In this document: positions 1-64,000 of the stretch, piece by piece
Numbering within the stretch: the first letter of the stretch is position 1
How the letters are laid out: each line of letters opens with the position of its first letter
Assembly: GCA_951813565.1 (NCBI GenBank)
Contig: OX638351.1
Coordinates: 4,704,001-4,768,000, forward strand
Direction: 5' to 3'
DNA length: 64,000 bases
Source: an uncultured Poribacteria bacterium
Lineage (GTDB): Bacteria > Poribacteria > WGA-4E > WGA-3G
Made by a program: the position numbers and the translations under genes
Notes under the pieces: generated by a model
What the model saw: only the letters and a program-made list of their open reading frames with translations
Told to the model about the DNA's origin: nothing
Database searches by the model: none

Positions 1-760
1 TAAAATAACCTTCAGCATCAGTTAAGCAACTTGTTCCGTGGGACCCACTGCCACCGCCAAACTCACCGCCTCGATATCGCATGGAGAGGTTTGCGTTGGC
101 ATTAGCAAGAGGAGTACCATCAGCATAAACAATTCGCGCACGTATCTTAAGCCGTTTCTTGACGGTAATTTTTACGTCTTCAATGTTTACACCCGGCTTA
201 AGTCCAAACGTAAGTCCACTAAAAGGAAACGGTCCCTCCTCTATAGAGAAAAAAGTGACCTTATTGAGTCGAATGGAAACAATTTGTATTTCTGACTCTC
301 TGGGAAGTCTTATAATACCCCGTTGAATCTGTTGTTGTCGCAATTGTACTTGTGGCGGTATGTTGAGATCAATCTTCTCATTTGGTATTACCAAAGTTTT
401 AGGAATTGCTATTATTTGCACGGGCCCCGGTTGGATACCGGTAACGCTGAAGGATCCTTCTGAATCAGTTTCTGCTCTGGGTATGACCGGAGGTTTGTTT
501 TTGCCTTCCAGTTGTTCTGCTAAAAAAAGTGGAAACCCGCCTATGGGGTTAGCCATTCCATTATGGACTTGCATAGGTTGAATCATGAACGTGAACCCAC
601 TCATAGGTTTTCCATCTGTGTCTACAACTTTTCCTGATAATCCACTTAATGCTTTTTCATTAGGTTCTGCAGGCGGTTCTTGGGCAACAATCCCTGTTAC
701 AGTGAATAATAGTACCACTGCAAGTGCTATAAGTTTTGCTGAAGTGTAGATGCATTTCAT
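1..760 (-). CDS. Secreted carboxypeptidase-regulatory-like (transthyretin-fold) repeat protein, partial (runs off window start)
   Basis: Not in the ORF track because it has no stop in the window. ATG at 760 with GGGAG RBS; translates MKCIYTSAKLIALAVVLLFTVTGIVAQ...LSGKVVDTDGKP...ETDSEGSFSVTGIQPG...RARIVYADGTPLANA...TDAEGYF; paralogous to 792..2075. Confidence 0.8.
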   Translation of the reverse strand, partial: MKCIYTSAKLIALAVVLLFTVTGIVAQEPPAEPNEKALSGLSGKVVDTDGKPMSGFTFMIQPMQVHNGMANPIGGFPLFLAEQLEGKNKPPVIPRAETDSEGSFSVTGIQPGPVQIIAIPKTLVIPNEKIDLNIPPQVQLRQQQIQRGIIRLPRESEIQIVSIRLNKVTFFSIEEGPFPFSGLTFGLKPGVNIEDVKITVKKRLKIRARIVYADGTPLANANANLSMRYRGGEFGGGSGSHGTSCLTDAEGYF

Positions 761-791
761 AGTCGTGTCTCCCTGATTGACGTATTCAGTG

Positions 792-2075
792 CTATTCGGC
801 ACCTTCGTCTGGTTCTTGCACACCAATAATCATATCTGCTTTTTCCAAGATTGCTTTTTCAGTTATGCTGGCAACAGGATTATCTGCGCGTACTTGTTGC
901 CATTTCCCTGTCACCCCGATCAGTACGGTAAAGGTTTTGCTTGTATTTTCGTCCTTTTCAGACAATTTTTTTGGGGCAGAAAGTAGTTTTTGTGTATCCC
1001 AACTGGTATAAGTTATCGGATCACCATTATCCCATTTCTTGTCACCCTGTTTTAAACCATCCGTGAATCCTATCCAATAGTTTTCTTTCCCATATACATC
1101 AAGTAACCATTGTTGTTCTGCAGCATTATTAATTGCAACGAGATGTGCACCTTGGGCGGTTGCTTGCGCGAGAGCTTCATCGGGGGTTTGGCAATCGATT
1201 CTTTTGTAAGCATGCCGGTTTGCGGGATTGATAGCCCACACACCTTCCTGGCGTCGTTTCCACATTGCTTGCATACGTCCTGGGTCACGGATAGGAACCG
1301 CTTTCACTACCTTAGGTTTAGGCGGTACTTCCGGCTCTCCGCCGAGAGTCAAGGTAAGTCCATCAAGTCGCTGCCCCTCTTCCAGTAAAATTTCCTTGGA
1401 CTCTACCGATTGTCCTTGATATGTTACAGAGACTGTATAATAGGTTGACCGATTACGGTTGATATATTCCACAAAGTAACCATCAGCATCAAGGGTTGTT
1501 GTGCTGCTACTGCTACCACCGCCACCATCCACATACCGTCTTTTTAGTCTGAGGTTAACCCGAGCATTGCTAAGTGGAGAACCATCCGCGGCAAGTACTT
1601 GCCCACGGATCCGCATTCGAAGCCTGACGGTAATCTTCACGTCTTTTATATCTGTTTCCTCTTCAATCCCAAATGGAATTCCTTCGTGCAAAAAAAACTG
1701 GTGCGGGTGAAAATGGAATGCTATTCCCTGCATTTCAATGCCGCGAATTTCATACTCTGATTGGCGCCCATGAAATAGTGTTAATCTATTAACTGAAGGT
1801 GCACTAATATTCTCAATTGAGAAAGCGCCGGTTGCATCCGTATTGCTCGGTTGCGGGGGTGGGAAGATTTGTTCTTGCCTATGCATATTGTGTCGTTTAG
1901 GCAAAAGGGTTCCTTTAAATGACTTAATGCTTACGGGAATATCAGGAACAGGTTCTCCCTTTTCATCAATAACTATTCCTGATATGGTTCCTGCGAAACA
2001 TTGAATGGATGCCGCAAGCAAAATCACCAGACTTCCTATAAAAACTACAAATAGGGTGAAGTAAAAACGGTTCAT
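792..2075 (-). CDS. Secreted protein with carboxypeptidase-regulatory-like repeats and a C-terminal C-type lectin-like domain
   Basis: Signal peptide; ISGIVIDEKGEPV and IRGQVLAADGSPL repeats; C-terminal GAHLVAINNAAEQQWL...YWIGFTD...WDNGDPITYTSW...GKW lectin-C pattern; GGAGG RBS. Confidence 0.8.
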   Translation of the reverse strand: MNRFYFTLFVVFIGSLVILLAASIQCFAGTISGIVIDEKGEPVPDIPVSIKSFKGTLLPKRHNMHRQEQIFPPPQPSNTDATGAFSIENISAPSVNRLTLFHGRQSEYEIRGIEMQGIAFHFHPHQFFLHEGIPFGIEEETDIKDVKITVRLRMRIRGQVLAADGSPLSNARVNLRLKRRYVDGGGGSSSSTTTLDADGYFVEYINRNRSTYYTVSVTYQGQSVESKEILLEEGQRLDGLTLTLGGEPEVPPKPKVVKAVPIRDPGRMQAMWKRRQEGVWAINPANRHAYKRIDCQTPDEALAQATAQGAHLVAINNAAEQQWLLDVYGKENYWIGFTDGLKQGDKKWDNGDPITYTSWDTQKLLSAPKKLSEKDENTSKTFTVLIGVTGKWQQVRADNPVASITEKAILEKADMIIGVQEPDEGAE

Positions 2076-2647
2076 TGGAATGCCTCCTTTTTTGATTTAT
2101 GGTGAATATATTAAAATGAGTTTGGATCACGTAAAATTATTATACCCCATGTAAAAATTATTGACAACATTAAAGAAGGGGTGAGAACGCAGGGTTATTT
2201 AGTTTTAAGAGTTTTCATTTTATGAGGTTAACTGTGAGTTTAGGTCTTGAGGGGTAGGTGCGATTTCTTAACCCATAGGTGTCAACTTAAGGATTTTCCG
2301 AATATAAGAAATGCTCTTCAGTATAAGGATTCAAGCGTAGGTTTGGGATACCAAATAAACACCTACATCACTGTTAGCGTGTTTAGTCTTTCGCTCCAGC
2401 GGAGCAATATGTTTATAGAAAAAAGTTAACGCTTTCCTCCGCTCCAGCGGAGCGGTATTGGCTACATCACACATAGCACTCCACTGGAGTGCGGAAATTG
2501 ATCTGTTATCAGATATGAATCGTGTCGGGTGCCTCTAAATTCTTAAGTAGAACTCACGTTAATTTAGTATTATACACCTAAGTAGAAAAAGGCTGGCAAG
2601 GTTTCTTCAAATTTAGTAGAATATACCTATGCAAAAGGAAAACGAAA

Positions 2648-3339
2648 ATGAGTAAAGAAAAAATTGAATATGAAATAGGTAGCGGCAATGTGTACAAGGA
2701 TTTGGGATTTCCTAACCTAGAGGAAATGTAAGCAAAGGCACATCTTGTTTTTTAAGATTCAGGATACTATAACTGAACGCAAACTTAAGTTAGACGAGGA
2801 TGTGCATAAATAATTCCGATGTTAAATATGCGATTAAAGGTAGTCCGCACACGCCGTGGGTTTCTGTCCACAAGTTCAAAGAGGCGCAGCATGCCACACG
2901 GGGAATGCCATAAGGCATTCGGACCCGGTGAATGACTAAAGACGAATGTGCTTGGTAGAATACGCTTTTGGTATTCTACATGATTCGCCATGATTCATAC
3001 CGTTGATTTCTTGATTTGGCGCATGCTGCGTTGATTTGGCAATGAATTGCGCGACTACAAACGCATTTCTATAAATCAAGCGGCACCTGGCGTCTGTCCT
3101 TGTCTGTGTTGATGCGCCAAATATTTATGCACACCCCTCAGTTAGACAAAGCAGCCGAAATTCTATGCATTAGTAAATCTGAACTCTCGAATCTTTTGCG
3201 TGGTCAGTTTAAAAGTTGTACAATTGATCGTATATTTTCACTGCTGAGAAAGTTGGATCATGACATTGAGATTGTTCTTCACAAAAGACCGGTCAACACA
3301 CCTTCCGCAGCCCTCCGTATCTCAACTTCCGCGGATTAA
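2648..3339 (+). pseudogene. XRE/HTH_37 (HigA-like) transcription regulator or antitoxin pseudogene
   Basis: MSKEKIEYEIGSGNVYKDLGFPNLEEM then TAA at 2729, an extra T in the run at about 2748-2753 and a MITE at 2796-3139; resumes KAAEILCISKSELSNLLRGQF...IDRIFSLL to TAA 3339. Confidence 0.8.
2796..3139. mobile_element. MITE copy 1 (TIR GAGG(G)GTGTGCATAAATA, 8-bp TSD AGTTAGAC)
   Basis: Inverted ends at 2796 and 3139; AGTTAGAC duplicated at 2788-2795 and 3140-3147; near-identical copy at 62385-62705. Confidence 0.9.
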
Positions 3340-3358
3340 TTCCAATCCATGCGCAATT

Positions 3359-4339
3359 ATGGAAAACGAGACGCACATCTACCACATCCAAAAAGATCAC
3401 AGTGGAAAACGATTGGATCAGTTTCTGATGGGTACTATTGAAGGTGTATCGCGAACCTATCTCCAGAAACTGATTCGCGAAGGTGCTGTCACTGTTAATG
3501 ATAAGGTTTTCAAACAACCCGGTTACACGCTCCGTTCCGGTGACCAAGTTTGTCTTTCGCTTCCTGATTCCCGCCCTTTAGAAACCGGACAACCTGAGAA
3601 TATCCCGCTTGACATTCTTTATGAAGATAGCCACTTAATTGTGCTGAACAAACCCGCGGGCATGCTCGTTCATCCTGCAAGTGGTGTGAATTCAGGTACA
3701 CTCGTCAACGCTTTGCTCGCGCATTGCACTGATTTGTCAGGCATCGGTGGCGTAGAAAGACCTGGTATCGTTCACAGATTGGATAAGGATACGTCGGGGG
3801 TTCTCGTAGTTGCAAAAACAGATGTTGTGCATCGCGAACTATCCGTGCAGTTTGAAAAGCATACTATAACACGCCAGTATGTTGCAGTTGTGTGTGGCGT
3901 TCCGGCTGAAGTTACAGGGACGATTGAGGCGCAAATTGCACGGAGTCGTCGTGACCGCCGCCGAATGACTACTGTAAAAAACAACGGCAGGCATGCTGTC
4001 ACGCATTATCAGGTATTAGAAATTTACCACAAATTTTCGCTCGTTCAACTCACATTGGAAACCGGACGACTTCATCAAATCCGTGTGCATCTGCAACACA
4101 TTGGACATCCAGTTGCTGGTGATACCATTTATGGAGGTGAGCAACGTGCGTTAAACGATGCCGATACACTCCCCGTGAAACATGCGCTTATACACCTTAA
4201 ACGACAGGCATTGCATGCGCGGACTCTTAAGTTTGATCACCCTGTAACACATGAAAGTTTATTTTTTTCTGCGCCGAAGCCTGCAGATATGGAGCGACTT
4301 GTTGATGCATTGCGGACGCTTACTCGCGCATATTTGTAG
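3359..4339 (+). CDS. rluD: RluA/RluD family 23S rRNA pseudouridine synthase
   Basis: S4 domain (RLDQFL...SRTYLQKLI), NKPAGMLVHP, RPGIVHRLDKDTSG, LETGRLHQIRVH; ATG 3359 preferred over the ORF-track start. Confidence 0.92.
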   Translation: MENETHIYHIQKDHSGKRLDQFLMGTIEGVSRTYLQKLIREGAVTVNDKVFKQPGYTLRSGDQVCLSLPDSRPLETGQPENIPLDILYEDSHLIVLNKPAGMLVHPASGVNSGTLVNALLAHCTDLSGIGGVERPGIVHRLDKDTSGVLVVAKTDVVHRELSVQFEKHTITRQYVAVVCGVPAEVTGTIEAQIARSRRDRRRMTTVKNNGRHAVTHYQVLEIYHKFSLVQLTLETGRLHQIRVHLQHIGHPVAGDTIYGGEQRALNDADTLPVKHALIHLKRQALHARTLKFDHPVTHESLFFSAPKPADMERLVDALRTLTRAYL

Positions 4340-4385
4340 CATTTTGTTCGATCTCAGTCCTATTAAAATGTAGTATCTATTAGGA

Positions 4386-4705
4386 TTATAGTTTGGATAA
4401 TTCTTATCTCGTGGAAATTGAGTTTCACATAATAGATGGAACACAGCGAAAATGCTGCACTCCAGCGGAGTGCAATGTCTATAGAAAACGGTATGCACAT
4501 TCTCGCACTCCAGCGGAGTGCAATGTGTCGAAAATCACGGACCGCTCCACTGGAGCGGATATGTCGGTTCATAATGTAACTATAAACATATTGCTCCGCT
4601 GAAGCAAAGAAGGTTTCCGTTTTGTCTGTCGTGTGTTGATTTAGCAACATAAGTGGAGAACTAATTTTTTACCAACTTACGTTTGAAAAATTGTCCAAAC
4701 TTTAG
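4386..4705. mobile_element. MITE-like element (TIR TATAGTTTGGAYAAT) enclosing three C(A/G)CTCCA(G/C)(C/T)GGAG(T/C)G hairpins
   Basis: tatagtttggataatt at the left and aattgtccaaactttag at the right; same end family as 22088-22424; the same hairpins occur at 2393-2495. Confidence 0.6.
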
Positions 4706-4720
4706 TATTAGGAGAAAAAT

Positions 4721-5707
4721 ATGGAATATGTCAATTTTGGTAAAGCAGGTGTTAAGGTAAGTCCACTTGCATTGGGATTAGGATTTAGAGGGCAAGGCGA
4801 CGAAAGTGCTGCCCAACGATTGATTGAACACGCAATTGATAACGGTATTAACCTGATTGATTGTGCCAACGTTTATGGTCCAATGGATGACCGTGCCAAT
4901 ATTGGACAGTCTGAGGTTATCCTGGGCAAAGCGATAAAAGGGAAACGTGATGATGTGGTGATTACTTCTAAGGTCTGTAGCAATATCGGACAAGGGCCAA
5001 ACGACTATGGGTTATCTCGATTCCATATCATGCGCGAAATAGACCGTTCACTAACTCGTCTCGGCACTGACCATATTGATGTCTATCTGATTCACATGGC
5101 GGACGATACTACACCACAAGAGGAGACGATCCGGGCATTAGACGATCTAGTGCGTTCGGGTAAGGTGCGCTACCTTGGCTGTTGTAATCATCAGGCATGG
5201 CAAGTTTGCAAAGCGCTCTGGATTGCTGACAGCATTAACGCAACACCCTATATGTGCATTCAAAATATGTATAATCTTCTCAATCGGGATTTGGAAACCG
5301 AGATGTTCGGGTTAGTGCGTGAAGAAGGACTTGGGGTAATGTGTTATAGTCCATTGTCGGTTGGTTTATTGAGCGGTGTTTATTCACCTGATGAACCGCC
5401 ACCTGATGGCACGTTGTGGGCAAGGCGATATCGTGATGAATATGATCGCAGAATGCGCGGTGCAACTGGGCAGGTGATTGCTACGCTCAAACGGCTTGCA
5501 GACGAGTTAGGAAAAACACCCGCACAACTTGCAGTGGCATGGGTGGTATCACACTCGGAAGTTACCGTTGCTATCAGTGGAAGTGATACAATTGAACAAC
5601 TGGACGACACGCTCGGTGGTGTTGGTTGGGAATTAGATGCGGCTGTTCGAGATGAGTTGGATGAGGTGTCGCGTTCGTTTGTGCGTTTGACTGCACCACC
5701 ATTTTAA
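4721..5707 (+). CDS. Aldo/keto reductase
   Basis: GKAGVKVSPLALG, IDCANVYG, ITSK, SLTRLGTDHIDVYLIH, GKVRYLG, PAQLAVAW; AGGAG RBS. Confidence 0.93.
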   Translation: MEYVNFGKAGVKVSPLALGLGFRGQGDESAAQRLIEHAIDNGINLIDCANVYGPMDDRANIGQSEVILGKAIKGKRDDVVITSKVCSNIGQGPNDYGLSRFHIMREIDRSLTRLGTDHIDVYLIHMADDTTPQEETIRALDDLVRSGKVRYLGCCNHQAWQVCKALWIADSINATPYMCIQNMYNLLNRDLETEMFGLVREEGLGVMCYSPLSVGLLSGVYSPDEPPPDGTLWARRYRDEYDRRMRGATGQVIATLKRLADELGKTPAQLAVAWVVSHSEVTVAISGSDTIEQLDDTLGGVGWELDAAVRDELDEVSRSFVRLTAPPF

Positions 5708-5748
5708 CGATTGACAAAATAGATTTAATCGTCCATTCGGTATGAACT

Positions 5749-5850
5749 TATGGTAAACCTAAGTATTAATTAGACACATTGCATCGGCGAGGTTAGGAAA
5801 CCTCGCCTACCGCGGGTGGGAAATGTCGTTTTATTTTAGGTTTCACCACA
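5749..5850. repeat. Correia-like MITE carrying the REP hairpin GGCGAGGTTAGGAAACCTCGCC
   Basis: REP at 5786-5807, also at 22001, 39882 and 62166; TATGGTAAACCTAA...TTAGGTTTCACCA ends. Confidence 0.6.
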
Positions 5851-5874
5851 ATATACGTTTAAGTTTATGTAAGG

Positions 5875-6057
5875 TTAATCTTCATATCTCAGACAAGCGT
5901 GAATATCTGATTTGGTTATATGTTGGTAGTCCTCGAGAATCTCTTCTTCACTTACGTTGGACGCGAGTAAATTTAGGATAAACTCAACCGATAAGCGAGT
6001 TCCTTTGATAATTGATTTTCCTCCCAGAATTCTTGGATCCACAGTGATTCGTTCCAT
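5875..6057 (-). CDS. DUF433 family antitoxin-like protein, probably C-terminally truncated, with no cognate toxin
   Basis: MERITVDPRILGGKSIIKGTRLSVEFIL...EEILEDY...DIHACLRY; GGAGG RBS; followed by a repeat rather than a PIN toxin gene. Confidence 0.8.
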   Translation of the reverse strand: MERITVDPRILGGKSIIKGTRLSVEFILNLLASNVSEEEILEDYQHITKSDIHACLRYED

Positions 6058-6082
6058 TTAGTTTCCTCCAATACATTATTAT

Positions 6083-6528
6083 AACGTGAGTTTGATAATA
6101 AAATTCAATAACCACTGTCCGTTGGGTAGAACGGAATAAACAAAAAATCGGACATAAAAGAGAGATTTTTTTTCCATTTGATGCCGAAATAACAGGAAAA
6201 TGAGTGAAACTCAACTTTAAATTACTTCCAAAACGGTTGAATTGTTGGGTTTCGCTTCGCTCTACTCATAGGCGTCAATTTTAGGATATATCCTATTGTG
6301 GGAGTGAATCAACGCAGCATGCGCGTTTGGCATGCTGCCAAATCAACGCCAAATGCGCTTTTTGGCATTTGGCGGGTTTTCAACCCCGATATAACGGTTT
6401 GAGTCTCACAATATCGGGCTTAGAAAGCCCTCCCACAAGAAAATCAGGCACTAAATTGACGCCTATAGGTTTCGCTTCGCTCTACCCAACGGACATCTAC
6501 ATTTAGGTCTAATTATCAAACTCACGTT
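6083..6528. mobile_element. Nested composite MITE: outer TIR AACGTGAGTTTGATAAT, inner MITE 6267-6467 (TIR ATAGGCGTCAATTT), REP pairs and mini-hairpin inserts
   Basis: aacgtgagtttgataat at 6083 and attatcaaactcacgtt at about 6512-6528; the inner element has a homolog at 32898-33101. Confidence 0.75.
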
Positions 6529-6592
6529 TTTTAGCATTCCCTGGGCAGTCTTTTTTTCATTATGCAGTTTGTCCTTAAATCGTCTCAAATTT

Positions 6593-7630
6593 CTAATGCA
6601 TATCTACAGAAAAAATATAACTGAGAATCGTCACCAAAATATAAGTTCCGACCAAAATGACACCAAACGGACGCTTCAATTGGCTTCCTGAAACGAAGAT
6701 GCCGATTCGGAAAACAATCAAAATAAACACCATCGCAGGAAAAAGAAACTGGAAAAATTTTCCTGATGCTTGCAAACCAATAGGTGTTGCAGCAGCTGAA
6801 ACTCCAGCAACAAAGAGAACATTCAGAATATCCGCACCAATGATGTTTCCGACTGCTAACTCACCATGTCCGCGCCGAACTGCTGTTATTGCTGTTACAA
6901 GTTCTGGTAGCGATGTGCCAAACGCGACAAGTGTTGCTGCAATGATTTCCTCTGGCACATTAAACCTAATTGCAAGGGTCTTCACAGTTGGAATAAGGAT
7001 TTGTGCAGCAATAACAACAATTGCAATTGACCCAATGAGTTTAAAAAGTGTAACAAACGTCCTAGACCCATCCGGTTCTGTTTCTTCATCGTGTTCAGAA
7101 GTAGGTGTTATTGAACCTGCCCATCGGATAGACTGCCAGATATACAACCCTAACAGCACAACAAAGACGAATCCCATAAATTGTGAAAGTACACCGCCTT
7201 GTTTAAAAACTTCCATCGGGGAAGACCAAGGAAAACAGGCTAACACCATGAGAATTCCGGCACTTACCTGAACATTGGACAACCGCGATGCCAATTCACG
7301 GTTAAAAGACAGTGGTGCAATCAGCGATGCTAATCCTAAAATTAAACCCGTATCACATATAATTGAGCCAACAGCATTTCCGAGGGCGAGTCCCGGCTCT
7401 CCTTGGACTGCCGACAGCACGGAAACCGCAGCTTCGGGCGTTGTTGTGCCGATACTCACAATTGTTGCACCAATAACCGCCTCACCTAAGCCCCATCGGG
7501 ATGAAAGCACCACTGCTTCATCTACTAACCAGTCCGCTCCTTTGCCAAGTGTGTAAAGCATCACTGCAACGATAAGAAAAAGGACTACGCTCGGTAATCC
7601 TACAATAAGTTGTTCAATCCAATGTTCCAT
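6593..7630 (-). CDS. Ca2+/Na+ (CaCA, YrbG-like) antiporter
   Basis: Two alpha repeats: GATIVSIGTTTPE/GNAVGS and ATLVAFGTSLPE/GNIIGA; about 10 TM helices. Confidence 0.92.
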   Translation of the reverse strand: MEHWIEQLIVGLPSVVLFLIVAVMLYTLGKGADWLVDEAVVLSSRWGLGEAVIGATIVSIGTTTPEAAVSVLSAVQGEPGLALGNAVGSIICDTGLILGLASLIAPLSFNRELASRLSNVQVSAGILMVLACFPWSSPMEVFKQGGVLSQFMGFVFVVLLGLYIWQSIRWAGSITPTSEHDEETEPDGSRTFVTLFKLIGSIAIVVIAAQILIPTVKTLAIRFNVPEEIIAATLVAFGTSLPELVTAITAVRRGHGELAVGNIIGADILNVLFVAGVSAAATPIGLQASGKFFQFLFPAMVFILIVFRIGIFVSGSQLKRPFGVILVGTYILVTILSYIFSVDMH

Positions 7631-7724
7631 TAACTATAAATGTTCCTTCCAATCTGAAGATTATATAGACAAAGGTTATCACAGACACCGCACAAAGTCA
7701 AACAATAGTCCTATGTTTTTTAAC

Positions 7725-7754
7725 TTGAAATTGTGGGTACGAAGATGGTATCCT
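7725..7754 (+). promoter_or_regulatory. Sigma-70-type promoter for the mini-tmRNA-like gene
   Basis: TTGAAA (7725-7730), 18 bp spacer, extended -10 TGgTATCCT (7746-7754), about 14 nt upstream of G1. Confidence 0.6.
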
Positions 7755-7768
7755 TGTACTATCAATAT

Positions 7769-7851
7769 GGGGGTGAAAGGATTCGACGGAGGACGAAAGC
7801 GTGGTTGCTTTCAATTTTCTCCGGATGTGGGTTCAATTCCCACCACCTCCA
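7769..7851 (+). ncRNA. tmRNA-like RNA consisting of the tRNA-like domain only (no mRNA-like domain)
   Basis: 5' GGGGGTG-AAAGGATTCGA-CGGAGGA; 3' TTCTCCG-GAT-GTGGG-TTCAATT-CCCAC-CACCTCC-A. Perfect 7-bp acceptor stem with G3-U70 and discriminator A, T arm, stemless D loop; P2 capped by the hairpin GAAAGCG-TGGT-TGCTTTC. Confidence 0.85.
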
Positions 7852-8223
7852 TTTGAGTAAGTTGCCACACTTCAACTGATTGCTTCCCTCGCTTCCAACA
7901 CCTTCGCAACAACTGGATTTTTATACAGATACTTGGCTCAGAAAATGCGTATTTTGTGGATAGAATTGAGGTTAGATATGAATAGACGTATCTGTGTTTA
8001 TATCAAATATGATAACATTTCACTTTGCGAATTTGCAATGTGATTTGAGTGTAGGGGTTTCTTATGGCGAAATTCGGAGAGTGTTATCTTGTAGATAGAT
8101 TTATGGTATGGTTACGAAAAAGAAGAATGGACAATCTAACCTGATTATGATGGGCTTTTGCAGTCCTCAAAAAAGTTATTTGGTTTGTAATATTGGGTTC
8201 ATGACTTGCTAGAGATCAAAAAC

Positions 8224-9513
8224 TCAAGTCGTATCTGAATGTTGAAGCACCGCATCAAGCTGATCCATCACCTTGTGAAATGCTTCAACGTAATAAGACA
8301 TCAACTCAAGGTCGTTGGGCGGATTAACATCAAAGATGTAGCAGTGAGAGTCAATGAATTCAACGGCTTTAGGATAGTCCTCAGTCTTGTATTCAATAGT
8401 CGATTGATTGCATCGCCACGGGCAGCCTGTGCCGTAACCGATCCGGTTCTGGAAAATCTCTTGAGATGGGACAGGGAGTCGCTGCCACTGTCCAGATGGA
8501 ACACCCTCAGCGCGTAGCGCCGTTTGTATCTTCTCGCGCAAGGTCCGTGCAGGAATATCTAATCCCAACGCCTCTGGATTGAAACCGATGACATAGTTGT
8601 AATAAACGGGTTCGCATTCTTTTGGGGTAACAGGCGTCTCGATGCCATCAATTTCACTTAGATGTTCCGTGAGATAGTGGCAATTCTTGATTCGCATTGC
8701 ATTGTTCGCATCAAGCCGCTTGAGTTGGCTACGGATAAACGCTTGACTGAACATATCCCCACGATACATCCATCCGAGTCCATACGCGTTGTATTCCTGT
8801 TCCTCGCGTTCCCTACCCGGTACGACGATCTCCCCAAAATACTGCAACAACGCTGCGTGCTTGTAAATTTGCTCATCATCCGTTGTGAACAAACCGCCTT
8901 GACAACCGCTACTCAACGTCTTTGAGGCTTGGGTGCTATACCCCGCCGCGTCTCCGAACGCGCCGCAAGGTTTACCTTTATAATGTGCGCCATGTGCCTG
9001 CGCGACATCCTCAATTACTTTCAGATTATGTTTTTTTGCAACCTCCAGAATCGGATCCATATCGGCAGGCATACCGTGAATATGAACTGGCAGAATCGCG
9101 CGAGTCCGTTCGGTGATTTTCGCCTCAATCTCATTGGGATCAATACAATAGGTTACAGGGTCAATATCAACAAAGACAGGAATAGCGTTGTGATGGAGGA
9201 CGGCTGCTGCCGTCGCCCAGAAAGTGAAGGCGGGAACAATAACCTCATCGCCCGGTTCAATACCGACACCCGCGACACACAGATGCAACGCAGCGGTCCC
9301 ACTGTTGACGGGGATACAATACTCAACACCCATGTATTCCGCCCATTCCTTCGCGAGACCTTCGGATTGAATTCGTTGCTGTTCAGTAATTCTTTCGGAT
9401 GCGATAACCTCGGCAATCGCGTCCCTATCAGATTGGGTAACCTCTGGCCACGGTTGAATTAATCCATTAGGGACAGTCTTTTTTCCACCAGATATAGCGA
9501 GTTTTGCTGCCAT
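8224..9513 (-). CDS. DegT/DnrJ/EryC1/StrS PLP-dependent aminotransferase
   Basis: VNSGTAALH, PGDEVIVPAFTF, IEDVAQAHG, STQASKTLSSGCQGG. Confidence 0.92.
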   Translation of the reverse strand: MAAKLAISGGKKTVPNGLIQPWPEVTQSDRDAIAEVIASERITEQQRIQSEGLAKEWAEYMGVEYCIPVNSGTAALHLCVAGVGIEPGDEVIVPAFTFWATAAAVLHHNAIPVFVDIDPVTYCIDPNEIEAKITERTRAILPVHIHGMPADMDPILEVAKKHNLKVIEDVAQAHGAHYKGKPCGAFGDAAGYSTQASKTLSSGCQGGLFTTDDEQIYKHAALLQYFGEIVVPGREREEQEYNAYGLGWMYRGDMFSQAFIRSQLKRLDANNAMRIKNCHYLTEHLSEIDGIETPVTPKECEPVYYNYVIGFNPEALGLDIPARTLREKIQTALRAEGVPSGQWQRLPVPSQEIFQNRIGYGTGCPWRCNQSTIEYKTEDYPKAVEFIDSHCYIFDVNPPNDLELMSYYVEAFHKVMDQLDAVLQHSDTT

Positions 9514-9561
9514 GAACGACCTCCTTATATAGAGGTATATGTACGCTACGGTGCAGTAGAC

Positions 9562-11022
9562 TCATAGATGCGTGATCGCCTTTGGAATCCGCTTTAAAAC
9601 TTCGTTTCTACCGAGCAGCACGACAATATCAAAAAGACTCGGTCCGAACGAGGTCCCCGTTAGCGCAATCCGCAACGCCTGCATCGCCGCGACGCGTTTG
9701 ATGTTGTTCTCGTCTGTATACTTCCAAATTGCGGTTTCAATCGTTTCTATTTCAAACGTAGGGATTTCTTCCAAAATCTGTCCGAGATTTGTCAGAATCT
9801 CACAAGTTTTTTGCTTCTTCTCATCCGAACCTCCCCACCATTTCTTAACCGCTTTCGGTTCATACGCAAAGTCATCCATAAAGAAGTAGCGAGTCTGTGG
9901 AACAATATCTTGGAATGTTGTGAGCCGTTCACCCACTGCCTCAACTATTTCCTCAAGCCAGTCGCGTTTTGTAGTGGAATCCACCAAACCTTCTTGTTCC
10001 CAGAACGACATCACCGCGTCTGTCCGTGCTACCACATCAAGCTGGTTAATATAGTGAGAGTTGAGCCATTCCAGCTTCTTAATATCAAAGACACTGCCAC
10101 TTTTACCAACACGCTCAAGATCAAATTTCTCGATGAGTTCATCAACAGAAAAGATTTCCTGCTTGTCATCGTAGGACCAGCCGAGTCTCGCAACGAAGTT
10201 TAACATCGCTTCAGGAAGATACCCCTGCTCACGATATCGGTTGACAGCGACAAGATCACCGTGATGGCGTTTACTGAGTTTCCTACCGGAGTCGTCAAGC
10301 ACCAGCGGAATATGTGCGAATTGGGGTAGGTTCAAACCGAGAGAATTGGCAATGGCAATCTGTTTCGGTGTGTTGTTGAGGTGTTCCGTTCCACGAATTA
10401 CATGTGTAATCTGCATCTCCGCATCGTCAACAATAGAGGTGAGATTGTAGTTCGGCATGCCGTTTGAACGGACAATCACTTCGTCCTCTAAGGTATCGGG
10501 ATCGATATTGCGTGAACCGAGCACGAGGTCCTCAACAAGGATCGGTGTGTCAGGCATTTTTATGCGGACGGTTGGTTTTCTGCCCTCGGGGACAAAGCGT
10601 TCCACTTCCTCCGATGTCAGGTGTCGGCACCTTCTATCGTAGGAACGAGTCTGCTTATCAGCACGAGCCTGCGTACGGATCTCTTCAAGTTCTTCAGGTG
10701 TGCAGTAGCAGTGATATGCATTGCCACTTGCGAGCAATTGTTCAACGTGACTGTCGTAGATATTCTTCCGCTCTGATTGGACATACTGTTCGTCCCAATT
10801 GATGCCCAACCACTTCAACGCATCGTAAATCTCGTGCATGGATTCATCGGTGGAACGCGCCGTGTCCGTATCGTCAATACGGAGAATGAATGTGCCGTTG
10901 TGGTGTTTGGCAAACAACCAATTAAACAGAGCCGTTCTTGCACCGCCAATATGTAAGAAACCGGTAGGAGAGGGCGCCATACGGACTCTAACTTGGTAAT
11001 TTGGAACAGATGTTTCGTTCAT
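9562..11022 (-). CDS. gltX: Glutamate--tRNA ligase
   Basis: [23 protein letters not shown] 11022 overlaps the glnS stop (ATGA). Confidence 0.95.
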
Positions 11023-12761
11023 TTTTGTCCTTTCTGAATTTTTGCCCAAGAATCTCGCAGCGGTACTGTACGGTTGAATACTAATTTTTCTGGCGTTGTG
11101 TCTGAATCAACACAAAAGTATCCTATCCGCAGGAACTGATATCGATTTTCAGGCGGAGCATCGACAAGACTCGGTTCCACTTTGCAGTTATCAAGAATCT
11201 CTAACGAATCTGGATTGAGGAATTGGATCCAGTCAGCACCATCCGCTGAATTTTCAGGTTCGCGTTCTGTAAAGAGCGAATCATATAGGCGCACTTCAGC
11301 GTTAACAGCATGTTCAGCAGAAACCCAGTGCAGTGTGCCTTGCACTCGCCGTCCGTCATCAGACCAACCGCCACGCGTCTCAGGATCATACGTACAGTGA
11401 ATTTCAACAATTTCATCTGTGTTTTCATCTTTAACAACGTTTTCGCAGGTAATATAGTATGCATGCTTAAGCCGAACTTCGCGCCCTGGTGCTAATCTAT
11501 AAAATTTTCGTGGGGGGTCTTCCATAAAATCTTCACGTTCAATATAGATTTCTCGTGAGAATGGAATTTCCCTTGTGCCTGCATTTTCATCTTCGGGATT
11601 ATTATCGGCATCAAGCATTTCAACTTGTCCATTAGGATAGTTGTCAATAATCACTTTAACCGGATTGAGAACAGCCATGACACGAGGTGCCCGTTTATTC
11701 AGATCATCTCGGATAGAGTATTCAAGTTGTCCTATTTCAATGAGGTTATCGGCTTTTGATACACCGATACGGTTGCAAAAATCTCGGATAGATTCTGGTG
11801 TATAACCGCGACGTCGCATTCCCGCAAGTGTAGGTAATCTTGGATCATCCCACCCGTTGACGTGTCCTTCCTCAACAAGTATTTTGAGTTTCCGTTTGCC
11901 AAGCACGGTATATGTAAGGTTCAACCGAGCAAACTCAATCTGTCGAGGCTGATATATTTCCAATGATTCCAAAAACCAATCGTAGAGCGGACGATGATCT
12001 TCAAATTGAACATCACATAAGGAGTGTGTTACGCCTTCAATAGAATCTGATTGACCGTGTGTAAAATCGTAGGTGGGATAGATACACCAATTGTCCGCGT
12101 GCCTGTAGTGATGTGCACGAAGGATACGATACATCACAGGATCGCGCATATTCAGATTCGGGCTTGCCATATCAATTTTTGCACGAAGGGTACGAGAACC
12201 GTCTGGGAATTCATCATTACGCATTCCATTGAACAAAGTTAGATTTTCTTCAACAGGACGGTTACGGTAGGGACTATCTTTGCCGGGTGTCACTAAAGTG
12301 CCGCGATAAGTCCGCATTTCATCTGGTGTCAGATCGCAGACGTAAGCTTTCTCTTTTTTTATCAGTTTGACAGCATATTCATAGAGTGTCTCAAAATAGT
12401 CGGAGGCGTGGAATTCGCGTTCCTCCCAATCAAATCCGAGCCAATACACATCGCGTTTAATAGCTTCTACGTATTCGCTTTCTTCAGTGATAGGATTGCT
12501 GTCATCAAATCGGAGGTTGTAAAGTCCGCCATAATCTTCGGCGATGCCGAAACTAATACAGATAGCTTTAGCGTGTCCGATATGGAGGTATCCACTCGGT
12601 TCTGGGGGGAATCGGGTATGCACCCTACCGTCAAATCTATTTGATGCTATATCTTCTTCAATTGCTTGTCGGATAAAGTTTGTATCAGATGTATTGCTAC
12701 CGTTTTCTTGTGTATTCGTTTTGATTTTGTTTTTTTTTGAGTCGGATTTTGGATGATTCAT
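11019..12761 (-). CDS. glnS: Glutamine--tRNA ligase
   Basis: [51 protein letters not shown] before ATG 12761. Confidence 0.95.
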
Positions 12762-12936
12762 GAACACCTCCTGAGACTAATAAATTATACTTTCAAAATG
12801 TGTCAAAGTCAAAATTTTTGCGTTGGATGTGAGGGCAATTAGTATTTAGCCATCAAAGAAAAATGAAACCTCGCTATTAAGGATGGCGTTAAAAGTTTAG
12901 GAAGGAGTAACCTTATAACTATTAAGGGGGATACAG

Positions 12937-13140
12937 ATGTATAAAGATCCAAAACGATATACCGCTGACCGGCAACCGTTAGACGAAAGAAAATTAGATT
13001 ATTACGAATTAGCGGTGTATTTTGCAGCAGCAAAGGCACAAGAGGAAGAATTTCGTTGGGATAATTTTATTGATAACCTTTCTTTTATTTGTGACAAATT
13101 TGCATCGCATATAAAATCAGACGGTGCTTCTCAACTGTAA
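12937..13140 (+). CDS. Small hypothetical protein (67 aa)
   Basis: ATG with AAGGGG RBS in an otherwise empty gap between glnS and the yvcK-like gene; hairpin downstream at about 13177-13204. Confidence 0.45.
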   Translation: MYKDPKRYTADRQPLDERKLDYYELAVYFAAAKAQEEEFRWDNFIDNLSFICDKFASHIKSDGASQL

Positions 13141-13214
13141 ATTTGGTGAATGTCACAAGTCTCAATTTCTCTAAAGAGGGTAGTGTTTTTCAAAACCTAC
13201 CCTATATTTTTTAA

Positions 13215-14459
13215 CTAAATCACTTCGCTCAACTTCGGGTGGTTTTTGAAGATATTTACGAGATTCATCACTAACTTTTCAGGATGATGGCGTATAACGT
13301 TCATCTGCTCTCCACCTAACCACGTTCCAATTTCGGTAACAACCATGTCTCTGATTAAATCTGCTTCAACAACGGTAATGCCTTCATCTTCAAGTCTCTC
13401 CTGCTCCCGGTTATAGGAAACCTGCACTTTTGAAGCGTCCGCAACCTGGACAGTCTCAGCAGAGAGTGTTGAAATATCCTTAGCAAGATCAAGAACCTCC
13501 ATCAGATGTTCGGTATCTTCAGCCAGTTTTGAAAGCCCTTCGTCAGACAAAGAACGAATTCGGGTAAGTTGCGAAACCAACTCATTCCGAACATACCCTT
13601 GCATGATTTCTTGCGGTGCAGGTTGATTATTAACTAAAACATAATCTATCGGAATTTTGGCGTGGTTAAGAATAGCATTGACATGGTCAGTGACTGCGTA
13701 ACCATCGGTCTCTCCGGGCTGCGTCATCACATTACAAACATAAATTTTCACAGCGTTCGAACGTTGAATTGCTTCAACAATGCCTTTTATTACAAGATTC
13801 GGCATGATACTGGTGTAAAGGCTCCCTGGACCGATGATAATTGCATCCGCATTAACGAGTGCTTCCATTGCTGCCTCGTGTGCTTGACATTCATAAACTT
13901 CGTCTGGGGAATGATGTGTTTTGCCGTTCTCACGGGGTTCAAAAAACACGCGTTTAATCGGTTCCCGATTTTCGCGTGTCGGAATGGTTGATTCACCTCG
14001 GACGATCTCACCATTTGTGAGTTCGGCGCAAAGAACGGTATAATCTAAGGTAACAGGGATAATTTGTCCACGCACAGCGAGGAGCCGTGATGCAGCTTGA
14101 ATCGCTTTTGGAAAATTGCCCTGGAATTGTTCGGTCAAGGCAGTTAATAATAAATTTCCGATTGTATGTCCACCGAGGTCACCATTACTTGAAAAGCGGT
14201 ATTCCCAAAGTCCAGCAAGTTCGTCTGCATCGGACAGTGTCCATAATAGCCTGCGGATATCACCTGGCGGAAGCACATCAAATTCTTCAACGAGACGTCC
14301 TGAGCTGCCACCGTCGTCAGAAACAGTAACAATCGCTGCCAAACTATCCAGATCAATAATTTTTTCGTTATCTGTTTCCAGATTAGCATAGTACTTAATC
14401 CCACTGAGCAGTGCGGATAATCCACTTCCACCGCCAATGCAGGCAATTTTCAAAGACAT
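13215..14459 (-). CDS. YvcK/GlmR (UPF0052, CofD-like) UDP-GlcNAc-binding protein
   Basis: IGGGSGLS, VTVSDDGGSSGRL, PPGDIR, GHTIGNL, GPGSLYTSIMPNL, NVMTQPGET. Confidence 0.92.
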   Translation of the reverse strand: MSLKIACIGGGSGLSALLSGIKYYANLETDNEKIIDLDSLAAIVTVSDDGGSSGRLVEEFDVLPPGDIRRLLWTLSDADELAGLWEYRFSSNGDLGGHTIGNLLLTALTEQFQGNFPKAIQAASRLLAVRGQIIPVTLDYTVLCAELTNGEIVRGESTIPTRENREPIKRVFFEPRENGKTHHSPDEVYECQAHEAAMEALVNADAIIIGPGSLYTSIMPNLVIKGIVEAIQRSNAVKIYVCNVMTQPGETDGYAVTDHVNAILNHAKIPIDYVLVNNQPAPQEIMQGYVRNELVSQLTRIRSLSDEGLSKLAEDTEHLMEVLDLAKDISTLSAETVQVADASKVQVSYNREQERLEDEGITVVEADLIRDMVVTEIGTWLGGEQMNVIRHHPEKLVMNLVNIFKNHPKLSEVI

Positions 14460-14583
14460 AATTTCTCCAAACTACCAAGATAGTGGTTAGTATTTCTTTA
14501 TAGCAAACTTAACCACAAAATACGACTGTTGCACAGTCCTGAAAGACAAAAATATAGGACTCGTTTTGTCATAAATAACGCAT

Positions 14584-15990
14584 TTAAAGGTTTATCTGTT
14601 TCATTAACATCTTCAAGTTTTCAAGAGTCTCATCACAAAGTGCTTCTGCTTCTATTGTCGTAGGTGCTTCACTGAAAACACGAATTACCGGTTCCGTTCC
14701 CGATTTACGGATGTTTACCCATCTATCATCCCAAACGCGCTTGATACCGTCGGTTAATTCAAGAAATGGTCCGGATTGGGCAGTTGAGGTGCTCTCTTTC
14801 TCATACATTTTCAGAGCGAGTTCAACGAGTTGCGTTGCGACCTCTTGTGATGGAATCTCCAATTTTTTTCGGCACATCTCGTAGTGTGGCATGGCTTCAA
14901 CATGTGCTGACACTGTGGTATTAGATTCGGCAAGATGTTGAATAATTGCTGCGATAGAGGTAATACCATCTGTAGTATAGTTAATAGAGGGATAGATTAC
15001 CCCTCCTGTGCCTTCACCTCCGATAACAGCATTGGTTTCGTGCATTGCCTCAACCACCCATCCTACACCAACTTTCGTTCGATGTAGTGTTACGCCGTGC
15101 TTTGCAGCAATATCATCCATCATTCGGCTTGTTGATACTGTGACGACTATGTCTCCCTTTGTTTTACTTAAAATAAAATCTGCTACGAAAGCAACGGTCC
15201 ATTCGCCGCTCAATGCTATGCCGCCATCCGTAACAATTACAACCCTATCCGCATCACCATCATGGGCAAATCCTATATCTGCCCGTGTTTCACGTACCTT
15301 TTTACACAGTTCACCTAAAGCATCAGGTGTGGGTTCTGCGGGACGACGAAAATTACCATCAGGCACACAATTAATTTCAACTACCTCACAGCCCAGTTCA
15401 TGCAATAGGACTGGACTAATTACACATCCCGCACCGTTCCCACAATCAAGTGCTACCTTCAAATTGGTATTTCGGATTAAATCTACGTCAAGCCACGGTG
15501 AACTGAGAATTTGCTTAAGATGATGTTCGGTAGCATCTTTGAATACCTCAAGTGTTCCTTGCTTGTCCCATTGTGCTAAGGTAAAATCTTCAGTTTCATA
15601 GGTGTGTGTCAATTTGTCTCGTTCTGTTTGTGTCAGGAGCTTTCCAGACTCTGACGCAAATTCTATGCCATTCCACTCTACCGGGTTATGGCTCGCTGTG
15701 ATAGTAATACAACCTTGCGCGCCGAGCGTTTTCGCCATCAAAAGAACAGTAGGCGTAGGACACAAACCGACATCAATAACGTGACACCCTGTGGCAAAAA
15801 GTCCAGCAAGCACCGCGTGCCGAATCATCGGACTTGAGGTGCGCGAATCTCGCCCCATTACCACAGTTTTACCACCAACAAATGTGCCAAATGCAAGCGC
15901 AAACCGCGTGATGATACGCGCATCAAGCGAAATGCCAACCTGCCCCCGAACCCCTGAAACGCTAATTATTGGGTCTTTTGTCTTAGTCAT
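14584..15990 (-). CDS. glmM: Phosphoglucosamine mutase / phosphohexomutase
   Basis: SVSGVRG, ITASHNP, DGDADR, GGEGTGG, RKSGTEP. Confidence 0.85.
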   Translation of the reverse strand: MTKTKDPIISVSGVRGQVGISLDARIITRFALAFGTFVGGKTVVMGRDSRTSSPMIRHAVLAGLFATGCHVIDVGLCPTPTVLLMAKTLGAQGCITITASHNPVEWNGIEFASESGKLLTQTERDKLTHTYETEDFTLAQWDKQGTLEVFKDATEHHLKQILSSPWLDVDLIRNTNLKVALDCGNGAGCVISPVLLHELGCEVVEINCVPDGNFRRPAEPTPDALGELCKKVRETRADIGFAHDGDADRVVIVTDGGIALSGEWTVAFVADFILSKTKGDIVVTVSTSRMMDDIAAKHGVTLHRTKVGVGWVVEAMHETNAVIGGEGTGGVIYPSINYTTDGITSIAAIIQHLAESNTTVSAHVEAMPHYEMCRKKLEIPSQEVATQLVELALKMYEKESTSTAQSGPFLELTDGIKRVWDDRWVNIRKSGTEPVIRVFSEAPTTIEAEALCDETLENLKMLMKQINL

Positions 15991-16829
15991 GAAGCATTAA
16001 GTCTCTTTACAGTAATAGTTGCAATCTTAAATATATAGATACAAACTTTGCGGATTCTACATATTAGCCATGAAACTAAAAAACAACATCCTGCTATCAA
16101 AAGTTGCCAGAAACAGATAATATACCAAGATGGGTATGAGAAATCATAAGACGTAATCGGTGTTCGTTCATAGAGCAAAGGTGTCCTAAAAATGTCCATC
16201 CCGTCAAAGATATTGCACACGGCAACAAGCGGATTTAGGTGAAGAACAGGCTGAATAATCGGTTGAAGATTGTTGATATATCGTCCTAAGGGCATGAAAA
16301 AAAATGCACTGCCAATTAAAATGCATGACAAAAAATAGGCACACTCTGTTCCAAAGATAGCATCCTTGAAAACCTGTGTGCCCCACATGCCAATGGCACC
16401 CGTCGAAAAACTAAAAAGCCCCAAAACAACTAACATCTTCAACACTTTATCGATTGACATGCCGATAACAAAGACCGAAAAATTCGTTGATAAAAACACC
16501 CAACATAACAGCGGAATCTGACTAATTGCAAACCGTATCAAGAGGGGCTTGCCAAAAGAGATAGGGCTAAGTGATAGTAAATGCGCGGAAGAACTACTTC
16601 CGCTTTCAGATCGCACACTTAAAGCTGCTAAATAGGGCGCTACTAAAAGTACAACGAATGTCTGTGCAAGCGCAAAACATTCCGCAGACGAACCGAGTTT
16701 CGCGTGTGTCAACAATTGGTATGTCAACCATTGAAGAAAGCTTGCAATACCGATACAAACGAGGAATGTTTTCTTACTGTAAGGCTTGGCTTCAATAACA
16801 GCATTCATTGTTGCTACCCATAACTGCAC
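15987..16829 (-). CDS. Multi-pass membrane protein (ABC-2 permease-like)
   Basis: About 6 hydrophobic helices, 'HLNPL' motif; operonic overlap with glmM. Confidence 0.6.
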   Translation of the reverse strand: MQLWVATMNAVIEAKPYSKKTFLVCIGIASFLQWLTYQLLTHAKLGSSAECFALAQTFVVLLVAPYLAALSVRSESGSSSSAHLLSLSPISFGKPLLIRFAISQIPLLCWVFLSTNFSVFVIGMSIDKVLKMLVVLGLFSFSTGAIGMWGTQVFKDAIFGTECAYFLSCILIGSAFFFMPLGRYINNLQPIIQPVLHLNPLVAVCNIFDGMDIFRTPLLYERTPITSYDFSYPSWYIICFWQLLIAGCCFLVSWLICRIRKVCIYIFKIATITVKRLNAS

Positions 16830-17483
16830 TTATTCTTCTTGGAGCTCACGTCGAAGCTGCATAAGCGACTCGGCAATAGAAACAAGATTCGGATTAATAA
16901 TTAATGCCTGTTTATAAGCGTCAACCGCTTCATCAATTTTACCTAATCTGAGATAAACATGCCCCATGCCTGCAAATGCACCAAAATGATGTGAATTGAG
17001 TTTAATTGTCTGTTTACAATCTTTGAGTGCGTTTTCCCACGCTTCCAGCATAAAATAGGCGATCGCGCGTTGGTTATACCCCTCAGCAAAATTTGGTGAT
17101 GTTTCAATTACCGCGGTAAATTGTTCTACTGCTTCTGTAAAGTTTTCATTCTTAAGGTGTCTTTTACCCGTTTTGAGCATTTTGTCAACGGATTCGTCCC
17201 CTGAGCGGGACCATACGTTCCACAACGCTATTTCAGTGTTAAGGCATGCGCGAAGATCGTCATTTTTGAGGTTTTCCACTAACGCCGGAACCACGTTCAT
17301 ACCGCCGACTAATCCGAGCGCAGTGGCTGCAGCGCGACCCACCAGTGGATCTTCGTTTTGAAGATAGTCTATTAGATCGCCTTCAGAGTATTTTGATGTG
17401 AGAAGTTCTTTAAGGCTTTCTTCATCTGCTGCGTTTTTGAACATCTGTACCGCTAATTCCGAAAATCCGTTGCGTGCTGGCAT
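16830..17483 (-). CDS. HEAT-repeat plus TPR protein
   Basis: AAATALGLVG HEAT-like segment, LWNVWSRSG, three TPRs (PNFAEGYNQRA, HFGAFAGMG); AGGAGG RBS. Confidence 0.85.
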   Translation of the reverse strand: MPARNGFSELAVQMFKNAADEESLKELLTSKYSEGDLIDYLQNEDPLVGRAAATALGLVGGMNVVPALVENLKNDDLRACLNTEIALWNVWSRSGDESVDKMLKTGKRHLKNENFTEAVEQFTAVIETSPNFAEGYNQRAIAYFMLEAWENALKDCKQTIKLNSHHFGAFAGMGHVYLRLGKIDEAVDAYKQALIINPNLVSIAESLMQLRRELQEE

Positions 17484-17638
17484 GGTTATTCCTCCTTATT
17501 TCATGTTGATTATAGCATATCTTTGTTGAAAATAACAATGCAAAAGTCTATGGCTATGGTAGATTTTACAATTAGCGATATCCCTTCTATCGGCGCGCTT
17601 ACAAAGCGCGTCTACCAGTAGGCGTCTACATTTTTATA

Positions 17639-18777
17639 CGCAATAAGTCGTTTTGGACTTGGAAGTTTTTATTTTTCAGATTTCTCACGTTATACTTTCG
17701 GTGAGAAACTTTTCAAAGATGTTGGTTTCTCGGTAGTTATATTTATAGCATGCCTCTGCGAGATACAGGGGCGTGTATCTTGTTGAGTAGTGGTGGTGTT
17801 GTCCATACCATGCCCTCTTGACGAAAGACCAAAAGCCTTCCATCGTATTGGTATGGATGTCGCCAGCCTCCCATTTCTCACTACGGTTAAGTGTCTCATG
17901 TTTCATTTCCTTACCGATTTCGTTGTAGCCTCTATACTGATCAGTAATGAGTTCAGAATCTTCGGTATTGACGAATCTGTTGATGAAGTCGGAGATCGTC
18001 TCACCAGTGACGTTGGATACGAGTTGTGCGATGACGTGTCCACCACGTGCGACTGCGCCCAGCACGGCATCTTTAGCGGTGCCGCGTCCGCGTTTACGGG
18101 GTTCACCATCCTCCCGGTCATAGTCTTTGCGACGCTTACCACCGATATAGGTTTCATCTGCTTCAATGACCCCTTGTAGTAAGACATTATCCTTTCCCAT
18201 CTCTGTGCGTATAGCCATCATTAGACACCAAGCAGCTTTCTGTTTCATCCCTAAATCGCGTGCCAGTTGATAGGAGGACAAACTTTTCTTTGCGTTTGCC
18301 ATGAGAGCGATAGCGAGAAACCACTTTTGGAGCGGTATTTTCGTGCCGTGAAATATTGTGCCGTGTGTCACCTTGAATGTAGCACGGCAATCGTGGCAGT
18401 TCCAGCGTTCGACACGCCCAACCTCGTGTTCGTTCCGCCTTCGGACGTTTAGACTTGGACAATGCGGGCATTCTGGGGATTCTTTTCATCGGAGCCGCTC
18501 CAGATATTCGATGCAATCCTCTTGCGTTGAGAACGTCTTCATCACCTTGATTAGATCCATCAGAAAACACTCCTGTTTTTTGGAGTTGCATTTTTCTGAT
18601 AGTTTCTGATACAATATCAGATAAGTGTGAACCAGAAAAGCAACTCGCTTTTTTGAGTTTCAAATAGGGGGTTGATACCCCCTATTTTCTTACTGATATT
18701 ATACTATGAAAACCCTTTATTTACAAGGGTTTAGCGCACTTTTCCAACTTTTGTCAAGTCCAAAACGACTTATTCCG
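17639..18777 (-). mobile_element. IS1595-family insertion sequence (1139 bp)
   Basis: TIRs CG(C/G)AATAAGTCGTTTTGGACTTG at both ends; 8-bp TSD TTTTTATA at 17631-17638 and 18778-18785. Confidence 0.92.
17685..18560 (-). pseudogene. IS1595-family (ISXO2-like) DDE transposase with an in-frame TGA
   Basis: ATG 18560 MDLIKVMKTFSTQEDCIEYLERLR*KESPECPHC...WNCHDC zinc ribbon, in frame with EADETYIGG / ITDQYRGY / HTNTMEGFWS; TGA at 18486-18488 where Trp is expected. Confidence 0.88.
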
Positions 18778-18796
18778 TTTTTATATTTAGGCATAA

Positions 18797-19864
18797 ATGC
18801 CTCTGACACTTGTCAAAAAGTGTTTTTTCAACTACAATGTGTATGTGTACACCTTAGAACCTCTTACACCTCAAAATTGTAACGAATGGGATGCTGTTAT
18901 CCAGCAATGTCCTAATAGCACTGCTTTTCAAGCCTCTGTATGGCGAGATGCACTTGCAAATTCCTTCAAGCAACTTGATCCTGTGCACATGCTTATTAAA
19001 CAAAACGGGACGGTAATCGGTGGAATCCCCGCATTTGTGTTTGAGCCGATACCGGGTATCCGATTGTGGCATTCAATGCCGTGGAACCTATTTGGTGGTC
19101 CACAAATAATTGATGCCGCCAAAGTGGATACCGTATCGTTGATTTCAACCATTGAGACCTATCTTCAAACCGTATCATCTGAAAAAGGGTGGTGTGAACT
19201 GTGCTGGACACTTTTACCCGATGACACTTTAAAATATGGCGATTCGCTAACAGAAATGGGGTATGCACGGACAGAACGGTTTACACATATTTTAAAAACG
19301 AACGGAGATATTGACGCCCTTTGGCACGCCTACAATAAACGTGTCCGAGGTGCTGTTAGGAAAGCGCAAAAATCGGGTGTGGAGGTTACCGATACCGAAA
19401 GTGAGGCGGATTTATCCACATTTTACGACATGTATCTTACAACTGTAAAACGTTTAGGCGGGACACCGAAACCCCGCGCGCTCATGCAAATGCTTCTGCA
19501 GCACGGTATTGCCAAACTTGCTATCGCTACATATCAAGGCACTGTCATTGCAGGATTACTCTATCTCTATTTCAATCGCACTGTAACTTTGTGGTGTGAG
19601 GCTTCTGTACCTGCGTATCTACAATACCGTCCGAATAATGCAATTTTTCACCATATTATCACATGGGCATGCAAGGAAGGGTATGAATGGGTGGATTTCG
19701 GCGCCTCGCCACCGGAAAATGAAGGATTGATTGCACACAAGGAACAATATCGTGCTAAAAAAACTGATTTCTGTAGTTATACCAAGATAGTTTCGTCATT
19801 CAAAAGATCGTTGTGGACACAGAGTGAGAGTGTACTTAGGAAAATTTATACGTGGATGCAGTAG
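18797..19864 (+). CDS. FemAB-like / GNAT acetyltransferase domain protein (true start probably further downstream)
   Basis: KRVRGAVRKAQKSGV, RPNNAIF..II.WA...GY..VDFG. Confidence 0.8.
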   Translation: MPLTLVKKCFFNYNVYVYTLEPLTPQNCNEWDAVIQQCPNSTAFQASVWRDALANSFKQLDPVHMLIKQNGTVIGGIPAFVFEPIPGIRLWHSMPWNLFGGPQIIDAAKVDTVSLISTIETYLQTVSSEKGWCELCWTLLPDDTLKYGDSLTEMGYARTERFTHILKTNGDIDALWHAYNKRVRGAVRKAQKSGVEVTDTESEADLSTFYDMYLTTVKRLGGTPKPRALMQMLLQHGIAKLAIATYQGTVIAGLLYLYFNRTVTLWCEASVPAYLQYRPNNAIFHHIITWACKEGYEWVDFGASPPENEGLIAHKEQYRAKKTDFCSYTKIVSSFKRSLWTQSESVLRKIYTWMQ

Positions 19865-19980
19865 TCCGTATGTCAGTAGAGTTTGTGAAATCTGACGGAC
19901 AAAATAATACAATATAATCACATAGAAATGGAATTATAATTATGAGTCAAACAATCCCCTCCAAAAAGGAAAACTCTCTC

Positions 19981-21894
19981 ATGCAAAAAATAGTAGTTTT
20001 AATTTTAACAATTACGTCGGCGATATGTATTATTCCTGAAAACACGACTGCACAAGACACACAAGATTGGCATTTGCGCCATCTACCCGAAGGCGTGAAA
20101 GCGCGACTCGGTAGAGGCGGTATAACAGGAAACATCGCCTATTCGCCTGACGAAGAATATTTAGCGGCGGCGAGTAGCATCGGCATTTGGGTCTATAACG
20201 CGCAAACAGACGCACCGCTCCAGTTACTCACAGGACATACGGGTAGAGTCACGAGCATTGCGTTTAGTCCAGACCGTTCTTTATTGGCAAGTGCAGGTGA
20301 GGACAAGACCGTCCGTTTGTGGGATGCGCGCACCGGCACTGAACTTCGGACAATGGTGGGACACAATTGGGGTGTTGCAGGTGTAGCGTTCAGTCCAGAT
20401 GGCACACTGTTAGCAAGTGGGTCCCATGACTCGACCGTCAGCCTATGGGATGTGCACACCGGCGAAGAACTCAGGACAATGGACGGGCATACAAAGGATG
20501 TCTTATGTGTTGCTTTTAGTCCGGATGGTGCTACACTGGCGAGTGCAAGTGATGACAGAACGTTGCGTCTGTGGGATGTGCAGACAGGCGCATTGGTGCG
20601 AACAATGAAAGCGTATGAAACAGATGAAATAAAAACCGTTGCGTTTAGTCCGGATGGCAAGACAATTGCAAGTGCCAGTAATCATAACAGCGCACATCTG
20701 TGGGACGCACAGACGGGCAAATTACGCAGCGTGTTGGAAGCACATAATGATAGTATTGGTTTGGAAGGACATAATAGTGATATTGATAGTATTATCTTCA
20801 GTCCAGACGGATCAAAACTGGCAACTGCAAGCCAGGACTACACCGCACGTCTATGGGACGCACAGACAGGAACACATCTCCGCGCGCTGAAAGGACACAC
20901 GTCTAATGTCTTGAGCATCACGTTTAGTCCTGACGGAAAGACGGTGCGGACCGGTAGTCGGGATGGCACCATCCGCTTGTGGGACCCAAACACCAGCGTG
21001 CAGTTGCGGACGATAAGCGGACATACGAATCGTGTCTATAGCGTTATGTTCAGCCCGGATGGGAAAGTGCTTGCCAGCGGAAGCATGGACAATACCATTC
21101 AATTATGGGATACGCGGACAGGAGAATCGCTTCGTGTGCTGAAAGGACATACTCAGCCTGTCAGTAGCGTAGTGTTCAGTCCGGATGGGAAAACTATCGC
21201 GAGTGCTGGTGAGGACGGGACCATTCGTTTATGGGATGCGCAAACAGGGGAATCTCTTCGGACACTGAAGGAGCATCGATTTTGGATATCAAGTCTTGCT
21301 TTCAGTCCAGAAGGGGAGAAACTCGTAAGTACCGGTGATGGCAAAGCACTGCGTGTGTGGGATACGCAAACAGGTGAACAAAGACATATTCTGATGCATA
21401 TCGAGGAGATCAATAGTGTTGCGTTTAGTCCGGATGGGTCTCTGGTGGTGTGCGGACTTGAAAACGGCAGCATCCGCTTGTGGAACTCGAATAAACCGGC
21501 CACCGATAAATTTGGCTGGTCATTGAAAAAGCATACGGGTCCTGTAAATAGCGTTGCGTTCAGGCCGGATGGGTCTTTGTTAGCAAGCGCATCTGAGGAT
21601 GGTTCTATTCGTTTGTGGAATCCACAGACGGGTGAATCTATCCGGACAGTGAAAACAGAAGGGAGTCCTTACCGTTGCGTTACGTTTAGTCCGGATGGGA
21701 AGATATTGGTGAGTGGCGGTTGGGACGCGACCGTCAGTTTATGGGATGTACGCACTGGCGACCTCATTATCGAGTTGAAAGCACATACATCTCTTGTGAA
21801 TAGCGTTACGTTTAGTCCGGATGGAAAAACACTGGCGAGTGGAAGTTCGGATGGCACTGTGTTGTTGTGGGATCTCGCGGTTGATGTGGATTAG
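19981..21894 (+). CDS. Secreted WD40-repeat beta-propeller protein (about 14 repeats)
   Basis: Signal peptide, LPEGVKARLGRG, many GH...AFSPDG..LAS...D.T.RLWD repeats. Confidence 0.93.
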   Translation: MQKIVVLILTITSAICIIPENTTAQDTQDWHLRHLPEGVKARLGRGGITGNIAYSPDEEYLAAASSIGIWVYNAQTDAPLQLLTGHTGRVTSIAFSPDRSLLASAGEDKTVRLWDARTGTELRTMVGHNWGVAGVAFSPDGTLLASGSHDSTVSLWDVHTGEELRTMDGHTKDVLCVAFSPDGATLASASDDRTLRLWDVQTGALVRTMKAYETDEIKTVAFSPDGKTIASASNHNSAHLWDAQTGKLRSVLEAHNDSIGLEGHNSDIDSIIFSPDGSKLATASQDYTARLWDAQTGTHLRALKGHTSNVLSITFSPDGKTVRTGSRDGTIRLWDPNTSVQLRTISGHTNRVYSVMFSPDGKVLASGSMDNTIQLWDTRTGESLRVLKGHTQPVSSVVFSPDGKTIASAGEDGTIRLWDAQTGESLRTLKEHRFWISSLAFSPEGEKLVSTGDGKALRVWDTQTGEQRHILMHIEEINSVAFSPDGSLVVCGLENGSIRLWNSNKPATDKFGWSLKKHTGPVNSVAFRPDGSLLASASEDGSIRLWNPQTGESIRTVKTEGSPYRCVTFSPDGKILVSGGWDATVSLWDVRTGDLIIELKAHTSLVNSVTFSPDGKTLASGSSDGTVLLWDLAVDVD

Positions 21895-22087
21895 ACTGCA
21901 CACCTCAACGGTAGGAGCATTTTGTAAACGCGCTGGGCTCAGCTCAAAGACGACACACACGGAGCGTTTAGATGAAGTTTAAAAAATAAATCGGTCCTTT
22001 GGCGAGGTTAGGAAACCTCGCCAGCAGCGGGCACATCTGCCTCGTGCGGACAGAAAATTACCGAAAGAATAAGTTAATCTTCATTTA

Positions 22088-22424
22088 CTATAGTTTGGAC
22101 AATTTGATCCTGTCAGGACTTCCGAATAAGTGTAAAAACTGCAATATAAAGGCTCTTGTATCTCTGAGTTTTGTATGAAATCACTGTATTTTGCGATATT
22201 TTTTGCCAAGATCGTCAAAAATGTGTAAATCTGCTCAGTTTCACGTAGTGTCTTCATCTATTTTTAGATTTTTTTCTAAGTTTTGTTTCGGATCGTTACT
22301 CGCAGAAAAATGCGGAAAAGAGGATCCATTTTGATGTCCTTTCAAAATAGTGTTGTTATATGCTGAAAGGATAAACTCTTTTCTGCTTTTGTGTCAAAAA
22401 AACTTAAAACTGTCCAAAGTATAG
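22088..22424. mobile_element. MITE or internally deleted IS (TIR CTATA(G/C)TTTGGACA, TA flanks)
   Basis: ctatagtttggaca at 22088 and tgtccaaagtatag ending at 22424. Confidence 0.65.
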
Positions 22425-22526
22425 TAATATTAGATGAATTCGGAAAATGCACTATTGAAAACACCGGAATTCCATTCTATCTAACTGATAACCTCAACCC
22501 ACGTTCGTAAATACAGGAAACAATTC

Positions 22527-23357
22527 ATGGAATCTCCTCACCTAACAGAAACACAACGAAAACATTGGCAAGAACAGGGGTATCTTCTCATAAAACAAGT
22601 GCTTTCACCAACAGAAATTGAAGCACTTTTGACAGCAGTGGACTCGGTAATAGAAAGCTACGTCCAGCAGACACCAAATTTACAAGGAGCACGATTTGGA
22701 AAGGGCGCGTACACCATTATACGAGCAATTGAGCGAACCGATGCGCTTGATCCGCTCACCGACCACCCACGCACCTTCGGCACAATCTTATCATTGATGG
22801 GACCGTATCTACAAATAATGGGAACACAAATATATGTGCGTCATCCGGATGCGGAGGCGTTGATGGGGTTTCATACAGATGCTGGACCATCACTCCAACG
22901 GATTCATCCGCACGCTGACAGTCTACCTTTGCAATTCAAAATCCAGTTTTTCTTGACTGATCTTTCTGAACCTGACCAAGCGAATTTTATGTGTGTGCCG
23001 AGGAGCCATAAAAAGCCGTTTCCAGAAAAACGATTTCAAAAAGGCAAGTATCCTGAAGGAGCAGTCCAAGTCCTCGCTGAGGCAGGAGATGCAGTTATTT
23101 TTCCGTGGGCATTGTGGCACGGCGTCGGTCCAAATCGGACTGACAGCATCCGAAAAAGTGTTACATTCCGTTATGGGCAGATGTGGTGCCGCCCTTACGA
23201 TTACGACAAACTTCCCGCAGATGTGTTAGAACGGATGACACCGCGTCGCCGTAGGTTATTCGGCGATATGGGAGAGGATTTTCATCCTACCGATTACTAC
23301 AAACCGAAAGACCAAATTGATATTATTTGTAGCGATGAATGGCATTTATCTTTATAA
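22527..23357 (+). CDS. Phytanoyl-CoA dioxygenase (PhyH) family Fe/2OG enzyme
   Basis: EQGYL, FHTD (HxD), PRSH, AGDAVIF...LWHG, R.SV. Confidence 0.9.
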   Translation: MESPHLTETQRKHWQEQGYLLIKQVLSPTEIEALLTAVDSVIESYVQQTPNLQGARFGKGAYTIIRAIERTDALDPLTDHPRTFGTILSLMGPYLQIMGTQIYVRHPDAEALMGFHTDAGPSLQRIHPHADSLPLQFKIQFFLTDLSEPDQANFMCVPRSHKKPFPEKRFQKGKYPEGAVQVLAEAGDAVIFPWALWHGVGPNRTDSIRKSVTFRYGQMWCRPYDYDKLPADVLERMTPRRRRLFGDMGEDFHPTDYYKPKDQIDIICSDEWHLSL

Positions 23358-23362
23358 CGACT

Positions 23363-23558
23363 TGTGTTAGTTAACTATTTGTTTGTATTCTTTTCACACA
23401 TATTGAACTCATGTTATACACATATCGTCCCTACCAAATCAACGTCAAATGCGCTTATGGCATTTGTCGGGACTGAAGAAGGAATCAACTAATGATAAAA
23501 ACTAACAAAACGTCATGTAATTGTGAAACAATATTTTACAAATAGTTATTTAGCACAA
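23363..23558. mobile_element. MITE-like element (TIR TTGTGYTAGTTAACTATTTGT)
   Basis: Inverted ends; related element with TTGTGCCAGTTAA ends at about 39577-39812. Confidence 0.55.
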
Positions 23559-23584
23559 CACGTCTTTATAATAAAGAAGTGATC

Positions 23585-24502
23585 CTAACTCGCTTGCTGC
23601 AATTTCAGAAACAGGTCTCGGAAAATTGCATCACGATTCACGCTTGTCGCAACACGCATCAGGTGCCGATTGTTATCAAAACTCCACGTTACAGCATCTG
23701 TCAGAATAGGACTATGCACAATTTCTGTTGGCACCCAACTGCTATTGACAAGATACGCTGTCGCTGATATATCCCAGATAACTTTTGACCAACCGAAGTG
23801 GTCTTTGTGGTAGTCTTTGAAAATTTCAACGAGATAATCACCGATTTTTCCCTGTCCTTGAACGTAACGCTCCATCTCAGCGACTGTTGTGTGTAAATGT
23901 GAAACCACGCCACGTGCGGGAAGATGGACAAACGGCACACCACAATCAAGAACCAATCGCGCAGCGTGGATATCTTGTGCCAAGTTGAATTCTCGTGTAT
24001 GAGACCAGTATAGCGGATTACCACCAAGCCAGACTACTACTATATTTTTGATAATTTCAGGTTCAAGCAGAATTGCAGAAGCAACATTCGTAATTGCCCC
24101 AACAGCGACAACGTAAAGAGGCTCATCGGTGTTTGCTATTGCGCGTTCAATCATATCGGTTGCTGCATCGCTCGGCACAGCAGCCTTTCCATCTGACAGG
24201 AAAGTCTTTGAACCGCGATAAACAAAACCATCGGAATCAACGCCAAGAAAGTCTAATAGCCGCAGAATTTCGTCGTAGCTTTTCTCCATGCCATCTTCAG
24301 CATTCGCAGAACGGTTGTTGTGAAAGGGGGCAGCGTATATCGCTTCAACATTGAGTTGATCGGGTGAGAGAAGCGCGTGAACAACTGCAAACTGGTCGTC
24401 AATTTCATTGTAGGTGTCCGTATCAAGCACCATTCGGACGCGTCCCTCTGGAAGTTGTAACATCTCTAAACATCTTGACTCAGACAGGTTTGGGAAGTTC
24501 AT
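23585..24502 (-). CDS. Nucleoside hydrolase (IU-NH family)
   Basis: LDTDTYNEIDDQFA, GAITNVASA, EFNLAQD, IWD; ATG 24502 preferred. Confidence 0.9.
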   Translation of the reverse strand: MNFPNLSESRCLEMLQLPEGRVRMVLDTDTYNEIDDQFAVVHALLSPDQLNVEAIYAAPFHNNRSANAEDGMEKSYDEILRLLDFLGVDSDGFVYRGSKTFLSDGKAAVPSDAATDMIERAIANTDEPLYVVAVGAITNVASAILLEPEIIKNIVVVWLGGNPLYWSHTREFNLAQDIHAARLVLDCGVPFVHLPARGVVSHLHTTVAEMERYVQGQGKIGDYLVEIFKDYHKDHFGWSKVIWDISATAYLVNSSWVPTEIVHSPILTDAVTWSFDNNRHLMRVATSVNRDAIFRDLFLKLQQAS

Positions 24503-24790
24503 TTGTATTGCCTTTATTGCTTTGGATTTTCTATAGTGTATCACATTATCAGGGATGAAAGTCAATTGATTTCTGAAATAGAGTATGACTATTTGGTATT
24601 AGGATTTTTGCACAAATTTATTGATGAGTCGCGAGCTGGAGCTCGCTCCTACAGGAAGAGTCTTGAGCAGAAGATTGGAAAGGCATTGCCGCTTTAAACT
24701 TGTTTGAAAATTTCAGAGTTTCAGAGTAAAGTGCGAAATGCAGCCACGAAATTGGAATATAAATTTGACGTTAGTAACTTTGCTGCAAAT

Positions 24791-24905
24791 GATAATGAGA
24801 CTCTTTATTATGAATTTTAAAAGAAAATGAGTTTCATTATCATTTAATTTTTATGATATTGAGACTCAGTATTACTTTAAATATACGATATTAAGTCTCA
24901 TTATC
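24791..24905. promoter_or_regulatory. Array of four Fur-box-like 19-bp palindromes at a 32-bp period
   Basis: GATAATGAGACTCTTTATT (24791), GAAAATGAGTTTCATTATC (24823), GATATTGAGACTCAGTATT (24855), GATATTAAGTCTCATTATC (24887), compared with Fur consensus GATAATGATAATCATTATC. Confidence 0.7.
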
Positions 24906-25579
24906 AAGTTTATCGTTGTATTACTGAAACTTACTAATATACTTTTGCTTATTTTTATATATTCTATTTGTGAAACTTTGCAGGTCGTTTGTGAAATTCA
25001 ATTGATTGTTAGAAATATGATAAGGTTTGTTGGTTTTATATCGCTCAAATGCCTCAAATTTCGTTTTTATAGCCATAATTTGGTTTGGCGTAGGAAAATA
25101 TAGTAGGTAAGTTCGAATTAATGCTAAGAGAGGCAATTTACAGGTAAATTTGCTTTATGTAATCATCTATACGGAACAATCCTTTATAGGGTGTGTAAAG
25201 TTTTTGTAGAAATCCGCACAACTCCTATTGTAGGGGCGGGTCCCTGTGCCCACCCATTGTTCCATCTTCAAGACATGGCGAGGCACAGAGACCTCGCCCT
25301 ACAAATGATTTATGAGATAGGTTGTAGTAAGGTTACTCTGAAAACTCTAAATTTCTGACTGTTCATAGTCGTACCGTGCAGGATAATTGGAAGGAAGCAT
25401 GCCGCTAAATGTGTTTTCACCTTTCATTGCTGATATAAACGGTTGACATAGTTTTGGTTTTATTGTATAATTCTTGATAATATTGTACAAGAATACTATT
25501 TCGCAGCTTATCGGAATGGAGATTGTACTGAGACAGAAGTTATAGCATTTAGAAATCACTGCTCTCAACGCACCTAAAT

Positions 25580-26578
25580 ATGAATGCACTCCGTCTATTC
25601 GTTAACGGCTTTCTGATAGGCATCGCCAACATTATTCCGGGAATGAGTGGTGGCACGCTCGCTCTTGTTTTAGGAATTTATGAACGCTTAATCACAGCAT
25701 TACGTAACATAGGTGCTTCTACTGTTAAGCGGTTGCTCAGCATTTTCACCTTTAGAAAGACTGCATTCTCAGACTTTCAAGATGAATTACGTCGTATTGA
25801 TTTTAGTTTCCTGATGATATTAGGCATTGGTGCTGTTGCTGCAGTGTTGATGTCGTCAAAACTGATTGTATATCTATTAGACTCTCACCATGATGCGACT
25901 TACGGTTTCTTTTTCGGCTTGGTTCTGACATCTATTCTGATACCGTTGCGGATGCTAAAGGGATTTGGTTGGCGGGAATTTTTGGTCTTGCTCGTAGCGA
26001 TTGCGCTGCTCGTTTTTGCTGAAGAACTCAAAAAATCTGCTGCGGGTTCAACATCAGTTTCAGGTGAAGGTTTAGAAGTATCAATTGGGACACTGGCCAT
26101 ATTTTTTGGATGTGGCGCACTGGCAATTTCAGCAATGATTCTTCCCGGTGTTAGTGGTTCGTTTCTATTACTTGCATTCGGTGTCTATTTTCCGCTCGTA
26201 ACAGCGATTAAGAATTTCATGGAGGATGTTCCGACTTTATTTAAAGGAGACGTAAATCCCTCAATTCTTAGTAACCTGTTGATACTCGCTTTTTTTGCAC
26301 TCGGTTGTTTGTTTGGTCTTTTAGCATTCACAAGGTTGCTAAACTTTTTACTGGAACGCTACCGTAATCTAACAATCGCCTTTTTAATAGGGTTAATGGC
26401 GGGTTCTTTATACGGCTTATGGCCATTTCGTGCATCTGTGGCGGTTGGCGAAAAAAGGTATGATACGGCGCACTTGCTTCCACAATTAGACATGAATTTG
26501 CTCATCACAGTGAGTGTTTTTCTGGTTGGCTGTGTGATAATCTTAGGGTTTTCCCGATTAGAGAAGGAGACGGGATGA
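25580..26578 (+). CDS. DUF368 membrane protein (undecaprenyl-phosphate translocase family)
   Basis: GIANIIPGMSGGTLALVLGIYERLI and AMILPGVSGSFLLL repeats. Confidence 0.9.
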   Translation: MNALRLFVNGFLIGIANIIPGMSGGTLALVLGIYERLITALRNIGASTVKRLLSIFTFRKTAFSDFQDELRRIDFSFLMILGIGAVAAVLMSSKLIVYLLDSHHDATYGFFFGLVLTSILIPLRMLKGFGWREFLVLLVAIALLVFAEELKKSAAGSTSVSGEGLEVSIGTLAIFFGCGALAISAMILPGVSGSFLLLAFGVYFPLVTAIKNFMEDVPTLFKGDVNPSILSNLLILAFFALGCLFGLLAFTRLLNFLLERYRNLTIAFLIGLMAGSLYGLWPFRASVAVGEKRYDTAHLLPQLDMNLLITVSVFLVGCVIILGFSRLEKETG

Positions 26579-27438
26579 CGAAAAAGGTCGGTTTTTTTGT
26601 CAATACCACAAAGGAGAAAGCACCCCAAATTGTGGCGGACGTCTCGGAGTTACTAAAGAAAGCAGGTGTCGTTCCATTAGTACCTGATGAACAAGCAAAA
26701 GCACTCGGACTGCCATTAACAGGAATCACCACAACTCAGATGGTAGAAGAGGCTAATGTGATACTCGTCCTTGGTGGGGATGGGACTCTTCTCAGTGCAG
26801 CGCATACACCACAGATTGAAAATGTACCGATCCTTGCTATCAATATTGGACACCTTGGGTTTTTGACAGATGCGTCACTGGATGAACTGAAACCGACTTT
26901 AAAGGCAACACTACAAGGGGATTATCGGATAGAGCATCGGATGATGTTAGAGGTTGTTGTGAATAGTCAAAGCCCGCAACCATTCCATGCTTTTGCGCTG
27001 AACGATGTTGTCATCCGACACTATACACGGCTAATTGAGTTGAACGCTTATGTTGATGGTGAACTGTTTATTCCGTATAATGCAGATGGATTGATAATTG
27101 CGACGCCAAGTGGCTCAACAGGGTATTCGCTCGCGTGTGGTGGAACGATTGTGGCACCCCAATTGGAAGCGATTTTGCTGACACCCATCGCACCGCACAG
27201 TCTCACCGTGCGCCCCTTTATCGCACACGGGGACGCTAAAATAAAAGTCGAGATGCATTCTACGTATGAACATCTGGATCTATTTATTGATGGACAACGT
27301 GAAACGCATACCCTTGCAAGGGAAGCTGAGATAAAAGTACAGAAAGCAAAACGAACAATTCAGCTCATCCGATCTCGCAGTCATAGTTACTACAAAGCAT
27401 TGCGTGAAAAGTTGATGTTAGGTGAAAGAATCAAATAA
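26575..27438 (+). CDS. nadK: NAD kinase
   Basis: LGGDGTLL, GHLGFLT, ALND, ADGLIIATPSGSTGYSLACGG. Confidence 0.95.
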   Translation: MTKKVGFFVNTTKEKAPQIVADVSELLKKAGVVPLVPDEQAKALGLPLTGITTTQMVEEANVILVLGGDGTLLSAAHTPQIENVPILAINIGHLGFLTDASLDELKPTLKATLQGDYRIEHRMMLEVVVNSQSPQPFHAFALNDVVIRHYTRLIELNAYVDGELFIPYNADGLIIATPSGSTGYSLACGGTIVAPQLEAILLTPIAPHSLTVRPFIAHGDAKIKVEMHSTYEHLDLFIDGQRETHTLAREAEIKVQKAKRTIQLIRSRSHSYYKALREKLMLGERIK

Positions 27439-27468
27439 GATATTTTTAGGTTTTTAAAGGAAAAAACC

Positions 27469-29175
27469 GTGATAGAAGCGATCTCTATCCACAACATTGC
27501 CCTGATAGACGAACTTGAATTGGAACTCTCACCGGGATTGAACATCTTCACAGGTGAGACAGGAGCAGGAAAATCGGTCATCCTCAAATCAATTGGCTTG
27601 GTTTTAGGAGAACGAACTTCTGCCGATATTGTGCGAGAAGGCACCAGCTCTGCGGCTGTGGAAGTCAGTGTTGTGCCGTCATCAGCGCTGCCGACAGATA
27701 CGGAATCGGGTGATACCTTAGTTCTCGCCAGACAAATAAGTGCAAACGGTAGAAGTCGATGTCGTATTAACGGAGAACTGGCAAACTTAAAACAGTTAGA
27801 GGAATTGGGAACTCTATTGGTTGATATTCATGGGCAACACGAACATCAATCTTTGTTTAGAACCGAAATGCATCTTGAACTATTAGATGATTTTGGAGAG
27901 ACCGACACAGAGCGGCAAAAGGTTAGCGAAAAATATCATCACCTCCTTAATTTGCAACGGGAGATGGATTCACTGATACATACATTGCGAACATCTGAAC
28001 GCGAAAAGGAACTGCTTGAATTTGAGGTCCAGGAACTTGCTGCTGCAAACCTGCAAGAAAGTGAAGAGGAAGCACTAACATCTGAAATGCAAGTGCTAAA
28101 TAATGCGGAAGAATTGTACGAGTCCGCAAACCTTGTGTATGAACAACTTGACGGTCAAGCGCAAACGGAATTTGGAGGCACAAGTTCTGGCAGTAGCGTT
28201 TCAGTGTTACAAAATTTGAGAGATTCTGCTAAGACTTTTGCAAAGTTGTCTGAAATGGATACAAGTCTTTCGGAATTGAGCGAGCGGATAGATTCATCTT
28301 TATACGAACTTGAGGATATTGCTTCACAAATTCGGCAGTACGCAGACACTGTGGAGTTTAATCCGGCACGCCTATCAGAAGTGACTGATCGGCTGGAGCT
28401 TATCTCTAAATTCAAAAGGCGATATGGCAACACAATTTCAGAGATGTTAGATTACCAAGTAGAAGCAGAACGTAAGTTAGAGGACTTAGAACTCGGCTCT
28501 GAAAAAATTGATTCACTCAAAGAGCAAATTCGTAAAATGAAACTGGAGGCACAGGAATTGTGTATTGCGTTGTCCGAAAAACGCAAAAAGGTTGCGCAAA
28601 CGCTTTCAGCATTAGTTCAGAAGGAGCTTCAGGAACTTGGCATGGAAAAAGCGGAATTTCGGACATTGGTAGAACCTATTCAAGATGAAAATGGTTTTCT
28701 TTTGATTGATGGAAACCGTTATGCGTGCCGTGAGCACGGTATGGATAAAGTTGAGTTCTTAATTGCGCCTAACGTCGGGTCTGAGTTGCGTCCGTTGGCA
28801 AGAATCGCATCGGGTGGTGAGATATCGCGTGTCATGCTTGCCCTAAAGACAGTGTTAGTTCAAGTAGACAACATCCCGACTGTGCTTTTTGATGAAATTG
28901 ACAGCGGAATAGGCGGTAAAATCGCTGATGTCGTTGGTATGAAATTAAAGGAGCTTTCCCAATCTGCTCAAGTTATCTGCATTACACATTTACCGCAGAT
29001 TGCACGTTTTGCGGATCGTCATTTTCTGGTTGAAAAAGAGGTTGTGAATGAACGAACACTGATTACTGCTAAACCGCTGACAGAAGCTGAACGGGTCACA
29101 GAGATCGCACGTATGCACGGTGGAAAAGAGACGGAAGTTGGGCTTGCCCATGCGCGAGAATTATTGAGTGGATAA
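27469..29175 (+). CDS. recN: DNA repair protein RecN
   Basis: TGETGAGKS, IHGQHEH, ASGGEISR, FDEIDSG, ITHLPQIA. Confidence 0.96.
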   Translation: MIEAISIHNIALIDELELELSPGLNIFTGETGAGKSVILKSIGLVLGERTSADIVREGTSSAAVEVSVVPSSALPTDTESGDTLVLARQISANGRSRCRINGELANLKQLEELGTLLVDIHGQHEHQSLFRTEMHLELLDDFGETDTERQKVSEKYHHLLNLQREMDSLIHTLRTSEREKELLEFEVQELAAANLQESEEEALTSEMQVLNNAEELYESANLVYEQLDGQAQTEFGGTSSGSSVSVLQNLRDSAKTFAKLSEMDTSLSELSERIDSSLYELEDIASQIRQYADTVEFNPARLSEVTDRLELISKFKRRYGNTISEMLDYQVEAERKLEDLELGSEKIDSLKEQIRKMKLEAQELCIALSEKRKKVAQTLSALVQKELQELGMEKAEFRTLVEPIQDENGFLLIDGNRYACREHGMDKVEFLIAPNVGSELRPLARIASGGEISRVMLALKTVLVQVDNIPTVLFDEIDSGIGGKIADVVGMKLKELSQSAQVICITHLPQIARFADRHFLVEKEVVNERTLITAKPLTEAERVTEIARMHGGKETEVGLAHARELLSG

Positions 29176-29201
29176 TACCATTCAAAGGATCATTATAAAC
29201 T

Positions 29202-32200
29202 ATGGATGAAAGGTTTACACAATCAACTGGCACAAACGTCTATACTGGCTGTGAGTTGCTTGTCAAAGGTTCATTAGAGAGCGGCGTTAGCCTGATGACA
29301 GGGTATCCCGGTTCACCGCTTGCAGAAGTTTTTGACGTCCTGCAGCGAAATGCGGATCTCCTCAAATCAAATGGGATCGTAGCGCAGATAGCCAATAATG
29401 AGGCGTTGAGCATTGCCCGGTTGAACGGTTCGCAAATGGCGGACATGCGCGCAATCGCATTTATGAAAAGCGTTGGTTTGCACGTTGCGTCTGATGCACT
29501 TGCGATAAGTAATATGGCGGGGACAACCGGTGGTGCTGTGGTTGTTGTGGGTGATGATACGTGGTCCTATAGCACACAAGTTCCTGCTGATTCTCGTGTT
29601 TTAGCACGACATCTTTATATGCCCCTTTTAGAGCCATCAACTTGGCAAGAGATGAAAAATTGGATTGATTGTGCATTCGAAATTTCTGCGGATGCAAACC
29701 TCTATACCTGCTATTTAACAACTCAGAATCAAGCAGATGGTGGCGGAATTGTTGAACTACATCCCAATTGTAATCCGACTATTAGCCAGATAGCACAAAC
29801 AGAGTTGAATACGGAATTAATTTCCATAGATGATCGCGTGGTTTTGCCTCCTGATACTGCTCGTATTGAAGTAGAAACACTCCGTGAAAGGTTTCCTACC
29901 GCGCTTGAAACAGCAAAGCGATTAGGACTCAACGAAATCCTTTATCCTGCAAACAGTAATGGAAATTCAGCGTCAGTTCAAGCGCAACATAGAATTGGAT
30001 TTGTGACATCTGGTTTCAGTTATGTTTATCTGGAACATGCCTTAACTGAACTAAATCTCAGCGGTTCAGTCCCTATCCTCAAACTCGGTCTGACGCACCC
30101 GCTTGACGAAGATATCCTCTATGAATTTGCACAAGAAATAGATGAACTGTTTGTCATTGAAGAAAAACGCCCTATCCTTGAAAACGAAATCAAGGCATTT
30201 CTGACGCAGATGTATCAAGAAGGCACTCTGGATAAGTTTATGAAGGTGTGGGGCAAACAGTTCCCTAATGGGTTGTCTGGTATCCCTATAGAGGCAGGAT
30301 TAGATGCATCTATTCTGATTCAACGCTTAATACCGCTCTTTTCAGAAAATGGGCGATTTGCGTCCACTGTTCCGGTAGATGTCCAACTCTTTGAACAAGA
30401 AGCACAATTACAGCAACAAGTGTCTGAAATCAAGACTGATATTCCAGCACGCACCCCAACTTTCTGTCCCGGATGTCCACACCGAGATTCCTCAAGTGTC
30501 CTTCTCGAAATTACAAATCAATTTATGGATGCCACGTATATGCAAAAGCATCACGATTCACCGCCAGTTGATCTGGTTTTTCACGGAGATATCGGCTGCT
30601 ATTCAATGCTAAAATACGAACCGTTTCCGCGCTTGATGCACAATCTCTCTGCTATGACATTAGGTGGTGGCGCAGGCGCAGGTATTGATCCGTTTATTGT
30701 CAATAAGCAGGTCGTTTTTATGGGGGATTCAACCTTCTTTCACGGTGGTATGTCCGCAATTTCTGATTCCATCAAGAATAATCAAGATATTGCCTATATT
30801 ATATTAGACAATCAAACAACGGCAATGACAGGCCACCAACCGACACCTGCAGGCGAAATGGATATCCTCGGCAATCCAACGTTTGCGCAAGACATTGAGA
30901 CAGTTGTACAGGGCTTAGCTGGAAATTCTGAAATAACCATTGTACGTGTCAATCCGGAAGATCGGTTGAACTATAAAAAATATCTTGAGAAGGCAATTTT
31001 GAGAGATGGAGTCAAGATTATCATCGCGGATAAAGAATGTGCGATTACCTTCCACAGACGCCTCCGACGTGAACAACAAACAATAAAAGAGAAAGACGGC
31101 TTTTTAAAGGTCGAAAAACATATTAACATTACATCTGAAGTCTGTGAATTTTGTTTAGAATGTACCAAATCTACGGGATGTCCTGCCCTAAAAATTGTTG
31201 ATACCGATTATGGAGACAAAATAGCAATTGATCGTTCTAACTGTGTAACCGATGGTGCTTGTGCGCGGATTAAATGGGCGTGTCCGTCCTTTGAAGAAGT
31301 TATCGTAACACGCAAACGTCCCCCTCGTGCGCAACATATTCAGCAAATTGAGAAGCCAAAACATAAGGACGAAGACTCAGCGGATGTATGGGAAGATTCA
31401 GGGCTATCTGAATTACTTTCACGACTGAGGATAAACGGAGCCGCCCCTTTACCACCACCACCTCCAAGAACTTTTGACAGAGCATGGAGTGCCTACGCAG
31501 CAGGTGTCGGTGGAATGGGTATCGGAACGATCTCTAAAATACTTGTTGTTGCGGGGTATCTCCAAGGGTATGATGTGCATTTCTGTGATAGAAAGGGGTT
31601 AGCGATACGAAATGGGGGTGTCTATACACACGTTACTTATACGAATTCTGGTCATAAAATTTCACCGATTATCCCTTACGGCAAAGCGGATCTCGTCTTA
31701 GGGCTTGATATTTTAGAAACGGTTCGGGGCATTTCAGCGGAATCGGTTTTCCGTGTGGCATCAACTGAACGCACTGCTGCCGTTGTCAATACAGCCAAAA
31801 CAGAGACGATGACAACCCTCATTGGGAAAGATAGTTTTGAAACTGATGATTTAGAAGAAACTATTGAACACAATACGAATGCCTATGTTGGTATTAACCT
31901 ATTTGACATCTCGGAACAGTTGTTCGGCACAAAACTTTATGCAAATATCATGCTAATAGGTGTTGCGTTCCAACGAGGCTTGATGCCAATTGAGATGGAA
32001 CCATTAAAACTTGCGTTAAAGCAGATGGTCAGGCGTTCCGATTTACAACAGAACCTTAATGCGTTTGAAGTTGGTAGATACCTTGCAGTAAATGAAAATG
32101 TTGATAGTACTCTAATTCAACATATATCCGATGTTTCTAAACAGACTTATACTGAGACATTAGCGGAGAAAAGAGGTATTCTAACAGAGAAATTCCGTGG

Positions 32201-32867
32201 TAAACGTCTTGCAGATTCATACCTCGGTTTAGTTGAAAGTATCGTCGAAAAAGTTCGTTTAGATGAGTCAACACATCGTAGTCTTGCACTCTATATCTAT
32301 GATTTGATTCAGTTTGAAAATATAAATTATGCGCGGTTATATATTGAAAAAATAGAACAACTCTACGATAAAGACTTTGGCGACTACCGTGCCACAAAAT
32401 CTGCTATTAAATACTTACACAAAGTGATGCTGATTAAAGACGAAGTATATGTTTCACACTTGTTGACAAGTAAAGAAAAATTCGCTCACGATAAGGTCCG
32501 TTATAATGTTGATGAGAAGAACGGTGATAAAATACGTTATCTTCATCTCAACCGCCCGCATTTCACTGTGATGGGTATTGACATTGAACATGATATTGAT
32601 ACTCGAAACTGGATGTTGCACTTGATGAAACGAATGAAGTTTCTAAGACGGTGGTTATCGCAGTGGCACGCAAAAGAGAAGGAATTTCGAGATTGGTATA
32701 TCCAAGAAGTTATTGATACATTTTCACCAACTGATGAGAACTATGCTAAATATGTAGAAGCATTAGAATGCCCTGAAACCGTTCGGGGTTATAGGGAAAT
32801 TCGTTATCCGACGATGGAAGCGGCGAAACAGAAGGTTGAAAAACTACTTGGACCAGAGGCATCGTAA
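29202..32867 (+). CDS. Fused indolepyruvate/2-oxoacid:ferredoxin oxidoreductase (alpha+beta)
   Basis: GYPGSP, RTPTFCPGCPHR, GDIGC, MGDSTFFH, TAMTGHQ, CEFCLEC..GCP ferredoxin, GVGGMG, KDEVYV. Confidence 0.9.
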   Translation: MDERFTQSTGTNVYTGCELLVKGSLESGVSLMTGYPGSPLAEVFDVLQRNADLLKSNGIVAQIANNEALSIARLNGSQMADMRAIAFMKSVGLHVASDALAISNMAGTTGGAVVVVGDDTWSYSTQVPADSRVLARHLYMPLLEPSTWQEMKNWIDCAFEISADANLYTCYLTTQNQADGGGIVELHPNCNPTISQIAQTELNTELISIDDRVVLPPDTARIEVETLRERFPTALETAKRLGLNEILYPANSNGNSASVQAQHRIGFVTSGFSYVYLEHALTELNLSGSVPILKLGLTHPLDEDILYEFAQEIDELFVIEEKRPILENEIKAFLTQMYQEGTLDKFMKVWGKQFPNGLSGIPIEAGLDASILIQRLIPLFSENGRFASTVPVDVQLFEQEAQLQQQVSEIKTDIPARTPTFCPGCPHRDSSSVLLEITNQFMDATYMQKHHDSPPVDLVFHGDIGCYSMLKYEPFPRLMHNLSAMTLGGGAGAGIDPFIVNKQVVFMGDSTFFHGGMSAISDSIKNNQDIAYIILDNQTTAMTGHQPTPAGEMDILGNPTFAQDIETVVQGLAGNSEITIVRVNPEDRLNYKKYLEKAILRDGVKIIIADKECAITFHRRLRREQQTIKEKDGFLKVEKHINITSEVCEFCLECTKSTGCPALKIVDTDYGDKIAIDRSNCVTDGACARIKWACPSFEEVIVTRKRPPRAQHIQQIEKPKHKDEDSADVWEDSGLSELLSRLRINGAAPLPPPPPRTFDRAWSAYAAGVGGMGIGTISKILVVAGYLQGYDVHFCDRKGLAIRNGGVYTHVTYTNSGHKISPIIPYGKADLVLGLDILETVRGISAESVFRVASTERTAAVVNTAKTETMTTLIGKDSFETDDLEETIEHNTNAYVGINLFDISEQLFGTKLYANIMLIGVAFQRGLMPIEMEPLKLALKQMVRRSDLQQNLNAFEVGRYLAVNENVDSTLIQHISDVSKQTYTETLAEKRGILTEKFRGKRLADSYLGLVESIVEKVRLDESTHRSLALYIYDLIQFENINYARLYIEKIEQLYDKDFGDYRATKSAIKYLHKVMLIKDEVYVSHLLTSKEKFAHDKVRYNVDEKNGDKIRYLHLNRPHFTVMGIDIEHDIDTRNWMLHLMKRMKFLRRWLSQWHAKEKEFRDWYIQEVIDTFSPTDENYAKYVEALECPETVRGYREIRYPTMEAAKQKVEKLLGPEAS

Positions 32868-32897
32868 CATGTAGCATCTGTTTTCTGTATAATCGCC

Positions 32898-33101
32898 TAT
32901 AGGCGTCAATTTAAGGATAGATTTTCTTGTAGGAGTGAATCAACGCAGCATGCGCGTGTGACATGCTGCGGGTTTGTAACCCCGATTTAATTAGTTTAGG
33001 TTCACAAAATCGGGGTTATAAACCCCTCCCACAAGAGAATGGTCCGAGGCGCAATGAATTGCGCGACTACAAACGCGTTATTTCTTAAATTGACAGTTAT
33101 G
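32898..33101. mobile_element. MITE (TIR TATAGGCGTCAATTTAAG) with REP pair
   Basis: Homologous to 6267-6467; right end cttaaattgacagttat. Confidence 0.7.
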
Positions 33102-33166
33102 GGTAAAGCGATGCGATACCCGACCTATGACTTAACTCTTGGTAAGAAAGTTAACATAATAGTTAG

Positions 33167-34045
33167 ATGGACAAGCTGCACACAATCACTGGTCATACAA
33201 AAATTGTTGGTGTAATAGGCGCACCGGTTGAACATAGTCGTTCCCCTCAGATGCATAACGCTGCCCTTGCTAAAGCGGGACTTGATTACATCTATGTTCC
33301 GTTTCATGTGCCTACTGACGCAGTAGCTGAGGCAATGGGCGGATTTAAGGCACTCAGCGTGGTCGGAATCAATGTCACACTTCCACATAAACAAGCGGTG
33401 ATTCCGTTTCTTACATCTATCTCGCGGGAAGCGGAACTCATTGGTGCTGTAAATACGCTTACTTTTACTGATGGAGAGATACACGGTGAGAATACAGACG
33501 CTCCGGGGTTCTTAAGAGCGTTGGAGGAAGCAGGCGCATCAGTACCTGTCGGAAAAGATGTTGTTGTGATCGGTGCAGGTGGATCAGCCCGGGCAGTTGT
33601 GGTCGCTTTGGCACTCGCAAATGCACGTTCTATCGTCATTGCCAACCGAACAGTATCAAAGGCAGTTGCTTTAGCAGAGGAACTTTCTGAAAAGATTAAT
33701 GTGCAGGAAGAAACAGGACATAAAACCATATTCAAAGGCATAGGGCTGCAGGATTCACGACTGCCGGATGCAGTGAGTGGTTGTGCATTATTGGTCAATA
33801 CCGCTTCATCAAGTATGGACACAACACACCCGCTTTTGATCAACCCGAATTGGCTCCAACCGAGCATAACTGTCTACGATATTGTATACACTCCGCCAAT
33901 GACAACGTTATTAACAGCAGCGGATGAGAAGGGATGTACAATAGTTGGTGGAATTGGTATGTTGGTACATCAGGGCGCAATCGCTTTTGAACGGTGGACA
34001 GGTGTTGAACCGTGTGTAAACACAATGCGAGAAGCCCTATCATAA
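33167..34045 (+). CDS. aroE: Shikimate dehydrogenase
   Basis: HSRSPQMHN, GINVTLPHK, IGAVNT, NTD, IGAGGSARA, GMLVHQG. Confidence 0.95.
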   Translation: MDKLHTITGHTKIVGVIGAPVEHSRSPQMHNAALAKAGLDYIYVPFHVPTDAVAEAMGGFKALSVVGINVTLPHKQAVIPFLTSISREAELIGAVNTLTFTDGEIHGENTDAPGFLRALEEAGASVPVGKDVVVIGAGGSARAVVVALALANARSIVIANRTVSKAVALAEELSEKINVQEETGHKTIFKGIGLQDSRLPDAVSGCALLVNTASSSMDTTHPLLINPNWLQPSITVYDIVYTPPMTTLLTAADEKGCTIVGGIGMLVHQGAIAFERWTGVEPCVNTMREALS

Positions 34046-34141
34046 GGAAAAAGATAAGATTTAGCCCATTTCTCTTTTTTCACCAAAGTTATTTTGTAAT
34101 CCCGACGCAACGTCATTAATTTTGAACTCTTTCTGAAAGGA

Positions 34142-34219
34142 ACAGATATGCAAGACGAACAGCGGACAGATATACAAGACGAAGAGCAGACAGATATACA
34201 AGACGAACAAGGCACAGAG
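34142..34219 (+). repeat. 24-bp tandem repeat x3 (ACAGATATRCAAGACGAA...)
   Basis: Encodes TD(M/I)QDE(Q/E)x units at the N-terminus of the zapA-like gene. Confidence 0.85.
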
Positions 34220-34507
34220 GAAAGAAAAATAATCCCTCCAGAAAATAAAGCTATCCGATTTGTTATTTTGGGTATCCCTTATTCTATTAAGCCGACAGAT
34301 GAATTAACCGGTGAGGACATCGACGTTTTGGTTAGTTATGTTAAGCAGCGGATAGAACGTTATATGCAAAAAGGTTACGATCAGACACGAATTCCGATTC
34401 TTGTAGCTTTTGATATAGCGAATGAGTTGCGGGAGTTGCAGAAGTTCTACGAATTACCGATTAACCGTGCTATTGACAAACTTAAGTTTGTCTTGGAACC
34501 GGAGTAG
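34148..34507 (+). CDS. zapA: Cell division protein ZapA-like
   Basis: IRFVILGIPYSIK...LVSYVKQRI...IPILVAFDIANEL fits the ZapA pattern; AAAGGA RBS. Confidence 0.65.
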   Translation: MQDEQRTDIQDEEQTDIQDEQGTEERKIIPPENKAIRFVILGIPYSIKPTDELTGEDIDVLVSYVKQRIERYMQKGYDQTRIPILVAFDIANELRELQKFYELPINRAIDKLKFVLEPE

Positions 34508-34583
34508 ATTTATTTTTTACAAAAACATTAGCAGGACGGCTGCACAAAATATCGGGAATAAAATGATGTAATATATTTGCTTC

Positions 34584-34790
34584 AACCAAGGTAGTTTTGG
34601 TGCTGTTTAATCCATACATTCCCTCATGAATTGACTCACAAATTCAACGCGCTGATGAATAGAAAGGAGTGTGTTGAAAAGTTCAAATAATTTCCGAACA
34701 GTAGCGGAATGTTGTTGAATAACGCCAATCCTCCAGTGCTGATATAAACGTTTCCTGTTTGTTGGTCAAGGAAACAGCATAAGGTTGGTT
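34584..34790 (+). ncRNA. 6S RNA candidate
   Basis: About 205 nt directly after zapA (the usual ssrS position); ends pair (AACCAA/TTGGTT, TGCTGTTT/AAACAGCA) around an unpaired centre with an inner TTCAAC/GTTGAA stem. Confidence 0.45.
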
Positions 34791-35223
34791 TGGTGTTCAA
34801 ACCGTCGAGATACATAACGAAACTCAAAAATTAGATAAAGAAGAAAGAATAATACCAATTCTAAAATACAATGTCCCATTTAACATACTGCAATTTAATG
34901 GAATATCTATGTAAGAGGCGCAATAAATTGCGCGACTACGAACAGATAATTTGAAAATGAGAAGTTATTTTTAGAAATGGTATAACATTGAACCGATTGA
35001 AGAAAGAATCGGAAAATTTTCATCTTTCGTAGCACGTGAAACCCAGATCTTAGATTTGGGATATAAGTGTTTTTCCCTACTTTAGCCCCGCATCGTCCTA
35101 TCGAAAACTATCGTATATCAATTTTTATTGAATTAAACGCGAAATTGTGGTAAACTATTATGACACATATAATGTGGAATCAATATTTACTCAGTTTACG
35201 CATCAATTTTTGGGAGGAATTCC

Positions 35224-36099
35224 ATGAAAACCAGAGGAACACTTTTTGTTGCTGCTCTTTTGGTCATAAGTATTGCCGTTATTGGTTGCGGCAAGTTAGA
35301 CCAAGAAGAGTTTGAAATGTGGAAAAACGAACATGTCACGCAGGTCGACCAATCTACTACAGAAATAAAAGCACAGGTTACGAAACTTGAAGGTAAGGTT
35401 GACCAAAATAATAAGGATACAATGGAGGCAATCTCTAAGGCAAAGGACGAAGCTATTGCCGTTTCACAGCAAGGGGATGCTGACACTATCGCTGTTGGAG
35501 AGCAAAAAGCCAAAGAAAATGACGCTAAACTTCGTGCAGCCTTGTCAAAAGATATTGAGATGCAAGGTAAAAAATCGATGGATTTTGCCAAAGCTGAAGA
35601 TGCTAAGGTCCAAAAACGAGTTATGGATCTTGCCAATAGTCTGAATGCACAGGGCATGGATTTGAAGAAAGTCATGTCTCAAATTGCTGCTATGTTAGAA
35701 GATATTGCCGAGCTTAAAGCGGATGCAGCATCAAAACCGACGCTTTTAGTTACCGTCAATTTCGGCAGTGGACAGACAGGTTTGTCCAGCAAGGCGAAAG
35801 AGATGCTTGATGGCATCGTTGGTCAGATTATGGAAAACCCGGAAGCTGAAATACTTGTCTCGGGACATGCAGATGGCACACCGGTATTACGGGGCGGTCA
35901 TCGAAGCAATTGGGATCTGTCTCAAGCGCGAGCAAATTCTGTCGTTAAGTATCTAAAAGGCAAAGGCATTGACGCTGCAAGGATCAAGTCTGTTGGAAAA
36001 GCACATACTGATCCGGTAGCGCCGCAGAACACCTCTGCTGGTAGAGCGATGAATCGGCGGGTAGAAGTAATTCTTAACCCTTCTGGCTCTATGATGTAA
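35224..36099 (+). CDS. OmpA/MotB-family lipoprotein with a long coiled coil
   Basis: Lipobox VIGC; GHADG, SNWDLSQARA, NRRVEV peptidoglycan-binding domain. Confidence 0.9.
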   Translation: MKTRGTLFVAALLVISIAVIGCGKLDQEEFEMWKNEHVTQVDQSTTEIKAQVTKLEGKVDQNNKDTMEAISKAKDEAIAVSQQGDADTIAVGEQKAKENDAKLRAALSKDIEMQGKKSMDFAKAEDAKVQKRVMDLANSLNAQGMDLKKVMSQIAAMLEDIAELKADAASKPTLLVTVNFGSGQTGLSSKAKEMLDGIVGQIMENPEAEILVSGHADGTPVLRGGHRSNWDLSQARANSVVKYLKGKGIDAARIKSVGKAHTDPVAPQNTSAGRAMNRRVEVILNPSGSMM

Positions 36100-36144
36100 T
36101 TTTTTATTCTTCGTATTCGCCCTCGATTTTCCATCCAGTGTCGT

Positions 36145-36181
36145 TAGGATGTCCTAATTTTGGGCATCCTACTCTTTTTTT
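36145..36181 (+). terminator. Rho-independent terminator
   Basis: TAGGATGTCC-TAATTTT-GGGCATCCTA hairpin followed by a T run. Confidence 0.75.
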
Positions 36182-36269
36182 ACGCTTTTGTACTTGTTTG
36201 TCTATGTTTATCTATTTTGCTGAAAATTTAGATATTACCTCACCTTTTATAGCGTGGATGTCTTGAATA

Positions 36270-36986
36270 ATGCGTTATCTCGCCATAATCCTATTTTCCG
36301 TTTTCATTATCTCAGGCATTTCACCTGCTGAGCCTTCCGTTGAGCAGGCATCACGACCACCTTCTATTTTAAACAGTTTTTTCAAACAACACCTACAAAC
36401 TTCATCACTGCAGTTTTCCGTCTTTTCTTACAAACCAGAATTAGGCGACCTGACTAATATTCTACAAAGTGTTGGAATACCCAAAACTCCGGTTGCTATG
36501 ATGCCGACACTTTCAATTGTTCTACAGCACATGCCTGAATTGGACTCTCGGTTGGAAATTGGCTATTGGCGAACGCAACTTGACACTCCACCGCCTACTG
36601 CAACGTCCCTCACAGCCACGCTTATGCCTATCTCCTATCAGTTAATCTATCGTCCGGTACTTTTATACCGATATCTCCCAATTTATTTTGGTGGCGGTAT
36701 CGGTTTTTTGAGGGCCAATTTTGATGGTAACATAGTTGATGTGCTTGCAGAACAAGGCATCTCACTTAATAATAGTGCTTCGGCGACAACAGGTTACGTT
36801 ATTGCCGGTATTGAGTTGTTTCAATGGGAGTCGCAACCCGGCGCTCGTGCATCTATAGGAAATAACGCATCAATCAATTTTGAGTTAAAACGAATCCTCA
36901 AAACCATTGAAACTACCGGCGATCAACCGTTTAATATTATTTTAGACGGAACTGCGATTGGAGTCGGAGTTAGAACGCAGTTTTAA
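36270..36986 (+). CDS. Outer-membrane beta-barrel protein
   Basis: Signal peptide, YFGGGIGF, C-terminal GVGVRTQF (terminal Phe). Confidence 0.7.
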   Translation: MRYLAIILFSVFIISGISPAEPSVEQASRPPSILNSFFKQHLQTSSLQFSVFSYKPELGDLTNILQSVGIPKTPVAMMPTLSIVLQHMPELDSRLEIGYWRTQLDTPPPTATSLTATLMPISYQLIYRPVLLYRYLPIYFGGGIGFLRANFDGNIVDVLAEQGISLNNSASATTGYVIAGIELFQWESQPGARASIGNNASINFELKRILKTIETTGDQPFNIILDGTAIGVGVRTQF

Positions 36987-36989
36987 TCG

Positions 36990-38393
36990 TTGTTTCGGAT
37001 GTTCCTGAAACCAGCAAAACACATCCTTCCGTTTCTAATCTGCATCGTGTTCGGGGTGATCCTCGGACGCCATTCAGAAACACCGCTTGCTGTTCTCTGC
37101 CTATTAGTTGCAACAGGATTATTTGTATTCTTCGGAATGGAATTAGCGGTGTATGTCCTGTTAATCTGCTTGCCTTTTTCCTTCCGTTATATTATTCCGC
37201 AACTCCTTGAAATTCAGACTCCAACCGAACCGCTGTTAGGCATGCTCAGTGCCGTTTATTTGTTAAAAAAGATTGTGGATTACGCGCTGGGAAAGCGGCA
37301 GCGCACTCCTACCTTCCCATTTCTACTACCACTCTGTTCTTTTATATTCGTTACGTTCCTATCCGCGATCAATACCCCTGACCTATTTGGCACTCTAAAA
37401 GGTGCTTTTCGTGCTTCTACCTACATAATGTTCAGTTTGGTTGTGTATGATATAATCCAACATCGTCAGCGTTTGAATCGGTTATTTATAGCCTCCTTTC
37501 CGAGTGCAGCAATTGCTGTTATCTGGACGGTTATTGTGCTTCTGTATAATATTGATCAATGGCAGTGGACAAGTGCTTATCAGAGTTCCCCATTCACAAA
37601 TTACTCAGTCTACGGTTCATTCACGGCGATCTTTTTCTTAATCTGTCTGAGTCGCTTGTTATTTGATAACCAACAATATGACCGTGTCATGTGGGTAGGG
37701 TGGTTTGTCTGTTTCGGATTGGGTCTAATTATGTGTTTTTCGAGGGGGGTATGGCTCTCTGTTATCGTTGCAGTTGGATTTATGTTAATACAATTGGGCA
37801 GAGGTGTTACGCACAAAAAGATTCTGTTTATTGGCGCTGCATGTCTTGTTTTATTAGTATGTTTAAGTCTGCCGGGGGTTTATAACTCGGTTATGGAACG
37901 AGTCTCATCAACAGTAGATTTAGACTATGCCTCCAACCGAGCACGTCTCTTGCGATGGGGACAAGCCATTACAATGTTCCTTGATAGCCCTATTTTGGGA
38001 AAAGGGTACGGCGCATTTGCCATGCTTTACGAGGAAGATGTTGCGCTTGTGGGTAGTTATGTAGCACAGTTTCAGTTGGGAGCACACAGTGAATACCTTC
38101 AGGTAATGGCAGAATTAGGAATTGTCGGTTTAGGTGTGTGGATATGGCTGAATTTTGCTTTCTTACGCTACGGCTTCCGTGCCCTTACACGAATTGAGGA
38201 TGGTTTTTACCGATCTGTTGTCATTGGATTGATGGCAGCTGAAATTTCGTTGATGGTGCATTTCATAGTAAATAACCTGCTGAACGGTGATGCTATCGGG
38301 GTGCCATTTTGGGGCATTTACGGTTTGTTGCCGGCTGTTGTGCAAATAGCGGAACGGGTAAAGGAAAGTACACTACGAGAAAACGAAAATTGA
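36990..38393 (+). CDS. O-antigen ligase (Wzy_C) family protein
   Basis: FSRGVW, SNRARL..W, PILGKGYGAF, AHSEYLQVMAELG. Confidence 0.9.
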   Translation: MFRMFLKPAKHILPFLICIVFGVILGRHSETPLAVLCLLVATGLFVFFGMELAVYVLLICLPFSFRYIIPQLLEIQTPTEPLLGMLSAVYLLKKIVDYALGKRQRTPTFPFLLPLCSFIFVTFLSAINTPDLFGTLKGAFRASTYIMFSLVVYDIIQHRQRLNRLFIASFPSAAIAVIWTVIVLLYNIDQWQWTSAYQSSPFTNYSVYGSFTAIFFLICLSRLLFDNQQYDRVMWVGWFVCFGLGLIMCFSRGVWLSVIVAVGFMLIQLGRGVTHKKILFIGAACLVLLVCLSLPGVYNSVMERVSSTVDLDYASNRARLLRWGQAITMFLDSPILGKGYGAFAMLYEEDVALVGSYVAQFQLGAHSEYLQVMAELGIVGLGVWIWLNFAFLRYGFRALTRIEDGFYRSVVIGLMAAEISLMVHFIVNNLLNGDAIGVPFWGIYGLLPAVVQIAERVKESTLRENEN

Positions 38394-38404
38394 GTATAAT
38401 CTAT

Positions 38405-39382
38405 GAAGTCATATTGAGTAAAACCTATAAATATAGTAAAATAAAGGTATATAAGTTAATAATGTAAGTCCTATTTTTTTGAGAGGTTCTCTTATGGCTG
38501 ACACAACTGAAAAACAACTGAATTCCAATTGTCTTCCGAAACAGGTTTCGCTTAGGGATTTTAACCGGTATATTAAACCCTTTTTGTCTAAAAGGCATAA
38601 AGGACCGAAACCTAAAATATCTTCGTATAAGATATTTAATTATATCCTTTATGTTTTGCATACTGGCATTCAATGGGAGCGGCTCCGCACCCGGCGGAAT
38701 GAACTCCATTGGTCTAATGTCTATAAATGGCATAATAGATGGTCAAAAGATGGTTCTTATCAAAAACTTTTTGAAGCATCAGTGATACATCTGCTTGATA
38801 CCGATCAACTTGACACCTCTCAACTTCATGGAGATGGGTCAAATACCGTCGTAAAAAAAGGGGCGATGGCATCGGTTATTCGGGACACAAACATCAGAAA
38901 GGTGAAAAAGAGTTGACCATCACCGACAATCACGGGTTCATCGTTAGTCCGATAACCACCAAACCGGTTAACCAACATGAGACAACGATTTTGCCCGAGG
39001 CATTGACTGAATTCATCTCCTTCAGCAATCGCATTGGACTGGAACTTGAGAGTTCCGCTCTAACGCTGGATTCTGGTTTTGATTCCAAGGTGAATCACAA
39101 GATTATCAAAGAACAAGGTCTGATCCCAGTGATCTATCCGAACAAACGGAATACTAAAGAACCTATCGTTATTGCTCGCAAGTTCCGTTGGTTTAAGAAA
39201 GATATCTACAAAGAGAGATTTAAAGTAGAACGCACATTCGGTTGGCAAGGGACTTATCGGAAACTCGCCCTTAGCTACGATAAACTTAAAGAAACCCGTT
39301 TAGGTTTTCGCTATTTAGCATATTCAATGATAAACTTTCGAGTGACTTTCAACGATTCTTAGCGCGTACTCGCTATGAGTTC
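38405..39382 (+). mobile_element. IS5-family insertion sequence
   Basis: Imperfect TIR GAAGTCATATTGAGTA / TACTCGCTATGAGTTC, TAT on both flanks, two transposase ORFs. Confidence 0.8.
38494..39362 (+). CDS. IS5-family transposase split by a probable programmed -1 frameshift
   Basis: ORF A (ILYVLHTGIQW..L, WSKDG, DGS) joins ORF B (DSGFDS, RFKVERTFGW) via A7G4 at about 38853-38863, giving ...VKKGGDGIGYSGHKHQKGEK. Confidence 0.85.
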
Positions 39383-39542
39383 TATAGTAAAACCTATAAT
39401 TAATGGGATACTTCTGTAGCGCAAACTTTTAGTTTGCGTCTCATAAGGCACAAACTAAAAGTTTGTGCTACAGCTTCTATTGTCCATTATCTTTCCAAGA
39501 TAAGTTTATCAAAGTGTCCCAATAATTTCAAAGTTCACTATA
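39383..39542. repeat. Correia-like MITE with an inverted REP pair (GTAGCGCAAAC.../...GTTTGTGCTAC)
   Basis: TATAGTAAAACCTATAATTAATGGGATAC / GTGTCCCAATAATTTCAAAGTTCACTATA ends. Confidence 0.7.
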
Positions 39543-39851
39543 AATGGGATTAGTAGTTTATGACTTGTTAAACGCGTTGTGCCAGTTAACATTTGGTATA
39601 TTTATATTTCACATGTTCCTTTTGTTTGGGTTTGCATTCCGCAACTTTTCCGATAGCTGCTGTCCTCAAGGTAGGAGGGAACTCCGATTCCCGACTGCAA
39701 ACGTGTCGCGATTCGGAGATCGCTCCCGCCAAATGCCAAAAGCGTATTTGGCGTTGATTCCAAAATATGAACAATTGTGAAAAATAACAAAACTTTCACT
39801 TAACTGGCACAAGTCGTTTGTTAAATAAAAGTGCTGAAGTCAAATTTGTTT

Positions 39852-39965
39852 TATAGTAAAATCCACAATTACCTGGACATTGGCGAGGTTAGGATACCTC
39901 GCCAGCGCAAGCGTGTGGAGATTGTTGTTGATTGAAATGTGAACATATTTTCGGATTTTACAATA
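39852..39965. repeat. 114-bp Correia-like MITE, near-identical to 62136-62249
   Basis: TATAGTAAAAYCCACAATTACCTGGACATT-REP-...TTCGGATTTTAC(A/T)ATA. Confidence 0.85.
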
Positions 39966-39997
39966 ACTTCAGAACTTTTTAGGTTTTGATACGGCAA

Positions 39998-40831
39998 TTA
40001 GTCGGTATTAATCGTTTCGTTTTTATTAACCTCGTTTTTATACGATGCCTCAATATCCCTGCTGACCTTTTCAAAATCTATGCTCGGATCTCTACGTGCC
40101 TCTTCCAGTATAAACTTTTCAAATTCAGCAGATCGTTTCGGGTCAAACTTTCTTAGGTTTCTGAATGCGTCCGCATGATTAGAATTACCCTCAAAAAATC
40201 TTTGCACATCTAAAAATCTTGAATCTTCCTGTGTAGGCTCATAATATCTTTGCAATGTTTCCAAATCATTATTCACAATTGCATTCAGAATTTCCATAGA
40301 CTTTTTAGTCGCGGGGTGAGGAAATATCGCATACACAGCTTTTGCGAACTCTGCCTTATACTCCACATTACCAGGATTTGAAACAACCTTTAACCACGTC
40401 TCCATATAGTTTTCAACTTCGGTTGTTTCTCCATATTGTTTCACCATTTCATTTCTAAGTGCATCATAAGACGCTGGGTCGGTTATATCCACCTGATTTG
40501 TCTCAATTTCATCTCCTGGCAGGTCATCTGTGAATTCAAAATCTTTCCGTGGATCGCTAAATTGTTTGGCTAATTCCTCAAGTGTGGGTTCTTTCAGCCA
40601 ATCTTGTTTTTCTGTATTCGATTTTTCTTGCGTAGTGTCAGCCAATTTTTCTTGTTGTGCAGTTTTATCGGGTAACTGATTATTGGGTTTATCGGTTTTC
40701 GCGGTTTCTTTTGAAACCTGTGCATTATCTGAAACAGTTTCAGGTTTAGGACTGGGTGACACAAGATAAATTATAAGACAAGCCGCAATAACAAGGCATA
40801 TCATACCTATCAGTAGTGTATTTCCTTTCAT
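39998..40831 (-). CDS. N-terminally membrane-anchored hypothetical protein
   Basis: MKGNTLLIGMICLVIAACLIIYLV TM helix, low-complexity linker, helical acidic domain. Confidence 0.75.
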   Translation of the reverse strand: MKGNTLLIGMICLVIAACLIIYLVSPSPKPETVSDNAQVSKETAKTDKPNNQLPDKTAQQEKLADTTQEKSNTEKQDWLKEPTLEELAKQFSDPRKDFEFTDDLPGDEIETNQVDITDPASYDALRNEMVKQYGETTEVENYMETWLKVVSNPGNVEYKAEFAKAVYAIFPHPATKKSMEILNAIVNNDLETLQRYYEPTQEDSRFLDVQRFFEGNSNHADAFRNLRKFDPKRSAEFEKFILEEARRDPSIDFEKVSRDIEASYKNEVNKNETINTD

Positions 40832-40895
40832 TTTCTCAAATCTCCGTTTGTTTATGTGTCTGTTATTACACACCAGACGCATAAATTTGTTGCAT

Positions 40896-41184
40896 CTATT
40901 CAAAAGCTGGATTACATTGTGAGCAGCTTAAAACCCATTCATGCACAGGGTCATGATACACATATACCCATTTAGCACGGTGAGGGTGTTTACCGAACTT
41001 TCTGTGCCACCACCCTTCAACATCTGTTCTCCTAGAGATAGGCTCCAGTGTATGCATACGATATTAGTTTCAAGCTCACTGCATTTATACCAGCCCCAGT
41101 CTATTATAATCTTGGTAGGTCCCGCATCAGCATTATGCGCGATGAAAAAACAAAACCTACAGACACAAATAGAACTAATGCCAT
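40896..41184 (-). pseudogene. Possible frameshifted small secreted Cys/His/Trp-rich protein
   Basis: Reading across two apparent frameshifts gives MALVLFVSVGFVF/FIAHNADA-GPTKIIIDWGWYKCSELETNIVC/...VEGWWHRKFGKHPH...LSCSQCNPAFE*. Confidence 0.35.
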
Positions 41185-41505
41185 AAATGCGATGGCAGAT
41201 TGATTTGACTTCCCTGCAACAACAAGTTAAGCTAATGAAATTCGTGAAACAAATTTATTCCCTCCTGCCTTGCCCAATGCGTAGGCAGGATAGGAATGCT
41301 GCGGTTACGACTTACACAAAATACTTGAAATGGACACTCCAAATTAGTGTAAATCGCTCCTTATACCAAATTAACAAGATTTATCTTGTTTTATTGGAGT
41401 CAGGTGCGGTTAGGAAACCGCATCTACCAGGGAGTGTGCACATATTTTTGGATTTAACTATAATTATACTTGCACGCTAATGTACTGAAGGGTTAGGTGG
41501 CAAAA

Positions 41506-43122
41506 CTACTTTTGGTCGTCTTCTGATGGTGGTTGTGGTGCATTAGTTGGAGGTTGACGACCATCTTTCGGAACAAAACGCCCATTTTTTGACGAAGGGA
41601 CAGGTCGTTTACCGAAGATGTTTTCAAGCTGTTTGGCAAGTTCGGCGTCCTTCTCAGCAAGTCTGCGGAATCCTTCCTCGGGACCATATTCTTGTAAGAG
41701 TTTCTCGGCATTTTCAAAACGTGCTGGGCTAAACTGTTCTTGGATTGTTTTTTCAATGCTTTCATCCGTAAAGATTCCCGGTAGTGAAGACATAAACCTT
41801 TTCTGGAATTCTGTCTCTAATTCAGCATCACTCATGTTTGCCAATCTTTCAAAATCCCGGAGTGCTCTATCAAAATCTTCCCATTCAGCCTCGGCTGCTG
41901 CCCGTTCTGCTTCTACCGCCTCTCGTGCCAATGTCGCGCGGTCTGGTGGCAAGGGGCCTTCAATAGTATCGGGTTGTTGTGTCCATGTGCCTTTCCATCC
42001 ACGTGAGCGGAGGTCTTCTTCAAAACCTTCTGGGAGTGTTACGCCCTCTGGCGGCATCCAATCTTTCGGTGGGAGTTCCCAGCTACGTACCATCTCGCGG
42101 GTAACATGTGGAGGCTTTTCAGAAAGTACGTTGTAATCCTCATCAAGATAGATGACTTCCCACCCTTCAGGGTGTTCGCCTCGATAGATGAGATCAAACC
42201 GTTGTTTTGTTGTCATCATCTCTCCCCACATGTCCACGCCGGGGATGCCATCCTCGAAACTTCTGTGCACGTACAAGCGGTTCCGCTTTCCTGGAAGAAA
42301 CACATCCGGGGCATCATCAAAAAATAACCCGCCACTTACATCAGGGTCCGCTGCCTCGGCATTATCTACCTGTTGACTTTCCCAGACCTTCCGCTCAATA
42401 TACGCACGCTTATAATCCTCAAAATTGTCTTGTGGTAGCACTCCCCGTCGCCCTGATGCCCACTCCTCGGGGTTGTCTTCCGCACGCACGAGGTGGTAGC
42501 GTATATCCATCATACGCGGATAATGCGCTTCTGTTGTGATAGTAACACCCATATCCAGGAGTTCTTGTATCCATTCGGCGCGTGGATATTTTGCCTCCAC
42601 GGTGGCATCACTCGGATAGAACCGGTTATACCATGTATCGTACGTCTCCATGATCGCCTCGGGTGTCTGTGGTCCTTTATGAGGTAGCGAACCTTTTCTG
42701 GTAGTCCACGGTCCATGCTTTATTTTTGACGGATCTGGAGGACCTCCAAGGTTATGCGGCATAATCCTTTCAGCAAGTGCCATCGTCTGTAAGTATAGTT
42801 GTTTACGGATTGAGGCTATTTGTGCTTCGCTAACAGGTTTAAATTCAGTCTCTGTCAAATAATCTTTTAAGAGAAATTCAGTTTCTCTCTCAATCCACTT
42901 TTCCCATCGGGAATCAAATTTCCCTTGAACTACCAGTTCTTTTTTGTCAACTTGTAATGTGCTTTCACTATCTTCACTGTAGTGCTCAGATTCGTTTACA
43001 CGGTCAACAATATTTATACGATCAGACACTATTTCTCTATTAGTGCCTTTAAAGATAAACAGAACAACGATAATTAACAAAATTAAGAACGGAATTGAGA
43101 CGTATAATTTTTTAAGTGTCAT
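41506..43122 (-). CDS. N-terminally membrane-anchored hypothetical protein (538 aa)
   Basis: TM helix at residues about 6-24; Pro-rich and helical C-terminus (LLQEYGPEEGFRRLAEKD); AAGGA RBS. Confidence 0.8.
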   Translation of the reverse strand: MTLKKLYVSIPFLILLIIVVLFIFKGTNREIVSDRINIVDRVNESEHYSEDSESTLQVDKKELVVQGKFDSRWEKWIERETEFLLKDYLTETEFKPVSEAQIASIRKQLYLQTMALAERIMPHNLGGPPDPSKIKHGPWTTRKGSLPHKGPQTPEAIMETYDTWYNRFYPSDATVEAKYPRAEWIQELLDMGVTITTEAHYPRMMDIRYHLVRAEDNPEEWASGRRGVLPQDNFEDYKRAYIERKVWESQQVDNAEAADPDVSGGLFFDDAPDVFLPGKRNRLYVHRSFEDGIPGVDMWGEMMTTKQRFDLIYRGEHPEGWEVIYLDEDYNVLSEKPPHVTREMVRSWELPPKDWMPPEGVTLPEGFEEDLRSRGWKGTWTQQPDTIEGPLPPDRATLAREAVEAERAAAEAEWEDFDRALRDFERLANMSDAELETEFQKRFMSSLPGIFTDESIEKTIQEQFSPARFENAEKLLQEYGPEEGFRRLAEKDAELAKQLENIFGKRPVPSSKNGRFVPKDGRQPPTNAPQPPSEDDQK

Positions 43123-43163
43123 TGTATATATCCTTGTATTTGAAAACGGAACGTGATATGTGA

Positions 43164-43195
43164 ACTGCGTGGCAGTTTAGAACTTACCACGCAGT
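43164..43195 (-). terminator. Intergenic stem-loop
   Basis: ACTGCGTGGCAG...CTTACCACGCAGT inverted repeat just after the 43209 stop. Confidence 0.55.
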
Positions 43196-43208
43196 AATAG
43201 CACCTTGC

Positions 43209-43769
43209 TTACTGAGTATACCGATAACTTGCAGAATCAGTAAAAGATGACCAAGGCCCGAAGTTGCCGCAAACACCAGAGTCTTTTGCGTCATACATGC
43301 CGCCGCCCTTGTATTTACTTCTACCCTGTGTATCTGGTGTTCTCGTTTTCACTGTAGTCTCTTTGGTTGTAATTGTGCCATCTTCGTTTGTTATTTCTAT
43401 CTCAAAAGTTTCTACTGTAACTGTAAGTTTTGCGTAAATTGCGCCTGCGTCAGTATCTGGTGATGCATCATTGCCGCTATAGATTGTAACATACGCAGAA
43501 GCTTCACCACTTAAGTTCACTGGAATTCCACTTTCTGTGGCTGCTTCCATAATTGAAGCAGCATTGACAATACCGGGTGATGCCGAGGCGTTTGCCCCAG
43601 ATTCAGTTGCATCAGCGGAAACGCTAAAACTCCAACCTTCGTCGTAGTTTGTATCAGAAAAAGAACCAATTGATATGTTGCCATCTTGACCATGTGTTTG
43701 CAAAATAACGCCGCCAATGGCAAAAAGCGTGGTAAGGAACAGCGTGATTACAACAACTTTCTTATTCAT
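43209..43769 (-). CDS. Secreted Ser/Ala/Thr-rich hypothetical protein
   Basis: MNKK + hydrophobic signal peptide; AAAGGAG RBS. Confidence 0.8.
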   Translation of the reverse strand: MNKKVVVITLFLTTLFAIGGVILQTHGQDGNISIGSFSDTNYDEGWSFSVSADATESGANASASPGIVNAASIMEAATESGIPVNLSGEASAYVTIYSGNDASPDTDAGAIYAKLTVTVETFEIEITNEDGTITTKETTVKTRTPDTQGRSKYKGGGMYDAKDSGVCGNFGPWSSFTDSASYRYTQ

Positions 43770-44754
43770 CTGAAAATCTCCTTTAATTTTGACTTCCTTG
43801 CAATAGCAAGTGAACTATAGTAAATGGAGAAATCTAACCTGCAAACACCCATTGCTACAATCTGATGGTAGTGCAAGTTAGTATATATTCTCCTATTGTA
43901 TTCGTCAAACAAAATTAATCTCCTCCTGCCTCCTACAGGCGGAGGCAGGAATGCTACAGTGTAAACATAAAAAGCCCGCGACGAGATGTTCTGTCCGAAA
44001 CAAAACGCGCAGGCGCGAAAATATCGCAGATTTTAAATCCTGCGATACGACCTTGTGATATCCAATAATTAACGATTGTGAAATGGGGGGGGTAAACACT
44101 GTGAACTGAGAATAAACACCGAACCAGAGCGCAGCATCAATAGCCAAACTTTGCTCAGGTCGCTGCATCTGGCACAACTGCTTTTTGAATTGTAGTGGTG
44201 TTCGCTGTCGGTTTCTCATTTCCAGTCCCTTTGTAGAAATGCAAAATAAACTAACGATGGTAGAATTTTCTCGGTTTAAGATTATGCTTACAAAAATCCA
44301 ACTTGAATAACAAACAATCCCAACTTTTTGGAATTCGTAAAATTTTTAGGGATTTATACAATCTCCAATCAATATTGGACACACATATTTAATTCTTGTC
44401 AAATTATTTTTATGATTATGCACGTAAAAACGAAATTTTTTTCAAGCTTTTCTTCAGATTTATCAGGGTTATTTAGTTTTCGGATTTTCTGGCATTTTTT
44501 TATCACGAACGTTAATATGTTATAGTAGTATTATAGGTCGAGTTTCGCTTGCGAAACCCGACCTACGAAATAAACTTTTTGTGATATTGATCAACTGACA
44601 TTTCTTAAAACTAAATAGCCCTGCAGATTTATTTTAAATTAACACAAAATTAAGGAACACAAGAGCCATGTGAGCAAAATTACGCCACACGAAAACGAAA
44701 ATACGGTATAATCTAACCATTAGATATAGGTTTTATTATAGATTGAGGAAGATT

Positions 44755-46113
44755 ATGAATATCATTCATATTATTTCAGATACATTTAGACGAGATAACT
44801 TAGAAATTTTTGGTGGCAAGGGTTATAGTCCCGCACTGAACGCCTTCGCTGAAAAATGCGTTGTTTTTGACAAAGCTTACGTTTGTAGCTACCCAACCGT
44901 GCCAATCCGTGGTGATTTGGTAACTGGCGAGGTAGGTATTTGCCGCCGCGGATGGGAACCGCTTCAACGCAATGTGCCTGTTATCGCAAACGATCTCACA
45001 AAAGCTGGTGTTGTCAGCATGATGATTGCGGATACGCCGCATCATCTCAATAACGGCTTCCTTTACAACCGAGGATTTACAGGATGGAAATGGATTCGTG
45101 GGCAGGAAAGCGATCTTTTGGAAACCCATCCTTATGACTTTGACACAGAAGAAGGACTGCGCTATCGTGAACACACACGGCCACATCCGAACAAGTTGCC
45201 AGCGGGACTCTTCAACCACCTTAAAAATAGCGACTCTCGCCAGAATGAAGGAGGGACCTTTGTTGCACAAACGGTGCAAACTGCCTGTGACTGGCTGGAA
45301 CGCAACTATCAACACGAAAATTTTTATTTAATGGTAGATACCTTTGACCCGCATGAACCGTGGGATGTGCCTGATTGGTATATTAAAAGGTTTGACCCAG
45401 ATGATTACGACGGGCCTGAACCCATCTATCCAACCTATGGCCCAAATAATATGGACGAACGCACAACGCAACGCCTCAATGCATTATACCGTGCCGAAGC
45501 GTGTCTTGTAGACAATTGGATTGGACATCTGCTGCGAAAAATTGACTATATGGGGTTGATGGAAAGGACGATGATCATTTTCATGGCAGACCACGGCTTT
45601 CTGTTGGGTGAACATGGTCTCATTGCGAAAAACCTCGGTATGTATGAGGAAATTGTGCATATACCGCTGCTTATTTATCATCCTGAGGTTAAACCTCGCC
45701 GGACAGACGCGCTTGCCAGTATTATTGACATTCCCGCGACTGTGATTGATGCTTTCGGTGCAGAACGCAGCAAACAGGTTGAAGGTAAAAGCCTGCTGCC
45801 AATCGTCATGGGAGAAACCGACACGGGTAGAGATTATGCGGTTACACACGGCGCATGGGGTGGCGGCTGGAGTCCTGATGGTGGAAGCCCACATGGAAGT
45901 GTTACGGATGGCACATGGTCACTGCTCTTAGAAAATAAGGGTGCGCCGCAACATCTGTTTCACCTTCCCTCCGATCCAGAACAGATGAAGAATCGGTTTG
46001 AATCGGATACAGACGAAGCACGCCGACTCTATCAAGCGTTTTTGGAATTTTTGGGACAACACGGTGGTCCAGAAGCGATGGTTGAACAGTTTCAGAATAG
46101 ATGGCCTATTTGA
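44755..46113 (+). CDS. Sulfatase-like hydrolase (alkaline phosphatase superfamily)
   Basis: IISDTFRRD, TVPIRGDLVTG, DPHEPWD, ADHGFLLGEHG...K, HIPL. Confidence 0.88.
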   Translation: MNIIHIISDTFRRDNLEIFGGKGYSPALNAFAEKCVVFDKAYVCSYPTVPIRGDLVTGEVGICRRGWEPLQRNVPVIANDLTKAGVVSMMIADTPHHLNNGFLYNRGFTGWKWIRGQESDLLETHPYDFDTEEGLRYREHTRPHPNKLPAGLFNHLKNSDSRQNEGGTFVAQTVQTACDWLERNYQHENFYLMVDTFDPHEPWDVPDWYIKRFDPDDYDGPEPIYPTYGPNNMDERTTQRLNALYRAEACLVDNWIGHLLRKIDYMGLMERTMIIFMADHGFLLGEHGLIAKNLGMYEEIVHIPLLIYHPEVKPRRTDALASIIDIPATVIDAFGAERSKQVEGKSLLPIVMGETDTGRDYAVTHGAWGGGWSPDGGSPHGSVTDGTWSLLLENKGAPQHLFHLPSDPEQMKNRFESDTDEARRLYQAFLEFLGQHGGPEAMVEQFQNRWPI

Positions 46114-46134
46114 ATTTTTGATTTGACTTGAGGT

Positions 46135-46274
46135 TATCTCATAAATCATTTGTAGGGCGAGGTCCCCGTGCCTCGCCATCTCCCATAAACGCAAACAGCG
46201 GGCGGGCACAGGGACCCGCCCCTACGCTGAAGGGAATTCTTTGTCAGGTAACCGTGTTTAACGATTTATGAGAT
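46135..46274. repeat. MITE (TIR TATCTCATAAATC) with a GTAGGG REP pair; related inverted copy at about 25216-25328
   Basis: GTAGGGCGAGGTCCCCGTGCCTCGCC and GGGCGGGCACAGGGACCCGCCCCTAC. Confidence 0.7.
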
Positions 46275-46330
46275 AGACTGTAATTTCTTTACGCAAAAAC
46301 AGGATTCTGATGTAGCGTAGATAGGACCTA

Positions 46331-46996
46331 ATGAATACACGGAATTTAGTTGCTGAATTTATCGGCACGTTTGCGCTGATTTTTATCGGCGCAGGATCGG
46401 TGGTTATCAATCCAGGTAATTTAGTTGCAGTTGCTCTTGCATTTGGTTCGGTCGTTGTGGGATTTATTTATGCGTATGGACATATTTCAGGGACGCATAT
46501 CAATCCAGCTGTGACTCTGGGACTCCTGATAGCTGGAGAAATCGAATTTACTGCAGCAATCGGTTACTGGATTGTTCAATTTGCAGGTGGTATTTTGGGT
46601 GCGTATGTTCTCAAAGGTGTGCTGCCGATAAACGGTGATTTGGGGGTAACTATTTTAGCTACCAATGTGACACCGATAAATGGACTGATAGTTGAAATTG
46701 TCCTAACATTCTTCCTCGTTAATACGATTTTCAATACTGCTGTAAGTGGAAAGGCAGGAAACTTTGCTGGACTCGCCATTGGGTTAACTTTAGTGTTTTG
46801 CATCCTGATGGGCGGTCCGTTAACACGTGCGTCCCTCAATCCTGCACGGACGTTGGGACCTGCTATCGCAGCTGGTGCTGAGCATGCCCAGTGGGGTAAC
46901 ATCTGGCTTTATTTTGTCGGACCGTTTATAGGCGCAGTACTCGCAGCACTTCTGTATATTGGTGTTTTGAAAGATAAAGGAACTGGAACTGAGTAG
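46331..46996 (+). CDS. Aquaporin / MIP family channel
   Basis: AEFIGTF, ISGTHINPAVT, SLNPARTLGP. Confidence 0.93.
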   Translation: MNTRNLVAEFIGTFALIFIGAGSVVINPGNLVAVALAFGSVVVGFIYAYGHISGTHINPAVTLGLLIAGEIEFTAAIGYWIVQFAGGILGAYVLKGVLPINGDLGVTILATNVTPINGLIVEIVLTFFLVNTIFNTAVSGKAGNFAGLAIGLTLVFCILMGGPLTRASLNPARTLGPAIAAGAEHAQWGNIWLYFVGPFIGAVLAALLYIGVLKDKGTGTE

Positions 46997-47146
46997 TTGG
47001 TAATTTATAGTAGATTTTACAATTAACTTTTATGTTATTCAGCGCGCTGACAAAGCACCAATCCAATGCTGAATGTGCGGACGACACGCGGAGCGTGCCT
47101 ACTACCATGTGTAAATATATTTTTATATTTCACTATAAATAAAAAC

Positions 47147-47181
47147 AGGCTGATGCTTTTAAGCATTAGCCTTACTTTTTT
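47147..47181. terminator. Bidirectional terminator between convergent MIP and hsp20 genes
   Basis: AGGCTGATGC-TTTTAA-GCATTAGCCT with A-run and T-run flanks. Confidence 0.65.
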
Positions 47182-47223
47182 ACCATTGCGAGGCACAGGG
47201 ACCTCGCACTACAATATGGCGGA

Positions 47224-47919
47224 TTAAGCCTCAACGTTGATCGGAATTTCCGTTGGTTTTGCCTCTTCCGTTTTCGGAATCTCAATTGTTAAAACACCAT
47301 CCTTGAATTCGGCTTTTATACCATCAGCTTTCGCATTTGGTGGAAGTGGGAGAACACGTTTAAAACTCCCATATCGCAGTTCCGACCGGCGTGGGTGTTG
47401 CGTTTCGTCTGTCTGCTTCCGCTCCTTTTTTCCTTTTACCTTTAATAGATTGTCAGTTACAGAAACAGTGACATCGTTTTGTGAAACGCCAGGGAGTTCA
47501 ACTAACACTTCATACCTATCTTCAGAAACAGAAAACTCAATGGGTGGCCGCCAATTGGATTTTCCTCTTTTCGTTTTTCCCTCACGATACGCGAACCTTC
47601 TGTCAAAAACGTGCCTCATCCGATTGTGATGTAGGAAAATATCTCGCATTGGATGATGTGGTCTGAAGTTTGCTTGTGCTGAACGGCGAAGATTTCTCCT
47701 CCCTCTCGGGGGTTGATGTCCCCAATTTCCGCGTGCTACGGGTGGTCGGTGTCGTCGTGGACTTCTTGCTTGTGATGGTTCTTGCCTTCCTTCTTCAGGA
47801 TGTGGCGAATGGTGGCGGCGTTGTCTCCTTCCCCGTCTGGGGCCTCTTCCTTGTGCGGACTGATGTTGACGTGGTCCTTTAGAACCACCTCTGGGACCAT
47901 GTTGCGGTCTATTTCTCAT
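47224..47919 (-). CDS. Hsp20/alpha-crystallin protein with a long Arg/His/Pro/Gly-rich N-terminal extension
   Basis: AGGAG RBS before ATG 47919; C-terminal VELPGV...YGSFKR.LPLP...FKDGVLTI.IPK...IPI. Confidence 0.85.
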   Translation of the reverse strand: MRNRPQHGPRGGSKGPRQHQSAQGRGPRRGRRQRRHHSPHPEEGRQEPSQARSPRRHRPPVARGNWGHQPPRGRRNLRRSAQANFRPHHPMRDIFLHHNRMRHVFDRRFAYREGKTKRGKSNWRPPIEFSVSEDRYEVLVELPGVSQNDVTVSVTDNLLKVKGKKERKQTDETQHPRRSELRYGSFKRVLPLPPNAKADGIKAEFKDGVLTIEIPKTEEAKPTEIPINVEA

Positions 47920-48022
47920 TTCAATTCTCCTTTTTCTGATCTTGTATTCTAATTATTTTCTTTTTCACTGTATTTGACCACTACACTTATGAAATTGTTC
48001 GGTATAAGCGATGCAAGGTTAA

Positions 48023-48054
48023 CAGGGCAGGCACAATTAATTGTACCTGCCCTG
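48023..48054 (-). terminator. Stem-loop between the second and third hsp20 genes
   Basis: CAGGGCAGG...CCTGCCCTG. Confidence 0.6.
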
Positions 48055-48070
48055 CTGTTTTGGAATTATT

Positions 48071-48526
48071 TTAACTCTCTTGCGGAGCATCCACAGTTGA
48101 TTCAGCAACGATCGGAATTTCTTTTGGCTTTACCTCTTCCGGTTTTGGGATGGACAACGTCAGGACACCATCTTTGAATTCTGCTTTGATGCTGTCAGCC
48201 TCAACTTTTGGTGGAAGTGTAAATCTCCGTTCGAAGCTTCCATAACACCGTTCGACTCGCCGGTAGTCTTTAGAATCGTCAGTTTTTTCCTGTCGTTTTT
48301 CTCCTTTTATTGTTAAGAGATCGTCTTTGACAGAAATATGGACATCGTCCTTTGTTACGCCAGGTAGTTCAGTCCGAACTTCAAAACTATCATCCGTTTC
48401 GGAAATATCAGCAGATGGTCTCCACTTATATTCTTGTGTCCCAGGTCTTTCAAAAAACGGCGTGAACAGAGAGTTATAGAATTTGAACGGGTTTACTGCT
48501 GGTCTGTGTAAGGTCAAATAGGTCAT
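48071..48526 (-). CDS. Hsp20/alpha-crystallin small heat-shock protein
   Basis: WRPSADISE, ELPGV, YGSFERRFTLP, FKDGVL. Confidence 0.95.
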   Translation of the reverse strand: MTYLTLHRPAVNPFKFYNSLFTPFFERPGTQEYKWRPSADISETDDSFEVRTELPGVTKDDVHISVKDDLLTIKGEKRQEKTDDSKDYRRVERCYGSFERRFTLPPKVEADSIKAEFKDGVLTLSIPKPEEVKPKEIPIVAESTVDAPQES

Positions 48527-48594
48527 TTTTATTCTCCTTATAGTGTAAGGTTTATCGCCTGTGTTATATAGTAGGCATGCGTAATTATGTTGTG

Positions 48595-49047
48595 TTAAGC
48601 ATTTGCAGTAATCGGAATTTCAGTTGGTTTTGCCGCTTCCACCTTCGGTATGGTGAGGGTCAAAACCCCGTCTTTGTATCCTGCCTTTATATCAGCAGTT
48701 TCAACATTTCTCGGAAGTGTAAAACTTCTTTGGAAACTTCCGTACCGTCTTTCCACTCGGTGATAGTTTTTGTTATCTGTCTCCTTTTCCTGCCGTTTTT
48801 CACCTTTGATTGTGAGCAGGTTATCGGTTACTGAGACGTTGACATCGCTTTCCGTAACCCCAGGAAGTTCGGCACGAATTTCAAAGCCGTTTTCCATTTC
48901 AGAGATGTCTACTGTGGGCATCCAGGAAGTGGGATCACCGTTGGTTTCACTTTCCTGAGAAGCGAATAGATCTCCAAAGATTTTTCCCATTTCGTTGTGA
49001 AGGTTGAATAGATTTCCTACCGGTCTGCGTGTTGCTAAATGTCTCAT
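48595..49047 (-). CDS. Hsp20/alpha-crystallin small heat-shock protein
   Basis: WMPTVDISE, AELPGV, ERRYGSFQRSFTLP, YKDGVL. Confidence 0.95.
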   Translation of the reverse strand: MRHLATRRPVGNLFNLHNEMGKIFGDLFASQESETNGDPTSWMPTVDISEMENGFEIRAELPGVTESDVNVSVTDNLLTIKGEKRQEKETDNKNYHRVERRYGSFQRSFTLPRNVETADIKAGYKDGVLTLTIPKVEAAKPTEIPITANA

Positions 49048-49088
49048 TTTTCTTCTCCTTTTGATTTATGTTTTCTGTAAGTATAATG

Positions 49089-49105
49089 AGCAAGTTCTGT
49101 GCCAA
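49089..49105 (-). promoter_or_regulatory. Sigma-54 (-24/-12) promoter of the hsp20 cluster
   Basis: TTGGCAC-AGAAC-TTGCT on the minus strand, about 40 bp upstream of ATG 49047. Confidence 0.85.
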
Positions 49106-49145
49106 TTTTTTTAACACAAATTAATAAATATTTACCAACTATATT

Positions 49146-49294
49146 AACCTAAGTTCCTACGGACAAGATTTCAATCAGCCATACACTATTTTTACTGAAA
49201 AACAAGGATTTTTCGCTGATTCTGGGCGTTATAAATCGGGGTTAGAAACCCCTCCCACAAGAGCATTCGCCAAATAGGTGGCAACTTGGGTTAT
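49146..49294. repeat. MITE (TIR TAACCYAAGTT) with REP ATCGGGGTTAGAAACCCCTCCCAC
   Basis: taacctaagtt / aacttgggtta inverted ends. Confidence 0.6.
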
Positions 49295-49479
49295 AATAGA
49301 TATAAGCAATTAATTGCCAAACAACAATTTATCCCATCTATAATGAGCGATTATGCCCAAATATAGCTGAACTACTTACGTAGTCCAGTAAAATTCACTA
49401 TCAAAATTCTCTGTAGGAATTGAGATAAGATTCTTATTTTTTTAGGACAACTATGGAGGTAGCTATATGGAAATCTATC

Positions 49480-49533
49480 TGCCATATTGACATATCCGTG
49501 CCATTTTGAAACGGTGTATATGCCAAAAAGGCG
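49480..49533. promoter_or_regulatory. Putative enhancer-binding-protein sites (TGCCA-N3-TGNCA-like x3)
   Basis: TGCCATATTGACA (49480), TGCCATTTTGAAA (49499), TGCCAAAAAGGCG (49521), upstream of the sigma-54 promoter. Confidence 0.5.
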
Positions 49534-49589
49534 GAGTTATGATAGTAGTAGAGTTGTGGGTAGATTAGGGTAGGCAGAGAAGATAGGTT

Positions 49590-50237
49590 CTATTTATTCT
49601 GATCAGAAAGTTGCGCGCGTATCCCTGCAGTGACGGTATGCAACGCGATAGGATTATCATTCAAAAACGGGACAATTAGATCTGCGTATTTTTTACAAGG
49701 TTCTGTGTAAATTGGGAAATTAGGGAGTACATCCCGTCGGTACCAACTGATTGCGCTTTCAAGGTTTCCGCTGCGTGTGCCGACATCGCGGAGCATTCGC
49801 CGCATCACACGTTCATGTGCATCAACATCCAAGAAAAGTTTGACATCTATTAACTCACGGAGTTGCTGATTCCAATAGATAAGATGTCCCTCCACAATTA
49901 CAACATCGCTTGATTCTATAATTTTCTTTTTATCACCGCGTTGTGCTGCACGTGTTCCGGGGGCAGGCGTTTCTATAGGCTTTCGCAAGCGGAGTTTTTC
50001 AACATCTGCAATAAGCACATCCCAACACACTGCATCAGGATGATTCGCGGTTACCACTTTTTCGCGCTCTTCAGGCGAATATTCTGACCAATCCCGAAAA
50101 TAGGAGTCTTGGTGTAACGTGACAGGCGAAAATTCAGCGAGTTGGTCTGCTAAAGCAGTGGCGAACGTTGTTTTTCCAGAAGCTGAACCACCCATAATGC
50201 CAACGGTAATTGGTCTAAACATATTATTTTTTGCCAT
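49590..50237 (-). CDS. udk: Uridine kinase
   Basis: VGIMGGSASGKTT, LHQDSYF, NHPDA, IVEGH, RRMLRD, YADLIVP. Confidence 0.85.
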   Translation of the reverse strand: MAKNNMFRPITVGIMGGSASGKTTFATALADQLAEFSPVTLHQDSYFRDWSEYSPEEREKVVTANHPDAVCWDVLIADVEKLRLRKPIETPAPGTRAAQRGDKKKIIESSDVVIVEGHLIYWNQQLRELIDVKLFLDVDAHERVMRRMLRDVGTRSGNLESAISWYRRDVLPNFPIYTEPCKKYADLIVPFLNDNPIALHTVTAGIRAQLSDQNK

Positions 50238-50437
50238 TATTCCATGCTATCATTAAGATTTGTTTTCACCAGAAACAAAAATAGGATAACATAAATCAGG
50301 GTTATTGTCAAACTTTGAATCATTTGACTTCAGCAGGCTTTTTATGTTATCCTATTAATTAAACGAAGGATTTGTAAGGTCAGCTGAACTGTAACATGGG
50401 ACCATACCCGATATCGTAGTTATCTTGGAGAAAAAGT

Positions 50438-52288
50438 ATGTTTTGGGAAAAGATTGAATCGCAATTTAAAGTCGCCGCTGCACACCAATTTTTACTACAC
50501 TTTAATGTTAATGATTTACTACACGACGAACTCTATGGCTATTTACCGGCCTTGGACTACCTGATGGAACAACTAAACGCACTCGGGTGCCGTCTGGTTA
50601 TGGGGTACAACGCAACACGAGGAATTATGTGGGCCAATGCAGGCAAATGGTTGGAAACGCAGAAAATTTTAGGGCTTATTCCTAAAGATCAAGGACTTCC
50701 AGAATACACAGAGGTGCGAAAAAGGATTAATACCCAACTCTCTTACCATAAGCTTCATGAAGACCCATTTCTTAAGATTGATCCATTACCTACAAAAGAT
50801 CTGGCAAATAAGTTACATAATCTGCTGAATCAAGACAGAGCCAGAGTGGGCTTGATTATCAGTAATCTTGAACAGATCGCCCCAAACGATCCTATGTTTG
50901 ACACAGGGGCAAAAGACAACCTACAATTCTTCTTCCATCAACTCCAAAATTGGGCATCAGACTTGGAAATTCGTAGAAAAAAACATATTATCTTACTTCT
51001 CACACAAAATACTTACGATATTCATCCGCATTTTCTTGTGAATCAAGAAATACCTATTGTGGAGGTGCCGTTTCCAGATTATGATGAGCGTTTGAAGTTT
51101 ATTGAACATTTAAGCACAATCCCGCAAGAAATTTTACAAGATGATTCTCCAGATGCAAGAGTGCAAGTGCAATTAAAGCTTGGTAATGACCGCGAAAAGC
51201 AGACCTTAGCAAGAGACACAGCTGGCTTAAATCTATTTGCTATTCACGATTTGGTGCGGCACGCAGCCTCTTTAAAACAGAAAATAGAAGGGCCAATGCT
51301 TGCAAACTATCGGTATGAGAGCGTCAAAACATTTAGCCATGGAATTATTGAAGTAAATCAACCACTTACAAATCCGCAACAGCATTGGTCAAACCATGTA
51401 ACAAGGGTCATCCAAGATATTGTAGGTGGTTTAAAAGAACAGGATATGAGACGAGTGCCACGGGGAGTTCTTTTGCTTGGTCCCACCGGCAATGGAAACA
51501 TCTATGCAGCGCGTATGTTAGCTGGACAGACAAATATGGCATTTGTGCGACTTCGTTATGCGAGTCAGATAAGCGAAGTAACAATAAACATTAATGATAA
51601 CGGTAATAGTTATGATAGAAACTTGAATTCTGCTATCAACTTTATTCGCGGGCTTGCGCCTGTCGTTGTGTTTATGGACGAAATTGAGCAGGCTTCCCCG
51701 CATACAAGCATGAATATAGGAAACTTAGAACGCACCTTTCCTGCTCTTCTTACGAATGCTATTAGCGATGCTTCCTTGCATGGGAAGGTGATATGGGTTG
51801 GCACCTCAAACCGTCCCGATTTGATACCGCCTATTTTCCGCCGTCCTGAGATATTTAGTCATAAATTAGTGCTTCTGCCACCTATGCGGGAGAGCCGAGG
51901 GGGTATTTTGCAGTTTTTCTGCCGACTCCACACACAGGAAAAAATTAATTTCCAAGAAATTGCGAGAGATGAAAAACTACGTGGTGTAAGTGTCAACGAT
52001 CTAAATATAATTGCACAACGTAGCCACAACGTTGCAAAACGCAAGAATCGCAATACTTTCACAGAAGAAGATTTACGCGAGGTGATATCAGATTTTATGC
52101 CGGACTATTCTCCGGAGATGCGATTGTTTATGGTGTTGTTGGCGTTACAGGAGGCGAATTCCCGCGCAATGATACCAGATAGATTGCCGCCGCCATATCA
52201 AGAGTTTGTGAATGAAGATCGGATTGACAAGACAAAGATAAACGCACGTTTGATGGAACTTGGTAAAGAACTGGGATTGACTGCTTGA
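50438..52288 (+). CDS. AAA+ ATPase-like protein with a degenerate Walker A
   Basis: PRGVLLLGPTGNGNI, VVFMDEIEQ, SNRPDLIPPIFRRPEIF. Confidence 0.8.
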   Translation: MFWEKIESQFKVAAAHQFLLHFNVNDLLHDELYGYLPALDYLMEQLNALGCRLVMGYNATRGIMWANAGKWLETQKILGLIPKDQGLPEYTEVRKRINTQLSYHKLHEDPFLKIDPLPTKDLANKLHNLLNQDRARVGLIISNLEQIAPNDPMFDTGAKDNLQFFFHQLQNWASDLEIRRKKHIILLLTQNTYDIHPHFLVNQEIPIVEVPFPDYDERLKFIEHLSTIPQEILQDDSPDARVQVQLKLGNDREKQTLARDTAGLNLFAIHDLVRHAASLKQKIEGPMLANYRYESVKTFSHGIIEVNQPLTNPQQHWSNHVTRVIQDIVGGLKEQDMRRVPRGVLLLGPTGNGNIYAARMLAGQTNMAFVRLRYASQISEVTININDNGNSYDRNLNSAINFIRGLAPVVVFMDEIEQASPHTSMNIGNLERTFPALLTNAISDASLHGKVIWVGTSNRPDLIPPIFRRPEIFSHKLVLLPPMRESRGGILQFFCRLHTQEKINFQEIARDEKLRGVSVNDLNIIAQRSHNVAKRKNRNTFTEEDLREVISDFMPDYSPEMRLFMVLLALQEANSRAMIPDRLPPPYQEFVNEDRIDKTKINARLMELGKELGLTA

Positions 52289-52330
52289 AATTTAAGTAGG
52301 GTTCTGGAGAATTTAGTTCTGTTATAAACA

Positions 52331-52363
52331 TAACGCTCCTGTTGTAAATCAACAGGAGCGTTA
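52331..52363. terminator. Stem-loop between convergent genes
   Basis: TAACGCTCCTGTTG-TAAAT-CAACAGGAGCGTTA perfect 14-bp stem. Confidence 0.75.
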
Positions 52364-52440
52364 TTCCACTTGCTTGAATAGCCCTTATTTAGTCAGATGA
52401 CTAAATTTTGTATAAATCGTAAGGCATATTCCTCACAGTG

Positions 52441-52746
52441 TTATTCTTCTTCGTAGCGGTTTTGATAGCGCTGTCCACCGCCGCCACCACCACCGGAACG
52501 TCGTTCACGTGGACGGGCGGGATTGACTTTCAACGGGCGTCCCTGGATCTCTTGACCATCAAGAGCTTCAATTGCTCGTTCACCATCTTCTTGATTTTCC
52601 ATTTCAACGAATCCATAACCTTTGGAGCGGCCATCATAACGGTCGCGTATAATTGTTACCGAACTAAGTGGTCCATGCGGTTCAAATAGTTCTTCCAAGT
52701 CAGTTTCTGTCGCTGCATAGGGCACATTGCCAACGTAGATGTTCAT
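52441..52746 (-). CDS. RRM-domain RNA-binding protein with a Gly-rich tail
   Basis: IYVGNV (RNP2), SKGYGFVEM (RNP1), GRPLKVN.ARPR, GGGGGGG. Confidence 0.95.
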   Translation of the reverse strand: MNIYVGNVPYAATETDLEELFEPHGPLSSVTIIRDRYDGRSKGYGFVEMENQEDGERAIEALDGQEIQGRPLKVNPARPRERRSGGGGGGGQRYQNRYEEE

Positions 52747-52991
52747 CTCGTTTCTCCTTTTGAAATTGAAATAAACGGGAATGTGAGAAAACTGAGTACT
52801 GTCAGCATGTTGTTCTATAGGCAGGCATTTGGCAGTGCTAAGATTGGCAAAAATGAACTCGGATTCTCATCAATCTTCTTCGGAAGCCGCTTCACAATCT
52901 AACTGAATGCTCCTGGTTCCAAACTGTAAAACTGTCAAAATACTACACATAATCTGGTTCGCAGACACCATCACATTTCCCAAACGTTAAT

Positions 52992-53020
52992 ATGATACTA
53001 CAAATTATTAAATTTGTCAA
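52992..53020 (-). promoter_or_regulatory. Sigma-70 promoter of the RRM gene (about 240-nt 5' UTR)
   Basis: TTGACA-17 bp-TATCAT on the minus strand. Confidence 0.75.
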
Positions 53021-53041
53021 ATTTGATTTTACTATTTCTAA

Positions 53042-55867
53042 TTATTTCGCGTCCATCCAATTATCCCCGATACCTGTTTCCGTGCGAAGTGGCACACGCA
53101 GTGTCAATGCGTTTTCCATTTCTTCTGATACAATTGCAGCTTGTGCTTCTGCCAATTCATTCGGTACTTCAAGAATAAGTTCATCATGGATTTGCAATAA
53201 CATCTTCAAAGGCAACTGATCTTTGTCAATTCTGTGTTGGACTTTGACCATAGCGGCTTTTATCAAATCTGCTGCAGTGCCTTGAATAACAGTGTTAATA
53301 GCTAACCGTTCCCCCAAACTTTGCCTGCTCTGGGAATGTTCAAAGATTTCAGGGATAGCACGGCGCCGACCCGTTAATGTAGCGACATAACCTTGCTCTA
53401 ATGCTTGTTGAACGCAGTTTTGGAAAAACACGTTGATACCCGGAAACCGTTCTTTGTAATTTGTAATCAATTCCCTCGCTTCATCTATATTCATCCCCTG
53501 AATTCTGCGTGCTAATCCTGAGGGTGAAACACCGTAGATGATACCAAAATTGACGATCTTTGCTTTGTCTCTGAGTTCGCGGGATACGTCTTCTGGCGGC
53601 ACCTTAAATACTTCTGATGCAACCGATGTATGAATATCTAAATCTTGTGTGAATATCTCCGTCAGTTTCGGATCTTCACTGAAATGTGCTAATACACGAA
53701 GTTCAATCTGCGAATAATCTGCACAGATTAACTTATGCCCATCCGGTGCTATAAATGCGCGTCGCAACTGACGTCCGATTTCTGATCGGACGGGAATATT
53801 CTGTAGATTTGGACTGTCAGATTTTAATCTGCCGGTGGCTGTCGTCAATTGATAGAGGTGTGTGTGTATCCGTTTTGTCTGTTCATCAACTGAATGGCGC
53901 AGCTGCCCAAGATAGGTGCTTTGTAGATTACGGCATTGACGATATTCAATAATTAGACGCGGTACACACGTTTTCGGATTATTTATGTCCTCTTGTGCAG
54001 CAAGTGCTTCAAGAACATTTACATCGGTTGAATTTTTCCCAGTTTTGGTGCGTCTGACGGGTTTGAAACCGATGTCATCAAACAATATTTCTGCCAACCT
54101 GCTTGGTGAATCTATATTAAAGGAATAACCGACTAACTCGTGTATCTCTTTTTCGCGTTCATTCACGAGTTTTTCCACCACGCTGGTCTGCCTTTTCAAT
54201 TCCTCAGTATCACATACGATACCGTTAAACTCCATCAAGGCAAGCACTGGACCCAGCGGGGATTCTATTTCTCTAACCAATTCATCGGTTTCGGTTTCCT
54301 CAAGTTTCGGTTTGAAATAGTGGTAGAGTTGAAGGACAATATCAGTATCCTCTGAAGCGTATTTTGTTACCACCTCAAAGGGAATTTTATCTATTGATGT
54401 GGAATCTTCATCACCAATCAAGTCTGAAATCGGAATCATCTTATGGTTTAAGTGCAGTAGTGCGAGATTATCCAGATTATGTGAGGGTTGCCTTGGATCT
54501 ACAAGTTGGCTTGCCAACATTGTATCAAAAACAACGCCGTTCAGTTGAACACCGTGCCGAATAAAGATACTTGCATCAAATTTCAGGTTGTGCCCACATT
54601 TTGGCAATTCCGGGTTTTCCAAAATCGGTTTGAGTTTGGAAATGACCGTTTCCTGATCCAAATGTTTTTCAGGATTAGATGAGCGGATAGGCACATAGAC
54701 CCCTTGCTTCGGTTCCCATGAAAAACTTATACCGCACAAGGCAGAATTACGATACAAGCCATCTGTTTCTGTATCTACAGCGATAATCGGTTGTGTTTCA
54801 AGCGTTTCAACAAGGGATGCCAATTGCGCTTCCGTAGTAATAGCAGTGTAGTCGCCAGATTCTGCAGTTGTGTAATTTCCTTCTTCCAAGATGGCTTCTT
54901 TTTCCTGCTCCATCGCCTCCAATCGTTCTTTTCTGGTGGTTTGAACATCAGTTTTGACTTGATCGGATGTCGTGTTTCCTGCAGCAAGATCAGCGACAGG
55001 TTTTTGATAACGTTTGAGTTCCAGTTGTTCAAACAAAGGATTGATTATGCTGAGATCGGGCGGTTTGATGCGTGCTTGTTCCAGCGAGAAATCCAGTTCT
55101 GCATCACGCTTAAGTGTTACGAGTTGTTGGGAAAGTGAAATATATTCTTGTGCTTTCTCTAAATTCTCACGCCGCTTGCCCTTAATCTGGTCTATATTCG
55201 CGTAGATATTCTCAAGTGAACCAAACTCTTGGATCAACTTAGCAGCAGTTTTCAAACCGATTCCTTCAACCCCGGGCACATTGTCGGATGTGTCTCCCAT
55301 TAAGGCGAGCGTATCAATAACCTGATCAGGCGTAATTCCTTTATCTTCCATAAGCGACGCAACATCAATTGTTTTTTCCTTGCGGATGTCAAACATTGTA
55401 ACTCGGTCGCAGAGCAATTGCTCAAGGTCTTTGTCTTTAGAGATAATGCGGACATGGACATCTTGTGTATCAGGTGAATCCAATATGAGTTGTACAACAG
55501 AGGCAATAATATCGTCTGCTTCAAGTTCCGGTTTACCCATCACAGGAATTTGAAAAGTTTCAAGTATCTGTTGAATGCGGGGGATCTGTGTAACAAGGTC
55601 GTCTGGTGGCGTCCTACGATGCCCTTTGTATTCCTCGTACATTTCGTTTCGGAAGGTGTCGCCAGGCATATCAATAGCAGCGACAACATATTGGGCTTTG
55701 TAATCGGATAATAGCTTGATAAGCGTCCCAACAAAGCCGAATATAGCATTGGTAGGTTCGCCTGTAACAGAACTCACCAATCTGGTTTGAATAGCATAAT
55801 AGGATCGAAAAATCTCAGCAAGTGTATCAATAATATAGAGCGTTTTTGGATTCTCGTTTGGTGTCAT
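53042..55867 (-). CDS. polA: DNA polymerase I
   Basis: 5'-3' exonuclease (EADD, LMGDTSDNVPGV), 3'-5' exonuclease (DTET, GHNLKFD), polymerase (PNLQNIP, ADYSQIELR, NFGIIYG, LLQIHDEL). Confidence 0.97.
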   Translation of the reverse strand: MTPNENPKTLYIIDTLAEIFRSYYAIQTRLVSSVTGEPTNAIFGFVGTLIKLLSDYKAQYVVAAIDMPGDTFRNEMYEEYKGHRRTPPDDLVTQIPRIQQILETFQIPVMGKPELEADDIIASVVQLILDSPDTQDVHVRIISKDKDLEQLLCDRVTMFDIRKEKTIDVASLMEDKGITPDQVIDTLALMGDTSDNVPGVEGIGLKTAAKLIQEFGSLENIYANIDQIKGKRRENLEKAQEYISLSQQLVTLKRDAELDFSLEQARIKPPDLSIINPLFEQLELKRYQKPVADLAAGNTTSDQVKTDVQTTRKERLEAMEQEKEAILEEGNYTTAESGDYTAITTEAQLASLVETLETQPIIAVDTETDGLYRNSALCGISFSWEPKQGVYVPIRSSNPEKHLDQETVISKLKPILENPELPKCGHNLKFDASIFIRHGVQLNGVVFDTMLASQLVDPRQPSHNLDNLALLHLNHKMIPISDLIGDEDSTSIDKIPFEVVTKYASEDTDIVLQLYHYFKPKLEETETDELVREIESPLGPVLALMEFNGIVCDTEELKRQTSVVEKLVNEREKEIHELVGYSFNIDSPSRLAEILFDDIGFKPVRRTKTGKNSTDVNVLEALAAQEDINNPKTCVPRLIIEYRQCRNLQSTYLGQLRHSVDEQTKRIHTHLYQLTTATGRLKSDSPNLQNIPVRSEIGRQLRRAFIAPDGHKLICADYSQIELRVLAHFSEDPKLTEIFTQDLDIHTSVASEVFKVPPEDVSRELRDKAKIVNFGIIYGVSPSGLARRIQGMNIDEARELITNYKERFPGINVFFQNCVQQALEQGYVATLTGRRRAIPEIFEHSQSRQSLGERLAINTVIQGTAADLIKAAMVKVQHRIDKDQLPLKMLLQIHDELILEVPNELAEAQAAIVSEEMENALTLRVPLRTETGIGDNWMDAK

Positions 55868-55957
55868 AAAATGTTTCCTTATGATTTATAGCAAAATTAA
55901 AACAAGTGGACTTCTACACTATAAATTAAAACGAAAAAACTTGTATTCTATTTCATT

Positions 55958-56457
55958 ATAGTGGATTTTACAATTAACTGGACATTGTCACTTGGCACGG
56001 ACAAAGTGTTCTACAGTTTTATGGTGAAACCCATAATTATTTTTATACTTTGGTTCATGTGTGAACTTCAAACACACCATGAATGTCCGAGGCGACAAGT
56101 CATGGTGAATACCATACGCGTATTCGCCCAAGTGCGCTTGGCGTTGATTTGGCAATGAATTGCGCTTGGTGAATGCGCCAAATCAAGAAATCAACGGTAT
56201 GAATCATGGCGAATCATGTAGAATACCAAAAGCGTATTCTACCAAGCGCATTCGTCTTTATACCAAATTACCCTAAATCGTAGGGGCGGGTCTCTGTGCC
56301 CGCCCTTACCATCGGCAGTGAAAACAATACAATTCTCGTTAATTTGGTATTAGTCATTCAGCGGGTATGAATGCCTTATGGCATTCCCCGTATGGCATTC
56401 ACATTAAACGCAGCAAACCTATAAAGAACTGTCCAAGTAATTTTAGATTTCACTATA
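55958..56457. mobile_element. Nested Correia-like MITE complex, including a TATACCAAATTA-ended MITE at 56261-56350
   Basis: TATAGTGGATTTTACAATTAACTGGACA / TGTCCAAGTAATTTTAGATTTCACTATA ends; contains the reverse complement of the core of the 2796-3139 element, split at a TA. Confidence 0.75.
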
Positions 56458-56463
56458 ATCAAT

Positions 56464-56581
56464 AGAGCCATTCAGTTTTAGATTTTTCTTAACATTTTAG
56501 CATGGTCGCGAGCTGGAGCTCGTTCCTACAGGAAGAGGTTTTCGGTAGAAGAAAGAAATTACTGGAGAATTGAATGGCTCT
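56464..56581. repeat. MITE (TIR AGAGCCATTCA) with REP GTCGCGAGCTGGAGCTCGTTCCTAC
   Basis: Inverted ends; same REP at about 24628-24652. Confidence 0.6.
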
Positions 56582-56587
56582 GATGAG

Positions 56588-57661
56588 TCAAGATTTTGGA
56601 TAATGCCATTTTCGTAGAGAATCAGATGCAGACAATCCTGCTTCTTGACCGAGGGCGAAGGCAGTCGCAATCAGGTTTCGCTCCCCAGAGATAATGTCTC
56701 CTGCAGCAAAAAGACCGGGAATCGGTTCACCGTTACTGTCTAACATCTGCATGTCCTCGTTGGCAATAATCAAACCCTCTTCATCTTTTTGGTAGTCCCA
56801 TCCATCCAAAAACTTAGTATTGGGAATTAAGCCTTCATCGACGAGGAAACCGTGAAAATATAACTCACTCCCATCAATCATCTCAAAACCGAGGAGATCA
56901 GTTTTTTCACCGATATGCCGCTTTATCTTTGTTTCAATAATATGGATGTTTCGCTCTTTAATCTGTTTGAGAATCGGAGGTGACATCCCGTGAGGTCGTC
57001 CATTTGTGAGGATAGTGATTTTATCAGTAAAATCTTGTGCCCCTATCGCTGCTTCATAGATATAGTCACCCACGCCGAGGAGGGCAAGATGTTCATTCAC
57101 GTGCAAATGTCCATCGCAGCGGATGCAGACGTGCCAACCTTTCTTATTGCCAGCATAGCGAAACACGGTGGCGTACTGTTTATATAACCGTTCAGCATCG
57201 GGTTGAAACTCAATGTCGGGCCACTTATCGTCAAACCCCGAAGCAATAACGACGGTGCGAGATTTGAAATGTTCTATCTGCAGCGGGGAATCTTTCTTAA
57301 GAGTTGCTGTTGATGCCTCCAGTTCAAAAATACCTTTGTTTCGTGTTAGGCGGGTGAGGAGACCGTCCTTGATTTCAATGCCTGTTTTTCGGTGTTCTTC
57401 ACCGAGCATGAACTGGACGACAGGGCGACTTTCCATCCACTTCATGAGTTCTTTGGCAAAGTGCGGTCCAATAATGCCGGGAAAAACCGGGGCATCCTCA
57501 ATTTCAACCGACTTTGACCAATATGCTCTACCACGACTGAAACTTACCTTGCCGGAATGTAGCACCAACACATGCCGCATCTGGTGGCTTGCGGAAACCG
57601 CTGCTTGTGTGCCGGCAGGTCCGGCACCGATTACTGCCACATCGTAAATTGTTTCTACCAT
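56588..57661 (-). CDS. Thioredoxin-reductase-like FAD-dependent oxidoreductase
   Basis: DVAVIGAGPAG, VIASG, CIRCDG (CxxC), PGLFAAGD. Confidence 0.85.
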   Translation of the reverse strand: MVETIYDVAVIGAGPAGTQAAVSASHQMRHVLVLHSGKVSFSRGRAYWSKSVEIEDAPVFPGIIGPHFAKELMKWMESRPVVQFMLGEEHRKTGIEIKDGLLTRLTRNKGIFELEASTATLKKDSPLQIEHFKSRTVVIASGFDDKWPDIEFQPDAERLYKQYATVFRYAGNKKGWHVCIRCDGHLHVNEHLALLGVGDYIYEAAIGAQDFTDKITILTNGRPHGMSPPILKQIKERNIHIIETKIKRHIGEKTDLLGFEMIDGSELYFHGFLVDEGLIPNTKFLDGWDYQKDEEGLIIANEDMQMLDSNGEPIPGLFAAGDIISGERNLIATAFALGQEAGLSASDSLRKWHYPKS

Positions 57662-57730
57662 TTTTTGTTTCCCCTGAAACATTGCGTGTCAAAAATATGA
57701 ATTGTCCAACTATAAAAACTACAATTTTGT

Positions 57731-59176
57731 TTACAATCCGTATTTTTTCCACCGTTCATTGACGAGTTCAATAATTTCGTCAGACATCTGAATTTCTGGG
57801 GGCCATTCTCGGTGGTAACCTTCTTCTTCCCATTTCGTTGTGGCATCAATACCCATTTTTGATCCAGCACCGATAAGGGGTGCAGCGTGGTCAAGCACAT
57901 CAACGGGACCCTCAACGATAGTAACATCACGTTTCGGGTCAACATTGCTTCCGACATAAAAAAGGACTTCCTCTACATTTTGAACATCAACGTCTTTGTC
58001 AACGACAATAATAATTTTGCTGAACATCAGTTGCCCAAGTCCCCAAAAACTGTGCATAATCTTTTTAGCTTGGAAAGGATAACGTTTGTCTATTGAAATC
58101 AGGGCGAAGTTGTGAAATACACCAAATAGAGGCAGGTTCATATCAACAAGTTCAGGAAGTTGCGTTTTAATCAACGGCATAAAGATACGTTCGGTAGCCT
58201 TGCCCATATAGCAATCTTCCATCGGCGGTTTGCCGACAATGATGGTTTGGTAGATCGGGTCTTTGCGGTGGGTAATAGCAGAGATACGGAAAACAGGATA
58301 TTCCTCGGGCATGGAATAAAAGCCTGTATGGTCCCCAAACGGCCCTTCAATACAGGTTTCATCCGGTTCAATGAAACCTTCAATGATAATATCTGCATCG
58401 GCAGGCACCATCATATCAATCGTTTTTGCTGCCACCATCTCAACATTGGATTTTCGGAGGAATCCGGCAAACAGCAATTCATCAATCCCTGATGGAAGTG
58501 GTGCTGTGCCGATATAAGACATAATAGGGTCTCCGCCAATAGCAATTGCCACGGGCATCTGTTCCCCTGCTTGTTTATATTCCCGATGATGTGCTGCGCC
58601 ATCGTGGTGAATCTGCCAATGCATGGCTAACGCATAAGGATTTAATTTCTGTAACCGATAGGTCCCAACGTTCCGTTGTCCAGTGTGTAAACTGTGCGTA
58701 AACACTTGTGGTAATGTGATATATCTGTCGGCATCCATCGGCCAACATTTTATGAGTGGCAGCCTGTCCAATGAAGCGTCTTCGCCTGTTAGGACAACCT
58801 CTTGCGATGCGCCGCGTTTGACGGTTTTTGGTGGGAAGTTGGTGAGTTGTGATAGGATTCGGAGGATTTTGACTTTATCCAGAAGTGACTCAGGCGGACC
58901 TATTTTTATCATGCCTTCAATTTCGTAGGCAATGCGTGAAAGGTCATCTACACCGAGTGCCATTGCCATTCGCGTATAAGACCCGTAGGTATTGATGAGT
59001 AGTGGCATCTCACTACCTTCGACGTTTTCAAACAGCAGTGCTGGTCCACCTGCTTTGCTAATGCGGTCAGTGATTTCACTTATTTCAAGGTCGGGTGATA
59101 CCTCTGTTTTAATACGTTTAAGTTCGCCTGCTCTATCAAGTGCCTTTACGAAATCTCTGAGACTGGAATATGCCAT
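57731..59176 (-). CDS. UbiD-family prFMN decarboxylase (menaquinone/futalosine-pathway type)
   Basis: GGPALLFEN, RNVGTYRLQ, MHWQIHHDG, EGPFGDHTGFY, GKPPMED, GSKMGIDAT. Confidence 0.92.
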   Translation of the reverse strand: MAYSSLRDFVKALDRAGELKRIKTEVSPDLEISEITDRISKAGGPALLFENVEGSEMPLLINTYGSYTRMAMALGVDDLSRIAYEIEGMIKIGPPESLLDKVKILRILSQLTNFPPKTVKRGASQEVVLTGEDASLDRLPLIKCWPMDADRYITLPQVFTHSLHTGQRNVGTYRLQKLNPYALAMHWQIHHDGAAHHREYKQAGEQMPVAIAIGGDPIMSYIGTAPLPSGIDELLFAGFLRKSNVEMVAAKTIDMMVPADADIIIEGFIEPDETCIEGPFGDHTGFYSMPEEYPVFRISAITHRKDPIYQTIIVGKPPMEDCYMGKATERIFMPLIKTQLPELVDMNLPLFGVFHNFALISIDKRYPFQAKKIMHSFWGLGQLMFSKIIIVVDKDVDVQNVEEVLFYVGSNVDPKRDVTIVEGPVDVLDHAAPLIGAGSKMGIDATTKWEEEGYHREWPPEIQMSDEIIELVNERWKKYGL

Positions 59177-59322
59177 TTTTCAACCTTATGAAAGATATTT
59201 CACGGTCTATTTTATCACAAGGCTGGGTGAAATGCAACGACTTCTAACACCATCGTTGATGAATCGGTAGCTGGCATGGGGTAGTGAAGGAAGTGGAAAA
59301 GCCTTAAATTGCATCTGTAAGG

Positions 59323-61083
59323 TTATCTCTTTAAAATCTGTTTCAACCCTTCTTGATAGTTACGATTATTGGGTTCCAGTGCAATGGCTTTTCGGATAGC
59401 CACCTCGGCTGTGTGATAATCATCTTTCTGAAAGGCAATAAGGGCGAGCGTGTTATGATAACTTGCAACGTTCGGATTTAAGCGAATGGCAGTTTGAGCA
59501 TACGATGCAGCCGTTTTTAATTTTTCTCTACGTTTACTTTGTTTTTCATAAGTACTTGCGATCTTAGCATTGAGTTGAGCAAGGGCGTTATACGCTTTCG
59601 GCAAACCCGATAAAAGATAGGCGGATTCGGCTTTATCAAAACTTTTCTGCTGTGCATGAAGTTCACCTATTAGATAGTACGTTTCGGGCAGAAACAAGGT
59701 TTTTGTAACCTGAGTCGGCCTGGAGACTTGGTAACTTTGTGCTATATCGACTGATTTTTGTAGTGTTGACAACGCATCTTCAGTTTTTTCTTGATGTGCA
59801 TAGCAAACACCCAAATTGTGATATGCTTCTGCATTCTCTGGATTTAGTGTTATAGCTTTTTGATATGCTGAAGCTGCCTCTGCATACCGTTTTTGATTTA
59901 GCAAAATTATGCCGATCTTTAGATGTGCCTCTAAAAACTGAGGATTCAACCTAACAGCCTGTCGGTAATTTTTAAGTGCGAGATCTACTCCGTTTTGCAT
60001 AAGGTATGCTAATCCGAGTCCAGCATAAGCTTCCGCGAAATCAGGTTGCAGTGCCAATGCTTTCTGTTGCGCCTCAATAGCATCTGAATACCTTTTAAGC
60101 ATTGCATAAGCAATTCCGATACCGTTATATGCCTCAATTCCTTGCAGATTGAGCGCGATTGCTTTTTCATATTCTTCAACCGCTTTTTTATACTGCTTAT
60201 TTTTTAGATATAGCCTGCCGATGTTAGCGAGAATTCCGGCTCTTTGGGTTGGTTCAAGTGTGCGTTGCAATGCGCCGCGTAACTCCTGTATCGGTTTAAC
60301 AACGACTTTTTGTTTTTGGAACAGTTGCATCTTTTCGCGCGCAGCCTGTTTATTCCCATTTCGTCTATGGACTTGCGCAAGATTGTAGAGAGCTTCAATC
60401 AGTTCTGGGTCTTCCGAATAAGCGGTTTCATAGGCAGAGATAGCTTCTGTCAATCGATTCTCTTGTGTATAAAGTAAACCTAACTGATAGTGTGCTGATG
60501 CTAAGGTGGGGTCAATCGTGATTGCGTGCTGCTGATGTTTTATTGCTTCCGGGCGTTTTCCACGTTTGTTATAAATGTTCCCTAACCGGTGATGAATCAT
60601 TGCATCGTCAGGTTTTAGGTCATGTGCGGTTTTGTAGGCATTAAGTGCCTCATCGTAACGGTGCAGGCTTGCATACCCTGCACCTAAAGCTGCATGAATA
60701 TGCGCCCACTCTGGCGCGTACTGAATAGCTTGCTGATATGCTTCAATTGCCTCATCAAACTTTTCCAATCCCGTATAAGCCAATCCTAATCCATAGTACG
60801 CTTCAGGGGACGCGGAATCCCGATTAGACATAGTGCTGACCGATGATATTACTTCACGATACTCGGCAACAGCTTGCATATAAGCCTCAACCTGAAGATA
60901 GACCTTCGCTAATTGCAACCGAATATCAACCCGTGTAGCATCTACAGCAAGTTGTTTCTGATAGGAATCAATCTGTGCTTTTAGCGTAGGGATTTCATCA
61001 CTTTGAGACCGAACAGCAAGCAAGAGACAACATACTACGAAAATAAGCGCAATATGTTTCTGGAAGAAACTATACCGTTTCAT
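59323..61083 (-). CDS. Secreted TPR-repeat protein
   Basis: Signal peptide; more than 10 TPRs (AYYGLG, AHYQLG, AYNGIG, AYHNLG). Confidence 0.92.
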   Translation of the reverse strand: MKRYSFFQKHIALIFVVCCLLLAVRSQSDEIPTLKAQIDSYQKQLAVDATRVDIRLQLAKVYLQVEAYMQAVAEYREVISSVSTMSNRDSASPEAYYGLGLAYTGLEKFDEAIEAYQQAIQYAPEWAHIHAALGAGYASLHRYDEALNAYKTAHDLKPDDAMIHHRLGNIYNKRGKRPEAIKHQQHAITIDPTLASAHYQLGLLYTQENRLTEAISAYETAYSEDPELIEALYNLAQVHRRNGNKQAAREKMQLFQKQKVVVKPIQELRGALQRTLEPTQRAGILANIGRLYLKNKQYKKAVEEYEKAIALNLQGIEAYNGIGIAYAMLKRYSDAIEAQQKALALQPDFAEAYAGLGLAYLMQNGVDLALKNYRQAVRLNPQFLEAHLKIGIILLNQKRYAEAASAYQKAITLNPENAEAYHNLGVCYAHQEKTEDALSTLQKSVDIAQSYQVSRPTQVTKTLFLPETYYLIGELHAQQKSFDKAESAYLLSGLPKAYNALAQLNAKIASTYEKQSKRREKLKTAASYAQTAIRLNPNVASYHNTLALIAFQKDDYHTAEVAIRKAIALEPNNRNYQEGLKQILKR

Positions 61084-61243
61084 AAGGCTTTCATTTGGAC
61101 AATTTTAGTTAAAAGGGAGGCACTTCCTGATAGCTGAAAACGCCTCCCTTGGAATGAATATTTACAATGGCCGTTTATGGTGAACTTTGAAATTATTGGG
61201 ACACATTTTCTGTTCGAGCGATCTCCGAAGGCAGACTACGTGT

Positions 61244-62002
61244 TTAATTACTCTTAAGTGTTCCCCAGGTGACCGTGAGTTTTCCTTTGCTCTCAACAGG
61301 CAGTCCGTCAGCCGCAAGTTTTTTAATTTCGTCAGCACTTAGCGTCCGGTCATAAATCATGACTTCGTCAATTATACCTTTGAAATATCTGGCACCGCAG
61401 CATTCGTCCCATCCGAACTTTAAGTTCATCACTGTTTGCTCAATGTGGGGAATCTTATTTTCAGCGGAATCGAGTTTGCCATCTTCTCTGTGATAAATAT
61501 AACTCGTCGCTTTATCGGGTTCAATTGCTATCGCGACTAATGCCCATTTATCTTGTGGAATATTAGGTGCCCCTTGCCAATTCCATGTCGTTGCGGCGTT
61601 ATTATTCCAAACATACGTCAAGGTGTTATTCGCAGCAACACCCAACCAGAAAGAAGCAGGATCACTTCGCCCCACAACAATACCAGACCAGTCGATCGTT
61701 TTCCAACCATTGATTCGCGCAACCACCGTAATCGCGGTCGTAACCAACTTAAACTCGTTATCAACAACCGCATGAGCACCGGCGCCATCAAGTTCAAGAG
61801 CGCCACCCATCCAACCGTCTTTGGTCCACTTTGCGCCTTGTTCCAAGGCAGCATCATGTCCATTGCCTGATTTATCTTTTCCATTACCATCCAGCGGCCA
61901 GTATCCAACAAGTCCATCACTCAGTCCCGCCGCAAAAGCAGCCACAGCCCAAAAACTAATGGTAACGACTAAAACCGTAATAACGCTCACTCTGTATTTC
62001 AC
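61244..62002 (-). CDS. Secreted LamG-like jellyroll protein
   Basis: GTG start with AAGGAG RBS; GLVGYWPLDG..KDKSGNG, FKGIIDEVMIYDRTLS; C-terminal VESKGKLTVTWGTLK. Confidence 0.9.
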   Translation of the reverse strand: MKYRVSVITVLVVTISFWAVAAFAAGLSDGLVGYWPLDGNGKDKSGNGHDAALEQGAKWTKDGWMGGALELDGAGAHAVVDNEFKLVTTAITVVARINGWKTIDWSGIVVGRSDPASFWLGVAANNTLTYVWNNNAATTWNWQGAPNIPQDKWALVAIAIEPDKATSYIYHREDGKLDSAENKIPHIEQTVMNLKFGWDECCGARYFKGIIDEVMIYDRTLSADEIKKLAADGLPVESKGKLTVTWGTLKSN

Positions 62003-62123
62003 CTTTAACTCCTTTTATTGCTGATTGTATCAACCTCGATCTCCAGTGTGGATATATGAGATTTGATTTTGGTAGAGAAAACAGCGACAGATACTATCAC
62101 ACAAGCATCTCTATTAGCGCGTA

Positions 62124-62368
62124 TATGGTGAACTTTATAGTAAAACCCACAATTACCTGGACATTGGCGAGGTTAGGAAACCTCGCCAGCGCGAGCGTGT
62201 AGGGATTGTTGTTGATTGAAATGTGAACATATTTTCGGATTTTACTATAAAATGGGACACATTTTCTGTCCGAGTGATCTCCGAATCGTGACCCAATCCA
62301 CTGATACTTGGGAATCGGAGTTCCCTCGGACAACTGAAAATGTCGTGTTAATTCTAAAATTTACTATG
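62124..62368. repeat. Correia-like MITE with a second 114-bp MITE (62136-62249) inserted in its left end
   Basis: TATGGTGAACTT|insert|AAATGGGACACATTTTCTG matches the uninterrupted end at 61177. Confidence 0.7.
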
Positions 62369-62384
62369 CATGAATCAGTTAACT

Positions 62385-62705
62385 GAGGGGTGCGCATAAA
62401 TAATTCCGATGTTAAATATGCGCTTAAAGGTAATAGGCACACGCCGTGGGTTTCCGTCCACAAGTTCAAAGAGGCGCAGCATGCCACACGGGGAATGCCA
62501 TAAGGCATTCGGACCCGGTGAATGACTAAAGACGAATGCGCTTTTGGCATTCGCCATGATTCATACCGTTGATTTCTTGATTTGGCGCATGCTGCGTTGA
62601 TTTGGCAATGAATTGCGCGACTACAAACGCATTTCTATAAATCAAGCGGTGCCTGGCGTCTGTCCCTGTCTGTGTTGATGCGCCAAATATTTATGCACAC
62701 CCCTC
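62385..62705. mobile_element. MITE copy 2 (TIR GAGGGGTGYGCATAAATA, 8-bp TSD AG(T/G)TAACT)
   Basis: Near-identical to 2796-3139; flanks AGTTAACT / AGGTAACT. Confidence 0.9.
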
Positions 62706-62711
62706 AGGTAA

Positions 62712-63374
62712 CTAACGATCCCTTTTGATACCTCCCCAGGTTGTTGCTAATTTATTCAGCGGTTCTACTGGGGTGCCATCTCCTTCAATATCATCACCAG
62801 AAACCGTGAAGTCATCAAAACTTACCCCAGTTTCCCATCCCCAGACACCGACTTGGCCAGCACCATATACAGCATCAGCAAATTCACCTTGTTCTTCGCC
62901 ATCAATTGAGAGTGCCATGATATCACTCCCAACGCTAACTTTCATGTCATGCCATTTGCCTCTTTCAATTGTGATGTTTTTTCCTGGCAGTTGACCGATA
63001 TTGTCGCGGGCGGTCCAACCACCTGTTTTGTGCCGCCAGAGTTCTGTTTTGTTATCCGGCACATTAAAATAAAAGACATAGTATTCCATTTCGCTTTTTG
63101 CGCGGAATGCAATGCCTGCCCAATTACCTTCATCAATGCGAACTTTCGCTTCAATTGTGTAGTCTGTCCAAGCGACATCACCAACGAGGGAATGTTCCGC
63201 TGCGGCACCCTTATTAAGCTTATAGATGCCGTCTTCTACGCTCCAGTTTCCATTAGCAACCTTCCAGTCGTCTGCACCAGAGTCAAAAGTCCATAATTGT
63301 GCACCTGCGAAACTGTTAGAGACAGACACTGCTATGAAGCAAAATCCGATCATAATCAAAAATAAACGTTTCAT
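62712..63374 (-). CDS. Secreted DUF1080 / concanavalin-like (3-keto-disaccharide hydrolase-like) protein
   Basis: Signal peptide, GNWSVEDG, WTDYTIEAKV, AGIAFR, WHDMKV, GQVG...FDDFTV; C-terminal VEPLNKLATTWGGIK. Confidence 0.82.
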   Translation of the reverse strand: MKRLFLIMIGFCFIAVSVSNSFAGAQLWTFDSGADDWKVANGNWSVEDGIYKLNKGAAAEHSLVGDVAWTDYTIEAKVRIDEGNWAGIAFRAKSEMEYYVFYFNVPDNKTELWRHKTGGWTARDNIGQLPGKNITIERGKWHDMKVSVGSDIMALSIDGEEQGEFADAVYGAGQVGVWGWETGVSFDDFTVSGDDIEGDGTPVEPLNKLATTWGGIKRDR

Positions 63375-63472
63375 TAATTCTCCTTTTTATCCATATAAAC
63401 CCAGACTCGCGTTGGGTTATTTCAATGTGAAAAGCGCGCTGTCAAAGCGCGCCTCCAGTAATAAAGGGTTTC

Positions 63473-64000
63473 TCAACGAACCTGTTTGAGACGTCCCCAT
63501 GTTGTTGTAAGTTTGTGGCTTGGGTCAACAGCGAGCGTATCCTCTATGTTATCACCGGAAACGGTGAAATCATCAAAACTTGCTCCAGTTTCCCATCCCC
63601 AAACCCCAACTTTGCCTTTATCATAAACATTATCCGTATCTTCGATCTGTTTTTCATCATTGATATACAGCGTAAATTTGTTGTCCTCAACGACTACCTT
63701 CACATCAAGCCATTCATCGTTTGCAATTTTGACGCCTCCAATTGCAGGTGGCTGAGAAATGTTGTCACGTGCAGCCCAACCCCCGGCTTTGTGTCGCCAC
63801 AGTTCAGATATATTGCTGGGAACATTCAAATAATAGACATAATATTCCATTTCGCTTTTGGCTCGGAATACAATACCTGCCCAATTTCCCTCATCAAGTC
63901 GGATTTTCGCCTGAATGGTATAGTCGTCCCAATCTTCTTCACCAATAAGCGAATGTTCAGCTTGACCACCCTTGCTAAGCTGGTAGACACCATCTTTGAT
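63473..64000 (-). CDS. Tandem paralog of 62712..63374, partial (5' end outside window)
   Basis: Open frame to the window edge: IKDGVYQLSKGGQAEHSLIGEEDWDDYTIQAKIRLDEGNWAGIVFRAKSEMEYY...VDPSHKLTTTWGRLK. Confidence 0.85.
   Translation of the reverse strand: MKDGVYQLSKGGQAEHSLIGEEDWDDYTIQAKIRLDEGNWAGIVFRAKSEMEYYVYYLNVPSNISELWRHKAGGWAARDNISQPPAIGGVKIANDEWLDVKVVVEDNKFTLYINDEKQIEDTDNVYDKGKVGVWGWETGASFDDFTVSGDNIEDTLAVDPSHKLTTTWGRLKQVR

Follow-up and report, generated by a model that had tools for sequence, protein, structure and literature searches.

What does a tmRNA do for a cell when all that it has is a tRNA-like domain (TLD)? The question is raised by a short gene of an uncultured Poribacteria bacterium, a sponge symbiont, located within the 64,000-nt stretch of DNA analysed here (the window, Table 1). 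A preliminary description had proposed a stand-alone mini-tmRNA of 83 nt, and the unit lies in the window exactly as written there. The Rfam tmRNA model (RF00023) matches it end to end (64.4 bits, E 8e-23; gathering score 47), and in this alignment 17 nt stand in for 304 internal positions of the model. ARAGORN, run over the window, reported no tRNA, no tmRNA and no tag, which argues that the RNA has neither a tag ORF nor an anticodon arm. The proposed lack of an mRNA-like domain was therefore borne out.

The structure claimed beforehand is also the minimum free energy (MFE) fold (−35 kcal/mol, z = −3.17; 1 of 200 shuffles folds equally well). Its acceptor stem has 7 bp, G3:U70 included, and is followed by a discriminator A; the D-loop (GGAUUCGAC) has no stem, P2 has 7 bp, the linker is GAU, and the T arm is made up of a 5-bp stem and the loop UUCAAUU. 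From the D-loop to the T arm there are only P2 and a cap hairpin of seven pairs, six Watson-Crick and one G.U, with no pseudoknot ring (PK1-PK4). CCA is not encoded, A73 being followed by TTT. The halves stand in the standard 5'-3' order, as one closed molecule, and not in the order of a two-piece (permuted) tmRNA. With a complete TLD, a P2 closed by a short hairpin, a length in the range of ~60-90 nt and no tag frame, the RNA belongs to the TLD-only forms.

Table 1. Annotated features at the mini-tmRNA locus, with positions counted in the window
Feature	Position	Strand	Evidence
Na+/Ca2+ exchanger family membrane protein, 345 aa	6593-7630	-	PF01699, E 2.7e-53
Promoter-like site	7725-7754	+	Consensus scan; position kept in relatives
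Mini-tmRNA gene, TLD only, 83 nt	7769-7851	+	Rfam tmRNA, MFE fold, covariation
Mini-tmRNA acceptor 5' strand	7769-7775	+	
Mini-tmRNA D-loop	7776-7786	+	
Mini-tmRNA P2 5' strand	7787-7793	+	
Mini-tmRNA cap hairpin	7795-7812	+	
Mini-tmRNA P2 3' strand	7817-7823	+	
Mini-tmRNA linker GAU	7824-7826	+	
Mini-tmRNA T arm	7827-7843	+	
Mini-tmRNA acceptor 3' strand	7844-7850	+	
Mini-tmRNA discriminator A	7851	+	
PLP-dependent decarboxylase 3'-end remnant: stop and last 13 codons, VVAKVLEAREAIS	7872-7915	-	tblastn/blastn

Other identities for the unit were rejected. It is not a tRNA-Ala gene, as indicated by the missing ARAGORN call and by the scores of the genome's true tRNA-Ala genes on the tmRNA model, which reach 30.8-32.4 bits against 64.4 for the mini-tmRNA. 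A scan had flagged the cap hairpin plus AAUUUUCU as an internal terminator. We discounted this, since beyond the flagged site both the P2 3' strand and the T stem covary with their partners.

The promoter proposed upstream of the gene stood in part. A promoter-like motif is present, with TTGAAA as −35 (7725-7730), an 18-nt spacer ending in TGG, and TATCCT as −10 (7749-7754), and its 3' end lies 14 nt before G1. As a single match it is unremarkable and no better than shuffles, with 2 sites found where 2.4 would be expected. What is kept, however, is its position. The pattern TTGnnn-16..19-TAnnnT, ending 4-16 nt before G1, occurs in 21 of the 24 distinct upstream sequences of the relatives, 19 of them with the TG extension; in the control, 110 of 5000 random 70-mers of the window passed the same test.

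Could the short form be a full ssrA that collapsed during assembly? Logan contigs from four runs in two studies, which may include the source sample, span positions 7500-8100 unbroken, with 0-1 differences, 0 indels and no joints. The short form is present also in 21 other species assemblies. Together, these observations rule out a collapse.

The preliminary description had proposed a functional RNA and not debris, and our comparison with relatives agrees with this. A covariance model (R1) built from 21 distinct mini copies gives 110.3 bits to the copy in the window, and 22 of the 40 genus genomes, the own genome counted, yield a single copy each, with 96-112 bits. Across 151 sampled genomes of the phylum, strong R1 matches were restricted to the genus, where 21 of the 37 sampled members and also the own genome have one. 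In the 21 distinct sequences, 99.0% of the cells pair in the named structure, compared with 42-70% when partners are slid by 1-3 columns, and two-sided changes were found at six pairs, compared with 0-2 in the slid controls. The covariation score is 0.182 against a shuffle mean of 0.113, and none of 500 shuffles reaches this value. The compensatory pairs lie in P2 (three, for example A-U to U-A in eight sequences), in the cap hairpin (two) and in the T stem (one), so that TLD-only homologues with covarying P2 and cap, which the preliminary description had advised to search for, do exist. RNAalifold independently predicts the same structure. The acceptor stem, G3:U70 and A73 are unvarying in 20 of the 21 distinct sequences, and the D-loop and T loop in all of them; P2 and the cap vary.

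Divergence points in the same direction. The p-distance between intact copies is 0.090, with 0.198 for the neighbouring gene. Between intact copies and decayed remnants it is 0.458 (neighbouring gene 0.222), and among remnants 0.311 (neighbouring gene 0.116), the remnants thus diverging about five times faster. Covariation in P2, cap and T stem, slow divergence compared with the remnants, and the kept promoter position support the mini as a functional RNA gene, probably under purifying selection and ancestral in the genus. This conservation, together with the decay where selection apparently lapsed, argues that the form may have a cellular function of its own.

A further detail of the alignment concerns the loop of the cap hairpin, UGGU (7802-7805), which is identical in all 21 distinct sequences, with varying stem pairs next to it. 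UGGU can pair with the ACCA 3' end expected of the mature mini-tmRNA, or of any tRNA with discriminator A. Given the 92% mean identity of the alignment, this complementarity may be chance.

The gene sits at a conserved locus, marked by the exchanger gene, which lies upstream of the mini in most relatives. Downstream are genes for a DegT aminotransferase, GluRS and GlnRS, so the flanks are housekeeping genes, not phage genes. In the relatives, a PLP decarboxylase (PF00282) of ~490 aa runs convergent with the mini, a gap of 21-26 nt separating its end from the mini 3' end. It neighbours the mini locus in 36 of the 40 congeners and is deleted in the window genome, where tblastn and blastn match the tail alone, homology ends at 7915, and a search elsewhere in the genome gave no match for the decarboxylase. 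After this tail, in the region 7852-8223, follow ~300 nt without an ORF of at least 60 aa. The mini is intact here despite the deletion, and is therefore independent of the decarboxylase. The conserved 45 nt after the mini were rejected as a message in trans or another conserved element, being the decarboxylase tail only.

The decarboxylase allowed us to examine 36 loci in the genus, with the own genome, G001, G006 and G024 left out for want of a decarboxylase match. Nineteen loci have an intact mini, five a decayed but recognisable remnant (G005, G021, G043, G050, G053), one only a displaced 3' fragment (G051, with an intact mini elsewhere), and eleven have nothing. Altogether, the mini is absent in 18 of the 40 congeners, including the single-contig genomes G005, G009 and G021. 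We built a tree from decarboxylase DNA (quick search in IQ-TREE, rooted at the midpoint). Its root has intact copies to either side, all five remnants group in a single clade (SH-aLRT 100), and at least four state changes are needed. None of 16 outgroup loci from the same family holds a mini, a remnant or a tmRNA (best R1 score 10.1 bits with filters off; no nhmmer match at E ≤10). A complete tmRNA at this position was thus found in none of these relatives. The simplest reading is that the mini arose once at this locus, before the genus diversified, and was then inherited vertically under purifying selection, with probably three to four losses.

Traces of insertion were seen at some of the loci. 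In G017 (C1, ~4004650-4005200, L017/L245), the mini 3' end recurs as an exact 25-nt direct repeat 462 nt downstream, immediately ahead of the decarboxylase. In G051 (C3, near 32600, L239), only the 3' 33 nt of the mini are found beside the decarboxylase; the intact mini of this genome is 2.49 Mb away, beside a truncated second decarboxylase copy. Insertions of 137, 210 and ~1840 nt were found in G002, G052 and G158, respectively. The repeat in G017 and the fragment in G051 suggest that the mini 3' end functions in the manner of a tmRNA attachment site. The mini itself is not a displaced fragment left by island integration: its 5' half, D-loop and promoter rule this out, and true 3' fragments, as in G051 and G017, look different.

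G158 (Poribacteria, 7.3 Mb) has two minis (L165 and L170, at G158:C1:846310-846395 and 1999836-1999921). Its decarboxylase is 80% identical to the query, with values of 76-81% in sister genera and 81-100% within the genus. One mini is convergent with the decarboxylase but 1.84 kb off, the gap holding ORFs with SWIM and LamG domains; on its other flank are two ORFs, one resembling a type I restriction subunit and one YgjP-like. The second mini has cas6 and cas1 as its neighbours; its first base is C1, so that the first acceptor pair is broken.

Does the mini replace the tmRNA of the cell? The genome, a single contig of 5.43 Mb, has one full ssrA (G000:C1:2195363-2195715; 178 bits with Rfam, 350 nt with ARAGORN, tag ADQELALAA), which directly follows the only smpB (G000:C1:2194919-2195332; a single PF01668 match of 184.7 bits). 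Both had been suggested as genes to look for, and both are present. A second smpB, which might have been dedicated to the mini, was not found in the PF01668 search of the genome. Two genes of the CCA-adding/poly(A) polymerase family and an RqcH-type NFACT_N homologue are also encoded. An ArfB-sized protein with an RF-1 domain was not found, the only two matches in the genome lying in frames of ~365 aa, the size of RF1/RF2. Within the genus, 37 of 40 genomes have a full ssrA (163-202 bits). It is present in 19 of the 22 mini-bearing genomes, and the other three are drafts (G013, 140 contigs, 81% complete; G019, 170 contigs, 95%; G008, 80 contigs, 84%), which indicates that the mini does not replace the tmRNA. 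The mean Rfam score of the resident ssrA is ~181 bits in mini-bearing and ~190 bits in mini-lacking genomes, these groups being clades and not independent. An ARAGORN call of a permuted "tmRNA*" that overlaps a tRNA-Ala in L004 was regarded as a false positive, with only 30.8 bits on the Rfam model.

The mini and the resident ssrA share the acceptor stem (GGGGGUG/CACCUCC), the P2 start GGAGG, G3:U70, A73 and the lack of an encoded CCA. They differ in that the mini has no resume codon, no tag frame, no stop codon and none of the pseudoknots; an 18-nt hairpin takes the place of ~270 nt in a canonical tmRNA. Furthermore, the mini D-loop is 2 nt shorter, its T stem has U-A instead of C-G, and the linker between P2 and the T stem ends in U or A in the minis (GGAU/GGAA), compared with C (GGAC) in the resident ssrA and the Rfam consensus. 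The shared acceptor stem and P2 start, with differences in D-loop, T stem and linker, fit an old ssrA duplicate that would have undergone an internal deletion; a phage source may be possible as well.

Short tmRNA-like forms were also detected outside this family of minis. Several congeners, though not the window genome, carry multiple copies of a second family, ~68-nt RNAs resembling a tmRNA head (L281-L287; for example G044:C58:4906-4976, G043:C50:11924-11994, G051:C3:2722697-2722767 and G049:C3:6957-7027, and three copies in G003). They have a GGGGGAG or GGGGGUG acceptor stem with G3:U70, a T arm, and a D-loop unlike that of the mini. Upstream is a TATAAT box, and an inverted repeat of leader and trailer (aaccgctgaacacct ... 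aggtgttcagcggtt) is followed by a T run. These RNAs score 44-48 bits on the Rfam tmRNA model and 30-37 bits on R1, with no ARAGORN call. A tmRNA-like form of 102 nt is found in another Poribacteria family (L273, G138:C185:7795-7896; Rfam tmRNA 66.9 bits, R1 48.3 bits); it encodes CCA, its middle part measures ~60 nt, and its T loop has 6 nt.

More distant bacteria have such forms too. In a Candidatus Saccharibacteria MAG of 0.5 Mb (L164, G154:C12), a 73-nt TLD-only RNA with encoded CCA (1501-1573, +; 76.8 bits) is the only tmRNA match above the Rfam gathering score, and smpB (2143-2700, -) lies ~570 nt from it. Either this organism has a tag-less tmRNA only, or the MAG contains a deletion. A Lentisphaerae MAG (L166, 65.9 bits) and Phycisphaerales UBA7800 (L167/L103, 51.1 bits) have a TLD-only form plus a full ssrA. 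The Phycisphaerales mini is probably prophage-borne, because it is identical to a mini from a viral contig (L194). In an Achromobacter MAG (L163), the mini alone was found (91.2 bits).

In viral contigs the form is common. A pattern scan returned 65 loci, at 51 of which the RNA is TLD-only, 60-86 nt long, and has a perfect 7-bp acceptor stem that contains G3:U70. Of these 51, the 39 that were compared with R1 align to its positions 1-83 with 35-58 bits, as do 5 bacterial TLD-only RNAs among the matches listed. The cap-hairpin pattern of the Poribacteria type had no match in the viral contigs, and a blastn search of 50,697 phage records yielded nothing beyond T-arm matches of 20-30 nt (E 0.2-0.7). 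On these grounds, a phage origin traceable by sequence was rejected.

What, then, could the mini do? AlaRS, EF-Tu, SmpB and the enzymes that process and modify tmRNA have the TLD as their common target, S1 is the only known tmRNA partner that does not bind it, and the structure of a ribosome-bound TLD-SmpB-EF-Tu complex has been solved (PMC3968760). A TLD-only molecule is reported to inhibit tmRNA strongly, "perhaps by titrating SmpB", and to do so "whether or not chargeable" (Mao 2009, as cited in PMC4131195). With a chance that we put at about even, the role of the mini in trans-translation is that of a competitor or modulator, which is charged with alanine and binds SmpB. It would be transcribed separately and matured like a tRNA, with the 5' leader cut off and CCA added. 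AlaRS would charge it with alanine via G3:U70 and A73, and SmpB would bind at the elbow of D-loop and T-loop. Maturation, charging and SmpB binding are to be expected because the mini keeps every TLD element. Since the cell has one SmpB, the mini would compete with the full tmRNA for it, as well as for EF-Tu and the empty A site, and the tagging of products from stalled ribosomes would be throttled or diverted.

Several points speak against a competitor. The gene appears to be dispensable, given the inferred losses in the genus and its absence from three single-contig genomes, and it would be odd if a cell retained its own inhibitor of an important rescue system. The U or A of the mini linker, where the resident ssrA has C, might also affect SmpB binding. 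In addition, the invariance of the acceptor stem and of the alanine identity elements exceeds the needs of a pure SmpB sponge, since inhibition was described as independent of charging. This invariance in 20 of 21 sequences, with P2 and cap varying, suggests that charging and delivery matter, beyond SmpB binding. It would be explained by productive rescue without a tag, an unlikely but serious alternative, in which the alanine-charged mini enters the stalled ribosome with SmpB and EF-Tu and accepts the nascent chain. The chain would leave with one alanine, or with several after repeated rounds, instead of ADQELALAA, and would be released by drop-off and peptidyl-tRNA hydrolase, or by another factor. 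Mitochondrial and some plastid tmRNAs that lack a tag frame and yet are kept together with SmpB (PMC11915505) make such a role conceivable, as does the RqcH homologue in the genome. However, the mini offers no stop codon for chain release, no ArfB-sized RF-1 domain protein was found in the genome, and with the full tmRNA kept in nearly all congeners a second rescuer is not obviously needed. In a broader form, which we consider only tentatively, the mini could constitute a second, cell-encoded branch of trans-translation free of tags, either as a rescue that adds only alanine(s) or as a rheostat that sets the tagged share of the products.

Explanations outside of trans-translation are considerably less probable. 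The mini might serve as a landing pad (an attB decoy), where integrases that target the tmRNA 3' end would insert and spare the essential ssrA. Although the scars in G017 and G051 and the insertions in G002, G052 and G158 would agree with this, we find it improbable, as an att site requires just ~25 nt of the 3' end, which leaves the compensatory changes in P2 and cap, the invariant 5' acceptor strand and D-loop, and the promoter position unexplained. Very improbable, and disfavoured by the comparative data, is a functionless relic, either of a phage or island gene or of an internally deleted ssrA duplicate. TLD-only RNAs are indeed frequent in viral contigs, and 18 congeners lack the gene. 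Yet the five copies of the lapsed-selection clade are at a p-distance of 0.46 from the intact copies, compared with 0.09 among the latter, housekeeping genes flank the locus, the cap hairpin of the Poribacteria type had no match in viral contigs, and phage minis stay far below the R1 scores of the genus copies. We give just as little credence to a different partner in place of SmpB, such as RNase R or some other nuclease, that the mini would bind or titrate. This idea draws on ~90-nt TLD-containing tmRNA fragments recovered together with the phage protein AcrIIIA1 on purification, such RNAs binding RNase R (PMC11662646), and on the two G158 copies, of which one is flanked by cas6 and cas1 and the other has a type I restriction subunit nearby. 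The latter context is anecdotal, however, coming from one genome when neighbours elsewhere are mostly housekeeping genes, and nothing in these data links the mini to RNase R. Competition for SmpB, with the doubts named above, stays our working model.

So far, TLD-only tmRNAs have been regarded as a curiosity of phages, published for a single case, or as a trait of reduced organelles. The mini, in contrast, is a normal chromosomal gene, apparently kept by selection for the lifetime of a genus beside a complete tmRNA-SmpB system. Its intact, decayed and absent states in 40 congeners form a natural comparative series for the role of a tmRNA without a message. If a tag-free branch or a rheostat is real, its role could be tested by comparing congeners in which the gene is present, absent or decayed. 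There is also a practical side. Short tmRNA matches are routinely dropped from genome surveys as truncations or deletions, and the methods of a tmRNA database discard truncated forms and those with large internal deletions (PMC11915505). Our results suggest that annotation pipelines should not reject short forms outright. The matches listed include further bacterial candidates.

The preliminary description had named the mini as without a described bacterial equivalent, and in this respect it has to be corrected, as viral contigs commonly carry the form and published cases exist. The tmRNA of mycobacteriophage DS6A is listed as "TLD only" (Hudson, Lau and Williams 2014; PMC4131195; tmRNA Website tmID 11587), and a 2025 database paper reports tmRNA forms of ~65 bp without a CDS from Mallomonadaceae plastids, and names two bacterial groups as possibly lacking tag frames (PMC11915505). 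In the literature considered, no cell-encoded, vertically inherited TLD-only copy beside a complete tmRNA was found. The TLD-only form itself is thus already known, and a cellular, inherited copy that is co-resident with a full tmRNA is apparently undescribed.

The closest counterpart in architecture is the DS6A RNA (JN698994, 28478-28557), which aligns with R1 from end to end (38.5 bits, E 4e-9). In both RNAs, the acceptor stem has 7 bp, the D-loop lacks a stem and a short P2 is capped; both have a T arm, and both are free of message and pseudoknots. The DS6A RNA is, however, a phage gene, has no close sequence similarity to the mini and falls below the Rfam tmRNA gathering score. The mini is above this score, lies on a chromosome among housekeeping neighbours, and occupies one locus across the genus, where it appears to be vertically inherited. 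Furthermore, unlike the DS6A RNA, it has its own conserved promoter position and resides together with the ssrA and smpB of the cell. The tag-less tmRNAs of organelles resemble the mini in being TLD-like, in lacking a tag frame and in being kept with SmpB (PMC11915505). No match of the mini to the mitochondrial tmRNA model (RF02544) was listed, the Rfam clan keeping the best match alone. Mitochondrial tmRNA genes are usually permuted, whereas the mini is co-linear. Finally, in organelles the tag-less RNA is the sole tmRNA, whereas the mini coexists with a complete one.
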